Source: Eledone cirrhosa (Eukaryota). From it: a stretch of 64,000 nucleotides of DNA. The stretch lies in contig OZ024743.1 in assembly GCA_964016885.1 (NCBI GenBank), positions 51,832,001-51,896,000 of the forward strand, written 5' to 3'. The notes under the pieces are model-generated. The model was not told the origin of the DNA, ran no database searches, and worked only from the letters and a program-made list of their open reading frames with translations. Numbering within the stretch: position 1 is the stretch's first letter; each line of letters starts with the position of its first letter. Below are positions 1 through 64,000 of the stretch, in pieces. Made by a program: the position numbers and the translations under genes.

Positions 1-460
1 GAAATATATTTATCCAAGTACCCTGGGAAATGTAGTTTCAGAATATATATGGTTATGGGGGTCTATCTCCAAAACCATAGGAGGAGTTCATGAACAAACA
101 GACAGGAATACAACTTTATATATATAGATATTGTGTAAATATATATATTACCCACCTAAGGTAAAAGAGCTTGCTCCTTTCAAAGTTGATCTTGATCTAG
201 TTGGTAATATTGATTTCCATACACACATGGGATAATAGTCAAGTGTTATAAATTAGTTTAATGTCCTCAAACATTAGATTTATACAGTTTGATATAACTG
301 ATCTCTTTCAATCTCCACAATCAATAGGCCTTCGATTTCACTAGTAATTTCACTAATATATATACATGATTTAGATTATTTAATGATATCCCACTATAGA
401 AAAACTCCTCTAATAATGAGCACCCCTAGATAAAGAAATCCACTACCAATGACCTAATCA

Positions 461-694
461 GTGTACCAATGGGATCATTTGGTGGGCCTGTTTATCTTAG
501 ACACACTACGTAAGAAATTCCCTGATGTCCGTACAGGTCTACACCACGACGATGGTCTGGCACTATTGAGCCATAAAAGTGGCCATGACCTTGAAACATT
601 TAGAAAGAATCTGATAACCACCTTTAGCAATCTAGAACTAAAGGTTACAATTTCTACCAACCTTACCAGTGTTAATTTCCTAATATTATGTTAA
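461..694 (+). pseudogene. Degraded Penelope-like RT fragment (motif C region)
   Basis: DHLVGLFILDTLRKKFPDVRTGLHHDDGL...LKVTISTNLTSVNFL aligns by eye to DLLGLFIINSLHRKIPDVTGGLYRDDML...LKVEIENNHKIVNFL of the intact PLE ORF at 34783. YRDD has decayed to HHDD. Confidence 0.8.
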
Positions 695-750
695 GTCAGA
701 CAAATTTAACTTCAATTTATCATAAACTCCCAGTTGGTTAGTTGTTGATT

Positions 751-793
751 GTCAAAGCTCTTTTGTCACACATTCTGTGACCTCCTCAGTGAC
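751..793 (-). ncRNA. Degenerate type I hammerhead (PLE pLTR family; other copies 5639-5681 minus, partial ~54117-54146 plus)
   Basis: Minus strand reads GTCA-CTGAGGA-GGTCAC..GTGAC-AAAA-GAGC-TT-TGAC. The 5.6-kb copy has intact GAAA but CTAAGAA, so the two copies together give a consensus core. Confidence 0.6.
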
Positions 794-1482
794 TACCTTT
801 GTTGTTATTTTGTGTCTCTCCTTTGTTCTGTCCTACACCATCTTGTTTTGTGAGTTCTGTACTTGGGCTGCATGTGCATGCATTGTATCCAGGTTTGCGT
901 GCGTGTGTGTGGTTTTATTTATTTTATTTTTTATTTAATATATTTATTTGTTTATTTTTATGTTTATTTACTTGTCACTAGTTGGTTACTTGTTCTATCT
1001 GTTTGCCTCACTTACATACGTTTCAAATTTGGCACAGTTTACATAGCTGGATGCTCTTCCTATCACCAACTGTACTTTGTGCATTTCATCATGGCACCAG
1101 CATTAGTGAGATTGTCCTTGACACAACTGAACAGTCCTCTCAACCCTTTGATTCACATAGTTTCTACAGCTGGATGCTTCTTATCACCAACCACTTTACA
1201 GAGTACACTGGGTACATTTACATGGATACAGTTATCATGTCCTTGACACAACTAAACAACCCTAGACTGTTTGGTAAATTTGATGTGAGTTTGACATGAA
1301 ATTAATTAAATTGAAGAGAATGGCAATAGTTGTAGTTATTTCTGATTGGGTGGTTGTTATTCATTAGCTTCAGCAGCTGCTAATTATTGTGAACACCTGC
1401 TGATTGGCTGAAAAATCTGCTGGTTGGCTTAGACACCTGTTAATTATCTGGAACATGTGAATATCTATATTTGTAGGGAAAA

Positions 1483-1610
1483 TGTTTCTACTTTTGGCAC
1501 AAGGCCAGCGATTACCCCAGTGCATCACTGGTACTTTATTTTATCGACCTCATAAGGATGAAAGACAAAGTTAACCTTGGCAGATTTGAACTCAGAACGC
1601 AAAGGGCCAA
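1483..1610 (-). mobile_element. tRNA-derived SINE with Deu/Nin-like domain, 5'-truncated copy
   Basis: Matches the fuller copies at 6225 and 9638 (B-box, TCTTTCATCCTTATGAGGTCGATAAAATAAAGTACCAG, tail CCTTGTGCCAAAAGTAGAAAC). Confidence 0.8.
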
Positions 1611-2599
1611 ACATGAAGAATATTGTTCTGAAAGGTTTGGGTAGACAAGGGATCCTCAAACATGTTAGATCATCAATCCCTTCATGGAATCCATAACGCC
1701 CCCCCCCCCCCCCCCCCCCTCCCCCTATTTGATTTCAGGCAAAAACAAAAATAAATCAGTAAATACATATAAAATAAACAGACAATAAAGAATACTTATA
1801 TATAAATGAGAAAACTGTGTAAGCTAATTGTATTTTGTTGTATTATTTCATATATTCTTTCTGATACATATGTCACGTTTTGACTCCCTGGGTAGACTCA
1901 GTGAACCCTAGTGATCAATATCAACTACTATTGAGATCCTGTAGTAGAGACATAGCTGGTTGGAACACCCTGCAATGCTGTTGTTTAGCCCTAGAACAGT
2001 CTTTATCAAGCAGACCTATAATCAAATGTATTCCAGCTATAACAATCCTTTATTTTATTTGGACAATACATATTTAGGTGACAAATTGGCAGAGTGATTA
2101 GCATTTTAGATTAAATACCTCATTACCTAGTCTGGTTCTATGCACTTTTGTCTACTGGGAATTACAGCTGACAGACTGTTTTAGCAATGGAAAGACCATT
2201 AGAAATATGATGATCAGCTCCTTTCTTTTACCAGAAATTGTAACTGATTGACAGTATTAGCAATGGAAAGGCAAATGGACACATTGTCTTCTAGGTTCGT
2301 TCTGACAATCTTTCCATTTCTTCCTTCCATATTTAGGATTCTATTACTGAAAGTGTCGTCTTATTTTTAGGACAGTAGAGAGTACTTTTATAGAAATTTG
2401 GCTATTATTTCTAGCAAGTGGAGCAATCACTTAGAGGCCTTTCTAGTTCTACACACACATTCTACACACAACATACACACACTCTACACACTGACTTTAC
2501 ACAGTGTCTCTCAACACACATTCTAACAGTTACATTGATGAAATTTCTCTAAAAATGGTTATTTGTGTAGTGTATCTATAGAATACTAAACACCAGTAT

Positions 2600-2725
2600 T
2601 ACCACCACTACAACCTCTATCACCACCACCTTCACTACCACCATCAGCACCACCACAACACCAGATCGATACCCCACCACCACCCACCTCACCACCACCA
2701 CCAACACTACCACCACCACCACCAT

Positions 2726-2806
<81 letters not shown>

Positions 2807-2822
2807 CACCACCACCACAACA
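2600..2822. repeat. (ACC)n/(ACT)n microsatellite
   Basis: Directly visible trinucleotide runs. Confidence 0.95.
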
Positions 2823-3141
2823 GCTGTAGTGTTTTTAACCAAAGCCATTGACCAATAACTTTATTTCCCTCAATACAATATATATAAACAGCAATAATTT
2901 CAATGTATTAATTAACTCCTTGAAAAAAAAAAAATATATATATATTTGTTTCTTTCCTCATTCACTCTCATCCGGGAACAGTTTTATATGGTGTCAGTTT
3001 GTGATTTGAACTCGGGAATTTTATATTCTCCGAGCGAGAAGAGCCTTCTGAAGAGAGTCCCCTTCTCAATAGAAATCCACTTGGATTATCCATTTATTTT
3101 GGGATTTGAAAGGCACATATAGTAAGTACAGCAAACTTTTA

Positions 3142-3667
3142 AAAATTTATTTTAAAACTTTTTCTCTATTTGCTAGACCTTGATTTTATTTATATATATG
3201 TGTGTGTAAATGAAGTAATTCTGTCGGAAAGGTCCAGGAAAAAAGAGTGTTCTATGTAGGTTACAGAGCTTATTAGTTATGTAATAAACAACATAAGATA
3301 ATTATTTCATTTACCAGTGGTTTCTTGAAAGCAAACAAAATTTGCTTTCAGTCATCAGAATGAAAAAATCCTGGTGTATTTATTGACAGTGGATTTTAAA
3401 AACCACTTTTTAAAATCCACTGTCAATAAATACACCAGGATTTTTTCATTCTGATGACTGAAAGCAAATTTTGTTTGCTTTCAAAAAACCACTGGTAAAT
3501 GAAATAATTATCTTATGTTGTTTATTACATAACTAATAAGCTCTGTAACCTACATAGAACACTCTTTTTTCCTGGACCTTTCCGATGGAATTACTTCATT
3601 TACACATATATATATATATATAAAATCAAGGTCGAGCAAATAGAGAAAAAGTTTTAAAATAAATTTT
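3142..3667. mobile_element. ~525-bp near-perfect palindrome made of two inverted PLE-type pseudo-LTRs
   Basis: Arms 3142-3402 and 3407-3667 are reverse complements around a 4-nt CCAC spacer. Each arm carries a hammerhead motif. Confidence 0.85.
3305..3365 (-). ncRNA. Type I hammerhead ribozyme, intact core
   Basis: TTTCATT-CTGATGA-c-TGAAAGCAAA/TTTGCTTTCA-a-GAAA-CCACTGG-TA-AATGAAA. The mirror copy (3444-3504, plus) has GAAA changed to AAAA. Confidence 0.85.
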
Positions 3668-4069
3668 AATAATAAATTTTAATAATACTACCACCTGGTC
3701 CTTGGATGTCTTAAGCAGAGTCCATTCTGCTGCAAACATTCAGGAGAGATCTCTGGTTTGAGGTAACCTTCCAAACTTCCTCCCTTTCATGAGTCTCAGA
3801 GGCCTTGAAATGTGCTATGGGCATTGCCCTTCCCACCCTCACTAAACAGTAAAAGACACAAAAACCTACAGCATACAGACTAGCCAATAGAAATGAGGAC
3901 AGGTTATTATATACAGAAAGAATCAGTATGCTTAATGTCTACATAACAATGGACCAAATAACAAAGTAGAAAGCCTAAAAAAAACATTTAATGAGGTGGT
4001 GGTTTGTGCCATAATTGCTATATATATGCAATACATACACAAACTAGCAAGGAAAACAGACGATAATAA

Positions 4070-4320
4070 TGTGTGTGTGTGTGTCTGTGTGTGTGTGTGT
4101 GTGAGTGTGTGTGTGTGTGTACGCGTGCGTGTGAGTGTGTGTGTGTATGTGTGTGTGTGAGAGAGAGTGCGTGTGAGTGTGTGTGTATGTATGTGTGTGT
4201 GTGTGTGTGAGAGTGTGTGTGTATGTGTGTGAGTGTGTGTGTATGTGTGTGTGTGTGAGTGTGCATGCATGTGTGTGGGTGTGTGTGTGAGTGTGTGTGT
4301 ATGTGTGTGTGTGTGTATAC
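4070..4320. repeat. (TG)n compound microsatellite
   Basis: Direct inspection. Confidence 0.95.
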
Positions 4321-4706
4321 AAACATTCACACAGTCACACATTACTACATAGCTTAGCTCAGCTATATTTACTAACAATAATGATAATAATCCATAAAAC
4401 TAATTAAGTGAAAGTTTAAGTACATTCTAGAGTATTATTGTGCTCCATTTATCAATGATTACAATCCTGCACCACCATATTCTGGATAATTGAATTGTCA
4501 CCAATATATGATTGCTACTTATATACGTATTATGTAGGACAAAATGTTTTGTAGTATTAGTTCCAGCTCCCAGCAATCTGAGTTCAAATCCCATTGAGGT
4601 GAACTTTGTATTTTACCTTTTAAAGGTTGATAAAATAAAGTAGTAGATGAGTGGCAGATGAATAGCAGACTTGTTAGAGCATTAGATGAGGGGGGTACAG
4701 AGGGGG

Positions 4707-4748
<42 letters not shown>

Positions 4749-4960
4749 CATAAGATGGGTTGGAGCAGGTTTTGAAGGTTACAGAACTTCCATTTACCTA
4801 CCTGTTCTCTCCCTATCCAAATTCTCCATTTCTTGACGAAGGACTTCTGTCCGAAATATAGAACCCCCTCTACTTCCTCTCATGTGTGATCCTAGATAGA
4901 CTTTGTATTTTTGCATCCATATGATTATTTTGTTTTATTTGTTGAACTATATATATATAT

Positions 4961-5477
4961 ATATTTCTAATAGCCATCTTTTCACCCCTTGATAATTTGT
5001 GTGTGAGACACGTTGGCTGAGAGCTTCTGACAGGAACTAATAGATTGATTCTTTTTAGCTTCCCGTCCCCACGTAAAATTTGTAAATCGGTGGCTAGTTG
5101 AGAGATAGAGTCCTATCGGTTGCCAGTTAACTGCTTTACTGTGTCGGTTGTCACAAACAGTCATGACCGGCACGGGCCGGTGTTTGGATTTTGTCAATCG
5201 ATTGGTTATTGATTAGGCGATACCCGCTGATGAAGCAGCATAAGCCGATTGTGCATTGTTGCATAATATATGCAGACAGATGGTGCAGTGCACCTTACTG
5301 CTGCATTAGTGCTGCAGAAACTCGAGTCCGGGAACCTTATAGGCACCCGTTTTACGTGGTTTGTGTTGGGGCAAATAACTATGTGTATACTCTGGTAATG
5401 TATCTTACATTGCCCATTGAGTGCGCTGAGATACAACTGGTACTGGCATTGATAAATATGCTGGGTCTGTCAACCCT

Positions 5478-5480
<3 letters not shown>
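4961..5480 (+). mobile_element. Solo PLE-type pLTR or non-autonomous element between (TA)n tracts
   Basis: GC-richer ~520-bp segment bounded on both sides by TA runs and containing a hammerhead at 5223-5332. Confidence 0.6.
5223..5332 (+). ncRNA. Type I hammerhead ribozyme with long helix II and palindromic helix III
   Basis: CCCG-CTGATGA-a-GCAGCA...TGCTGC-a-GAAA-CTCGAG-TC-CGGG. Helix I is CCCG/CGGG, helix III is the palindrome ACTCGAGT, and the cleavage triplet is GUC. Confidence 0.85.
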
Positions 5481-5519
<39 letters not shown>

Positions 5520-5893
5520 ATACTTTGGGAGGGTCATGCTACCAATAAAAACACATGCACCAGTTGGTTTTCACTTCAATGCATTAGGAATTTTCAGTTG
5601 GTTGGTTTAATAACTGGATGGTTGTTTATTTGTTTATTGTCAAAGCTCTTTCGTCACACCTTCTGTGACCTTCTTAGTGACTAATTTGTTATTTTGTATC
5701 TCTACATTGTTCTGACCAAGATCATCTTATTTTTATGTTCACATACGGAACAAAAGTGTTACCTAAGGTTTCAAGACCCAATATTGACCATATCTCCAGA
5801 TTGTAGGGGGGGGGGGGACTTAATCTTCAGGCGATTAAACAAGTTTTCAAAATATCAACTCTCTTCCCGATATTGAGCACTATTTTCCCTTTT

Positions 5894-5925
<32 letters not shown>

Positions 5926-6224
5926 CACACACACATCCACAGGCAAATATAAAATTCATCAGAGTTGCCTCCCTTATTCCTTTTCCAATCGTGGTTGTCT
6001 CTCTACTTGCTAAAAATAGCAGCCAAATCATTCGCTCCCTCTATGACATTTTGAAACAACAGAGGCTTCATTAAATAATACAGTCTTAGATATTCATATA
6101 AAAGGAAAGTAGTCAAGACTGTAATGTCATTGGTCATATATATATATGTCGGGTTGTCTTCTCTTGGTTTAACAGTAAACAACATGTCTTTACGTCGTTG
6201 CTGTATCAGCCTCTCTCAAATTAT

Positions 6225-6395
6225 TATTTCTACATTTGGCACAAGGCCAGCAATTATCCCAGTGTACTTTGTTTTATCGACCCCGTAAGGATGAAAGGCA
6301 AAGTTAACTTCGGCGGGATTTGAACTCAGACCATAAAGGGCCGTAACTCTTTGCTGCAAAGCATGGTGTCCGACCCTCTACCGATACTGCCAAAT
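6225..6395 (-). mobile_element. tRNA-derived SINE with Deu/Nin-like central domain
   Basis: Minus strand: A-box TGGCAGTATCGG, B-box GAGTTCAAATCC, then GCCTTTCATCCTTACGGGGTCGATAAAA (resembles the Deu/Nin SINE domain) and an AT-rich tail. Confidence 0.85.
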
Positions 6396-6804
6396 TATGA
6401 TGGCCGATTAGCTGTGACACTTGGAAATACGACACGTTTTTTCTGTGTAAAAAGAGATTAACAGAATGTCGTCTACCCTTGTCTATGTATTTACTACAAA
6501 TTTCACAGTACATGTGTGTATATACATGTGTATATATATACAAGGTGTGTATTTTAAAGTTGAGATAGTAAACAGAAAACAAAAAAACGTGGAAGCGAAG
6601 AGGCAGTACAAATGTTATTATTAGTTTCACGCTTGAGAGTGGGAGAGTGTGCATAAGAGTATATATGTCTGTCTGTTCCAGTTATGTCCACTTATTTACA
6701 CCCGTGACCAATATATTTGATATCCAATATTTGGCCACATCTGCCAACCTTACCACCCACAGTATTTATTTATCTGTTCCCCTCCCACCTAATAACACCT
6801 ATTT

Positions 6805-7115
6805 GACTCCACCACACCCCTCAACCTCTCCCCCACACCCTCAACCTCTCCTCCCCACACCGTCCACCTATCCCCCCCCCACCTATCCACCACACCCTCT
6901 ACCTATCCACCACAACCCTTAATCAGTCCCCCCACACCCTCCACCTCTCCCCACACCAATCCACCTACCGCCACACCCTCCACCTATCCCCACACCCTCC
7001 ACCTATCCGCCACACCCTCCACCTATCCACCACAACCCTCAATCAGTCCCCCCACACTCTCCACCTATCCACCACAACCCTCAATCAGTCCCCCCACTTC
7101 CCCACCACACCCCTT
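6805..7115. repeat. C-rich minisatellite (CCACACCCTCCACCTATC-like)
   Basis: Imperfect ~19-21-nt tandem units. Confidence 0.85.
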
Positions 7116-7229
7116 CATTCCCTATAATTTTCCTGTTCCACCTCATTTAACTTTAATTTAACACAACAGTCAATTGTGGCTGGCATTGTTGCTTTTGTCA
7201 TAAATGAGCAATCAATATTAATGTTTATT

Positions 7230-7465
7230 GGTGATGGTGTGTGGTCTATTGGTTAGGGTGTTGGATTCACAATTGTAAGGTTGTGCTTTCAATTTCCATC
7301 TGTTTTCTGCCTGGTTCTGTTTGTTTGTCCTGAATGAGCAAGTAACAACAATATTTATTGTTTTGATGATGTGAAGGTGTGTAGCCTAGGGTTTAGGCTC
7401 TTGTGCTCACAATTGGAAGATCATAGGCTCAATTTGTAGACAGATAGTGCATTGTGTCCTTCTAG
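7230..7465 (+). mobile_element. Two degenerate copies of a second tRNA-derived SINE head (another copy 12130-12255, minus)
   Basis: GTGAAGG..TGGCCTAGTGGTTAG A-box-like head followed by a TTGTGTCCTTG-like segment. Highly diverged. Confidence 0.5.
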
Positions 7466-7779
7466 TTGCAACCAACATGTCTTTTTTTCCTTAGACATGG
7501 TGCATAAGGCTTCCATTATTCAATGTGTTCCTTTTTTAAGGTGATAAAGTATAATTTCAAGGAGATTTGACTGCTATTTCTAACAGATAGTGTGACTACA
7601 TAATGATTAATCATAATACATAATAATTTCTGTTAGACTTCCTCGTCTATTGGTGTTGACAATGTGTTCATAGATTTGAGATTGATAAAACAAATGTCAG
7701 TAAAGTGTTAGAGTCAATATAATCGATTATAACCTAACTTTCTGGTCTTGTGTCAAATGTTATGAAAGAAACTACTTAA

Positions 7780-8245
7780 TAAGCATGGCTTGGATGCTGC
7801 AGGCTTCCCCTCCCAGCTCAAGCCGGTGGGGCTTGACTGAGAGGACGGCTAAAGGCCAGATGGCATGACCATCTTCCCGTTCCGCAGTGGCAAACCCCTC
7901 GTCTTGGATGCCACTTGCACCGACACTTTCTGCAGCCGCAACCTGGTGCAGTCTGCGACTAACCCAGGTTCTGCTGCACGTTGGGCTGAAGAGGCCAAAC
8001 TCTTCAAATACCAGTCGCTCTCCGACAGGTTTGCGGTTGTACCCTTGGCAGTGGAGACTTCTGGTGTTCTCGGCCCTAGGGCTACATCCCCACCACTCAC
8101 CACTATAGGTGCTGAGCTGGCCAGCCGCAGGTGTGAGCCTCGCGAGCTGGAATGGCTTTTCCAGCGCGTCTCCCTTGCCCTCCTCCAGGGAAACGCCTTC
8201 TCCATTCTGTCCGCCAGGGCTGTGGGGAGGCCACCACTATGATTG
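7780..8245 (+). mobile_element. CRE-clade non-LTR retrotransposon 3' fragment (restriction-like endonuclease)
   Basis: RPDGMTIFPFRSGKPLVLDATCTDT...AEEAKLFKY...VPLAVETSGVLG...WLFQRVSLALLQGNA is the PD-D/K..KY RLE signature. There are in-frame stops upstream. Confidence 0.8.
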
Positions 8246-8579
8246 ACTGACTTGTCATTTTATCAGTCAGATGTTCTAATGATTCTATATATATAAGGTT
8301 CTAACAAAAAGGGTGATAATGTTTGGTCCTTATGGACCTTCATTGGGATCTTGGGATACACAACGTTTTTGTGTCCATCTCATGCCCTCCAGAATAAGTC
8401 ATAGGTTCATCACCAATTTTAAATGGTGCTAAATGGAGATAAGCATATGTGACAGATATTTTCATGAAATCACTGCAACATTAGATGTAGTCATATATAC
8501 TAATGGAAGATGGAAGACATGAATATGTTGGAATTGGTCACTTGACATAGAAAGGAGTGATTGGAAGGAACAGCAAACA

Positions 8580-8732
8580 GAAGAAGAAGAAGACGGAGGA
8601 GGAGGAGGAGGAGGGGGAGAAGAAGAAGACGGAGGAGGAGGAGGAGAAGAAGAAGAAGAAGAAGAAGAAGAAGAAGAAGAAGAAGAAGAAGAAGAAGAAG
8701 AAGAAGAAGAAGAAGAAGAAGAAGAAGAAGAA
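8580..8732. repeat. (GAA)n/(GGA)n microsatellite
   Basis: Direct inspection. Confidence 0.95.
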
Positions 8733-9409
8733 TCAACAGTATTGAAACAGTGGACAAGAGTTATCTCCCTTCTATTATTTACACATGGGACTACGAAATG
8801 GTTGCTCTATGCACGCACACATACATGTACATAGCCACACGTAAGCACATGCACACATATATATCTCTATAGCTACACGTAAGCACATGCACACATATAT
8901 ATCTCTATAGCTACACGTAAGCACATGCACACATATATATCATTATACATTTATATAAAAGCCACGACCTATAAACCAAGTCAATATGGAAAAGGTTAGC
9001 TGAATTCATGTTTTTGGATGCATTTTTGTTTATAAGTGATGCAGTCTTAATAGCCTCAATTAGTATTATTATCAAAATGCTACGTGGTACTTAATTACGA
9101 CTTTCTACGTTCTGAGTTCAAATCCTGCCGATTTAGCTTTGTCTTTCATTCTTACGGGGTTGATAAAATAACTGGAGTCGATTTAATCGATTTTGCCTTT
9201 TCCCTAAAATTGTTGGCCTTGTGCTTAAATCAGAACCCATCAACTTTGGAAAGGAAGGTGAGAGTGATGAGAGAAGTACTGCCCCCCCCCCCCCCAGTAC
9301 ATTTGCTAAAAGGTGGATGACTGTGGTGAGAATGACCCATGTGAAAGTGCCTACTCTGAGCATGCGCCTGTAGGCTGGTTGATTTGAGGAAGAGACGAGT
9401 AACCTTCCC

Positions 9410-10830
9410 AGGTGCTCTTGAATCATCTCTTCAATAAGTAACTGGTCTTTTGTACCACAGGACTTCTTTTGGCATCCCTTCTGTTGCTCCAGCAATAGGT
9501 TGTTTATGTTAAGGTGGTGGTAGATTTCCTCTGACATAATACTTGTTAGTATTTCCACATCAAGCACAGACATGTGATAAGCCTATAGTTGGTAACATCA
9601 TTTCTCTTGGCTTAGTCTTTCATTATTAGGACTGTGGGATCGGTGGATTGGCAGTATCGGTAGAGCGTCGGACACCATGCTTTGCAGCAAAGAGTTACGG
9701 CCCTTTATGATCTGAGTTTAAATCTCGCCGAGGTTAACTTTGCCTTTCATCCTTATGGGGTCGATAGAATAAAGTACCAGTAATACACTGGGGTCGAATC
9801 AATCGATTTTTTCCCTCCCCTAAAATTGTTGGCCTTGTGCCTAAATCAGAAACCATTATTAGGACTGTGGTACCTTTTGTCAACCAATGCAGTACTTCAC
9901 CCAACACTAAGCAGTCATTGAACATGGCTATCAGTATCGGGTGGAGGGATGTTATATTTTAGTCCAATATTTTTTGCACAGCATCTGGGCCTGGTGATTT
10001 CCAGTTGGTTAAGTCTTTGGTCTGATTTTTAAGGGTTTCAACTGGGATACTCAAATCATGTTGTTGGTGTGTTTATTCATTAAGCTCCTTTCTAACAATC
10101 TTAATCCACTCTACCCAACATGTTCAACATACTACTCCCATATTTCTTTCCAAAATGTGTTGGTCCATTCAGCCTAAGGAATAGCATTGTTGCTTCTTTC
10201 CCTTCAAGCTGTTCAAATAACATCTTGTTGTCGAATATGTATTTCTGTCTATATTGACTAACTCTGCTTGCATATCTTTTAATTTTTGCACTTTTGGCAA
10301 TGACACATTGCTTTAGTTCCTCTGTTACAACATTTAACCCTTTTCCCCTTGTGTTGTATTTCCTTATCAATCTATCTTTAGTATCCATGTTTGGTAATGT
10401 CCCGTTTAATAAAAGACTCAAGTTTCCCGATGTCCTTTCTTGTTGACCATTCAGCAACTTCTTCCACCAAGGTTTTGTCCTTTCTCATCTGTTTTCCCTC
10501 GTTTTGATACCAAGCGATTTTTTCACCACATTTGCAATTGCTTTGAGTATGTTGTTACATTGATGAAGATTCTTCACCTCAAGGTATGGGATGACCCTGT
10601 TTACCTTAACTGTCATTTCTTTTAACTTTTTTCTGTCTACAAATCTTACATTCATAAGTTTTCCACTATCATTATCAATTTTATCCACAAATAAACTCAG
10701 AATATCAACCAAATCTTGCCCTAGCTCATCAGTGTTCATTTTTTTCAATGGACGTATCTTTACTCCAGATGTTATCTCAACCATTATATCATTGTCTTTC
10801 AAACTGAAAAAGGTCCCCTGTCCCTGTTCT
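9410..10830 (-). mobile_element. Degraded R4/Dong-type LINE (N-terminal region and start of RT)
   Basis: Fragments NWKSPGPD, WLTKGTTVLIMKD, NYRLITCL and EQQKGCQKKSCGTKDQLLI are typical of R4/Dong RTs. Frameshifted and interrupted by a SINE. Confidence 0.8.
9638..9853 (+). mobile_element. Full-length tRNA/Deu-Nin-type SINE with 17-bp TSD
   Basis: TSD CATTATTAGGACTGTGG at 9621-9637 and 9854-9870. A-box and B-box are present. Confidence 0.9.
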
Positions 10831-11159
10831 AGATAGAAATATAGTGAGAACTAGGAAAGATTAATATACTGCAATTTATTACAACAAAAGACGATACTCT
10901 TACCTCTGCTTCAACTACTTCTATGATGTCATTGGCACTTTGTTGACGGTGTATCAAAACAGTGTTTACATTGAAACAATCACTGTAGATATATATCACT
11001 TCATCAAAAACTTACCTGAAAATAATAGAAAAGAAATGTATTAATAAAAACATGAGAATACACAATGAGTCTTATTTTTTTTTATCTGTTTAGTCATGGA
11101 AGGTAGGGGCCTCTGAACTGGTGGTATCCTCAAGCTAGAGAGCTAGTCTGAATACTTAC

Positions 11160-11420
11160 AGAGTTGCTGAAGCATGGAACAAACTCCCTACATCAGTTGT
11201 TAGTTGTTGAGACACTGCATCCTTTAAAACCTCTATGCTTCCTGAGATTCACCAACACTATACCTAATATTCCCCCTCCATACACACGCACACATGTATA
11301 TCATGACTCATACACTATTCACTTCCCTGACATTTGTATATTATTCTATGTACTATACATGCACCTTTGATGAGTTGTAGTGCACCTGAGCACTGTACAC
11401 AATAATTTCATTATTATTAT
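11160..11420 (+). mobile_element. CR1/L2-type LINE 3' end
   Basis: Encodes RVAEAWNKLP followed by a 3' UTR ending in (ATT)n. Homologous to 61680-62070. Confidence 0.75.
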
Positions 11421-11679
11421 ATAGCTACTACTAAAGACAACCAAAGGCCAGATTAAGTTTATCACCTAAGTAGGCTGAAGTAGGATTTGAACTTAAAACT
11501 TAATACTTCTGTTAGCAAATTAAGGGGTTCCTCTCTTGGAACTATTTTATAAAGTTACTGGTGCTTATTTTATCAATTCTAGACAGGATGAAGAGAAAAG
11601 TCAACTCTGGTGTGATTTGAAATTAGTACATAAAGATATGTAGCTAAATAGTGCAATTACAAAATGTGTTGTCATTGTT

Positions 11680-12055
11680 GTTACAACTCTTATTTAGGCT
11701 TAGCTAGCCTCTTATGAGGTCATATCTCATAGAAGATTTCTGGGTGTTTTAACGATAGGGACCCCAGTCATATCATATATATACATATGTTGTGGTTACA
11801 GCTCACATCCATGTAAGTTTAGCTGCCTCCTATGAGTTAACATCTCATATGAGGTTTCTTGGGTGTTTTAATGATTGAGACCCCAGTCTTATATTGTTAC
11901 AGCTCACTTGCGAATAGGTTTAGCTGATCTACTAGATTACATAGATTTTGGGGGTGTTTTAATGACAGCTTCCTTCGTTTGGGGTGTTTTAGTTACAGCT
12001 TATACTTATGTTGATTTAGCTGGCCAGCCATGAGGTTGCATCATATAAGAGTTTT
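11680..12055. repeat. Diverged tandem repeat, ~95-115-bp unit, about 4 copies
   Basis: TTACAGCTC...TTAGCTG...TATGAG...GGGTGTTTTAATGA recurs at ~11682, 11797, 11897 and 11993. Confidence 0.65.
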
Positions 12056-12486
12056 TTTAGCATTATAATTATAGTTGACAAGACACCAGTCAATTGCAGG
12101 AGGTAGGTCCTTGCTACTACTGCTACTGGTACTGGAGCAACATGAAATGAAACATCTTGTTCAAGAGCACAACATCCAACCTACTTCAGGAATGAAATTG
12201 CTCACTTTATGATCATGAGTCCAACTTTCTAACCACTAGGCCATGCTCCTTCACTTATGTAAATTTAGCTGATAATTTAATAGAGAAACATGGGAGATGG
12301 TATAAGAATAATAACAGGCTATCACTGATTTCTATGATAGAAATATTTGTGATGTGGGTCTGGTTGCACACAAAGGAAAAAACTATAAAAATATAAATAA
12401 GCAAAAGAAAAATAAGAAAAAAAAGCACTCAAATTAATAAATATATGTATATAAAATAAATGAATAATAAATGAATTATATATATA

Positions 12487-12520
<34 letters not shown>

Positions 12521-13039
12521 AACTCTACTGAACACACTGAATATGACACCAAGATATTTGCAGCAATCAATAAATGGATTTTTTTCATGTACTCTTGTGT
12601 TTGTTGTTGTTATCATTGTAGTAGTTATTGTTGTTGGTGGTGATGGAAGTGGTTATAGTGGTGGTGGTGGCGGTGGTGGCAGCAGTGGCGGTGATGGTGG
12701 TGGTAGTGGCAGCTATAGGTGTAGGTGTATGTGGGTTGTTTTGTTTATGTTGTGCCATTCCCAATACATGGCATCATATATCAGCTCAGATAAAGAAGGA
12801 GTTTGGTGGAGAAGGAGAGGGATAGAAAGTGTGTGAGAGAAGGAAGAAGACAGAGAGAGAGAGAGTGTGTGAAGGAAAGAGATAAACAGAAAGACTGTGA
12901 GAGGAAGAGAAATTTATCTGTCTATCTATATACCTGTCTATCTCACTAATCCTCTCTCTCTCTCTCTGTATATATATATATATATATATATATAACCCAT
13001 ACTAGCGTGGAAGATGGACGTTAAGCAATGATGATGATG

Positions 13040-13415
13040 ATGATATATAAAGAAGGTAGAATGGAAGTGCCACTATAAAACACTACTAAATGAGGAGAAC
13101 GAATGGGATGTAGACAGTTTTCCCCAAGTTGACCCCAAGGGACCAGCTGTGCAAGTTAGCAGTAGTATAGTAAAGCAGTTAAGGAAGACAGACAAAGCAG
13201 TTGGACCTTCCATATCCTCTGCTGCACTGCCAGAGAGAGAACCAGTTGGGAACTTCTTTATGCAGATGATCTAATCCTCATAGCTGAATGTATGGCAGAA
13301 TTAGAGAAGAAATTCCAAACCTGAAATCATGGCCTAGAATCAAAAGGTCTTAAAGTTAACTTATCAACGACTAAAGTCTTAGTATGTAGAAAGGAAACTA
13401 GGACCCAGATTCCGC
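13040..13415 (+). mobile_element. Degraded, internally deleted RTE LINE RT fragment
   Basis: WKCHY..LLNEEN and WELLYADDLILIAE match the copy at 56801. Confidence 0.8.
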
Positions 13416-13418
13416 CAT

Positions 13419-13855
13419 CAGCCTTTCAATATTCTTAGCTGGACTTTCAAAATATTTATTTATTAAACATACCATATATCTTTAGATATACATAAATACA
13501 TATATGTATACAGCAATGTTGAAGCTAAATTCTAATTTTACTTTTAAGTTGAGCCAAGTTTTACAGTTTCATATGCAAATGAAGTTAATTGGCCTACCTA
13601 CACAGGCGAAAATACTATATATTCTCACCTGTTTTCAAGTTCCTGCAGAGAGCAGCAGTACTGTCCTGATAAGGGCCAGTAGCTCGAGATGTACAAAGAC
13701 AGTTGTCCTCTGCTACTTCTACTGGAATCCACTAGACAGCGATGGCTGTCAGCCTTTCAATATTCATAGCTGGGCTTTCAAAATATTTATTTATTAAACA
13801 TACCATATTTCTTTAGATATATGAAATTCACATACATATATGTATACAGCTATGT
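13419..13855 (+). repeat. ~100-bp direct repeat pair (13419-13515 and 13749-13852)
   Basis: TCAGCCTTTCAATATTC...ATTAAACATACCATAT..CTTTAGATATA occurs twice. Confidence 0.8.
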
Positions 13856-14230
13856 TTATCACAGATAAACCAGCAGAGACTACATAATAAGACTGACATT
13901 GTACAGATAGACCACCAGATAACATACAATAAAACTGACACCACAGATAGACTAACAGATAATACTCAATAAACCCAAATAAAATTTTCCATAACAAAAA
14001 TAACTAGTGCCCAATTATCAACATGGAAATACAAAATGACTGAAGGAATTACAGCAACCTAGTTGTTAAATTACATTGACCTAGTTGTATTAAATTATGG
14101 CAATTAACAAATGTGTTTATCTGACATTAAATGATAATAATAATGATGATGATGATTTTGATTTATCCTCCCATTTGTAATTGGTAGAATTGGAAGGATA
14201 CACAACTATTTCTATAAAGACATTGATAGT

Positions 14231-17200
14231 AAACATAACACCATAGACTAGGTTACTGTTCCAGAGAGAAAGAAGGGTCTATAAAGACATAAGACTATAG
14301 ACTAGGATACTGTTCCAGAGAGAAGGAAGGGTCTATAAAGACATAACACCATAGACTAGGTTACTGTTCCAGAGAAAAAGAAGGGTCTATAAAGACATAA
14401 GACTATAGACTAGGTTACTGTTCCAGAGAAAAAGAAGGGTCTATAAAGACATAAGACTATAGACTAGGTTACTGTTCCAGAGAGAAAGAAGGGTCTATAA
14501 AGACATAAGACTATAGACTAGGTTACAGTTCCAGAGAGAAGGAAGGGTCTATAAAGACATAACACTATAGACTAGGTTACTGTTCCAGAGAGAAGGAAGG
14601 GTCTATAAAGACATAACACCATAGACTAGGTTACTGTTCCAGAGAGAAGGAAGGGTCTATAAAGACATAAGACCATAGACTAGGTTACTGTTCCAGAGAG
14701 AAGGAAGGGTCTATAAAGATATAAGACTATAGACTAGGTTACTGTTCCAGAGAGAAGGAAGGGTCTATAAAGACATAAGACTATAGACTAGGGTACTGTT
14801 CCAGAGAGAAGGAAGGGTCTATAAAGACATAAGACTATAGACTAGGGTACTGTTCCAGAGAGAAGGAAGGGTCTATAAAGACATAAGACTATAGACTAGG
14901 GTACTGTTCCAGAGAGAAGGAAGGGTCTATAAAGACATAAGACTATAGACTAGGTTACTGTTCCAGAGAGAAGGAAGGGTCTATAAAGACATAACACCAT
15001 AGACTAGGTTACTGTTCCAGAGAGAAGGAAGGGTCTATAAAGATATAAGACTATAGACTAGGTTACTGTTCCAGAGAGAAGGAAGGGTCTATAAAGACAT
15101 AAGACTATAGACTAGGGTACTGTTCCAGAGAGAAGGAAGGGTCTATAAAGACATAAGACTATGGACTAGGGTACTGTTCCAAAGAGAAGGAAGGGTCTAT
15201 AAAGACATAACACCATAGACTAGGTTACTGTTCCAGAGAGAAGGAAGGGTCTATAAAGACATAAGACTATAGACTAGGTTACTGTTCCAGAGAGAAGGAA
15301 GGGTCTATAAAGACATAAGACTATAGACTAGGTTACTGTTCCAGAGAGAAGGAAGGGTCTATAAAGACATAAGACTATGGACTAGGGTACTGTTCCAGAG
15401 AGAAGGAAGGGTCTATAAAGACATAAGACTATAGACTAGGTTACTGTTCCAGAGAGAAGGAAGGGTCTATAAAGATATAAGACTATAGACTAGGTTACTG
15501 TTCCAGAGAGAAGGAAGGGTCTATAAAGACATAAGACTATAAACTAGGTTACTGTTCCAGAGAGAAGGAAGGGTCTATAAAGACATAAGACTATGGACTA
15601 GGGTACTGTTCCAAAGAGAAGGAAGGGTCTATAAAGACATAACACCATAGACTAGGTTACTGTTCCAGAGAGAAGGAAGGGTCTATAAAGACATAAGACT
15701 ATAGACTAGGTTACTGTTCCAGAGAGAAGGAAGGGTCTATAAAGACATAAGACTATAGACTAGGTTACTGTTCCAGAGAGAAGGAAGGGTCTATAAAGAC
15801 ATAACACCATAGACTAGGTTACTGTTCCAGAGAGAAGGAAGGGTCTATAAAGACATAAGACTATAGACTAGGTTACAGTTCAAGAGAGAAGGAAGGGTCT
15901 ATAAAGACATAAGACTATAGACTAGGTTACAGTTCCAGAGAGAAGGAAGGGTCTATAAAGACATAACACCATAGACTAGGTTACTGTTCCAGAGAGAAGG
16001 AAGGGTCTATAAAGACATAAGACCATAGTCTAGGTTACTGTTCCAGAGAGAAGGAAGGGTCTATAAAGACATAAGACCATAGACTAGGTTACAGTTCCAG
16101 AGAGAAAGAAGGGTCTATAAAGACATAAGACCATAGACTAGGTTACTGTTCCAGAGAGAAGGAAGGGTCTATAAAGACATAACACCATAGACTAGGTTAC
16201 TGTTCCAGAGAGAAGGAAGGGTCTATAAAGACATAACACCATAGACTAGGTTACTGTTCCAGAGAGAAGGAAGGGTCTATAAAGACATAAGACTATAGAC
16301 TAGGTTACTGTTCCAGGGAGAAGGAAGGGTCTATAAAGACATAAGACTATAGACTAGGTTACTGTTCCATAGAGAAGGAAGGGTCTATAAAGACATAAGA
16401 CCATAGACTAGGTTACTGTTCCATAGAGAAAGAAGGGTCTATCAAGACATAAGACAATAGACTAGGTTACAGTTCCAGTGAGAAGGAAGGGTCTATAAAG
16501 ACATAAGACTATAGACTAGGGTACTGTTCCAGAGAGAAGGAAGGGTCTATAAAGACATAAGACTATGGACTAGGGTACTGTTCCAGAGAGAAGGAAGGGT
16601 CTATAAAGACATAACACCATAGACTAGGTTACTGTTCCAGAGAGAAGGAAGGGTCTATAAAGACATAAGACTATAGACTAGGTTACTGTTCCAGAGAGAA
16701 GGAAGGGTCTATAAAGACATAAGACAATAGACTAGGTTACAGTTCCAGTAAGAAGGAAGGGTCTATAAAGACATAAGACTATAGACTAGGTTACTGTTCA
16801 AGAGAGAAGGAAGGGTCTATAAAGACATAAGACTATAGACTAGGTTACTGTTCCAGAGAGAAGGAAGGGTCTATAAAGACATAAGACTGTAGACTAGGTT
16901 ACTGTTCCAGAGAAAAGGAAGGGTCTATAAAGACATAAGACTATGGACTAGGTTACTGTTCCAGAGAAAAGGAAGGGTCTATAAAGACATAAGACTAAAG
17001 ACTAGGTTACTGTTCCAGAGAAAAGGAAGGGTCTATAAAGACATAAGACTATAGACTAGGGTACTGTTCCAGAGAGAAGGAAGGGTCTATAAAGACATAA
17101 GACTATAGACTAGGTTACTGTTCCATAGAGAAGGAAGGGTCTATCAAGATATAAGACTATAGACTAGGTTACTGTTCCAGAGAGAAGAAAGGGTCTATAA

Positions 17201-20200
17201 AGATATAAGACCATAGACTAGGTTACTGTTCCAGAGAGAAGGAAGGGTCTATAAAGACATAAGACTGTAGACTAGGTTACTGTTCAAGAGAGAAGGAAGG
17301 GTCTATAAAGATATAAGACTATAGACTAGGTTACAGTTGCAGAGAGAAGGAAGGGTCTATAAAGACATAAGACCATAAACTAGGTTACTGTTCCAGAGAG
17401 AAGGAAGGGTCTATAAAGACATAAGACTGTAGACTAGTTTACTGTTCAAGAGAGAAGGAAGGGTCTATAAAGATATAAGACTATAGACTAGGTTACAGTT
17501 GCAGAGAGAAGGAAGGATCTATAAAGACATAAGACTATAGACTAGGTTACAATTCCAGAGAGAAGGAAGGGTCTATCAAGATATAAGACTATAGACTAGG
17601 TTACTGTTCCAGAGAGAAGGAAGGGTCTATAAAGATATAAGACCATAGACTAGATTACTGTTCCAGAGAGAAGGAAGGGTCTATAAAGATATAAGACCAT
17701 AGACTAGGTTACAGTTCCAGAGAAAAGGGAGGGTCTATAAAGACATAAGACTATAGACTAGGTTACTCTTCCAGAGAGAAGGAAGGGTCTATAAAGACAT
17801 AAGACTATAGACTAGGTTACTGTTCCAGAGAGAAGGAAGGGTCTATAAAGACATAAGACTATAGACTAGGTTACTGTTCCAGAGAGAAGGAAGGGTCTAT
17901 AAAGACATAAGACTATAGACTAGGTTACAGTTCCAGAGAGAAGGAAGGGTCTATAAAGACATAAGACTATAGACTAGGTTACTGTTCCAGAGAGAAGGGA
18001 GGGTCTATAAAGACATAAGACTATAGACTAGGTTACTGTTCCAGAGAGAAGGAAGGGTCTATAAAGACATAAGACCATAGACTAGGTTACAGTTCCAGAG
18101 AGGAGGGAGGGTCTATAAAGACATAAGGCTATAGACTAGGTTACTGTTCCAGAGAGAAAGAAGGGTCTATAAAGACATAAGACTATAGACTAGGTTACTG
18201 TTCCAGAGAGAAGGAAGGGTCTATAAAGACATAAGACTATAGACTAGGTTACAGTTCCAGAGAGAAGGAAGGGTCTATAAAGACATAAGACTATAGACTA
18301 GGTTACTGTTCCAGAGAGAAGGGAGGGTCTATAAAGACATAAGACTATAGACTAGGTTACTGTTCCAGAGAGAAGGAAGGGTCTATAAAGACATAAGACC
18401 ATAGACTAGGTTACAGTTCCAGAGAGGAGGGAGGGTCTATAAAGACATAAGACTATAGACTAGGTTAGAGTTCAAGAGAGAAGGAAGGGTCTATAAAGAC
18501 ATAAGGCTATAGACTAGGTTACAGTTCCAGAGAGAAGGAAGGGTCTATAAAGACATAAGACTATAGACTAGGTTACTGTTCCAGAGAGAAGGGAGGGTCT
18601 ATAAAGACATAAGACTATAGACTAGGTTACTGTTCCAGAGAGAAGGAAGGGTCTATAAAGACATAAGACCATAGACTAGGTCACAGTTCCAGAGAGGAGG
18701 GAGGGTCTATAAAGACATAAGACTATAGACTAGGTTAGAGTTCAAGAGAGAAGGAAGGGTCTATAAAGACATAAGGCTATAGACTAGGTTACTGTTCCAA
18801 AGAGAAAGAAGGGTCTATAAAGACATAAGACTATAGACTAGGTTACTGTTCCAGAGAGAAGGAAGGGTCTATAAAGACATAACACCATAGACTAGGTTAC
18901 TGTTCCAGAGAGAAGGAAGGGTCTATAAAGACATAAGACCATAGACTAGGTTACTGTTCCAGAGAGAAGGAAGGGTCTATAAAGACATAAGACTATAGAC
19001 TAGGTTACAGTTCCAGAGAGAAGGAAGGGTCTATAAAGACATAAGACTATAGACTAGGTTACTGTTCCAGAGAGAAGGAAGGGTCTATAAAGACATAAGA
19101 CTATGGACTAGGGTACTGTTCCAGAGAGAAGGAAGGGTCTATAAAGACATAACACCATAGACTAGGTTACTGTTCCAGAGAGAAGGAAGGGTCTATAAAG
19201 ACATAAGACTATAGACTAGGGTACTGTTCCAGAGAGAAGGAAGGGTCTATAAAGACATAACACCACAGGCTAGGTTACTGTTCCAGAGAGAAGGAAGGGT
19301 CTATAAAGACATAACACCACAGGCTAGGTTACTGTTCCAGAGAGAAGGAAGGGTCTATAAAGACATAAGACCATAGACTAGGTTACTGTTCCAGAGAGAA
19401 GGAAGGGTCTATAAAGACATAACACCATAGACTAGGTTACTGTTCCAGAGAGAAGGAAGGGTCTATAAAGACATAACACCATAGACTAGGTTACTGTTCC
19501 AGAGAGAAGGAAGGGTCTATAAAGACATAAGACCATAGACTAGGTTACTGTTCCAGAGAGAAGGAAGGGTCTATAAAGACATAAGACTATAGACTAGGTT
19601 ACTGTTCCAGAGAGAAGTAAGGGTCTATAAAGACATAACACCATAGACTAGGTTACTGTTCCAGAGAGAAAGAAGGGTCTATAAGATATAAGACTATAAA
19701 CTAGGTTACTGTTCCAGAGAGAAGGAAGGGTCTATAAAGACATAACACCATAGACTAGGTTACTCTTTCAGAGAGAAGGAAGGGTCTATAAAGACATAAG
19801 ACTATAGACTAGGTTACAGTTCAAGAGAGAAGGAAGGGTCTATAAAGACATAAGACTATAGACTAGGTTACTGTTCCAGAGAGAAGGAAGGGTCTATAAA
19901 GACATAAGACTATAGACTAGGGTACTGTTCCAGAGAGAAGGAACGGTCTATAAAGACATAAGACTGTAGACTAGGTTACTGTTCAAGAGAGAAGGAAGGG
20001 TCTATAAAGATATAAGACTATAGACTAGGTTACAGTTCCAGTGAGAAGGAAGGGTCTATAAAGACATAAGACTATAGACTAGGTTACTGTTACAGAGAGA
20101 AGGAAGGGTCTATAAAGACATAAGACTATAGACTAGGTTAGAGTTCAAGAGAGAAGGAAGGGTCTATAAAGACATAAGACTATAGACTAGGTTACTGTTC

Positions 20201-23200
20201 CAGAGAGAAGGAACGGTCTATAAAGACATAAGACTGTAGACTAGGTTACTGTTCCAGAGAAAAGGAAGGGTCTATAAAGACATAAGACTATGGACTAGGT
20301 TACTGTTCTAGAGAAAAGGAAGGGTCTATAAAGACATAAGACTAAAGACTAGGTTACTGTTCCAGAGAAAAGGAAGGGTCTATAAAGACATAAGACTATA
20401 GACTAGGGTACTGTTCCAGAGAGAAGGAAGGGTCTATAAAGACATAAGACTATAGACTAGGTTACTCTTCCATAGAGAAGGAAGGGTCTATCAAGATATA
20501 AGACTATAGACTAGGTTATTGTTCCAGAGAGAAGGAAGGGTCTATAAAGATATAAGACCATAGACTAGGTTACTGTTCCAGAGAGAAGGAAGGGTCTATA
20601 AAGACATAAGACTATAAACTAGGTTACTGTTCCAGAGAGAAGGAAGGGTCTATAAAGACATAAGACTGTAGACTAGGTTACTGTTCAAGAGAGAAGGAAG
20701 GGTCTATAAAGATATAAGACTATAGACTAGGTTACAGTTGCAGAGAGAAGGAAGGGTCTATAAAGACATAAGACTATAGACTAGGTTACAGTTCCAGAGA
20801 GAAGGAAGGGTCTATCAAGATATAAGACTATAGACTAGGTTACTGTTCCAGAGAGAAGGAAGGGTCTATAAAGATATAAGACCATAGACTAGATTACTGT
20901 TCCAGAGAGAAGGAAGGGTCTATAAAGATATAAGACCATAGACTAGGTTACAGTTCCAGAGAGAAGGGAGGGTCTATAAAGAGATAAGACTATAGACTAG
21001 GTTACTGTTCCAGAGAGAAGGAAGGGTCTATAAAGACATAAGACTATAGACTAGGTTACTGTTCCAGAGAGAAGGAAGGGTCTATAAAGACATAAGACTA
21101 TAGACTAGGTTACTGTTCCAGAGAGAAGGAAGGGTCTATAAAGACATAAGACTATAGACTAGGTTACTGTTCCAGAGAGAAGGAAGGGTCTATAAAGACA
21201 TAAGACTATAGACTAGGTTACTGTTCCAGAGAGAAGGAAGGGTCTATAATGACATAAGACTATAGACTAGGGTACTGTTCCAGAGAGAAGGAAGTGTCTA
21301 TAAAGACATAAGACTATAGACTAGGTTACAGTTCCAGAGAGAAGGAAGGGTCTATAAAGACATAAGACTATAGACTAGGTTACAGTTCCAGAGAGAAGGA
21401 AGGGTCTATAAAGACATAAGACTATAGACTAGGTTACTCTACCAGAGAGAAGGAAGGGTCTATAAAGACATAAGACCATAGACTAGGTTACAGTTCCAGA
21501 GAGAAGGAAGGGTCTATAAAGACATAAGACCATAGACTAGGTTACAGTTCCAGAGAGAAGGAAGGGTCTATAAAGATATAAGACTATAGACTAGGTTACT
21601 ATTCCAGAGAGAAGGAAGGGTCTATAAAGACATAAGACCATAGACTAGGTTACAGTTCCAGAGAGAAGGGAGGGTCTATAAAGACATAAGACTATAGACT
21701 AGGTTACTCTTCCAGAGAGAAGGAAGGGTCTATAAAGACATAAGACTATAGACTAGGTTACAGTTCCAGTGAGAAAGAAGGGTCTATAAAGACATAAGAC
21801 TATAGACTAGGTTACAGTTCCAGTGAGAAGGAAGGGTCTATAAAGACATAAGACTATAGACTAGGTTACTGTTCCAGAGAGAAGGAAGGGTCTATAAAGA
21901 CATAAGACTATGGACTAGGGTACTGTTCCAGAGAGAAGGAAGGGTCTATAAAGACATAACACCATAGACTAGGTTACTGTTCCACAGAGAAGGAAGGGTC
22001 TATAAAGACATAACACCATAGACTAGGTTACTGTTCCAGAGAGAAGGAAGGGTCTATAAAGACATAACACCATAGACTAGGTTACTGTTCCAGAGAAAAA
22101 GAAGGGTCTATAAAGACATAAGACTATAGACTAGGTTACTGTTCCAGAGAGAAAGAAGGGTCTATAAAGACATAAGACTAAAGACTAGGGTACTGTTCCA
22201 GAGAGAAGTAAGGGTCTATAAAGACATAACACCATAGACTAGGTTACAGTTCCAGAGAGAAGGAAGGGTCTATAAAGACATAACACCATAGACTAGGTTA
22301 CTGTTCCATAGAGAAGGAAGGGTCTATAAAGACATAAGACTAAAGACTAGGTTACTGTTCCAGAGAGAAGGAAGGGTCTATAAAGACATAACACCATAGA
22401 CTAGGTTACTGTTCCAGAGAGAAGGAAGGGTCTATAAAGACATAACACCATAGACTAGGTTACTGTTCCAGAGAGAAGGAAGGGTCTATAAAGACATAAG
22501 ACTAAAGACTAGGTTACTGTTCCAGAGAGAAGGAAGGGTCTATAAAGACATAACACCATAGACTAGGTTACTGTTCCAGAGAGAAGGAAGGGTCTATAAA
22601 GACATAAGACTATAGACTAGGTTACTGTTCCAGAGAGAAGGAAGGGTCTATAAAGATATAACACCATAGACTAGGTTACTGTTCCAGAGAGAAGGAAGGG
22701 TCTATAAAGACATAAGACTATAGACTAGGGTACTGTTCCAGAGAGAAGGAAGGGTCTATAAAGACATAACACCATAGACTAGGTTACTGTTCCAGAGAGA
22801 AAGAAGGGTCTATAAAGATATAAGACTATAAACTAGGTTACTGTTCCAGAGAGAAGGAAGGGTCTATAAAGACATAAGACTATAGACTAGGTTACTCTTC
22901 CAGAGAGAAGGAAGGGTCTATAAAGACATAAGACTATAGACTAGGTTACTGTTCCAGAGAGAAGGAAGGGTCTATAAAGACATAAGACTATAGACTAGGT
23001 TACAGTTCCAGAGAGAAGGAAGGGTCTATAAAGACATAAGACAATAGACTAGGTTACTGTTCCAGAGAGAAGGAAGGGTCTATAAAGACATAAGACTATA
23101 GACTAGGTTACAGTTCAAGAGATAAGGAAGGGTCTATAAAGACATAAGACTATAGACTAGGTTACTGTTCCAGAGAGAAGGAAGGGTCTATAAAGACATA

Positions 23201-26200
23201 AGACAATAGACTAGGTTACTGTTCCAGAGAGAAGGAAGGGTCTATAAAGACATAACACCATAGACTAGGTTACTGTTCCAGAGAGAAGGAAGGGTCTATA
23301 AAGACATAAGACTATAGACTAGGTTACTGTTCCAGAGAGAAGGAAGGGTCTATAAAGACATAACACCATAGACTAGGTTACTGTTCCAGAGAGAAAGAAG
23401 GGTCTATAAAGACATAACACCATAGACTAGGTTACTGTTCCAGAGAGAAGGAAGGGTCTATAAAGATATAAGACTATAAACTAGGTTACTGTTCCAGAGA
23501 GAAGGAAGGGTCGATAAAGACATAAGACTATAGACTAGGTTACTCTTCCAGAGAGAAGGAAGGGTCTATAAAGACATAAGACTATAGACTAGGTTACAGT
23601 TCAAGAGATAAGGAAGGGTCTATAAAGACATAAGACTATAGACTAGGTTACTGTTCCAGAGAGAAGGAAGGGTCTATAAAGACATAAGACAATAGACTAG
23701 GTTACAGTTCCAGTGAGAAGGAAGGGTCTATAAAGACATAAGACTATAGACTAGGTTACTGTTACAGAGAGAAGGAAGGGTCTATAAAGACATAAGTCTA
23801 TAGACTAGGTTACAGTTCAAGAGAGAAGGAAGGGTCTATAAAGACATAAGACTATAGACTAGGTTACTGTTCCAGAGAGAAGGAACGGTCTATAAAGACA
23901 TAAGACTGTAGACTAGGTTACTGTTCCAGAGAAAAGGAAGGGTCTATAAAGACATAAGACTATGGACTAGGTTACTGTTCCAGAGAAAAGGAAGGGTCTA
24001 TAAAGATATAAGACTAAAGACTAGGTTACTGTTCCAGAGAAAAGGAAGGGTCTATAAAGACATAAGACTATAGACTAGGGTACTGTTCCAGAGAGAAGGA
24101 AGGGTCTATAAAGACATAAGACTATAGACTAGGTTACTGTTCCATAGAGAAGGAAGGGTCTATCAAGATATAAGACTATAGACTAGGTTACTGTTCCAGA
24201 GAGAAGGAAGGGTCTATAAAGATATAAGACCATAGACTAGGTTACTGTTCCAGAGAGAAGGAAGGGTCTATAAAGACATAAGACCATAAACTAGGTTACT
24301 GTTCCAGAGAGAAGGAAGGGTCTATAAAGACATAAGACTGTAGACTAGGTTACTGTTCCAGAGAGAAGGAAGGGTCTATAAAGACATAAGACTATAGACT
24401 AGGTTACTGTTCCAGAGAGAAGGAAGGGTCTATAAAGATATAAGACTATAGACTAGGTTACAGTTGCAGAGAGAAGGAAGGGTCTATAAAGACATAAGAC
24501 TATAGACTAGGTTACAGTTCCAGAGAGAAGGAAGGGTCTATCAAGATATAAGACTATAGACTAGGTTACTGTTCCAGAGAGAAGGAAGGGTCTATAAAGA
24601 TATAAGACCATAGACTAGATTACTGTTCCAGAGAGAAGGAAGGGTCTATAAAGATATAAGACCATAGACTAGGTTACAGTTCCAGAGAGAAGGGAGGGTC
24701 TATAAAGAGATAAGACTATAGACTAGGTTACTCTTCCAGAGAGAAGGAAGGGTCTATAAAGACATAAGACTATAGACTAGGTTACTGTTCCAGAGAGAAG
24801 GAAGGGTCTATAAAGACATAAGACTATAGACTAGGTTACTGTTCCAGAGAGAAGGAAGGGTCTATAAAGACATAAGACTATAGACTAGGTTACTGTTCCA
24901 GAGAGAAGGAAGGGTCTATAAAGACATAAGACTATAGACTAGGTTACAGTTCCAGAGAGAAGGAAGGGTCTATAAAGACATAAGACTATAGACTAGGTTA
25001 CTGTTCCAGAGAGAAGGGAGGGTCTATAAAGACATAAGACCATAGACTAGGTTACAGTTCCAGAGAGAAGGAAGGGTCTATAAAGACATAAGACTATAGA
25101 CTAGGGTACTGTTCCAGAGAGAAGGAAGGGTCTATAAAGACATAAGACCATAGACTAGGTTACTGTTCCAGAGAGAAGGAAGGGTCTATAAAGACATAAG
25201 ACCATAGACTAGGTTACAGTTCCAGAGAGAAGGGAGGGTCTATAAAGACATAAGACTATAGACTAGGTTACTCTTCCAGAGAGAAGGAAGGGTCTATAAA
25301 GACATAAGACCATAGACTAGGTTACAGTTCTAGAGAGAAGGAAGGGTCTATAAAGACATAAGACCATAGACTAGGTTACAGTTCCAGAGAGAAGGAAGGG
25401 TCTATAAAGATATAAGACTATAGACTAGGTTACTGTTCCAGAGAGAAGGAAGGGTCTATAAAGACATAAGACCATAGACTAGGTTACAGTTCCAGAGAGA
25501 AGGGAGGGTCTATAAAGACATAAGACTATAGACTAGGTTACTCTTCCAGAGAGAAGGAAGGGTCTATAAAGACATAAGACTATAGACTAGGTTACTGTTC
25601 CAGAGAGAAGGAACGGTCTATAAAGACATAAGACTGTAGACTAGGTTACTGTTCCAGAGAAAAGGAAGGGTCTATAAAGACATAAGACTATGGACTAGGT
25701 TACTGTTCTAGAGAAAAGGAAGGGTCTATAAAGACATAAGACTAAAGACTAGGTTACTGTTCCAGAGAAAAGGAAGGGTCTATAAAGACATAAGACTATA
25801 GACTAGGGTACTGTTCCAGAGAGAAGGAAGGGTCTATAAAGAGATAAGACTATAGACTAGGTTACTGTTCCATAGAGAAGGAAGGGTCTATCAAGATATA
25901 AGACTATAGACTAGGTTACTGTTCCAGAGAGAAGGAAGGGTCTATAAAGACATAAGACCATAGACTAGGTTACTGTTCCAGAGAGAAGGAAGGGTCTATA
26001 AAGACATAAGACCATAGACTAGGTTACTGTTCCAGAGAGAAGGAAGGGTCTATAAAGACATAAGACCATAAACTAGGTTACTGTTCCAGAGAGAAGGAAG
26101 GGTCTATAAAGACATAAGACTGTAGACTAGGTTACTGTTCAAGAGAGAAGGAAGGGTCTATAAAGACATAAGACCATAGACTAGGTTACAGTTCCAGAGA

Positions 26201-26574
26201 GAAGGAAGGGTCTATAAAGACATAAGACTATAGACTAGGTTACTGTTCCAGAGAGAAGGAAGGGTCTATAAAGATATAAGACCATAGACTAGGTTACTGT
26301 TCCAGAGAGAAGGAAGGGTCTATAAAGATATAAGACTATAGACTAGGTTACTGTTCCAGAGAGAAGGAAGGGTCTATAAAGACATAAGACTATAGACTAG
26401 GTTACTGTTCCAGAGAGAAGGAAGGGTCTATAAAGACATAAGACCATAGACTAGGTTACTGTTCCAGAGAGAAGGAAGGGTCTATAAAGACATAAGACTA
26501 TAGACTAGGTTACTGTTCCAGAGAGAAGGAAGGGTCTATAAAGACATAAGACTATAGACTAGGTTACTGTTCCA
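14231..26574. repeat. 54-bp satellite array, ~228 copies (12.3 kb)
   Basis: Unit ATAAAGACATAAGACTATAGACTAGGTTACTGTTCCAGAGAGAAGGAAGGGTCT. The consensus has a stop codon in all six frames. Confidence 0.98.
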
Positions 26575-28152
26575 TATTAGGATATTCTCAAACAGCTTTT
26601 ATTAAACTTGAAGATATTTGTGTTCTTTTCTAGATATCATCAGTATCATCACCACGCTTGTATGTAATGTATTTGTTGGCATATAAGGTTGATGTATGTA
26701 TGTATGTGTGTTTGTGTGTGTATATGTGCGTGTGTTTCTGTGTGTGTTTGTGTGTATGTGTGTGTGTGTGTTGGTCTACATTTACGTTTACTGTCCCATA
26801 TCTATTCAACAAAAGATCATTAAAATAAGCGCCAAACTAGAAAAAAATAATAAGTACTAGGGTCAATATGTTTTACTAACCCAGTGAAATGCCCCAGCAT
26901 GGCCTAAGCCACGTGCCTGACCCCCCCCCCCCCAAAAAAAAAATTTAAAAAAAAATTCAAAGAATAATATAATAAATACATAAACAAAAATGCTACAAAA
27001 TCAAACGAAGAACAGAACGGACCACCATCAAATACTCCCTCCCACTGCCATCAACAATAACATCCCCTCCCCACTGCCATCACTAGCATCAACAATAACA
27101 TCCCCTCCCTAATAACACCACCATCAACAATAACATCCCCTCCCTAATAACACCACCATCAACAATAACCCCCCCCACCACCACCACTCATAAAATACAG
27201 AATCCTTCAGAATGGCTATTTCACTGCTGTTAAATGTTCTGGCAATGTTCCAGTCCAGTTGCCAGATGTGATCCTAGGATATTCTCTACAACACTGCCAG
27301 AGAGAGAACCAGATATTCCCTCCATAATTGTCTGCTGTTCTGCCAGAGAGAGAACCAAAGTCTCGGTAGTACTGGAACAGTATTTGTTTCACAGGAAATG
27401 GTTTCTCAATAATTTCTGTGATTTTTCTCCACTCAACAATTTCCTCTTCCACCCACACTTCCTGCACTAACACCATTAATTTCTGGACAATTGATGGACC
27501 CCCCCCCCCCCCTCTATATCTATCTATCAATATCCATCTCCATCTATCTTCTAATGGATTTTAGATAAATATGTATGTGTATGTGTGAGTGAGTGTGTAT
27601 ATGTGTGTTGTGTGAGTGAGTGTGTGTATGTGTACGTGTGAGTACGTGTGTGTATGTGTATGTGTGAGTGAGTGTGTGTATGCATGTTTGTGTAAAAACT
27701 AACAAAAAACATATCTAATTATAAAATGATAATAAGCAAAGTGTATTTATAAGAGGGGGAACAGATACTAAATTCCTCAAAATATTTTATTATTTCCAAA
27801 ATTATTTGAAAAGCATAGGCAGTGTCTTTCATTAGAATTAGTCACAAAAGGGTTAACATTATATTTTTGGGGGTTGTGATGGTTCAATGTCCAGTGGTTA
27901 GCGTTTATAACCTTGCTGACCTATGAAATATATATCATCATCATCATCATCATCATTTTACGTCTGCTTTTCTCTGCTTGCATGTAATTTTGGTATTGTG
28001 TGGTTGGGTTTTGCCTACCGCAATTTTCAATTTGTCAAGCTTTTTAAACGTAATGTTATTACTCTTAGGACCTACCCTTATTGAGTGCTTTGCTACTCAT
28101 TCCTTATTGTAGGTCGACTTTGCTTGGCCACAGCCAAAGCTTCCACTTGCGT

Positions 28153-28207
<55 letters not shown>

Positions 28208-28609
28208 CATGACATTCCAGAGGTCACACAACCACTCTGTTGTCTTAGAATATTAAATGTCAGAGACAGTTTTGTTACACAATAACAGTGTTGTTCTGAT
28301 ATGTTTGTTTAACTTGAGGTTAAATCTAAGCTGGCAGAGGTATCTAATGAAATGCTAATTGCTATTACAATGTTAAAATCTAGATCAACTTATAGAGATT
28401 TATGGTATCTCTAGAGACAAGAAAATGTTAATCTTAAAGCAGCCCCCAGCCAATATGTCTAATTAGGCCACCTTAACCCTGTCATGGCTGTCTTTCTAAT
28501 GAAATACACTTTACTTCAATTACCATATTTGATGGCCTATTCCACACACTTTCCTGTATCCTCCTATACGAGGCAGAACAGAGTATGAGGACAGTCATGG
28601 TTAAACAGA

Positions 28610-31600
28610 TTTAGTTTATATTACTGTTAGTATTACTAGTACAGTAATACAATATAGTTTAGTTTATATTACTGTTAGTATTACTAGTACAGTAATACAA
28701 TACAATATAGTTTATATTACTATTAGTATTACTAGTACAGTAATACAATATAGTTTAGTTTATATTACTGTTAGTATTACTAGTACAGTAATACAATATA
28801 GTTTAGTTTATATTACTGTTAGTATTACTAGTACAGTAATACAATACAATATAGTTTATATTACTATTAGTATTACTAGTACAGTAATACAATACAATAT
28901 AGTTTATATTACTATTAGTATTACTAGTACAGTAATACAATACAATATAGTTTATATTACTATTAGTATTACTAGTACAGTAATACAATACAATATAGTT
29001 TATATTACTGTTAGTATTACTAGTACAGTAATACAATATAGTTTAGTTTATATTACTGTTAGTATTACTAGTACAGTAATACAATACAATATAGTTTATA
29101 TTACTATTAGTATTACTAGTACAGTAATACAATATAGTTTAGTTTATATTACTGTTAGTATTACTAGTACAGTAATACAATATAGTTTAGTTTATATTAC
29201 TGTTAGTATTACTAGTACAGTAATACAATACAATATAGTTTATATTACTATTAGTATTACTAGTACAGTAATACAATACAATATAGTTTATATTACTATT
29301 AGTATTACTAGTACAGTAATACAATACAATATAGTTTATATTACTATTAGTATTACTAGTACAGTAATACAATACAATATAGTTTATATTACTGTTAGTA
29401 TTACTAGTACAGTAATACAATATAGTTTAGTTTATATTACTGTTAGTATTACTAGTACAGTAATACAATATAGTTTAGTTTATATTACTGTTAGTATTAC
29501 TAGTACAGTAATACAATACAATATAGTTTATATTACTGTTAGTATTACTAGTACAGTAATACAATATAGTTTAGTTTATATTACTGTTAGTATTACTAGT
29601 ACAGTAATACAATATAGTTTAGTTTATATTACTGTTAGTATTACTAGTACAGTAATACAATATAGTTTAGTTTATATTACTATTAGTATGACTAGTACAG
29701 TAATACAATACAATATAGTTTATATTACTATTAGTATTACCAGTACAGTAATACAATACAATATAGTTTATATTACTGTTAGTATTACTAGTACAGTAAT
29801 ACAATACAATATAGTTTATATTACTGTTAGTATTACCAGTACAGTAATACAATACAATATAGTTTATATTACTATTAGTATTACCAGTACAGTAATACAA
29901 TACAATATAGTTTATATTACTGTTAGTATTACCAGTACAGTAATACAATACAATATAGTTTATATTACTGTTAGTATTACCAGTACAGTAATACAATACA
30001 ATATAGTTTATATTACTGTTAGTATTACCAGTACAGTAATACAATACAATATAGTTTATATTACTATTAGTATTACCAGTACAGTAATACAATACAATAT
30101 AGTTTATATTACTATTAGTATTACCAGTACAGTAATACAATACAATATAGTTTATATTACTATTAGTATTACCAGTACAGTAATACAATACAATATAGTT
30201 TATATTACTATTAGTATTATCAGTACAGTAATACAATACAATATAGTTTATATTACTGTTAGTATTACCAGTACAGTAATACAATACAATATAGTTTATA
30301 TTACTGTTAGTATGACTAGTACAGTAATACAATACAATATAGTTTATATTACTATTAGTATTACCAGTACAGTAATACAATACAATATAGTTTATATTAC
30401 TGTTAGTATTACTAGTACAGTAATACAATATAGTTTAGTTTATATTACTGTTAGTATGACTAGTACAGTAATACAATACAATATAGTTTATATTACTATT
30501 AGTATTACTAGTACAGTAATACAATACAATATAGTTTATATTACTGTTAGTATTACCAATACAGTAATACAATATAGTTTAGTTTATATTACTATTAGTA
30601 TTACTAGTACAGTAATACAATATAGTTTAGTTTATATTACTATTAGTATTACTAGTACAGTAATACAATACAATATAGTTTATATTACTATTAGTATTAC
30701 TAGTACAGTAATACAATACAATATAGTTTATATTACTGTTAGTATTACTAGTACAGTAATACAATATAGTTTAGTTTATATTACTATTAGTATGACTAGT
30801 ACAGTAATACAATACAATATAGTTTATATTACTATTAGTATTACCAATACAGTAATACAATATATTTTAGTTTATATTACTGTTAGTATTACCAATACAG
30901 TAACACAATATAATATAGTTTATATTACTATTAGTATTACTAATACAGTAATACAATACAATTTAGTTTATATTACTATTAGTATTACTAGTAGAGTAAT
31001 ACAATATAGTTTAGTTTATATTACTATTAGTATTACTAGTACAGTAATACAATATAGTTTATATTACTATTAGTATTACTAGTAGAGTAATACAATATAG
31101 TTTAGTTTATATTACTATTAGTATTACTAGTACAGTAATACAATATAGTTTATATTACTATTAGTATTACTAGTACAGTAATACAATACAATATAGTTTA
31201 TATTACTATTAGTATTACTAGTACAGTAATACAATACAATATAGTTTATATTACTATTAGTATTACTAGTACAGTAATACAATACAATTTAGTTTATATT
31301 ACTGTTAGTATTACCAATACAGTAATACAATACAATTTAGTTTATATTACTATTAGTATTACTAGTACAGTAATACAATACAATTTAGTTTATATTACTA
31401 TTAGTATTACTAGTACAGTAATACAATACAATTTAGTTTATATTACTATTAGTATTACTAGTACAGTAATACAATATAGTTTATATTACTATTAGTATTA
31501 CCAGTACAGTAATACAATACAATTTAGTTTATATTACTATTAGTATGACTAGTACAGTAATACAATACAATTTAGTTTGTATTACTGTTAGTATTACTAG

Positions 31601-33510
31601 TACAGTAATACAATACAATTTAGTTTATATTACTGTTAGTATTACCAATACAGTAATACAATACAATTTAGTTTATATTACCATTAGTATGACTAGTACA
31701 GTAATACAATATAATATAGTTTATATTATCATCATCATCATCATCATCGTTTAACGTCCATCTTCCACGCTTGCATGGGTTTGGACGGGAATTTTCCCAC
31801 TTGAGGCAAGATTGCTTGTCTTGCTCGTATGGGACTGTCTGGCGGATTTTCTACGGCTGGATGCGCTTCCTAACACCAACCACGTTTACAGTGTGGACTG
31901 GGAGGTTTTTACCATGTTACCTACACGGCCACATTACAACGTAGACTGTGTTTTTTTTGTCGTGACACCTACATGACCTCATTTATTTAGGACTGGATGT
32001 TGTGGTACCAACATAACTTTACATCGAAAGGGGTGGTGTGGATGGGGTGGGGGCAGTGGGACAGGGGTGTATTTTGGTTAAGAGGTGCCTACTGACTGTA
32101 GGTTTCGCTTTGTACTTAGGCAAGGCGGGTCTTCTGTATTACTGTGTAGCGCCAAAGATCTCGGTCCAGTGACATTGTCTTGGAGAGGTGTGTGTGAGGT
32201 CGGAATTTATCAAGTCGTCCCAGGTTTTTCTGGGTCTGCCTATTCCGTGGCTACCGTCTATCTTTATTGCTCTGCACTTTTTTATACAGCTATCGTCTTT
32301 CATGCGCATCACGTGACCGTACCAATGTAGTCTTCTCTCGAGTAAACAACATCTGATCCCTCTTATTCCTAATTTCTCCCTTAGTTCGTTTATGCTTTGC
32401 CGTTCACGTATATTACTATTACACATCCAGCGGAGCATGCAAGCTTCGTTCCTCTCCAGTCTGCATATATCCTCTGCACACAATGCCCATGTCTCACTGC
32501 CATGTAACATTGCTGTTCGTATGCAGGCATCATACAGCCTGCCTTTCATTTTTAGAGAGAACCCTTTAGCGACCAATAGTGGTATAAGCTCTCTGAACTT
32601 TTTCCACCCCGTTCTGACTCTAGCTACTGTACTTTCAGAGTACCCTCCACCACTGCTGATTTTGTCACCCAGGTAACGGAAGGTGTCCACTATTTCTATA
32701 GAACCATCTGTGCCATGGAATGAGCTAGTATTCTGTGGGCACTTGCTGCTACTTATTGCACCTGAGCACCGGCCACATATAAAATCTATATTCTTATTAC
32801 TATTAGTATTACTAGTACAGTAATACAATACAATTTAGTTTATATTACTGTTATTATTACCAATACAGTAATACAATACAATTTAGTTTATATTACTATT
32901 AGTATTACTAGTACAGTAATACAATACAATTTAGTTTATATTACTATTAGTATGACTAGTACAGTAATACAATACAATTTAGTTTATATTACTATTAGTA
33001 TTACTAGTACAGTAATACAATACAATTTAGTTTATATTACTATTAGTATTACTAGTACAGTAATACAATACAATTTAGTTTATATTACTATTAGTATTAC
33101 TAGTACAGTAATACAATACAATTTAGTTTATATTACTGTTAGTATTACCAATACAGTAATACAATACAATTTCGTTTGTATTACTGTTAGTATTACTAGT
33201 ACAGTAATACAATACAATTTAGTTTATATTACTGTTAGTATTACCAATACAGTAATACAATACAATTTAGTTTGTATTACTGTTAGTATTACTAGTACAG
33301 TAATACAATACAATTTAGTTTATATTACTGTTAGTATTACTAGTACAGTAATACAATACAATTTAGTTTATATTACTGTTAGTATTACTAGTACAGTAAT
33401 ACAATACAATTTAGTTTATATTACTGTTAGTATTACTAGTACAGTAATACAATACAATTTAGTTTATATTACTGTTAGTATTACTAGTACAGTAATACAA
33501 TACAATATAG
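28610..33510. repeat. 48-bp AT-rich satellite (~80 units) split by an RTE insertion
   Basis: Unit TACAATATAGTTTATATTACTATTAGTATTACTAGTACAGTAATACAA. Arrays span 28610-31728 and 32794-33510. Confidence 0.97.
31729..32793 (-). mobile_element. 5'-truncated RTE LINE (ORF C-terminus, 3' UTR, (GAT)n tail)
   Basis: FRYLGDKI...GWKKFRELIPLL...MLHGSETW...RRLHWYGHVMR...GRPRKTW. Same family as 56750-59290. Confidence 0.92.
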
Positions 33511-34120
33511 GAAATATAGTAATTAACAAATGATTTTGGGGGATTTAGTAAAATTATTAATTATTTCATTACCAAGATAGTAACTTAACATATGGTTCTA
33601 ATATTAAATTATGTTGGAAGATTTTAATTTCAAATGGGTTGCATTGTTTCATAGAACCAGAGTTGGTTTGGGTCAGTTAAACCTTCTGGTGTTAATCAAC
33701 TTCACTGCTTAGTTACCATATCTCAACTAGCCTACTAACAACAAACAGCATATTCAGTATTCTTTTATTCTTTTACTGGTTTCAGTCATTGATCTGTGGC
33801 TATGCTGGAACACTGCATTGATTTAGTTAATTATATTGACCCCAGTAATATTTTCATGTCTGGTGATTATTTCATTGATCTCTTCTTTTTTGTTGAGCTA
33901 TTAAGCTACAGGACATAAACACATACACAAATATAAACATAGAAATAGATGAGCACACACACACATAGAGAGAGAGAGAGAGGGAGAGTCTGTAGTGCTG
34001 AGACCTAGGAGACCACTAAGCATGGGAGTACTCAATGCATAAGGAGATGCAGAGTGGGTATAGAGATAAAATCCTGACTGCAGTGGCAAGAGGTTCCAGC
34101 TGAAACCTCTTGGTGTTGCA

Positions 34121-34207
<87 letters not shown>

Positions 34208-34782
34208 CAAAAGTTCTATTTAAATTGTTGGGATACAACAAGCAAATATTTTTATAACTGATATAAAGCACTCAACAAATATTTGGAGTAGATATACGAT
34301 ATTAATAAATGGAAACTATATTTATAAAACCATATTTATTTCATTATATATATTTCAAGGATACCAAGTTACATTATGGCATGCCTTCATCAGACAAAAT
34401 ATAATATATAACAGTTTTATAAATAGACATTGACGTACCCCTTTAAAGTAAACAAACCACTATCCTGATGGCCTCCAAAAGCAACGGTCAATTTTTAAAG
34501 GGGTACGTCAATGTCTATTTATAAAACTGTTATATATTATATTTTGTGTGATGAAGGCATGCCATAATGTAACTTGGTATCCTTGAAATATATATAATGA
34601 AATAAATATGGTTTTATAAATATAGTTTCCATTTATTAATATCGTATATCTACTCCAAATATTTGTTGAGTGCTTTATATCAGTTATAAAAATATTTGCT
34701 TGTTGTATCCCAACAATTTAAATAGAACTTTTGCATATACTCTGCTCCTGTATTGTTGAGCGCTTTACATTATAACTGAAAA

Positions 34783-37011
34783 ATGGAATTCTTTAAGATC
34801 TCTTCTTCTGTAAAAGACATACCTCTACCTAGGAATAAAGATTTTATTAAACAATTAATAGAAAAATCAGACTCTTTTATAAGAAGAATCAGGTGGCGTG
34901 CTTTCCACTTCGATAAATCTAATCTAAATGAAAATGTTTCAAAGCTGGATAGAATCTTCAAATCTAAAAAAAATCCACCCCCCAACAAACTACTAATGGA
35001 TTTTGAAAATGATATCGTATCTATCATCCAAAGCATCAAATTCAAAAACAACTTCAAAGGCCAAGATTACTTAAGAGATATTAAGGATAAGATTGAAAAC
35101 TTGGAGAAAACGGAGAAAATTCTAGTCAAGTCGGACAAAACTAATAATCTTTACGGAATACAAAAGGACATTTATAACGACCTTATATTGAAGGAACTAA
35201 GGAAGAAATATAAAGTAGCAAATAAGGACGAACTTGAAAAACTGAATACAGATGCCTCTTGTATAATGCATGAACTAGACATTGAAAATAAAACACAACC
35301 CTTCATGCCAAGGAAACCTAAGATCAATATGAAGGATCATAAAAGAAACTTTGAAAATGATTTACCAGTCAGATTAATTGCACCATCTAAATCTGACCTG
35401 GGCAGACTTAGCAAAAATATTCTAGACAGAATAATACAACAAATTAAGAATTTACCTAATTTATCTTACTTAAAATTATGGAAAGGGACTAGTGAGGTTA
35501 TCGATTGGTTTAAAGAAATTAAATATAACTATAATAATAAGTTTATTCAGTTGGATATTGCTAACTACTACTCATCTATCACTCCTAATCTACTGAATAA
35601 GGCACTAACTTACGCATTTAAACATACAGACCTAACTAGCAATGAAATGCACATTATATTATCAGCACGGAAAACATTAATAGAATTTAATAACCAACTC
35701 TGGACTAGGGCAGATAGAAATAATAATTTCGACATAACTATGGGATCTTCAGACTCAGCTCAGGTAACGGACCTTTTGGGCCTATTTATAATTAATTCTC
35801 TACATAGAAAAATACCAGATGTAACCGGAGGCTTATATCGTGACGACATGCTTTTACTTATAGAAAATAATAGCTGTGAACTAAATAGAAAAAGAAAACA
35901 AATTATACAATTTTTTAATTACCTTAATCTAAAAGTAGAAATAGAGAATAACCATAAAATAGTCAATTTTCTAGATGTAACACTAAATCTCAACACATGT
36001 CTTCATTATCCATTTCACAAACTAAATGAGAACTTAAATTATGTCAATTTTAACTCTAATCCCCCCAGATCCGTTAAAAATACTATAGTGAACTCTGTTC
36101 AAGAACGAATTTCAAGAATTTCATCTAATAAGAATATATTTGATGAAAAAGCGCATTATTACAACGAAGCGTTAGGTAGAGCTGGGTATAGAAATAAAAT
36201 TAAATACATCGATAATAATAATAATATACAAAATAACCAAAATAATAACAACTTTAATTATGGTAACAATTTCAACAACCATAATAGAAAATATTACAAT
36301 AACTCCGAAAGCCGAAAAAGAAATAGAACTAGGAATATATTATGGTTCGCTCCTCCTTTCTCACTAAATATTAAAACCCCTATTGCTAAACTATTCTTTA
36401 AAGCTCTTGACAAACGATTCCCTAGAACACTTAAATATTACTCAATTTTTAATAGACATACTATAAAATTAACCTACTCTTCCACCAAAAATTTAGCGCA
36501 AAATATTAATAGAATTAATAATAGAAATTTAAAACCTAACCAAAATACCAATAATAACCCAAGCAATATTCAATCGAATAACTGTAACTGTAGAAATAAA
36601 TCCAACTGTCCGTTAAATAACAACTGCTTAGCTAAAAATGTAGTTTATAATTGTAATGTTAAAACTAATTTAAATTCATTTAACTATGTCGGTTCTACCT
36701 CTACAGAATTTAAATCCCGCTTCAATAATCATAAAAATTCTTTTACAGATCCAAACAAAAAATCTTCAACTTCGCTATCTAGCCTATTATGGGACCTAAA
36801 ACGAGATAATGTTGAATATTCGCTGATTTGGAATATTATTTCAAAAGCTACTCCTTTTAATTCCTCTTCAGAAAATTGTGATCTTTGTATAGAGGAAATA
36901 TTTTTTATATTAAAGACCAAAAATTCCCTTAATTTAAGGAATAATTTATTCAGTTGCTGCAGACATGGATTGAACTCAACGTTTAAATATAAATATAAAT
37001 TTAAAATGTAG
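34783..37011 (+). CDS. PLE polyprotein: reverse transcriptase plus C-terminal GIY-YIG endonuclease (742 aa, uninterrupted)
   Basis: SDKT (DKG-like), LPVRLIAP, QLDIANYY (motif A), ITMGS (B'), YRDD (C), NFLDVTL (E), Cys-rich linker CNCRNKSNCPLNNNC, VVY...YVG, FKSRFNNH, CDLCIEE, LN. Confidence 0.95.
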   Translation: MEFFKISSSVKDIPLPRNKDFIKQLIEKSDSFIRRIRWRAFHFDKSNLNENVSKLDRIFKSKKNPPPNKLLMDFENDIVSIIQSIKFKNNFKGQDYLRDIKDKIENLEKTEKILVKSDKTNNLYGIQKDIYNDLILKELRKKYKVANKDELEKLNTDASCIMHELDIENKTQPFMPRKPKINMKDHKRNFENDLPVRLIAPSKSDLGRLSKNILDRIIQQIKNLPNLSYLKLWKGTSEVIDWFKEIKYNYNNKFIQLDIANYYSSITPNLLNKALTYAFKHTDLTSNEMHIILSARKTLIEFNNQLWTRADRNNNFDITMGSSDSAQVTDLLGLFIINSLHRKIPDVTGGLYRDDMLLLIENNSCELNRKRKQIIQFFNYLNLKVEIENNHKIVNFLDVTLNLNTCLHYPFHKLNENLNYVNFNSNPPRSVKNTIVNSVQERISRISSNKNIFDEKAHYYNEALGRAGYRNKIKYIDNNNNIQNNQNNNNFNYGNNFNNHNRKYYNNSESRKRNRTRNILWFAPPFSLNIKTPIAKLFFKALDKRFPRTLKYYSIFNRHTIKLTYSSTKNLAQNINRINNRNLKPNQNTNNNPSNIQSNNCNCRNKSNCPLNNNCLAKNVVYNCNVKTNLNSFNYVGSTSTEFKSRFNNHKNSFTDPNKKSSTSLSSLLWDLKRDNVEYSLIWNIISKATPFNSSSENCDLCIEEIFFILKTKNSLNLRNNLFSCCRHGLNSTFKYKYKFKM

Positions 37012-38837
37012 TTTAATTAATTAAGTAATTTAGTTAATATATGTAACCTGTCGATAAATCATTAGATTCCTTCACCTTTTTCATTTTCTTTGGTTAAGTA
37101 CCCAAGTATAAATTTTCTTCATAAATATAATTATAAATATAATAAACTATTCTAGAAAAGTTTATCCTTTCAATATCTTGAATAAAATATACGTAAGATA
37201 AATTTCTATACTAAACATATTATTTTAGCTTAAAATATTCTATAATATTTTAAGAGTTTTAAAATTAAAAAAAAAATTTTTTTAATTTTTAATTTTTAAT
37301 TTTTAATTTTTAATTTTTAATTTTTAATTTTTAATTTTTAATTTTTAATTTTTAATTTTTAATTTTTAATTTTTAATTTTTAATTTTTAAACTTTTTAAT
37401 ATTTTTTTAATAGTTTGATATCTGTAGAATCCTTGTTTTTAAGTTATATTGATATAATATTTTATTTTTTATTAGATTCATTTTATTTATTTTTTTATTA
37501 GATTCATTTTATTTTTTATTAGATTCATTTTATTTTTTATTTTTTATTAGATTTGTTTTTATTCTGATAGCTTCTCATAATTTTTATTAGATTTATTTTT
37601 TATTCTGATAGCTTCTCATAATTTTCAAAAGTTTGTCCTTTCAATATCTTGATTAAAATATACGTAAGATAAATTTCTATACTAAATATATTAAACATAT
37701 TATTTTAACTTAAAATATTCTATAATATTTTGGGATATTTTAGTATTTTGATATTTGTAGAATTCGTTTGCCTTTTAAGTTATATTGATATAATTATATT
37801 TCCAAAATATAATCCTTTTGTATTTTATATACTCAATTGTACTATGTTATATATTGATGTATACGTATGTCTATGTACGGCTTATGTATCTATATATGTG
37901 GGTTGACATACATATACATGTGTTATATGCTTTTTTATGATTATATGTCTATTTATGCATGAGTGACGCGTGTATACCAATTGAAGATGCACACACATAT
38001 CTATTCATGTATAGCTAAGAATTATGGATGTGAATGTACAGGTTTACACATGCAGTTTTTGATTGCAGATATGCATAACTTAACAGCCATAAATGCATGA
38101 AAGTTAATCCTATATATTTATATATATATATACTAAAAATTTTTAATTTTTAATTAATAACACAAGGAATGTATAGCAATACATAAAAAATCACTTATGC
38201 TTTGTATGTATATATTATATGCGGGAGTAGATATAGTGTGTATTTTCTGAGTGAGTGTGTATATATATATATTTATGTACCTTTGCCTATGTGTATGTAA
38301 TATACGATAGATAATCTCTCTAGCAATATATATATTTTATAATGTTTAAATTCCAATTTTTAATATATTGATCTCAATTTTTAAACTAAATATCTAATCA
38401 TAATTAAACAATGTGTAATTTCTCATATTATATATCTATATTCCATTCATGAATATTAATATTTCTAATTTTATTTATGCATTTCATCCCAATTGTTAAC
38501 TCAACTTAATATGACATAACTTGAGGTTTTCGTTCTCTCCCCCCTCTCTCTCTATCTCTATATATCTCTCTCTGGATTTTTTCTCTGTCTGATGGTTTGA
38601 TATCTCCCCGTTATTTTTCCTCTGTTCTCTTTTCTTTTTGCTTTCTTCTTTTTCTTTATCTATCTCTCCCTTTCTTTTTTTTTCTCCACGTTTCTCTCTC
38701 TCTCTCCATCTTTTTACTTACTCTTAACACTATGACTTACTAAAGTAAACAAACCACTATCCTGATGGCCTCCAAAAGCAACGGTCAATTTTTAAAGGGG
38801 TACGTCAATGTCTATTTATAAAACTGTTATATATTAT

Positions 38838-38900
38838 ATTTTGTCTGATGAAGGCATGCCATAATGTAACTTGGTATCCTTGAAATATATATAATGAAAT
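38838..38900 (+). ncRNA. Type I hammerhead in the 3' pLTR (copies at ~34541-34603 plus and ~34338-34400 minus)
   Basis: ATTTTGT-CTGATGA-AGGCATGCCA/TGGTATCCTT-GAAA-TATATA-TA-ATGAAAT. Minimal palindromic helix III, as known for PLE HHRs. Confidence 0.85.
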
Positions 38901-38940
38901 AAATATGGTTTTATAAATATAGTTTCCATTTATTAATATC

Positions 38941-38995
<55 letters not shown>

Positions 38996-39049
38996 TAAAC
39001 AAATAATGAATAAAACAATGAAACAGTTCCTTATATTAAACAAAAAAAG

Positions 39050-39204
39050 TTCATTATTTAACGATCGTTTCTAGGATATATATGTGTTAGAATTGGCATG
39101 CATATTCAACAGATCTATGTACAAAATTATACAAAATTATACAAACTATCAAAATTAAATATACATACCAAACACATATATATGCCGTCTTCAGAAATAA
39201 TGAA
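39050..39204 (-). ncRNA. Type I hammerhead with very long helix II (solo pLTR of another PLE family)
   Basis: TTCATTATTT-CTGAAGA-CGGCATATATATGTGTT...AACACATATATATCCTA-GAAA-CGATCG-TT-AAATAATGAA. Perfect 10-bp helix I and palindromic helix III. Confidence 0.85.
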
Positions 39205-39583
39205 ATATATTTATTGATAATAACAACAATTCAAAATTTCAGGTCTGTTTGGGAACAGAGTTCAAATTGACCAATGAAAATACAAAATGTTTATACAGTT
39301 AGGTGTGTGTATATATATGTGTAAGTAACTTCGTTCACAGATATGCATAAAGATATATGTTCACATGCATACGCATGCCAAAAAGATGTATGTAAATACA
39401 AAAATTCAAGGCTAATGTCTCTGTAAGTTTATAATCTACAGATAAAATGCGTATACACACATAAATATAAAATAAATATATACACACATTCATATACTCA
39501 CACATATTCGTACATTCACACACACACGCGCGTATACGCATAAACATACACATAACCACGAACATACATACACACATACACCC

Positions 39584-39634
<51 letters not shown>

Positions 39635-39636
<2 letters not shown>

Positions 39637-39800
39637 TCATCATCGTTTAATGTCTATCTTCCATGCTAGCATGGGTTAGACGGGAGTTGTCCCACTTGAG
39701 GCAAGATTGGTCAGGTGACCGTGTCTCACTCGCATAGGACTATCTGGCAGGTTTTCTACGGCTGGATGCCCTCCTAACACTAACCACATTTACAGTATGT
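39635..39800 (-). mobile_element. RTE-related 3'-end fragment or SINE with (GAT)n tail (other copies ~12995, 42215-42325, 46545-46925, 60575-60735, 60873-61170)
   Basis: Shares CAATCTTGCCTCAAGTGGG..CCCATGCTAGCATGGAAGATAGAC.TTAAACGATGATGAT with the RTE 3' UTR. Confidence 0.8.
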
Positions 39801-40074
39801 TGATATATATATATATATATATATCAACATAGAGCAGGTTTCTGCAGTTTCTCTCTACCAAATACTACACAGAAAACATTGGTCAACCTATAGAAAAAGA
39901 CACTTGCCCAAGGTGACCTGCAACAGGAACCCCAAAATATGTGGTTGTGAGGCAAGCTCCTTCACCACATACCCATGCCTCCACCTATATGTCTTCTTAC
40001 TTCTCTTTTTATTTTGGAGTTCTAATTGCCTGACAAGTCAACTGAGTGACTATGTGGAAACAGGCAACTACAAC

Positions 40075-40920
40075 AACAGTACACAACAGTACACAACACT
40101 GTACAACACCACACAACACTGAACAATACCACACACCATCATATAACACCACACAATACCACACAACACTGTACAACACTGCACACCATCATATAATACC
40201 ACACAACAGTACACAACACTGTACAACACCACACAACACTGAACAACACCACACACCATCATATAACACCACACAATACCACGCAACACTGTACAACACC
40301 ACACAACACTGAACAACACCACACACCATCATATAACACCACACAATACCACACAACACTGTACAACACCGCACACCATCATATAATACCACACAATACC
40401 ACACAACACTACACAACACTGAACAACACCACACAGCACTGTACAACACAACACACTATCATATAATACCACACAACACTGAACAACACCACACAACACT
40501 GTACAACACCACACAACATCATATAATACCACTCAATATCACACAACACCACACACTATCACACAATACCACACAACACTACACATCACCACACAACACT
40601 ACAAACACTACACATCACCACACAACATCAAATTACAGCACACATCACACACCACATCACACCACACATCACATTACACCACACAACACTGCACAACACC
40701 ACACACCATCATATAATACCACACAACACTGTACAACACCACACAACATCATATAATACCACTCAATATCACACAACACCACTCAATATCATACAATACC
40801 ACACAACACCATACAATACCACACAGCACTACAAACACTACACATCACCACACAACATCAAATTACAGCACACATCACACATCACACCACACCACACATG
40901 ACATTACACCACAAAACACC
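40075..40920. repeat. CACAA-based minisatellite (10-nt subunits, 60/120-nt higher order)
   Basis: Direct inspection. Confidence 0.9.
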
Positions 40921-41710
40921 ATTTGCCCTACTTCTATCTTAGTAACACTCAAGAGTGACCTGACATATACACATATGTATGGTAAAATAATACATACATA
41001 CGTATACATAAATACACCTATTCATAAGGTTACTTTAAACGTGCTTGTCAGTTGATTTCCTGATCAAAACCACATAAACCTGTATATTACCAACATATAA
41101 TAGCTCAAAATTATATATTATCCCACACACACACATATACATATATATATACATATACATATATATATATATATATATATATTTACATACACAGTAATGC
41201 AAACACACATTAGCATACACTCATGCACACTCATACATATAATAACATACACATATATATACACATACATGCACAGTAACATAGGCTCACACATATACAA
41301 GCACACACAATGCCATAGACATGTATATATATATATACATATATACACGTACATTATCTTATGAAACTGCAACCCATCTATTGACATTCTGCTATTATCT
41401 CACATCTCTGTTTCCTGCTGCATGTGTGTGTGTGTGTGTGCGCGCGCGCACACATGTGTGTGTGTGTGTGTGTGTGTGAATGTGAGAGTGTAAGAGAGAG
41501 GGAGAAACAGTAAGAGAAAGAGAAGACACAACTACTCCAGTACTGTACTGCTAGTTTATTGACTCTGAAAGGATGAAAGGCAAAGTTGACTACAGTGGGA
41601 TTGAACTGATAGTTCAGTGGGCCAGACTGTCATTTGATGAAATTGACCTACAATATGGCCACCTAATTATCTGTTGGACACATCACAGATTGATGGCAGA
41701 GAAATATAAT

Positions 41711-41890
41711 TGTTTCTACTTCAGGCACAAGGCCAGCAATTAACCAGTACATTACTGGTACTTTATTTTATCGACCCCGTAAGGATGAAAGGCAAAGTTA
41801 ACCTCGGCGGGATTTGAACTCAGGCTGTAAAGGGACGTAACTCTGCTAGAAAGCATGGCGTCTAACCCTCTACCGATACTGCCAATCACC
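41711..41890 (-). mobile_element. tRNA/Deu-Nin-type SINE with ~19-bp TSD
   Basis: GATGGCAGAGAAATATAAT (41692-41710) and GATGGGAGAGAAATATAAT (41891-41909) flank the copy. Confidence 0.88.
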
Positions 41891-42105
41891 GATGGGAGAG
41901 AAATATAATGAATGTTATTTGAATTTAGAAACTCCAGTTAATAGCTAGTGGTTCAGCTAATTACATGATCCTCTACTGGATGATCATGGATGGAACAGCT
42001 CTGATCAAAGATCTACTCAATATGTTTCAACAAGAAACATATTGCTCACCAAAAAAACTTCACCAATAATGCACTCAATACATTAAGTAGAGCAGGCACA
42101 TTATT

Positions 42106-42167
42106 TATTTCAGATGGAAATTACTTCTTCAATATTAATCTTATGGAAGTAATTTCCATCTGAAATA
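42106..42167. repeat. 22-bp perfect inverted repeat next to a (TA)n tract, probably a very short inverted PLE insertion
   Basis: TATTTCAGATGGAAATTACTTC and GAAGTAATTTCCATCTGAAATA. Confidence 0.7.
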
Positions 42168-42395
42168 TATTATATATATATGTGTGTGTGTATACATATA
42201 AATGTATATATTTTATACGAGCAAGACACGATCACCCAACCAATCTTGCCTCAAGTGGGACAACTCTTGTCTAACCCATGCTAGGATAGAAGATAGATGT
42301 TAAACGATAATGATGATGATGATATATATATATATATCCCACACTCTAACGTGTTGGTGACACAACAGAAAGCACCCATATATACATATTTAATT

Positions 42396-42487
42396 ACATA
42401 TTACATATGTTTCACTGTCGATCAGCTTGAGGAACAATCTATTAATGATCGAACCTGACTCTGGAATCGGAAGCTCTTCAGATATGT
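42396..42487 (-). ncRNA. Type I hammerhead (solo pLTR)
   Basis: ACATAT-CTGAAGA-GCT...AGT-GAAA-CATATG-TA-ATATGT. Palindromic helix III; helix I can extend into the flanks. Confidence 0.8.
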
Positions 42488-42579
42488 TTTAATATGTAAT
42501 AAATATGTATATGATGCAACATTGATTCTTTGCTCCTTATATGTTGATACTATATATTACATACAAATACATACATCCA

Positions 42580-43210
42580 TATATATATATGAATAAAAAT
42601 AGACCGAGAAAAGTCCGTCATCAGTAGTCTGCTGATTCTCATTGGTCGGACTTTTCTCGGTCTATTTTTATTCATATGTTCATATTCGCAACAACGCAGC
42701 ACGCCATTTTTCATTCACATATATTTTCCCTTCGCTGTGGTTCGTATTTTTTCTGTTACCTTACTGCTTTCCTCTTTCTCTCTCTCCCACTTACCTCTTA
42801 CTTTCCTCCATCCCCACTGCTGGTCGCACACTCAGCTAGCCCCTTCCTCAAACTTTCACTCACTCACTCTCTGCTACTCCTCTCTCACTTCCTCCCGTCT
42901 GACCTGCATTAATTCTTTCCTCTCTCAATTTTCTTCTCGTCATTTGATTTGTCGGACTTATGCCCACAAGATTCATTGACTTGTCTCTTTTTTCCCCTCT
43001 TTACGTTGCGCTACTACCATGTTGTTTGTTCACTTTCCTCTGTCCCGATAACTTAATTTAGTTATCGCTCGCACTGATTTTAGGTATCTAGTCTTTAATG
43101 CAAAGAAATACCAATGAGAATCAGCAGACTACTAATGACGGACTTTTCTCGGTCTATTTTTATTCATATGTCCATATTCGCAACAACGCAGCACGCCATT
43201 TTTCATTCAT
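42580..43210 (+). mobile_element. Non-autonomous ~0.6-kb element with PLE architecture (inverted partial repeat plus direct terminal repeat) in (TA)n
   Basis: 42587-42646 is the reverse complement of 43110-43169, and 42647-42717 directly repeats 43139-43209. No credible ORF. Confidence 0.85.
43042..43143 (+). ncRNA. Candidate scrambled/pseudoknotted hammerhead-like RNA motif, copy 1
   Basis: GGTAT-C-TAGTCT...GAA-ATACC...AGACTA-CTAATGA; the inverted copy at 42618-42624 reads CTGATGA. Covaries with 61301-61402. Confidence 0.6.
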
Positions 43211-43220
43211 ATATATATAT

Positions 43221-45753
43221 AAATAAGATGTATGGTAGGTCGTATGTGAATCGCGATGATCACGTCTGACCTACCAAATATGTGACGGTAGCTAGTTAAG
43301 CTCTATGCGTATACGCAGAGCAGAAATATTAGTGAAAAAGAACAAAGGAACTATTATGACATTATAACAAGTTTATTGCCGACAGCCGTTTCGTTCGACC
43401 ACATGGTGGGACTTATCAAGGCATATAACATGTGATTGTAAGATCATTGTTTACATCAACGTATCACTCAAGGCTAGCAGTTTGAAATTGTGGTATACAT
43501 CAGCGACTCCGCTTGTATAGTTGGGGTCTATATTCTAAGGGGGCTCTTTTATATTAGTTGTCGGGGTCAGGGATTGAAGTTTAAAAATTAGATAATAATA
43601 TATAATTTACGCATTAACAGTAAACTAAAAGACTTGGGGTCCCGTAGAAAAATACCACAAGCGAGACCCTCTGGATAACGTAGACGCAGGACCATACCCG
43701 CAAATATATACCCTGATCTGTCTTGAATATACAGGGCTGACGGAATATGGATAACACGACCACCATCTAAGCTGGGACCGACCCATACTGCAAACAAAGA
43801 GGGGACAGCCCTTCGCTTTTGACCAGTCGCGTGTGGACTTGGAGTTCGTAATATACCACCCCAGTCAAATCCACACTGGTTTTTTAACAATATAGCATGT
43901 AGACCAATACATCCTGCGTAGCGAGACCTTGGACTTAGAACCAGCAGGCTCGTCTATCGCGAAAGTGTTCAACCCCTGAAACTAAAAGATTGAACGGACC
44001 ACATCCGGCAACCACTGGCTATTAGATCCACAGGTACATCTCCCAGAGAGTCCATGCAGATAATAGTGAACCCCAGGTGATCTATGAACGTTTAAACAAG
44101 ACCAGCTGCGCCTGGAGCTATGCAGATGACTACATACGCATAATGGATATCGTGCCTGGAGCTATGCAGATGACTACATACGCATAATGGATATCGCGCC
44201 CACACGGTCACCAGTACTGTTCATCCTGTTGTATGTATGTAAATATCCGTGCGCGGGATATCCCTGAGTACATTTTCTTGACCATCAATTGTTAATCGAT
44301 TGTTTGTTAATTAGGCAGGAATATACCATTGTGTCTGTGCTAATCCTATGTGTTGCTGTGTGTGTGTAAAGTATCCGAGCGCGGGATATCCCTGAGCTAG
44401 TTTTGCCTGACTGTTAATAGTGTTTTGATTACTTGTTAATTGGGCAGGAATATATATTGTTATGTCTTTGTTGATCCTATATCAATAATTTTGTGATAAT
44501 TTTGTAATAATTTTATGATAATTTTATGATAATTTGATAATTTTGTAATAATTTTATGGTAATTTTATGATAATTTGATAATTTTGTGGTAATTTTGTAA
44601 TAATTTTTAATCCTGTATCAATAATTTTAGAATAATTTTTTGTGATAATACATTGTTAGATTACTGAAGCTACCTTATACCTTAACTAGGCAGGAATATA
44701 TATTATTATGTCTTTGTTAATCCTGTATCAATAATTTTATAATAATTTTTTGCGATAATACATTGTTAGATTACTGAAGCTACCTTATACCTTCTTAAAA
44801 ATACATTTTATAATTATTGTCTTTTTGCTTATGTATTTTCTTATTTACCACTTTCTTTAATCTTGCCCAACTTGATAAACTCCTTGAATTGCTCCCTGAT
44901 TAAATTACTTAAATTATTGTATCTATTATGCCTAAGTTGTATCTGTTGAAGCAGCCCTTTGAAAATTCCTCGGATATCCCAAATACCGTAATTTTTAACT
45001 TTTAATGTATAATTTTGCTCAATTCGTTTTTATATATATCCTTAAAGGCTCTCTAAAATTTTAATTCTTCGAAGGCTCTCTCGGATGAAGTTCCTATTAA
45101 AAATATTAAAGGGGCCTTTTCTGAGAGAATTATAGAAGGCTCTCTGAATTAACCTCTAATTGATTAGTTTCTTTCAACTTAGTAGGAAATATCAAAACTT
45201 CGTAAGTTTTCTGAATTTTGTAAACGTGATCTCGGGGGAAGAAGGTTTTTTTCTTTCGGGAAAAAATTTTTTTTTTCTCTAGAAGGAATTTCATAGGAAC
45301 TTTATATATTTTTTAGGGAAACTTTATATTTTTATTTTTTATTTTATTAGCCTCTTAATTTCTTTTAGTCTAGTAGGTTTATTGGAGCCTGTAAGCTTTA
45401 TGCACTTATTGAGGGATTTTCTAAGGTGCTTCTACGGGACCCCAAGTCTTTTAGTTTACTGTTAATGCGTAAATTATATATTATTATCTAATTTTTAAAC
45501 TTCAATCCCTGACCCCGACAACTAATATAAAAGAGCCCCCTTAGAATATAGACCCCAACTATACAAGCGGAGTCGCTGATGTATACCACAATTTCAAACT
45601 GCTAGCCTTGAGTGATACGTTGATGTAAACAATGATCTTACAATCACATGTTATATGCCTTGATAAGTCCCACCATGTGGTCGGACGAAACGGCTGTCGG
45701 CAATAAACTTGTTATAATGTCATAATAGTTCCTTTGTTCTTTTTCACTAATAT
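43221..45753 (+). mobile_element. Non-autonomous ~2.5-kb PLE-type element with 324-bp inverted pLTRs
   Basis: 43326-43649 is the reverse complement of 45430-45753 (one mismatch noticed). Both arms hold an HHR, TA tracts flank the element, and the interior has internal tandem duplications but no RT-like ORF. Confidence 0.85.
45656..45702 (+). ncRNA. Type I hammerhead, U3-A8 core variant (mirror 43377-43423, minus)
   Basis: TGCC-TTGATAA-GTCC..GGAC-GAAA-CGGCTG-TC-GGCA. Confidence 0.85.
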
Positions 45754-45770
45754 ATATATATATATATATA

Positions 45771-46491
45771 ACAAAGAAATTGTGGTAAGGAACCAGATGC
45801 ACCATAATGCACCAAAGTACTCAATACTTAGTGTAGTAGAGTGGGTAATAGGAACAAGTATGACCCCGACGGCAGAGCTCAAGCCGTTTCGACGGCTATT
45901 TCTGGACTAAGTAAGCCTGCTTTAAACATTTTTTTCACTACTAACTACAATCTCTTACTTAGTATTTTTCCCATTCTCTACCTATTATACTTTTCTATAG
46001 CTTAGCAATCCCTACTTATAGCAGCTGTTTATAGATTCTACTGTTTTTGTTTTTTTATTCATTTCTCACTATCAAATTTTTTTTTATATATTTATTATTT
46101 TTTTTTATTCTTATTTTTATTTTACTCCCTTTCGACTTACCTATTCCTTCAACTCCCCTCCTCCTTTTCTCCAGTACAATTTTTCGACTTTTCATACTTT
46201 ATCCTTAGAATCTGCTGTATAGATTTCCCTTTCAATGCCTGACTAGCTTTCTTTACTCCCTCTTTGGTCTACCGGCAAGTTCAGCCACCCCTACCTCCCA
46301 CCAAATGCCATGATAGATTTATTTGTCTTTATAACAAATTTTAACCAATCCTCTTGACAATTACTATCTTCCTATATAAGGAAGTACCCCTTGATAAGTT
46401 TGGCTATTTATTTACCAGGCTAAAAGTTCTAATTTAGTCAAGAAATAGCAGTCGAAACGGCTTGAGCTCTGCTGTCGGGGTCATACTTGTT

Positions 46492-46496
<5 letters not shown>
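45771..46496 (+). mobile_element. Non-autonomous or truncated PLE-type element with inverted partial pLTR
   Basis: 45848-45910 is the reverse complement of 46434-46496. TA flanks on both sides and an HHR at the 3' end. Confidence 0.8.
46386..46481 (+). ncRNA. Type I hammerhead, U3-A8 core variant with stable helix III
   Basis: ACCCC-TTGATAA-G..GCTATTT...AAATAGC..C-GAAA-CGGC(ttgagctct)GCTG-TC-GGGGT. Confidence 0.82.
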
Positions 46497-46527
<31 letters not shown>

Positions 46528-47244
46528 GATATAGATATATATAGTCAGTAGGCACCTCTTAACCAAATATACACTCCAACCCACTAACCCTACTCCCTCC
46601 TCCCACTTCCACCAACACCACCCCTTTCTCTATAAAGTTATGTTGGTACCACAACATCCAGTCCACACTAATGAGGTTGTGTAGGTGTCATGACAAAAAA
46701 AAAACACAGTCCTCGCTGTAAAGTGGTTTTGTAGAAGACACGATAAAAAGCTCCCAGTTCACACTGTAAATGTGGTTGGTGTTAGGAAGGGCATCCAGCC
46801 GTAGAAAACCTGCCAGATAGTCCTATACGAGCTAGTCACGGTCACTCAATCAATCTTGCCTCAAGTGGGACAATTCCCGTCTAACCCATGCTAGTGTGGA
46901 AGATAGACGTTAAACGATGATGATGATATATATAAATATCCATGGCAATGCTAGAATCTATGACCTATGGGTGATGAGGCCCGTATAATCCCTGACACCA
47001 ATAATAATGAACAAATCAATTGATAGATAATCCAAAATAACAACAACAGGACCACTACTGACAACAACAATAACAGCAACAACATCAACACCACCACCAT
47101 CAACAGCAATAACAACACCAACAATAGCAATAATATCAACACCAACAATAACAGCAACATCATCAATAACAACACCAACACAATTTATCACCAATGTAAT
47201 CCAATATTGCTTGAAGGTGGTGAGTCAATTTCAGAAGATAAACA

Positions 47245-48990
47245 CCTACCAGCACTACTACCTACACTACCACCACTATTACTACTATCTACACTACCAC
47301 CACCACCTACACTACCACCACTACTACCTACACACCACCACTACTACCTACACTACCACCACCACCACCTACACTACCACCACTACTACCTACACACCAC
47401 CACTACTACCTACACTACCACCACTACTACCTACACACCACCACTACTACCTACACTACCACCACCACTACCTACACTACCACCACCACTACCTACACTA
47501 CAACCACTACTACCTACACTACCACCACCACTACTACCTACACTACCACCACCACTACTACCTACACTACCACCACTACTACATACACTACCACCACTAC
47601 TACCTACATTACCACCACCACCACTACCTACACTACCACCACTACCTACACTACCACCACCACTACCTACACTACAAGCACCACTACCTACACTACCACC
47701 ACCACTACTACCTACACTACCACCACTACTACCTATATTACCACCACCACCACTACCTACACTACCACCACTACTACCTACACTACCACCACTACTACCT
47801 ACATTACCACCACCACCTACACTACCACCACTACTACCTACACTACCACCACCACTACCTACACTACCACCACTACTGCCTACACTACCACCACTACTAC
47901 CTACACCACCACCACCACTACCTACACTACCACCACTACTACCTACACCACCACCACTACCTACACTACCACCACTACTACCTACACTACCACCACTACT
48001 ACCTACACTGCCACCACTACTACCTATACTACCACCACCACTACCTACACTACCATCACCACTACCTACACTACCACCACTACTACCTACACTACCACCA
48101 CCACTACCTACACTACCACCACTACTACCTACACTACCACCACCACTACCTATACTACCACCACTACTACCTACACTACCACCACCACTACCTACACTAC
48201 CTACACTACCACCACTACTACCTACACTACCACCACCACTACCACCACTACCACCACTACTACTTACACTACCACCACTACTACCTACACTGCCACCATT
48301 ACTACCTACACTACTACCACTACTACCTACACACCACCACTACTACCTACACTACCACCACTACTACCTACACTGCCACCACTACTACCTATACTACCAC
48401 CACCACTACCTACACTACCACCACCACTACCTACACTACCACCACTACTACCTACACTACCACCACCACTACCTACACTACCACCACTACTACCTACACT
48501 ACCACCACCACTACCTATACTACCACCACTACTACCTACACTACCACCACCACTACCTACACTACCTACACTACCACCACTACTACCTACACTACCACCA
48601 CCACTACCACCACTACCACCACTACTACTTACACTACCACCACTACTACCTACACTGCCACCATTACTACCTACACTACCACCACTACTACCTACACACC
48701 ACCACTACTACCTACACTACCACCACTACTACCTACACTACCACCACTACCACCTACACTACCTACATTACCACCACCACTACCTACATACCTCTACCAC
48801 TACCTACACCACCACCACCACCACTACTACCTACACCACCTACACTACTACCACTACTGCCTACATTTCCTTCGCCACTGTCACCTACACCACCACCACC
48901 ACTGCCGACACCACCACGACTACTACCTACACCACCACCACTACATATACACCTATCACTACCTACAGTATCGACACCACCACCATTATC
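47245..48990. repeat. CTACCTACACTACCACCA-type minisatellite / (ACY)n low-complexity tract
   Basis: Direct inspection. The long LPTLPP and HYH ORFs are by-products of the repeat. Confidence 0.95.
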
Positions 48991-49024
48991 ACCTTTACTG
49001 TTAATACAAACATCCCCACCTGAT

Positions 49025-49418
49025 GTTAAACCAGGTGATGGATTTCTACCTCTGTAGTGAACCAAAGACACCCCAGGGACCAGGTGGTGGTGGAGGTGGT
49101 GGTGGTGTTAAACCAGGTGATGGATTTCTACCTCTGTAGTGAACCAAAGACACCCCAGGGACCAGGTGGTGGTGGTGTTAAACCAGGTGATGGATTTCTA
49201 CCTCTGTAGTGAACCAAAGACACCCCAGGGACCAGGTGGTGGTGGTGTTAAACCAGGTGATGGATTTCTACCTCTGTAGTGAACCAAAGACACCCCAGGG
49301 ACCAGGTGGTGGTGGAGGTGGTGGTGGTGTTAAACCAGGTGATGGATTTCTACCTCTGTAGTGAACCAAAGAGACCCCAGGGACCAGGTGGTGGTGGTGT
49401 TAAACCAGGTGATGGATT
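49025..49418. repeat. 70-82-bp minisatellite, about 5.3 copies
   Basis: GTTAAACCAGGTGATGGATTTCTACCTCTGTAGTGAACCAAAGACACCCCAGGGACCA followed by (GGT)n. Confidence 0.95.
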
Positions 49419-49699
49419 ACTGAGGTTAGCTTTGACTTTCATCTTTACTGGGTTGATAAAATAAAGTAGCAGTAATACACTGGGTCGATTTAATTGACTT
49501 TCCCCTTTCCTTCAAATTGTTGGCTTTGTGCCAAATGTAGAAACAATTAATTAATGCTTGTGGCATTTAGGTGTGACAGTTTAGATTTGCTGGGTGGGTA
49601 CATGGAAAATGTAGCCATATGAAGAGATTATTAAATAATGTGGCAGCTACATTTAAGCGTAAAGTGTTTATGGAGGGTGGTGCAGATGGAGAGGATGTT

Positions 49700-50165
49700 G
49701 AACTGGATTTTGGGAATGGTGTGAAGAAGGAATGTGTGAAAACGTTTTTTTACTTTGGAGACATGTTGGAGGGGGTGGATCAGATTCTGTGACAGTATCT
49801 AGATGTGCATGCAAGAGGTTCTGGGAACTGAATAATGTGCTAATGAGGTGGGGGAGTGTTAGTGAACAGTGTATGCTACATGTGTAAGAAGTGCCATGAT
49901 TTATGGGAATGAGACATGGATGAGGAATGTGGAGCAACAGAGAAAGCTGGAAAAAATGGAAATGGGAATGATCCATTGGATGGGTGGAGTATTGCTGAGA
50001 GGAAAACAAACAATAAATTGTAGAATATAATGGAAATAGAACCAGTGATGAATGTGGTGAAGAGAAATGGAATGAGATGGTTGTGTGTTAAAGAAAGATG
50101 GAAGTGACTGTGTATTCTTTTAATGTTACAATATTAAAGAAAATGTAAAGGAAGGGGTGAACAAC
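49700..50165 (+). mobile_element. Old degraded RTE-like LINE C-terminal fragment
   Basis: Remnants of F.YLGDML.GGG, CVRSAMIYGNETW and EMGMI.WM.G motifs across broken frames. Confidence 0.55.
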
Positions 50166-50249
50166 CGAGCCAACACCAGAGCAAAAGACAGCAGCGTCGC
50201 AAGGAGTACTGGGCAACCTCTCTAATGATTTTTGAGGCAAGCCAGCACA

Positions 50250-50580
50250 CTCGCAGCGTTGCCTCAGGTGATAGCGAGGCTGATGCGCTGAAACAGCCAA
50301 GCGCCCTTGCGAGATTCGCCAGTTACCTCTATTAGGCGAGCCGCCAGTGAAGAGAGGAACCTCGCAGTCAGCGGCCCGACTCTCCCAAACGTCTCGAAAG
50401 CCACAGGCTGAAAAATGTAGCTGGCCGACAGATCAGAGTATTTTAGAGTCTTACTCCGCTCGGCTGCGGCAGCTGTGGCTCTCGTCCTAACCGCAGCATC
50501 CAGGATGTGGGGAAAAGCAAAAGAGTCACTAACAGTGACGTCCCAGACAAGGCACCTGCCTCTCGACCAGGGGCACAGGG
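50250..50580 (-). mobile_element. Second CRE-type RLE endonuclease fragment
   Basis: PWSRGRCLVWDVTVSDS...AERSKTLKYSDL...FQPVAFETFG...WLFQRISLAI. Confidence 0.8.
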
Positions 50581-50632
50581 AGAGGATGGAAATGAATGTG
50601 AAAGTAAAAGAAGAGGAAGAAAGACATAGCTT

Positions 50633-50903
50633 GATGGAGGAGGAAAGTGAGGGGGTTGGTGAGAGGTGCTCCATGGAGGAGGAAAGTGAGGGGGTTGGTG
50701 AGAGGTGCTCCATGGAGGAGGAAAGACAGGGGGTTGGTGAGGGGTGCTCCATGGAGGAGGAAAGACAGGGGGTTGGTGAGGGGTGCTCCATGGAGGAGGA
50801 AAGACAGGGGGTTGGTGAGAGGTGCTCCATGGAGGAGGAAAGACAGGGGGTTGGTGAGGGGTGCTCCATGGAGGAAGAAAGACAGGGGGTTGGTGAGGGG
50901 TGC
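50633..50903. repeat. 39-bp minisatellite, 7 copies
   Basis: Unit TCCATGGAGGAGGAAAGACAGGGGGTTGGTGAGGGGTGC. Confidence 0.95.
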
Positions 50904-51149
50904 TGCAAACAATACACAAAAGTGGAGAAGCTAGTCATGGGGCCCACAAAACTAACCCCTGCTTCTTATTGTCTTTAAATTCAGAGTTCCAGCTGAGGTG
51001 AAGTTTGCCAATCATTCTACTAGGTTCAATATAGTAGAAATCCAAGATTTAATGGATAACTCACCTGTGACAATAAGTTAACATTCCCTACTAGAACCTA
51101 AATACACAAATGTTGGCATTGGTGAGCCACAACAGACTGGTTGTGTATA

Positions 51150-52710
51150 TGGGGGGGGGGGGGGTTATGTGGGGCGGGGGGTGAGGTTTATGTGTATGTG
51201 TGAGTGTGTGTGTGTGGGGGGTATTTGTATGCGGGGGGGGGGGTTATGTGTATGTGGGGGTGAGAGGTTTATGTGTATGTGGGGGGTGAGAGGTTTATGT
51301 GTATGTGGGGAGGTGTTTATGTGTATGTGTGTGTGTGTGTGTTGGTGGTGGTGGTGGTGGTGGTGGTGGGGGGGGTTATGTATGTGTGAGGGTTTACTCT
51401 TTTTTTTATTTATGTTTGAATGCTGTATAGATTTGTATGTGTATATATTATGTTTCTGAGTATGAATGTGTATCTGTGTGTAGAGAGAGTGTGGTCATGT
51501 GTGTGTGTGTGTATGTGTATGTCTGTATGAGTGTGGTCAGGTGTGTGTGTGTGTGTCTATGTGTATGTATGTATGAGTGTGGTTATGTGTGTGTATGTAT
51601 ATGTATGAGTGTGGTTATGTGTGTGTGTGTTCATGAAGGACTCATTAACATCATTTTGTACAATTGGCAAGTAGAGTATATGGTGTTGTTGTTGTTGTTG
51701 CTGATGATATTGGTAATGGTGGTGGTGGTGGTGGTGGTCGTCGTGGTAGTAGTGGTGTAGCTGGTAGTGGTGTTGTTGGTGGTGATGGTATTGGTAGTGG
51801 TGGTGGTGATGGTGTTGGTATTGGTGGTGGTGATGGTGTTGGTAGTGGTGGTGGTGGTGGTGATGGTGTTGGTAATGGTGATGGTGTTGGTAGTGGTGGT
51901 GGTGATGGTGTTGGTAATGGTGGTGGTGATGGTGTTGGTAATGGTGGTGGTGGTGGTGGTGTTGGTATTGGTGATGGTGTTGGTAATGGTGGTGGTGATG
52001 GTGTTGGTAGTGGTGGTGGTGATGGTGTTGGTAATGGTGGTGGTGATGGTGTTGGTAATGGTGGTGGTGATGGTGTTGGTAGTGGTGGTGGTGATGGTGT
52101 TGGTAATGGTGGTGGTGATGGTGTTGGTAATGGTGGTGGTGATGGTGTTGGTAGTGGTGGTGGTGATAGTGTTGGTACTGGTGGTGGTGATGGTATTGGT
52201 AGTGGTGGTGGTGATGGTGTTGGTGTTGGTGTTGGTAGTGGTGGTGGTGATGATGGTGGTGGTGTTGTTGGTGGTGATATTGTTGGTGGTGATATTGTTG
52301 GTGGTAGTGTTGTTGGTGGTGATATTGGTAATGGTGGTGATGATGGTGGTGGTGGTGGTGATGGTGTTGTTGTTGGTGGTGTTGTTGGTAGTGGTGGTGG
52401 TGATATTGGTAATGGTGGTGGTGATGGTGTTGGTGGTGGTGTTGGTGATGGTGGTGGTGTTGGTGATGGTGGTGGTGTTGGTGATGGTGTTGGTAATGGT
52501 GGTGGTGATGGTGTTGATTGTGGTGGTGGTGTTGATAGTGGTGGTGGTGATGGTGGTGGTGGTGGTGGTGTTGGTGTTGGTGATGGTGGTGGTGTTGGTG
52601 TTGGCGGTGGTGGTGGTGGTGGTGATGGTGTTGGTAGTGGTGGTGGTGATGGTGTTGGTAGTGGTGTTGTTGGTGGTGATATTGGCAGTGGTGTTAGTGG
52701 TGGTGATGAT
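51150..52710. repeat. (TG)n then (GGT)n low-complexity tract
   Basis: Direct inspection. Confidence 0.95.
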
Positions 52711-53089
52711 ATTTATTTTTCAATGTGTAGAAATGCAAGATAAAATACTACTGACACAGTGTAAACTGTAATTAAATGGCCAGTGTTGTTTAGGTGTAAT
52801 TAACATACAGAACATGACAGCTGGGAGGGGGAGGATAAAAAATTAAAAATAAAGACACAAACACATAAAACAGCTAAGAAAAATACACAAGACAAATTAC
52901 AACAACAACAACAACAACAACAGTTATGGAGTAGGTGCCTGTATGTATAAACGTGATTTAAATTAATCAGATTAATTATGTCAGGTCTGTCATAAATTAC
53001 TAATGTGTGTAGTTGTGGCTGTTTAGGTGGTTGTATGCATGTAAATGTGTAACATTGCACACAAGTGTCTGTATATGAGTTTGCACATG

Positions 53090-53665
53090 TACAAAGTCTG
53101 TCGAAAAAGTATCCAACTTTAGGCTGGAAAGAATAAATTACATATTTAGTGGGGTTCAATCACTAATAACCTTTAAAGTAAACCTCTTGTACTTCCACAT
53201 ATTTAGCCCAGCAACCCTTTCACTGTTCAAAACATATCTAGAATGTTCCTTTCAGACAGGCTCTCAGCTCTGCCATCATAGTCTACCTAACTATCAAAGA
53301 CATCAGCCTCAGCCATCTCTAGAACCTGGCAAGTGATCAAAATGTCTTTCTTTACCAAGAGAACTTGAATCAGCTGTAACAAATGAGCAGGTGCATTGTT
53401 GTGATGCAGCTGCCATTTTTGAAAGGCTCATATATCCTGGTCTCTTGCACCAAATTGCATCACAAAGATGTTGGAGGATTTCCTCATAGTACTCCTTTGT
53501 AAATGTGTATATATGATGCACAATGTCTTGGTAGTCAAAGAAAACAGTCACCATCACCTTGATTTTACTCCACACCTGACATGCTTTTTTGAACTTTGAT
53601 GACATTGGGTGCTTCCACTGTGATGACAGAGCCTTGGTTTCCAGGTTGTACTCGTACACCTATGT
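53090..53665 (-). mobile_element. Mariner transposase relic with one TIR
   Basis: YEYNLETKALSSQWKHP...KIKVMVTVFFD...YYEEILQHL and HHNNAPAH in a shifted frame. TA plus CAAAGTCTGTCGAAAAAGTATCC is TIR-like at 53090. Confidence 0.85.
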
Positions 53666-54165
53666 CTCATTTGTTAGTAGTATCAGACAAAGTAGTACAG
53701 CATCTCACATGCTGCCTGACAGTAACTGATACATCCAGTGATCTCACCAAAAACAATGCCGCTCGTGAATGTGTGTGGCAACACTGACTTTTGTCTCCTT
53801 AATGAAACAATACCAGCCAAAGTTTCCTATTTAGATTAAGATCTTCCAACATAATTTGAAATAAGAACCATATGTTAAGTTATCTTAGTAATGAAATAAT
53901 AATGTTGGTAAATCCCTCAAAATTCTTCATTAATTGAAATAGCATGGATTTCATTAGAAATGCAGTCATAAAAGGATTAATAATGAAACAGTTACTTACA
54001 TTATTAAGTCCTTTCAAATTCTTCATTATTTTCAAAACCATTTGAAAATAATGATTTTCAAATGGAGTAAATAAAACAAAATCAAAATGAAAAGGAGACA
54101 CAGAGGAGCAAGAATAGTCATTGAGGAGGTCACAGAATGAGTGACAATACTAATCAAAGAATGGA

Positions 54166-54600
54166 TTAGTTACCTAATTAATAATTCTTCTTAACAAGGC
54201 CAGTAATTTTGAGGAAGGGAAAAATTGGTTATATCAACCCTAGTACTTGACTGGTATATTATTAACACCAGTGAGATGAAAGGCAGAGTGAAACATGGCA
54301 GGACCAATAAATACCACAAATCATTTGGTTTTACACTACTCATACTGCCAATCCACTGGCCTAGTTACCAAACTAATAATGGTTTCTTATATAGGCCAGC
54401 AACTTTGGGGGGAAGTCAATTAAATTGACCCCAGTGCGTGACTGGTACTTTATTTTATCGACCCCGTAAGGATGAAAGGCAAAGTTAACCTCGGCGGGAT
54501 TTGAACTCAGACCATAAGGGACCGTAACTCTTGCTGCAAAGCATGGCGTCTGACCCTCTACTTACCGCTAATCTACTGGCCTAGTTACCGAATTAATAAT
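54166..54600 (-). mobile_element. Two tandem SINE copies (an old one and a younger one) sharing duplicated flanks
   Basis: TAGTTACC.AA.TAATAAT recurs at ~54167, 54362 and 54582 around two Deu/Nin-type SINE bodies. Confidence 0.7.
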
Positions 54601-54989
54601 AAAATGGAAGTGACAATTTATTGGTGCCTGTGTTTTAGTAGGTAGCATGACCCTACCAAAGTATAACAATATCTATTTCAACACATGAAAGTATTAAATC
54701 AATTCAGTTCAACTGAAGGTTACATTAATTAGAATATTTTTCAAACTTTCATTCTTTAATCTCAGGCCATAATCTAAGTGTGTTTTCACACTTTTCTGTT
54801 TATATGTAAGTTCAAGGTTACATAATGAAGATCTAGATGCACGCTGACTCCGGGTCACTCCTACTCACCCCCTATCCACCACCATTCGACTAGCTGTTTG
54901 GTAGACATGACCCTTTTCCTTTTCCCCTTTGTTTACACACTTACACCCACACGTATAATCCTACAACACAAATGTCAATTCGCTACTCT

Positions 54990-55612
54990 GCAAACGTACA
55001 AAAGGACGGCTGTATGACATCTGTGTGTGGGGCGCGATGCTGCATGGTAGTGAAACATGGGCTATGACTGCAGAGGACATGTGGTGCTACATGGTAGTGA
55101 AACATGGGCTATGACTGCAGAGGACATGTGGTGCTACATGGTAGTGAAACATGGGCTATGACTGCAGAGGACATGTGGTGCTACATGGTAGTGAAACAGT
55201 GGCTGTGACTGTAGAGAACATGTGTAGGCTGGAGAGAAATGAATCAACTGTGCTTTGTTGTATGTGCAATGTAAATGTGAGAGAAAGGTTAAGCTTGGTG
55301 AGGTAAGGGAGAAGCTGGGCTTAAGAGGAATCCGAGGTGGTGTGCAGGAGAGAAGACTGTGTTGGTATGAACATGTGATGTGGATGGACAAAAACCGATG
55401 GATGAAGAAATCTCAGTGGAAGGAAGCCGCAGTAGAGGAAGACCAAGAAAGACCTGGGCAGAGATTGTGAGAGCTGACTTCAAATCACTAAGACTGGCAG
55501 AGGAGATAACAAAGGAACACAAATGGAGAGATGCTGTGCTGAGAAGGACCTGTCCAACCCATGCCAGCACGGAAAAGTGGACATAAAAACGATGATGATG
55601 ATGATAATGATG
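54990..55612 (+). mobile_element. RTE LINE 3' fragment (second subfamily) with an internal 47-bp tandem repeat of ~4 copies
   Basis: KGRLYD.CV..AMLHGSETW (repeated), ERRLCWYEHV, GRPRKTW and a (GAT)n tail. Confidence 0.85.
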
Positions 55613-56749
55613 AATGTCATTACATCCCACGGGGGAAAATGTCAGATAACTTTTCAACAGACCTTATATGTGTATGTTGACATGAGTATCAATGTGTGTC
55701 TGTTTGCAAACATGTGTATGTATACATATGTTTTCATGAGTGTGTGTGTGTACATATATTTGCATCATGGCCTGTTTATGAGATCAAATCCAGCTGAGGT
55801 CAATTTTGTCATCCTTTCAGGTTCAATAAAATATGAACTAGTCAAGTGCTGGGATTGATATAATTGATTTTCCCCTCTACTCATATTGCTGGCTTTGTGC
55901 CTATGCTAGAAACAATTATTAAGATGATATTTGGAACATAACTTCACAAAGGTTCTTACATAAAATTATGATGGAAGGTTTTTAGATAAATATAAACACT
56001 TTAATCTATTTATCATATTTTTAATGAAAGACACTTCCTATGATTTTCAAATAATGACTAACTTTCTTATTATTAAGCTGGTGTTTGGAACATAACTTAA
56101 CAAAATGTCTCACATGAAATGATGATAGAAAATTTTTAGATAAATATAAACATTTAAAATTAAACAGTTTTATATCACAAAACTATGGTGGAGTTGAAGC
56201 AGTTTGGTATGAAAAAGGTTAAAGCTACTTAGTGATAGATCCATAATGGGCCAAAAGGGGTCCCAAATAGCCACTAGGAGCTACAGGCATCCACAAGAAA
56301 CCACAAGTAGCTATAAATTGCCAAAAGATACTACTTTAAGCCACAAGGGGTCAAAAGGGGAACAAGGAGCATAAATAGCCACAAGGAACTATAAGTGGCT
56401 TCCAGAATCAACAATGGACCATTAGGATCCACAAGGGCCTATAAGGAGACACAAAGAGAGGCATACTAATGATATATGAAGATAGAAAATGCCATAAATC
56501 GTTAAAAGTGCAACGATCAGATGTTTGGATTAAGTGTGATGACATCAATATGGTACCAAGATTCTGAGATTTGAATATGATGCTATCTTTAGGTACACTG
56601 CTAGACAGTGTGTAATGTGTGTTGTGCACTAGTATGTGTGATGATGTTTGTTTTCACATGTGTGTGTATATATATATATATATCATCATCGTTTAACATC
56701 CATTTTCCACGCTAGTATGGGTAGGATGGTATATATATAAATATATATA

Positions 56750-59282
56750 GAGTCGTACAAGGTAGAGGAACAGTGGGAATTCCTGAAAGCAAACCTGCTG
56801 ATGGCGGCAGACGAAATCTGTGGCTGGAGCAGGCCTGTAGGCAGGAGGAGAGTAACATGGTGGTGGAACAGTAAGGTGGAGGGGTCAATCAAGGCCAAAA
56901 AGCAGGCTTGGAAAGCATGGCGGGATAGGGGAAGTAGAGAAGACTATCAAATGGCCAGGAGGGAAGCTAGGAGACAAGTGTACTTCGCAAGAAGGGAAGC
57001 AGAGGAAAGAAAGTTCAAGCATGTTCTACAACGCGAGGACCAAAAACGTGAGGTGTTCAGGATTGCTAGGCAATGTGTCAAGGAAAACCGTGATATTGTC
57101 GGGGAGAAGTGTGTACTTAACGATGATGGCGTACTTGCCATCACCGACGCTGATAAGAAGGTAGCTTGGAAGTGTCACTACGAAAGGCTACTAAATGAGG
57201 AGAATAAATGGGAGAAAGACAGTCTCCCCCACATCGACCCAATAGAGGGACTAGCAGTGTTAGTCGAAGGTAGTATAATAAGTAAGGCAATCAAAGATAT
57301 GAAGACGGGTAAGGCGGCTGGGCCTTCGGAAATAGTTGCTGAGATGCTGAAAGCCTCTGGTACGGTGGGACACACCATGGTCACCCGGATAGTAAACCAA
57401 GTCATACAGAATGGGGTTGTTCCGAAGGACTGGCGTAGCAGCATCATCATTAACTGTTACAAGGGTAAAGGAGACGCCCTAGATAGGAGTAACTATAGAG
57501 GCATTAAATTAATCGACCAGGTCATGAAGGTCACGGAAAAAGTAATAGCGCAACTAATGAGAGAGAGAATTGATCTAGATGAAATGCAGTTCGGGTTTGT
57601 GTCAGGCAAAAGTACCACAGACGCTCTTTTCATTGTACGACAACTACAGGAGAAGTACCTAGCTAAAAGTAAACCCCTATACTTAGCTTTTGTCGACTTG
57701 GAGAAAGCCTTCAACAGAGTCCCCCGTTCCATTATCTGGTGGGCTCTTAGAAAACTAGGTGTTGACGAATGGCTTGTGAGAGCTATACAAGCCATGTATA
57801 AAGAAACAGTCAGCAAGGTTAGAATTAACAACGAATATAGTGAAGAGTTTAGCGTAAAAGTTGGTGTCCATCAGGGCTCTGTTCTTAGCCTCCTACTATT
57901 TATTATTGCCCTTCAGGCTATAACAGAGGAGCTCAAGACCGGCTGCCCATGGGAACTCTTAGACGCAGATGATCTAACGCTCATAGCTGAATCAATGGCC
58001 GAGCTAGAGAAGAAATTCCAAACATGGAAGCACGGCCTAGAATCAAAAGGCCTTAAAATTAACCTGGCTAAGACTAAAGTTCTAGTTTGTAGGAAAGAAA
58101 ATAAGGCGCCGGTCCCTCCCGGGAAATGGCCATGCTCAGTGTGTAGGAAAGGCGTAGGTAGAAACTCCATTTTATGTCCCAAATGCAAAGTATGGGTGCA
58201 TAAAAGATGTAGTGGGATCACAGGTAAGCTAACTAAGAACACAGATTTTACATGTGGCCGGTGCTCTGGTGCAATAAGTAGCAGCAAGTGCCCACAAAAT
58301 ACTAGCTCTTTCAATTGCGCAGAGGGTTCTATAGAAATAGTGGACAGCTTCCGTTACCTGGGTGACAAAATCAGCAGTGGGGGAGGGTGCTCTGAAAGTA
58401 CAGTAGCTAGAGTCAGAACTGGATGGAAAAAGTTCAGAGAGCTTATACCACTATTAGATGGATGTGTAATAGTAATATACGTGAACGGCAAAGCATAAAC
58501 GAACTAAGGAAAACATTAGAAATAAGAGGGATCAGATGTTGTTTACTCGAGAGAAGGCTACGTTGGTAAGGTCACGTGATGCGCATGAAAGACGACAGCT
58601 GTATAACAAAGTGCAGGGCAATAAAAATAGATGGTAGCCACAGAGTAGGCAGAACCCAGAAAAACCTGGGACGAGCTGATAAATTCCGACCTCACACACT
58701 TACACCTCTCCAAGACAGTGTCACTGGACCGAGACCTTTGGCGGTACTCAGTAACAGAGAAGACCCGCCTTACCTAAATACAAAGTAAAACCTACTATAG
58801 TCAGTAGGCATCTCTAACAAAATACACCCCCGTCCCACCCACCCCCACCCCATCCACACCGCCCCTTTCAATGCAAAGTTATGTTGGTGCCACAACATCC
58901 AGGCCGAAACAAATGAGATCGTGTAGGTGTCATGACAAAAAAACACACAGTCCACGCTATAATGTGGCCGTGTAGGCAACACGGTAAAAACCTCCCAGTC
59001 CCACACTGTAAATGTGGTTGGTGTTAGGAAGGGCATCCAGCTGTAGAAAACACGCCAGACAGTCCACGCTGTAATGTGGCCGTGTAGGCAACACGGTAAT
59101 AACCTCCCAGCCCCACACTGTAAATGTGGTTGGTGTTAGGAAGGGCATCCAGCTGTAGAAAACCCGCCAGACAGTCCTATGCGAGCAAGACAACCACTCT
59201 TGCCTCAAGTGGGAAAACCCCCGTCCAAACCCATGCAAGCGTGGAACATGGACGTTAAACGATGATGATGATGATGATGATG

Positions 59283-59288
<6 letters not shown>
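56750..59288 (+). mobile_element. 5'-truncated RTE LINE: RT ORF, 3' UTR, (GAT)n tail
   Basis: KAAGPSE, NYRGIKL, QFGF, AFVDLEKAF, GVHQGSVLS, DADD, FRYLG. ~110-bp tandem duplication in the UTR and TA flanks. Confidence 0.95.
56801..58498 (+). pseudogene. RTE reverse transcriptase with PHD-like Zn finger, inactivated
   Basis: YADD reads DADD. A ~140-nt deletion at ~58456 relative to the 32-kb copy causes a frameshift. Confidence 0.88.
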
Positions 59289-59354
<66 letters not shown>

Positions 59355-59554
59355 CATATATATATATACATATATATATATATAACATCATCACCATTTA
59401 ACATCCACTTTTCCATGCTAGCATGGGTTAGATGAGTGAGACAAACCAGATCAGGTGACCGTGACTTGCTCATACAGAACTGATTTTGGCTTGGCTTCTA
59501 TGGTTGGATACCCTTTCTAACATCAACCATATTTACAGTGTATATTGGGTGCTT

Positions 59555-59878
59555 TTTGTCGTGACACCTACATGACCACTTTACAGTGTTGACTGGGTGC
59601 CTTTTGTTGTGACACCTACATGACCGCTTTACAGTGTTGACTGGGTGACTTTTGTTGTGACACCGAGATGACCACTTTACAGTGTTGACTGGATGCCTTT
59701 TGTTGACACCTACATGACCACTTTACAGTGTTGACTGGGTGTCTTTTGTTGTGACAACTACATGACCACTTTACAGTGTTGACTGGGTGCCTTTTTTTGT
59801 GACACCTACATGACCACTTTACAGTGTTGACTGGGTGCCTTTTACTGTGACACCTACATGACCACTTTACAGTGTGGG
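59555..59878. repeat. ~48-bp minisatellite (6-7 copies) derived from an RTE-UTR/SINE segment
   Basis: Unit GTGACACCTACATGACCACTTTACAGTGTTGACTGGGTGCCTTTTGTT, inside a minus-strand RTE 3' end (59385-60065). Confidence 0.9.
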
Positions 59879-60190
59879 CTGGGGGATGGGGGACTGGCAA
59901 AGTGTGGGGTGTTAGGGCATGGGTGGTGTATGGGAGGAGGAAGAAAAGGAAAGTTAGAGGTATACTAGATGTATGCTTTAGCGCTTGCCCATAAGAAGGT
60001 GGGTCTTCTGTATTACTGCATAACGCCAGAGATCTCAATCTTGTGTCATCGCCTTTGAGAGGTGCAATATATATATAGAGAGTATGGGGTTAATAGACCA
60101 GGGTTGTGCTGACCACAGTATGGTCTGTCAGTTGTGAAGCAGATAAAAAGATGTGCTCAACAACCTGTATAAATGGTACAAGACGGAACA

Positions 60191-60570
60191 TTATATATTA
60201 ATAAAAGATCGGAGGCTATATTCAATTAGTTTAGGTTTATTTAAAACTCCGATATACATATTTCACTGAGGAATATCAGTTTAGATAGTCTGAGCTCTTC
60301 AGATGGCAAAACATAAAATAAACATTGAAAGTTCCTAATAAACCTTTAAATTTGGAAAAATCCAATAATTTCCCTGATACAGGGGGCCGGCCGAACGCGT
60401 GGTGTTGTTTCTCCGATGGTCGGTCCCAGCTTTATTAGGAACATTCAATGTTTATTTTAGGATTTGCTCAGGCTATCGTAACTGATAGTCCTCAGTGAAA
60501 TATGTATAATGGAGTTTTAAATAAACCTGAACTAACTGAATATGGCCTCTCATCTTTTATTGATATATAA
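60191..60570. mobile_element. Older inverted-pLTR PLE remnant with hammerhead (60249-60306, minus)
   Basis: 60191-60342 and 60431-60570 are imperfect reverse complements. The minus arm reads CCAT-CTGAAGA-GCT..AGT-GAAA-TATGTA-TA-TCGG; the other arm has ATGG but has lost CTGAAGA. Confidence 0.78.
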
Positions 60571-61184
60571 ATGAGGTTGGTCTTAGGAAGGGCATCCAGC
60601 TGTAGAAATCAAGCCAGAATCAGTTCCCGTATGAGCAAGACAAGGTCAGCCGACTGGACACTGCCCACAACAGGACAACCCGTCTAACCCATGCTAGTGT
60701 GGAAGAACAGACGTAAAACAGTGATTGGTGATGATGGTATATATATATATATAAAGAATGATGTATGGAAATGCTATAAGATAGCTTATAAAATAGGATG
60801 AAGACCTTTAAAAACAGAAGTTTCCATTGGCCCCTATGTGGAATTGAACCCCATATCTCTCAGATACTGGGTATCATCATCATCGTTTAATGTCTATCTT
60901 CCACGCTAGCATGGGTTAGACAGGAATTATTCCACTTGAGGCAAGATTGATCGAGTGACCGTGTCTTGCTCATATAGAACTGTATCTAGCAGGTTTTCTA
61001 CGGCTGGATGCCCTTCCTAACACCAACCACATTTACAGTGTGGACTGGGAGCTTTTTACGGTGTTACCTACGTGGCCACATTACAGCGTGGACTGTGTGT
61101 TTTGTCGTGACACCTACACAACCTCATTAGTTTGCACTGGATGTTGTGGTACCAACATAACTTTATAGAGAAAGAATGGGTATT

Positions 61185-61218
<34 letters not shown>

Positions 61219-61300
61219 TACATATATATGTCTATATACATACACACACACACACATATATATATACATTTACTGTCTCGCTCGTTCCCCCTATTTACGT

Positions 61301-61402
61301 ATCCCAACGACTTTCTTTAGCCGTTGCTCGCACCAACTAGAGGTATATGGTCTCTAAAGCGATGAAATACCAATGAAGGCTGGAAGATCACTGATGAAGG
61401 AC
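61301..61402 (+). ncRNA. Candidate scrambled/pseudoknotted hammerhead-like RNA motif, copy 2 (solo element between TA tracts)
   Basis: GGTAT-A-TGGTCT...GCGAT-GAA-ATACC-AATGA...AGATCA-CTGATGA-AGGAC. Confidence 0.6.
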
Positions 61403-61679
61403 TAAATTTATTCATATATATATATATATATATACATACACACACACATATATACATATATATAAAGTGGTTTGATCACTGAGACACACACGCACACATT
61501 ATATATATATATATATATATATAAATATCTAAGTCAAGTGGACAATCAGTGATCAAGGAGATCAATACATACTTAGTAGATTGACTGTATAAACTGTAGT
61601 GTGTATGTGCGGGTATGTATATGCATGTGTGGGGATTATTTCCATGTTTGTGTATGTACATCTGTGTATGCATGTTATT

Positions 61680-62070
61680 AACCATCTCGCCAACAACAAC
61701 CCTAAGCACATTTTTGATCTCCATGTGTCTAACACACGTGGACATGCCTACAAAGTCAGAAAACAGCACAGCTCCCATGACTTTCAGAAACATTTTTTCA
61801 CGCTTACAGTTGCTGAAGCATGGCACTGCCTGCGTCAGTTATTAACTGTCGAGACACTGCATCCTTTAAAACCTCCATGCTTCCCGAAATTTCACCATAA
61901 CTACACCTGATTGACACACCCCTTCCATACACATGTACACATGTGTATATCATGACTCATGCACTGTTCATTTTCCTGACGTTTTTACATTACCCTATAT
62001 ACTATACATACATTTTTGATGAGTTGTAGTGCACCTCAGCACTGTACACAATATTTTCATTATTATAATA
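61680..62070 (+). mobile_element. CR1/L2-type LINE 3' fragment
   Basis: NTRGHAYKVRKQHSSHDFQKHFFTLTVAEAW is the typical ORF2 C-terminal TRGH..FF..RV..W motif, followed by a UTR shared with 11160. Confidence 0.8.
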
Positions 62071-62208
62071 TTTTATATCTTCATGTATCTGTATGTGTGT
62101 ATGTTTATCCTTATTCATCATTATCTTACCATGTTGGGTTAGGAAGGCCATGATAGTCTGAATGAGTTACTTCCCTGATGTACGAGAAAACCACATCTCA
62201 CTTGTGCC

Positions 62209-62490
62209 CAGGGCTGAATTTAATGGAGGACCAAAGGGGCAACTGCCCCGGGCTGCCTCCACTTTCGCCAGCGATGGCCCTAGCAATTTATTTGTGCCCT
62301 CAACTGGGTTTTTTAGTTTTAGGATGGTTAGAATTTTTCTAATTGATATCTATATGTATAACTTTAGAATTCCAATTACTTGTGCCAAGCTAACTTTGAT
62401 ATGTAAAATTAGGGGTTTTGCTGTGTATTTTTGAGGGGCCCCTCCAAACCTGAAGTGCTTCAGGGCCCCTAAGGTCTGAATCAAACCCTG
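62209..62490. mobile_element. hAT-type MITE (282 bp) with 8-bp TSD
   Basis: TSD CTTGTGCC at 62201-62208 and 62491-62498. Imperfect TIR CAGGGCTGAATT / AATCAAACCCTG, with GGGGCCCC subterminal motifs. Confidence 0.88.
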
Positions 62491-62526
62491 CTTGTGCCTT
62501 CCATTTTTGACATAGTTACTATAACT

Positions 62527-62982
62527 AGATGCCCTCAATAATTGTTTCTACATTAGGCACAAGGCCAGCAATTTTGAAGGGGAGGGGAAAGTCGATTAAA
62601 TTGACCCCAGTGCATTAGTGGTGCTTTATTTTATCAACCCCGTAATGGTTGAAAGCAAAGCTAACGTTGGCAGGATTTGAACTCAGAACATAAAGGGTCA
62701 TAACTCAATGCTGCAAAGCATTGTCCAACACTCTACCGATATAGCCAATCCACCACCTTCAGATGCCCTTAATAATTGTTTCTACATTTTGGCACAAGGC
62801 CAGCAATTACTCAGTGCATTACTGGTACTTTATTTTATCAACCCCGAAAGGATGAAAGGCAAAGTTGACCTCGGCAGGAATTAAACTCGGACTGTAAGGG
62901 GCCGTAACTCTATGCTGCAAAGCATGGCGTCCGACCTTCTACCGTTACTGCCAATCCACCACCTTCAGATGCCCTTAATAAT
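62527..62982 (-). mobile_element. Two head-to-tail SINEs with a triplicated target site
   Basis: AGATGCCCTYAATAAT at 62527, 62761 and 62967 brackets two SINE bodies of different subfamilies. Confidence 0.88.
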
Positions 62983-63239
62983 AATAATGAAAATGATTGT
63001 GTAGAGACCTCAGGTGCACTACAACTCATCAAAAGTGTATGTATAGTTTTGATCATGGCCCCAACACTAGAGGGGGTTGTCATGTCCCCTAACAAGACTT
63101 AAGAGTCCTCTATACTTTACATTGTCACCATACTCTGTGCATGTTTCTATGCACACTGCACATATGTTTTACAACCAGTGTAAAAAATGTATTAGTTTTC
63201 CCACAAAGGTCAGTTGCCTATCTATGTATCTTTCTGTCT

Positions 63240-64000
63240 ATTCATCCACCTCTCTACCCATCCATCCACCCATCCAACCATCTACCCACCCATCTGCCCA
63301 TTCAACCATCTACCCATCCATCCACCCATCCAACCATCTACCCACCCATCCTACCATCCACCCATCCTACCCTCTATCCATCCACCCATCCAACCATCTA
63401 CCCATTCATCCACCCATCCTACCCTCTATCCATCCACCCATTCAACAATATACCCTCCAACCCATCTAACCAACCATCTAACCAACCCTCCTGCTATTAC
63501 TAACCATCCACCTGTCTACGACGCAGCCATACCATCGACCATCTATCTCACACTATCCATTCATCCATCTGCACATCTATCTATCAATCTATCCACCCAC
63601 CCACCTGTTACTAACCACCACCACCACCACCACCACCACCCACCTGTTACTAACCACCACCACCACCACCACCACCCACTTGTTACTAACCACCACCACC
63701 ACCACCAGCCACCTGTTACTAACCCCCCCACCCCGTTACTAACCACCACCACCACCACCATCACCACCACCATCACCACCACCACCACCACCACCCCCTG
63801 TTACTAACCACTACCACCACCACCACCACCCACCTGTTACTAACCACCACCCACCCAAACATGCAACCAATCAGTCATCTGTTGTTAATCTACAACTCTC
63901 TCCATCTATCAATAGAACTAGCTTATAGTAGTAGTAGTAGTGGAGGTGGTAGTAGTGGTGGTAGTAGTAGTGGTGGTAGTAGTAGTGGTAGTAGTAGTAG
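63240..64000. repeat. (CCAT)n, (CCA)n and (GTA)n simple repeats and minisatellites
   Basis: Direct inspection. Confidence 0.92.

Follow-up and report, generated by a model that had tools for sequence, protein, structure and literature searches.

A putative self-cleaving permuted hammerhead in a probably Naiad-derived non-coding Penelope-like unit of Eledone cirrhosa

Penelope-like elements of the window

The window, meaning the whole stretch of 64,000 nucleotides of the Eledone cirrhosa genome that was analyzed (contig OZ024743.1, positions 51,832,001 to 51,896,000), contains two related elements at 42.6-43.2 kb and 61 kb. Satellites occupy 14233-26574 and 28612-33510, with a 54-bp repeat in 229 copies and 48-bp repeats in 65 and 15 copies, 94-96% alike. 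A 585-aa open frame at 56741-58498 (+) matches RVT_1 (E 5e-28) and a PHD finger and is presumably an RTE-type LINE, and a 743-aa stop-to-stop frame at 34780-37011 (+) has no Pfam match. The parts of the two elements are as follows.

42579..42646, minus strand: inverted 5'-truncated piece of the sister unit, with block C only
42716..43215, plus strand: full-length unit of a sister subfamily, its core mutated (CTAATGA at 43132-43138), preceded by a tail piece at 42647-42723
61269..61416, plus strand: 5'-truncated copy of a non-autonomous Penelope-like unit (subfamily of ~520 bp) in a TA/CA microsatellite, without the optional ~45-nt 3' tail

The element at 61269-61416 has 148 bases and lies between TA/CA microsatellites. 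An earlier note had described it as a stand-alone element of about 150 bp at 61262..61416; the 3' limit holds, the start lies at 61269, and the element is instead a 5'-truncated piece of a ~520-bp unit that exists in thousands of copies. The intact core words that the same note had reported are all present, in the order UA (61346-61347), GAAA (61364-61367) and CTGATGA (61391-61397), corresponding to blocks S, G and C of a hammerhead ribozyme. A pattern for these blocks in the order S-G-C matches twice in the window, in the 61-kb copy and at 43083-43138, where 0.01 matches are expected, and none of 100 shuffles reached two matches. The 61-kb copy has the only intact core found in the window, since a G>A change in block C of the 43-kb core gives CTAATGA. 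The inverted piece at 42.6 kb has neither the GAAA block nor the cleavage block, and it is the usual inverted arm of a Penelope-like insertion.

Over 443 nt of the unit the two elements are 67% alike, and the 43-kb element is thus a member of a sister subfamily and not of a second family as had been thought. The upstream and terminal motifs said to be shared by the two elements were all three found, and they are common to both because sister subfamilies share descent; they are part of ordinary homology along the unit. Much of the divergence between the two elements is compensatory change in stems and not in the loops, where the earlier note had placed it. The optional 3' tail of the unit (43161-43215 in the window; 1650-1700 of locus L003) contains a conserved GCAAC-N-A-C/U-GCA, a potential small hairpin whose computed energy is weak.

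Genome-wide, a pattern for the strand upstream of the core alone has 15,765 matches, to be read as at least that many copies, against 2 in the control. The three core blocks in S-G-C order have 26,750 matches, a count that includes overlapping duplicates, against 811 for the reversed control. In a similarity search with the window copy, 40 of 2,806 candidates were scored, and the non-self matches listed are 95-99% alike. The fetched copies run upstream into the ~520-bp unit and are arranged in tandem and inverted; the periods across related subfamilies are 445-637 bp (about 450-640 bp). The unit is non-coding, its longest ORF being 51 aa. Among 39 3' ends in the window's subfamily, 20 lack the tail, ending at the same point as the window copy, and 19 have it. 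Tandem copies, 5'-truncated inverted arms, a tail that may be absent and insertion into TA repeats have all been described for Penelope-like insertions, and each of these traits is found here, together with short non-coding tandem units having one predicted hammerhead per unit, as in non-LTR retrozymes.

Block order and covarying fold of the candidate ribozyme

In the window copy, the predicted fold is laid out as follows, all on the plus strand.

61301..61304: upstream strand of helix IIa, pairing with 61399-61402; the outer pair is broken here
61305..61326: hairpin H1, with a 7-bp stem and an 8-nt loop; absent from an older family
61328..61331: upstream strand of helix IIb, pairing with 61359-61362
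61333..61345: 5' strand of stem III (IIIb, 61333-61338; non-bulged side of the k-turn, 61339-61341; IIIa, 61342-61345)
61346..61347: block S, U16.1-A17; cleavage predicted at 61347/61348 by analogy with type SGC
61348..61353: 5' strand of stem I, pairing with 61385-61390
61354..61358: conserved UUAA linker, mean column identity 0.975
61359..61367: block G (3' strand of IIb, 61359-61362; position 11.1, 61363; GAAA, 61364-61367)
61368..61383: 3' strand of stem III (IIIa, 61368-61371; k-turn bulge and G-A pairs, 61372-61377; IIIb, 61378-61383)
61385..61402: block C (3' strand of stem I, 61385-61390; CUGAUGA, 61391-61397; position 10.1, 61398; 3' strand of IIa, 61399-61402)

The whole fold takes up 102 nt (61301-61402), and the core with stems I and IIIa takes up 56 of the 148 nt, where the earlier note had the element consist almost entirely of the motif. 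The block order, the conserved core and the covarying stems I and III are those of type SGC hammerheads, and by analogy with these RNAs the core is likely to cut between 61347 and 61348, which agrees with the RNA 5' end that the earlier note expected at 61348.

The fold was assessed in 21 copies chosen by hand from 109 as representatives of subfamilies, leaving aside near-duplicates, rearranged or truncated copies, false matches and the older family. Under a model of 33 pairs, 91.8% of the 691 cells can pair, against 26-49% in controls with slid partners, and 20 of the 33 pairs are changed on both sides, with at least one such pair in each of the six helices I, IIIa, IIIb, H1, IIa and IIb. Stem I is 94% paired with five of six pairs doubly changed. 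The figures for stem I and for the core are inflated: the 21 rows share ancestry, and both of these parts had served as criteria in finding them. IIIa is 95% and IIIb 91% paired, and IIa has just one doubly changed pair. RNAalifold recovers H1, IIIa and IIIb unaided. Position 17 is A or C across the aligned copies.

A core-blind sample was drawn by picking 30 loci by the upstream strand without the core, of which two that were interrupted were dropped. In the remaining 28, UH is kept in 27, GAAA in 25, CUGANGA in 25 (23 by script and two alignment-gap artefacts that were intact on viewing) and all three in 21. Stem I has at least five of six pairs in all 28 copies, in four main sequence versions.

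One could take the motif for a sequence that arose by chance, was multiplied by a single repeat family and is shared through descent alone. Homology of the two window elements along the whole unit and uniform decay within the family would suit such an origin; among the best 47 matches inside the window's subfamily, the core has 5 changes in 601 positions and the rest 77 in 5,880 (p = 0.44). We find this explanation scarcely credible in view of the 20 doubly changed pairs over six helices and because the layout recurs in the family that has no H1 and, by eye, in Naiads whose sequences are very different. The earlier note would have taken uniform divergence across core and loops as a refutation, a test that is ill-posed: divergence is uniform within the family, as expected after insertion because inserted copies are dead, and between subfamilies there is compensatory change instead. 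Selection shows between subfamilies and not among dead copies. Its action on RNA structure, which the note had deduced from two copies, is thus upheld by compensatory change across many subfamilies and not by the two-copy comparison.

Single-sequence folding gives no special signal (z = +1.40 and -0.04), a method that is uninformative here because the fold is pseudoknotted. Rfam detects nothing in the window at the gathering score, and no Rfam hammerhead lies over the motif at E<=10 in three loci. The circular block order of the canonical hammerhead types I-III and a matching Rfam hit are both absent.

The unusual part of the model is stem II. A stem II formed directly by blocks C and G would be only 37% paired in the 21 copies, with its three inner pairs broken in 17-20 of the 21 rows, and the two arms are non-complementary in all tested registers (23-37% paired). 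The arm after CUGAUGA (IIa) and the arm before GAAA (IIb) each pair instead with the upstream strand that flanks H1. Positions 10.1 and 11.1 form a pair, A-U, U-A or G-U, in 14 of the 21 rows. The direct stem II with G10.1-C11.1 that characterizes type SGC is missing. In the predicted fold, stem II keeps no more than the 10.1-11.1 pair and the upstream strand makes a helical junction beneath the core; the junction probably sits below that one closing pair. It is also conceivable that blocks from two tandem units or molecules build a conventional circular-order hammerhead with an ordinary stem II, since the units are often tandem, with periods of 445-637, and dimeric cleavage has been reported for Penelope-like element (PLE) hammerheads. 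We regard such an assembly as very improbable: the C- and G-block arms are 23-37% paired whichever molecule they come from, and both pair with the upstream strand.

The stretch that separates IIIa from IIIb has the sequence of a k-turn, with a 3-nt bulge, a 1b-1n G-A pair, a 2b-2n A-G or A-U pair and two flanking helices. The G-A positions never vary, while at 2n 15 of the 21 copies have G and 6 have U; the A-U form at 2b-2n folds in Kt-23 according to the part of PMC2790904 consulted. In its bulge, its G-A and A-G (or A-U) pairs and its two helices it matches the standard k-turn described there, and the difference is that the k-turn here is predicted, from sequence, to lie inside a hammerhead stem III. 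The long stem III, bent by the k-turn, would bring block C back to stem I. Because box C/D snoRNAs have a k-turn of similar kind, a snoRNA-like RNA spread as a SINE comes to mind, and there are weak matches to snR66 (E 4.1-7.4). These score 23-24 bits against a cut-off of 65 bits, and a snoRNA leaves UH, GAAA, stem I and the pseudoknots unexplained; this is the least probable of the explanations considered here.

Three other pairings were dropped. The AUGA that follows stem IIIa could pair with the terminal UUCAU, and this looks compensatory in three copies; other copies do not keep the pairing, and the bases concerned agree with the k-turn. The two others would have joined the 3' tail to IIb and GGAC to stem I.

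The window copy departs from the family majority at 61301, 61338 and 61354. The 61301 G>A change breaks the outer IIa pair, the change at 61338 turns C-G into U-G within IIIb, and the 61354 T>C change falls in the UUAA linker. Nested subsets of its helices have energies of -5.4 to -6.0 kcal/mol, compared with -7.3 to -10.8 in a majority-type copy. With three private changes and weaker helices, it is a poor choice as the best copy for testing, for which it had been put forward; it adds little beyond the family.

Probable Naiad ancestry and a candidate helper

Naiads are PLEs reported to be without a canonical hammerhead, and some of their 3' ends are labeled 'HHR_core' or 'HHR_half_core' (Craig et al. 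2021, PMC8557442, in the parts consulted). In the consensus sequences of that report, the 3' ends of Naiad_Obim and Naiad_Ovul, read by eye, have the S-G-C order with IIa, H1, IIb and the k-turn, although the label given there to Naiad_Ovul is only 'HHR_half_core'. Four further Naiad records, again by eye, have S-G-C and the upstream strand, and Naiad_Esco has S-G-C with stems I and III. In these records C11.1 mostly pairs upstream and 10.1-11.1 is open, by eye. Short sequence motifs, too, are seen by eye to be common to the unit and Naiad 3' ends. The unit and the Naiads of PMC8557442, as far as its passages were available, are alike in (TA)n targets, tandem and inverted 5'-truncated copies, an optional 3' tail and the S-G-C fold seen by eye; they differ in that the unit has no ORF and that those passages propose no fold. 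The earlier suggestion of a Penelope-like or Naiad link therefore fits both the insertion traits and these 3' ends, the latter by eye.

A 19-nt motif from octopus Naiads retrieved an older family in four of five matches. This family (L157-L176, L111-L113 and L115) has 182 genome matches against 0 in the control. It lacks H1, has CUGAGGA and mostly G10.1-C11.1, and keeps the k-turn and the UUAA linker; 10.1 is G in 15 of 20 copies, and the opposite C was fixed by the search pattern. Its upstream part resembles the window's unit (65%, E 4e-9).

The N-terminal GIY-YIG, CxC, DKA and RT of the Naiad ORF are absent from the unit. Naiad RT patterns in the genome gave 0, 1 and 22 matches, and the Naiad-like RT remnants (L236-L244, L246, L248 and L137) are ~60-85% alike, with many stops, and are interrupted by other repeats. 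Extension of flanks in search of an autonomous Naiad or other PLE partner, as had been proposed, encountered no unit joined to a Naiad ORF (11 remnants examined and 159 loci searched), and the remnants are decayed. From its likeness to Naiad 3' ends as read by eye, we infer that the unit originated from a Naiad 3' end.

Young units presuppose an enzyme that still works. In four of 142 distinct copies the 5' end abuts, with no microsatellite in between, on the arm of a C-rich PLE that is inverted and 5'-truncated; the 5'-junction classifier is noisy (63 of 142 unclassified), and these fusions were checked by hand. The head-to-head fusions represent three events, since two of the four copies (L281 and L282) are one duplicated segment. 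In two of them (L249, junction near 8770; L250, minus strand) the PLE arm extends 2.3-2.7 kb to a TA repeat, with no PLE beyond the unit, and in the third (L281) ~100 nt of another element with a canonical-order hammerhead stand at the junction. The fused PLE family has copies 98-99% alike. Its RT precedes a cysteine linker and GIY-YIG, and its 3' end bears a hammerhead in canonical order; the designation Neptune-type comes from motifs and not from a tree. None of 29 other, non-seed loci of this family carries the unit.

The fusions mimic the usual inverted arm, which suggests that both RNAs were primed by a single enzyme. Junctions of like appearance would also arise if two elements had inserted independently and a deletion had then joined them. 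On this evidence the young Neptune-type element may now be the helper of the units, a weak inference. Long-frame GIY-YIG loci were rejected as the autonomous partner, these being PLEs with a C-terminal endonuclease and with motif copies only nearby. Hammerheads at the 3' ends of C-terminal-endonuclease PLEs, where shown, are in canonical order. Long open frames of such PLEs, in L116, L117 and L118 (938, 844 and 1096 aa from stop to stop), are other candidate helpers.

Predicted cleavage, proposed mechanism and relation to known hammerheads

Taken together, the locus and its family probably represent a putative self-cleaving permuted hammerhead within a Naiad-derived non-coding Penelope-like unit. 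A read-through transcript of tandem units would be cut once per unit, the monomer would probably be circularized as in non-LTR retrozymes, and a Penelope-like RT/endonuclease would copy the monomer into (TA)n.

An alternative that we consider unlikely is that the fold is real and cleavage was lost, and that the RNA is retained because the Penelope-like RT or an L7Ae-family protein binds it. The want of a regular stem II and of a fixed G10.1-C11.1 pair would fit, as would the small number of copies that begin at the predicted cut. These were 32 of the first 100 among 479 TA-joined truncations near the site, by eye, or ~1% of copies when extrapolated, and TATA microhomology confounds the figure, which fits a re-ligated template and an uncut one alike. 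The catalytic positions, however, are fixed across subfamilies, N7 and H17 vary as in active hammerheads, and circular templates would likewise give few 5' ends at the cut. A self-cleaving RNA is the preferred reading.

In vitro cleavage has been demonstrated for type SGC RNAs (Eckert et al. 2023, PMC10085705). HRIMA-1 and its variants share with the unit the block order, the core residues, the crossing stems I and III and the short linker after stem I. In the sections of that report consulted, the published descriptors demand G10.1, C11.1 and stem II, and the RNAs have a direct stem II with G10.1-C11.1 and come from metatranscriptomes, none from the genomes of known organisms. In contrast, stem II here opens into a junction with the upstream strand, a k-turn lies in stem III and there are >15,000 genomic copies. 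The candidate would thus be SGC-like in its working, yet it departs from type SGC in stem II. We found no published description of the four-strand layout or of SGC RNAs in animal genomes in a search that took in few subscription papers, and the layout appears new to print as far as searched.

Non-LTR retrozymes (PMC7229834; bioRxiv 10.64898/2026.07.22.740005, both in part) are likewise short tandem non-coding units with one hammerhead each and a link to PLE pLTRs. According to the parts consulted, they have type I hammerheads, units of 150-450 bp and circular RNA that has been shown, whereas the ribozyme here is permuted, the units are of 445-637 bp and the evidence is from DNA.

A bolder and rather doubtful extension is that Naiads always had a hammerhead, of four strands and non-circularly permuted, with a stem II junction made through the upstream strand and a stem III kinked by a host L7Ae-family protein, and that non-autonomous retrozymes outlived the Naiads through a Neptune-type reverse transcriptase to reach >15,000 copies. 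If the candidate ribozyme itself is borne out, non-circularly permuted hammerheads would move from environmental RNA to animal genomes at high copy number, and the hammerhead core would be able to work without a regular stem II. Such a ribozyme would also explain why descriptor searches missed Naiad hammerheads, and it would remove the main argument that PLEs can do without them.

Among the Naiad 3' ends in the part of PMC8557442 consulted, two (one just before Naiad_Hcon), show by eye the blocks in the order C-S-G, and stems I, II and III pair well. This is type CSG, known in 2023 from only two reported sequences.
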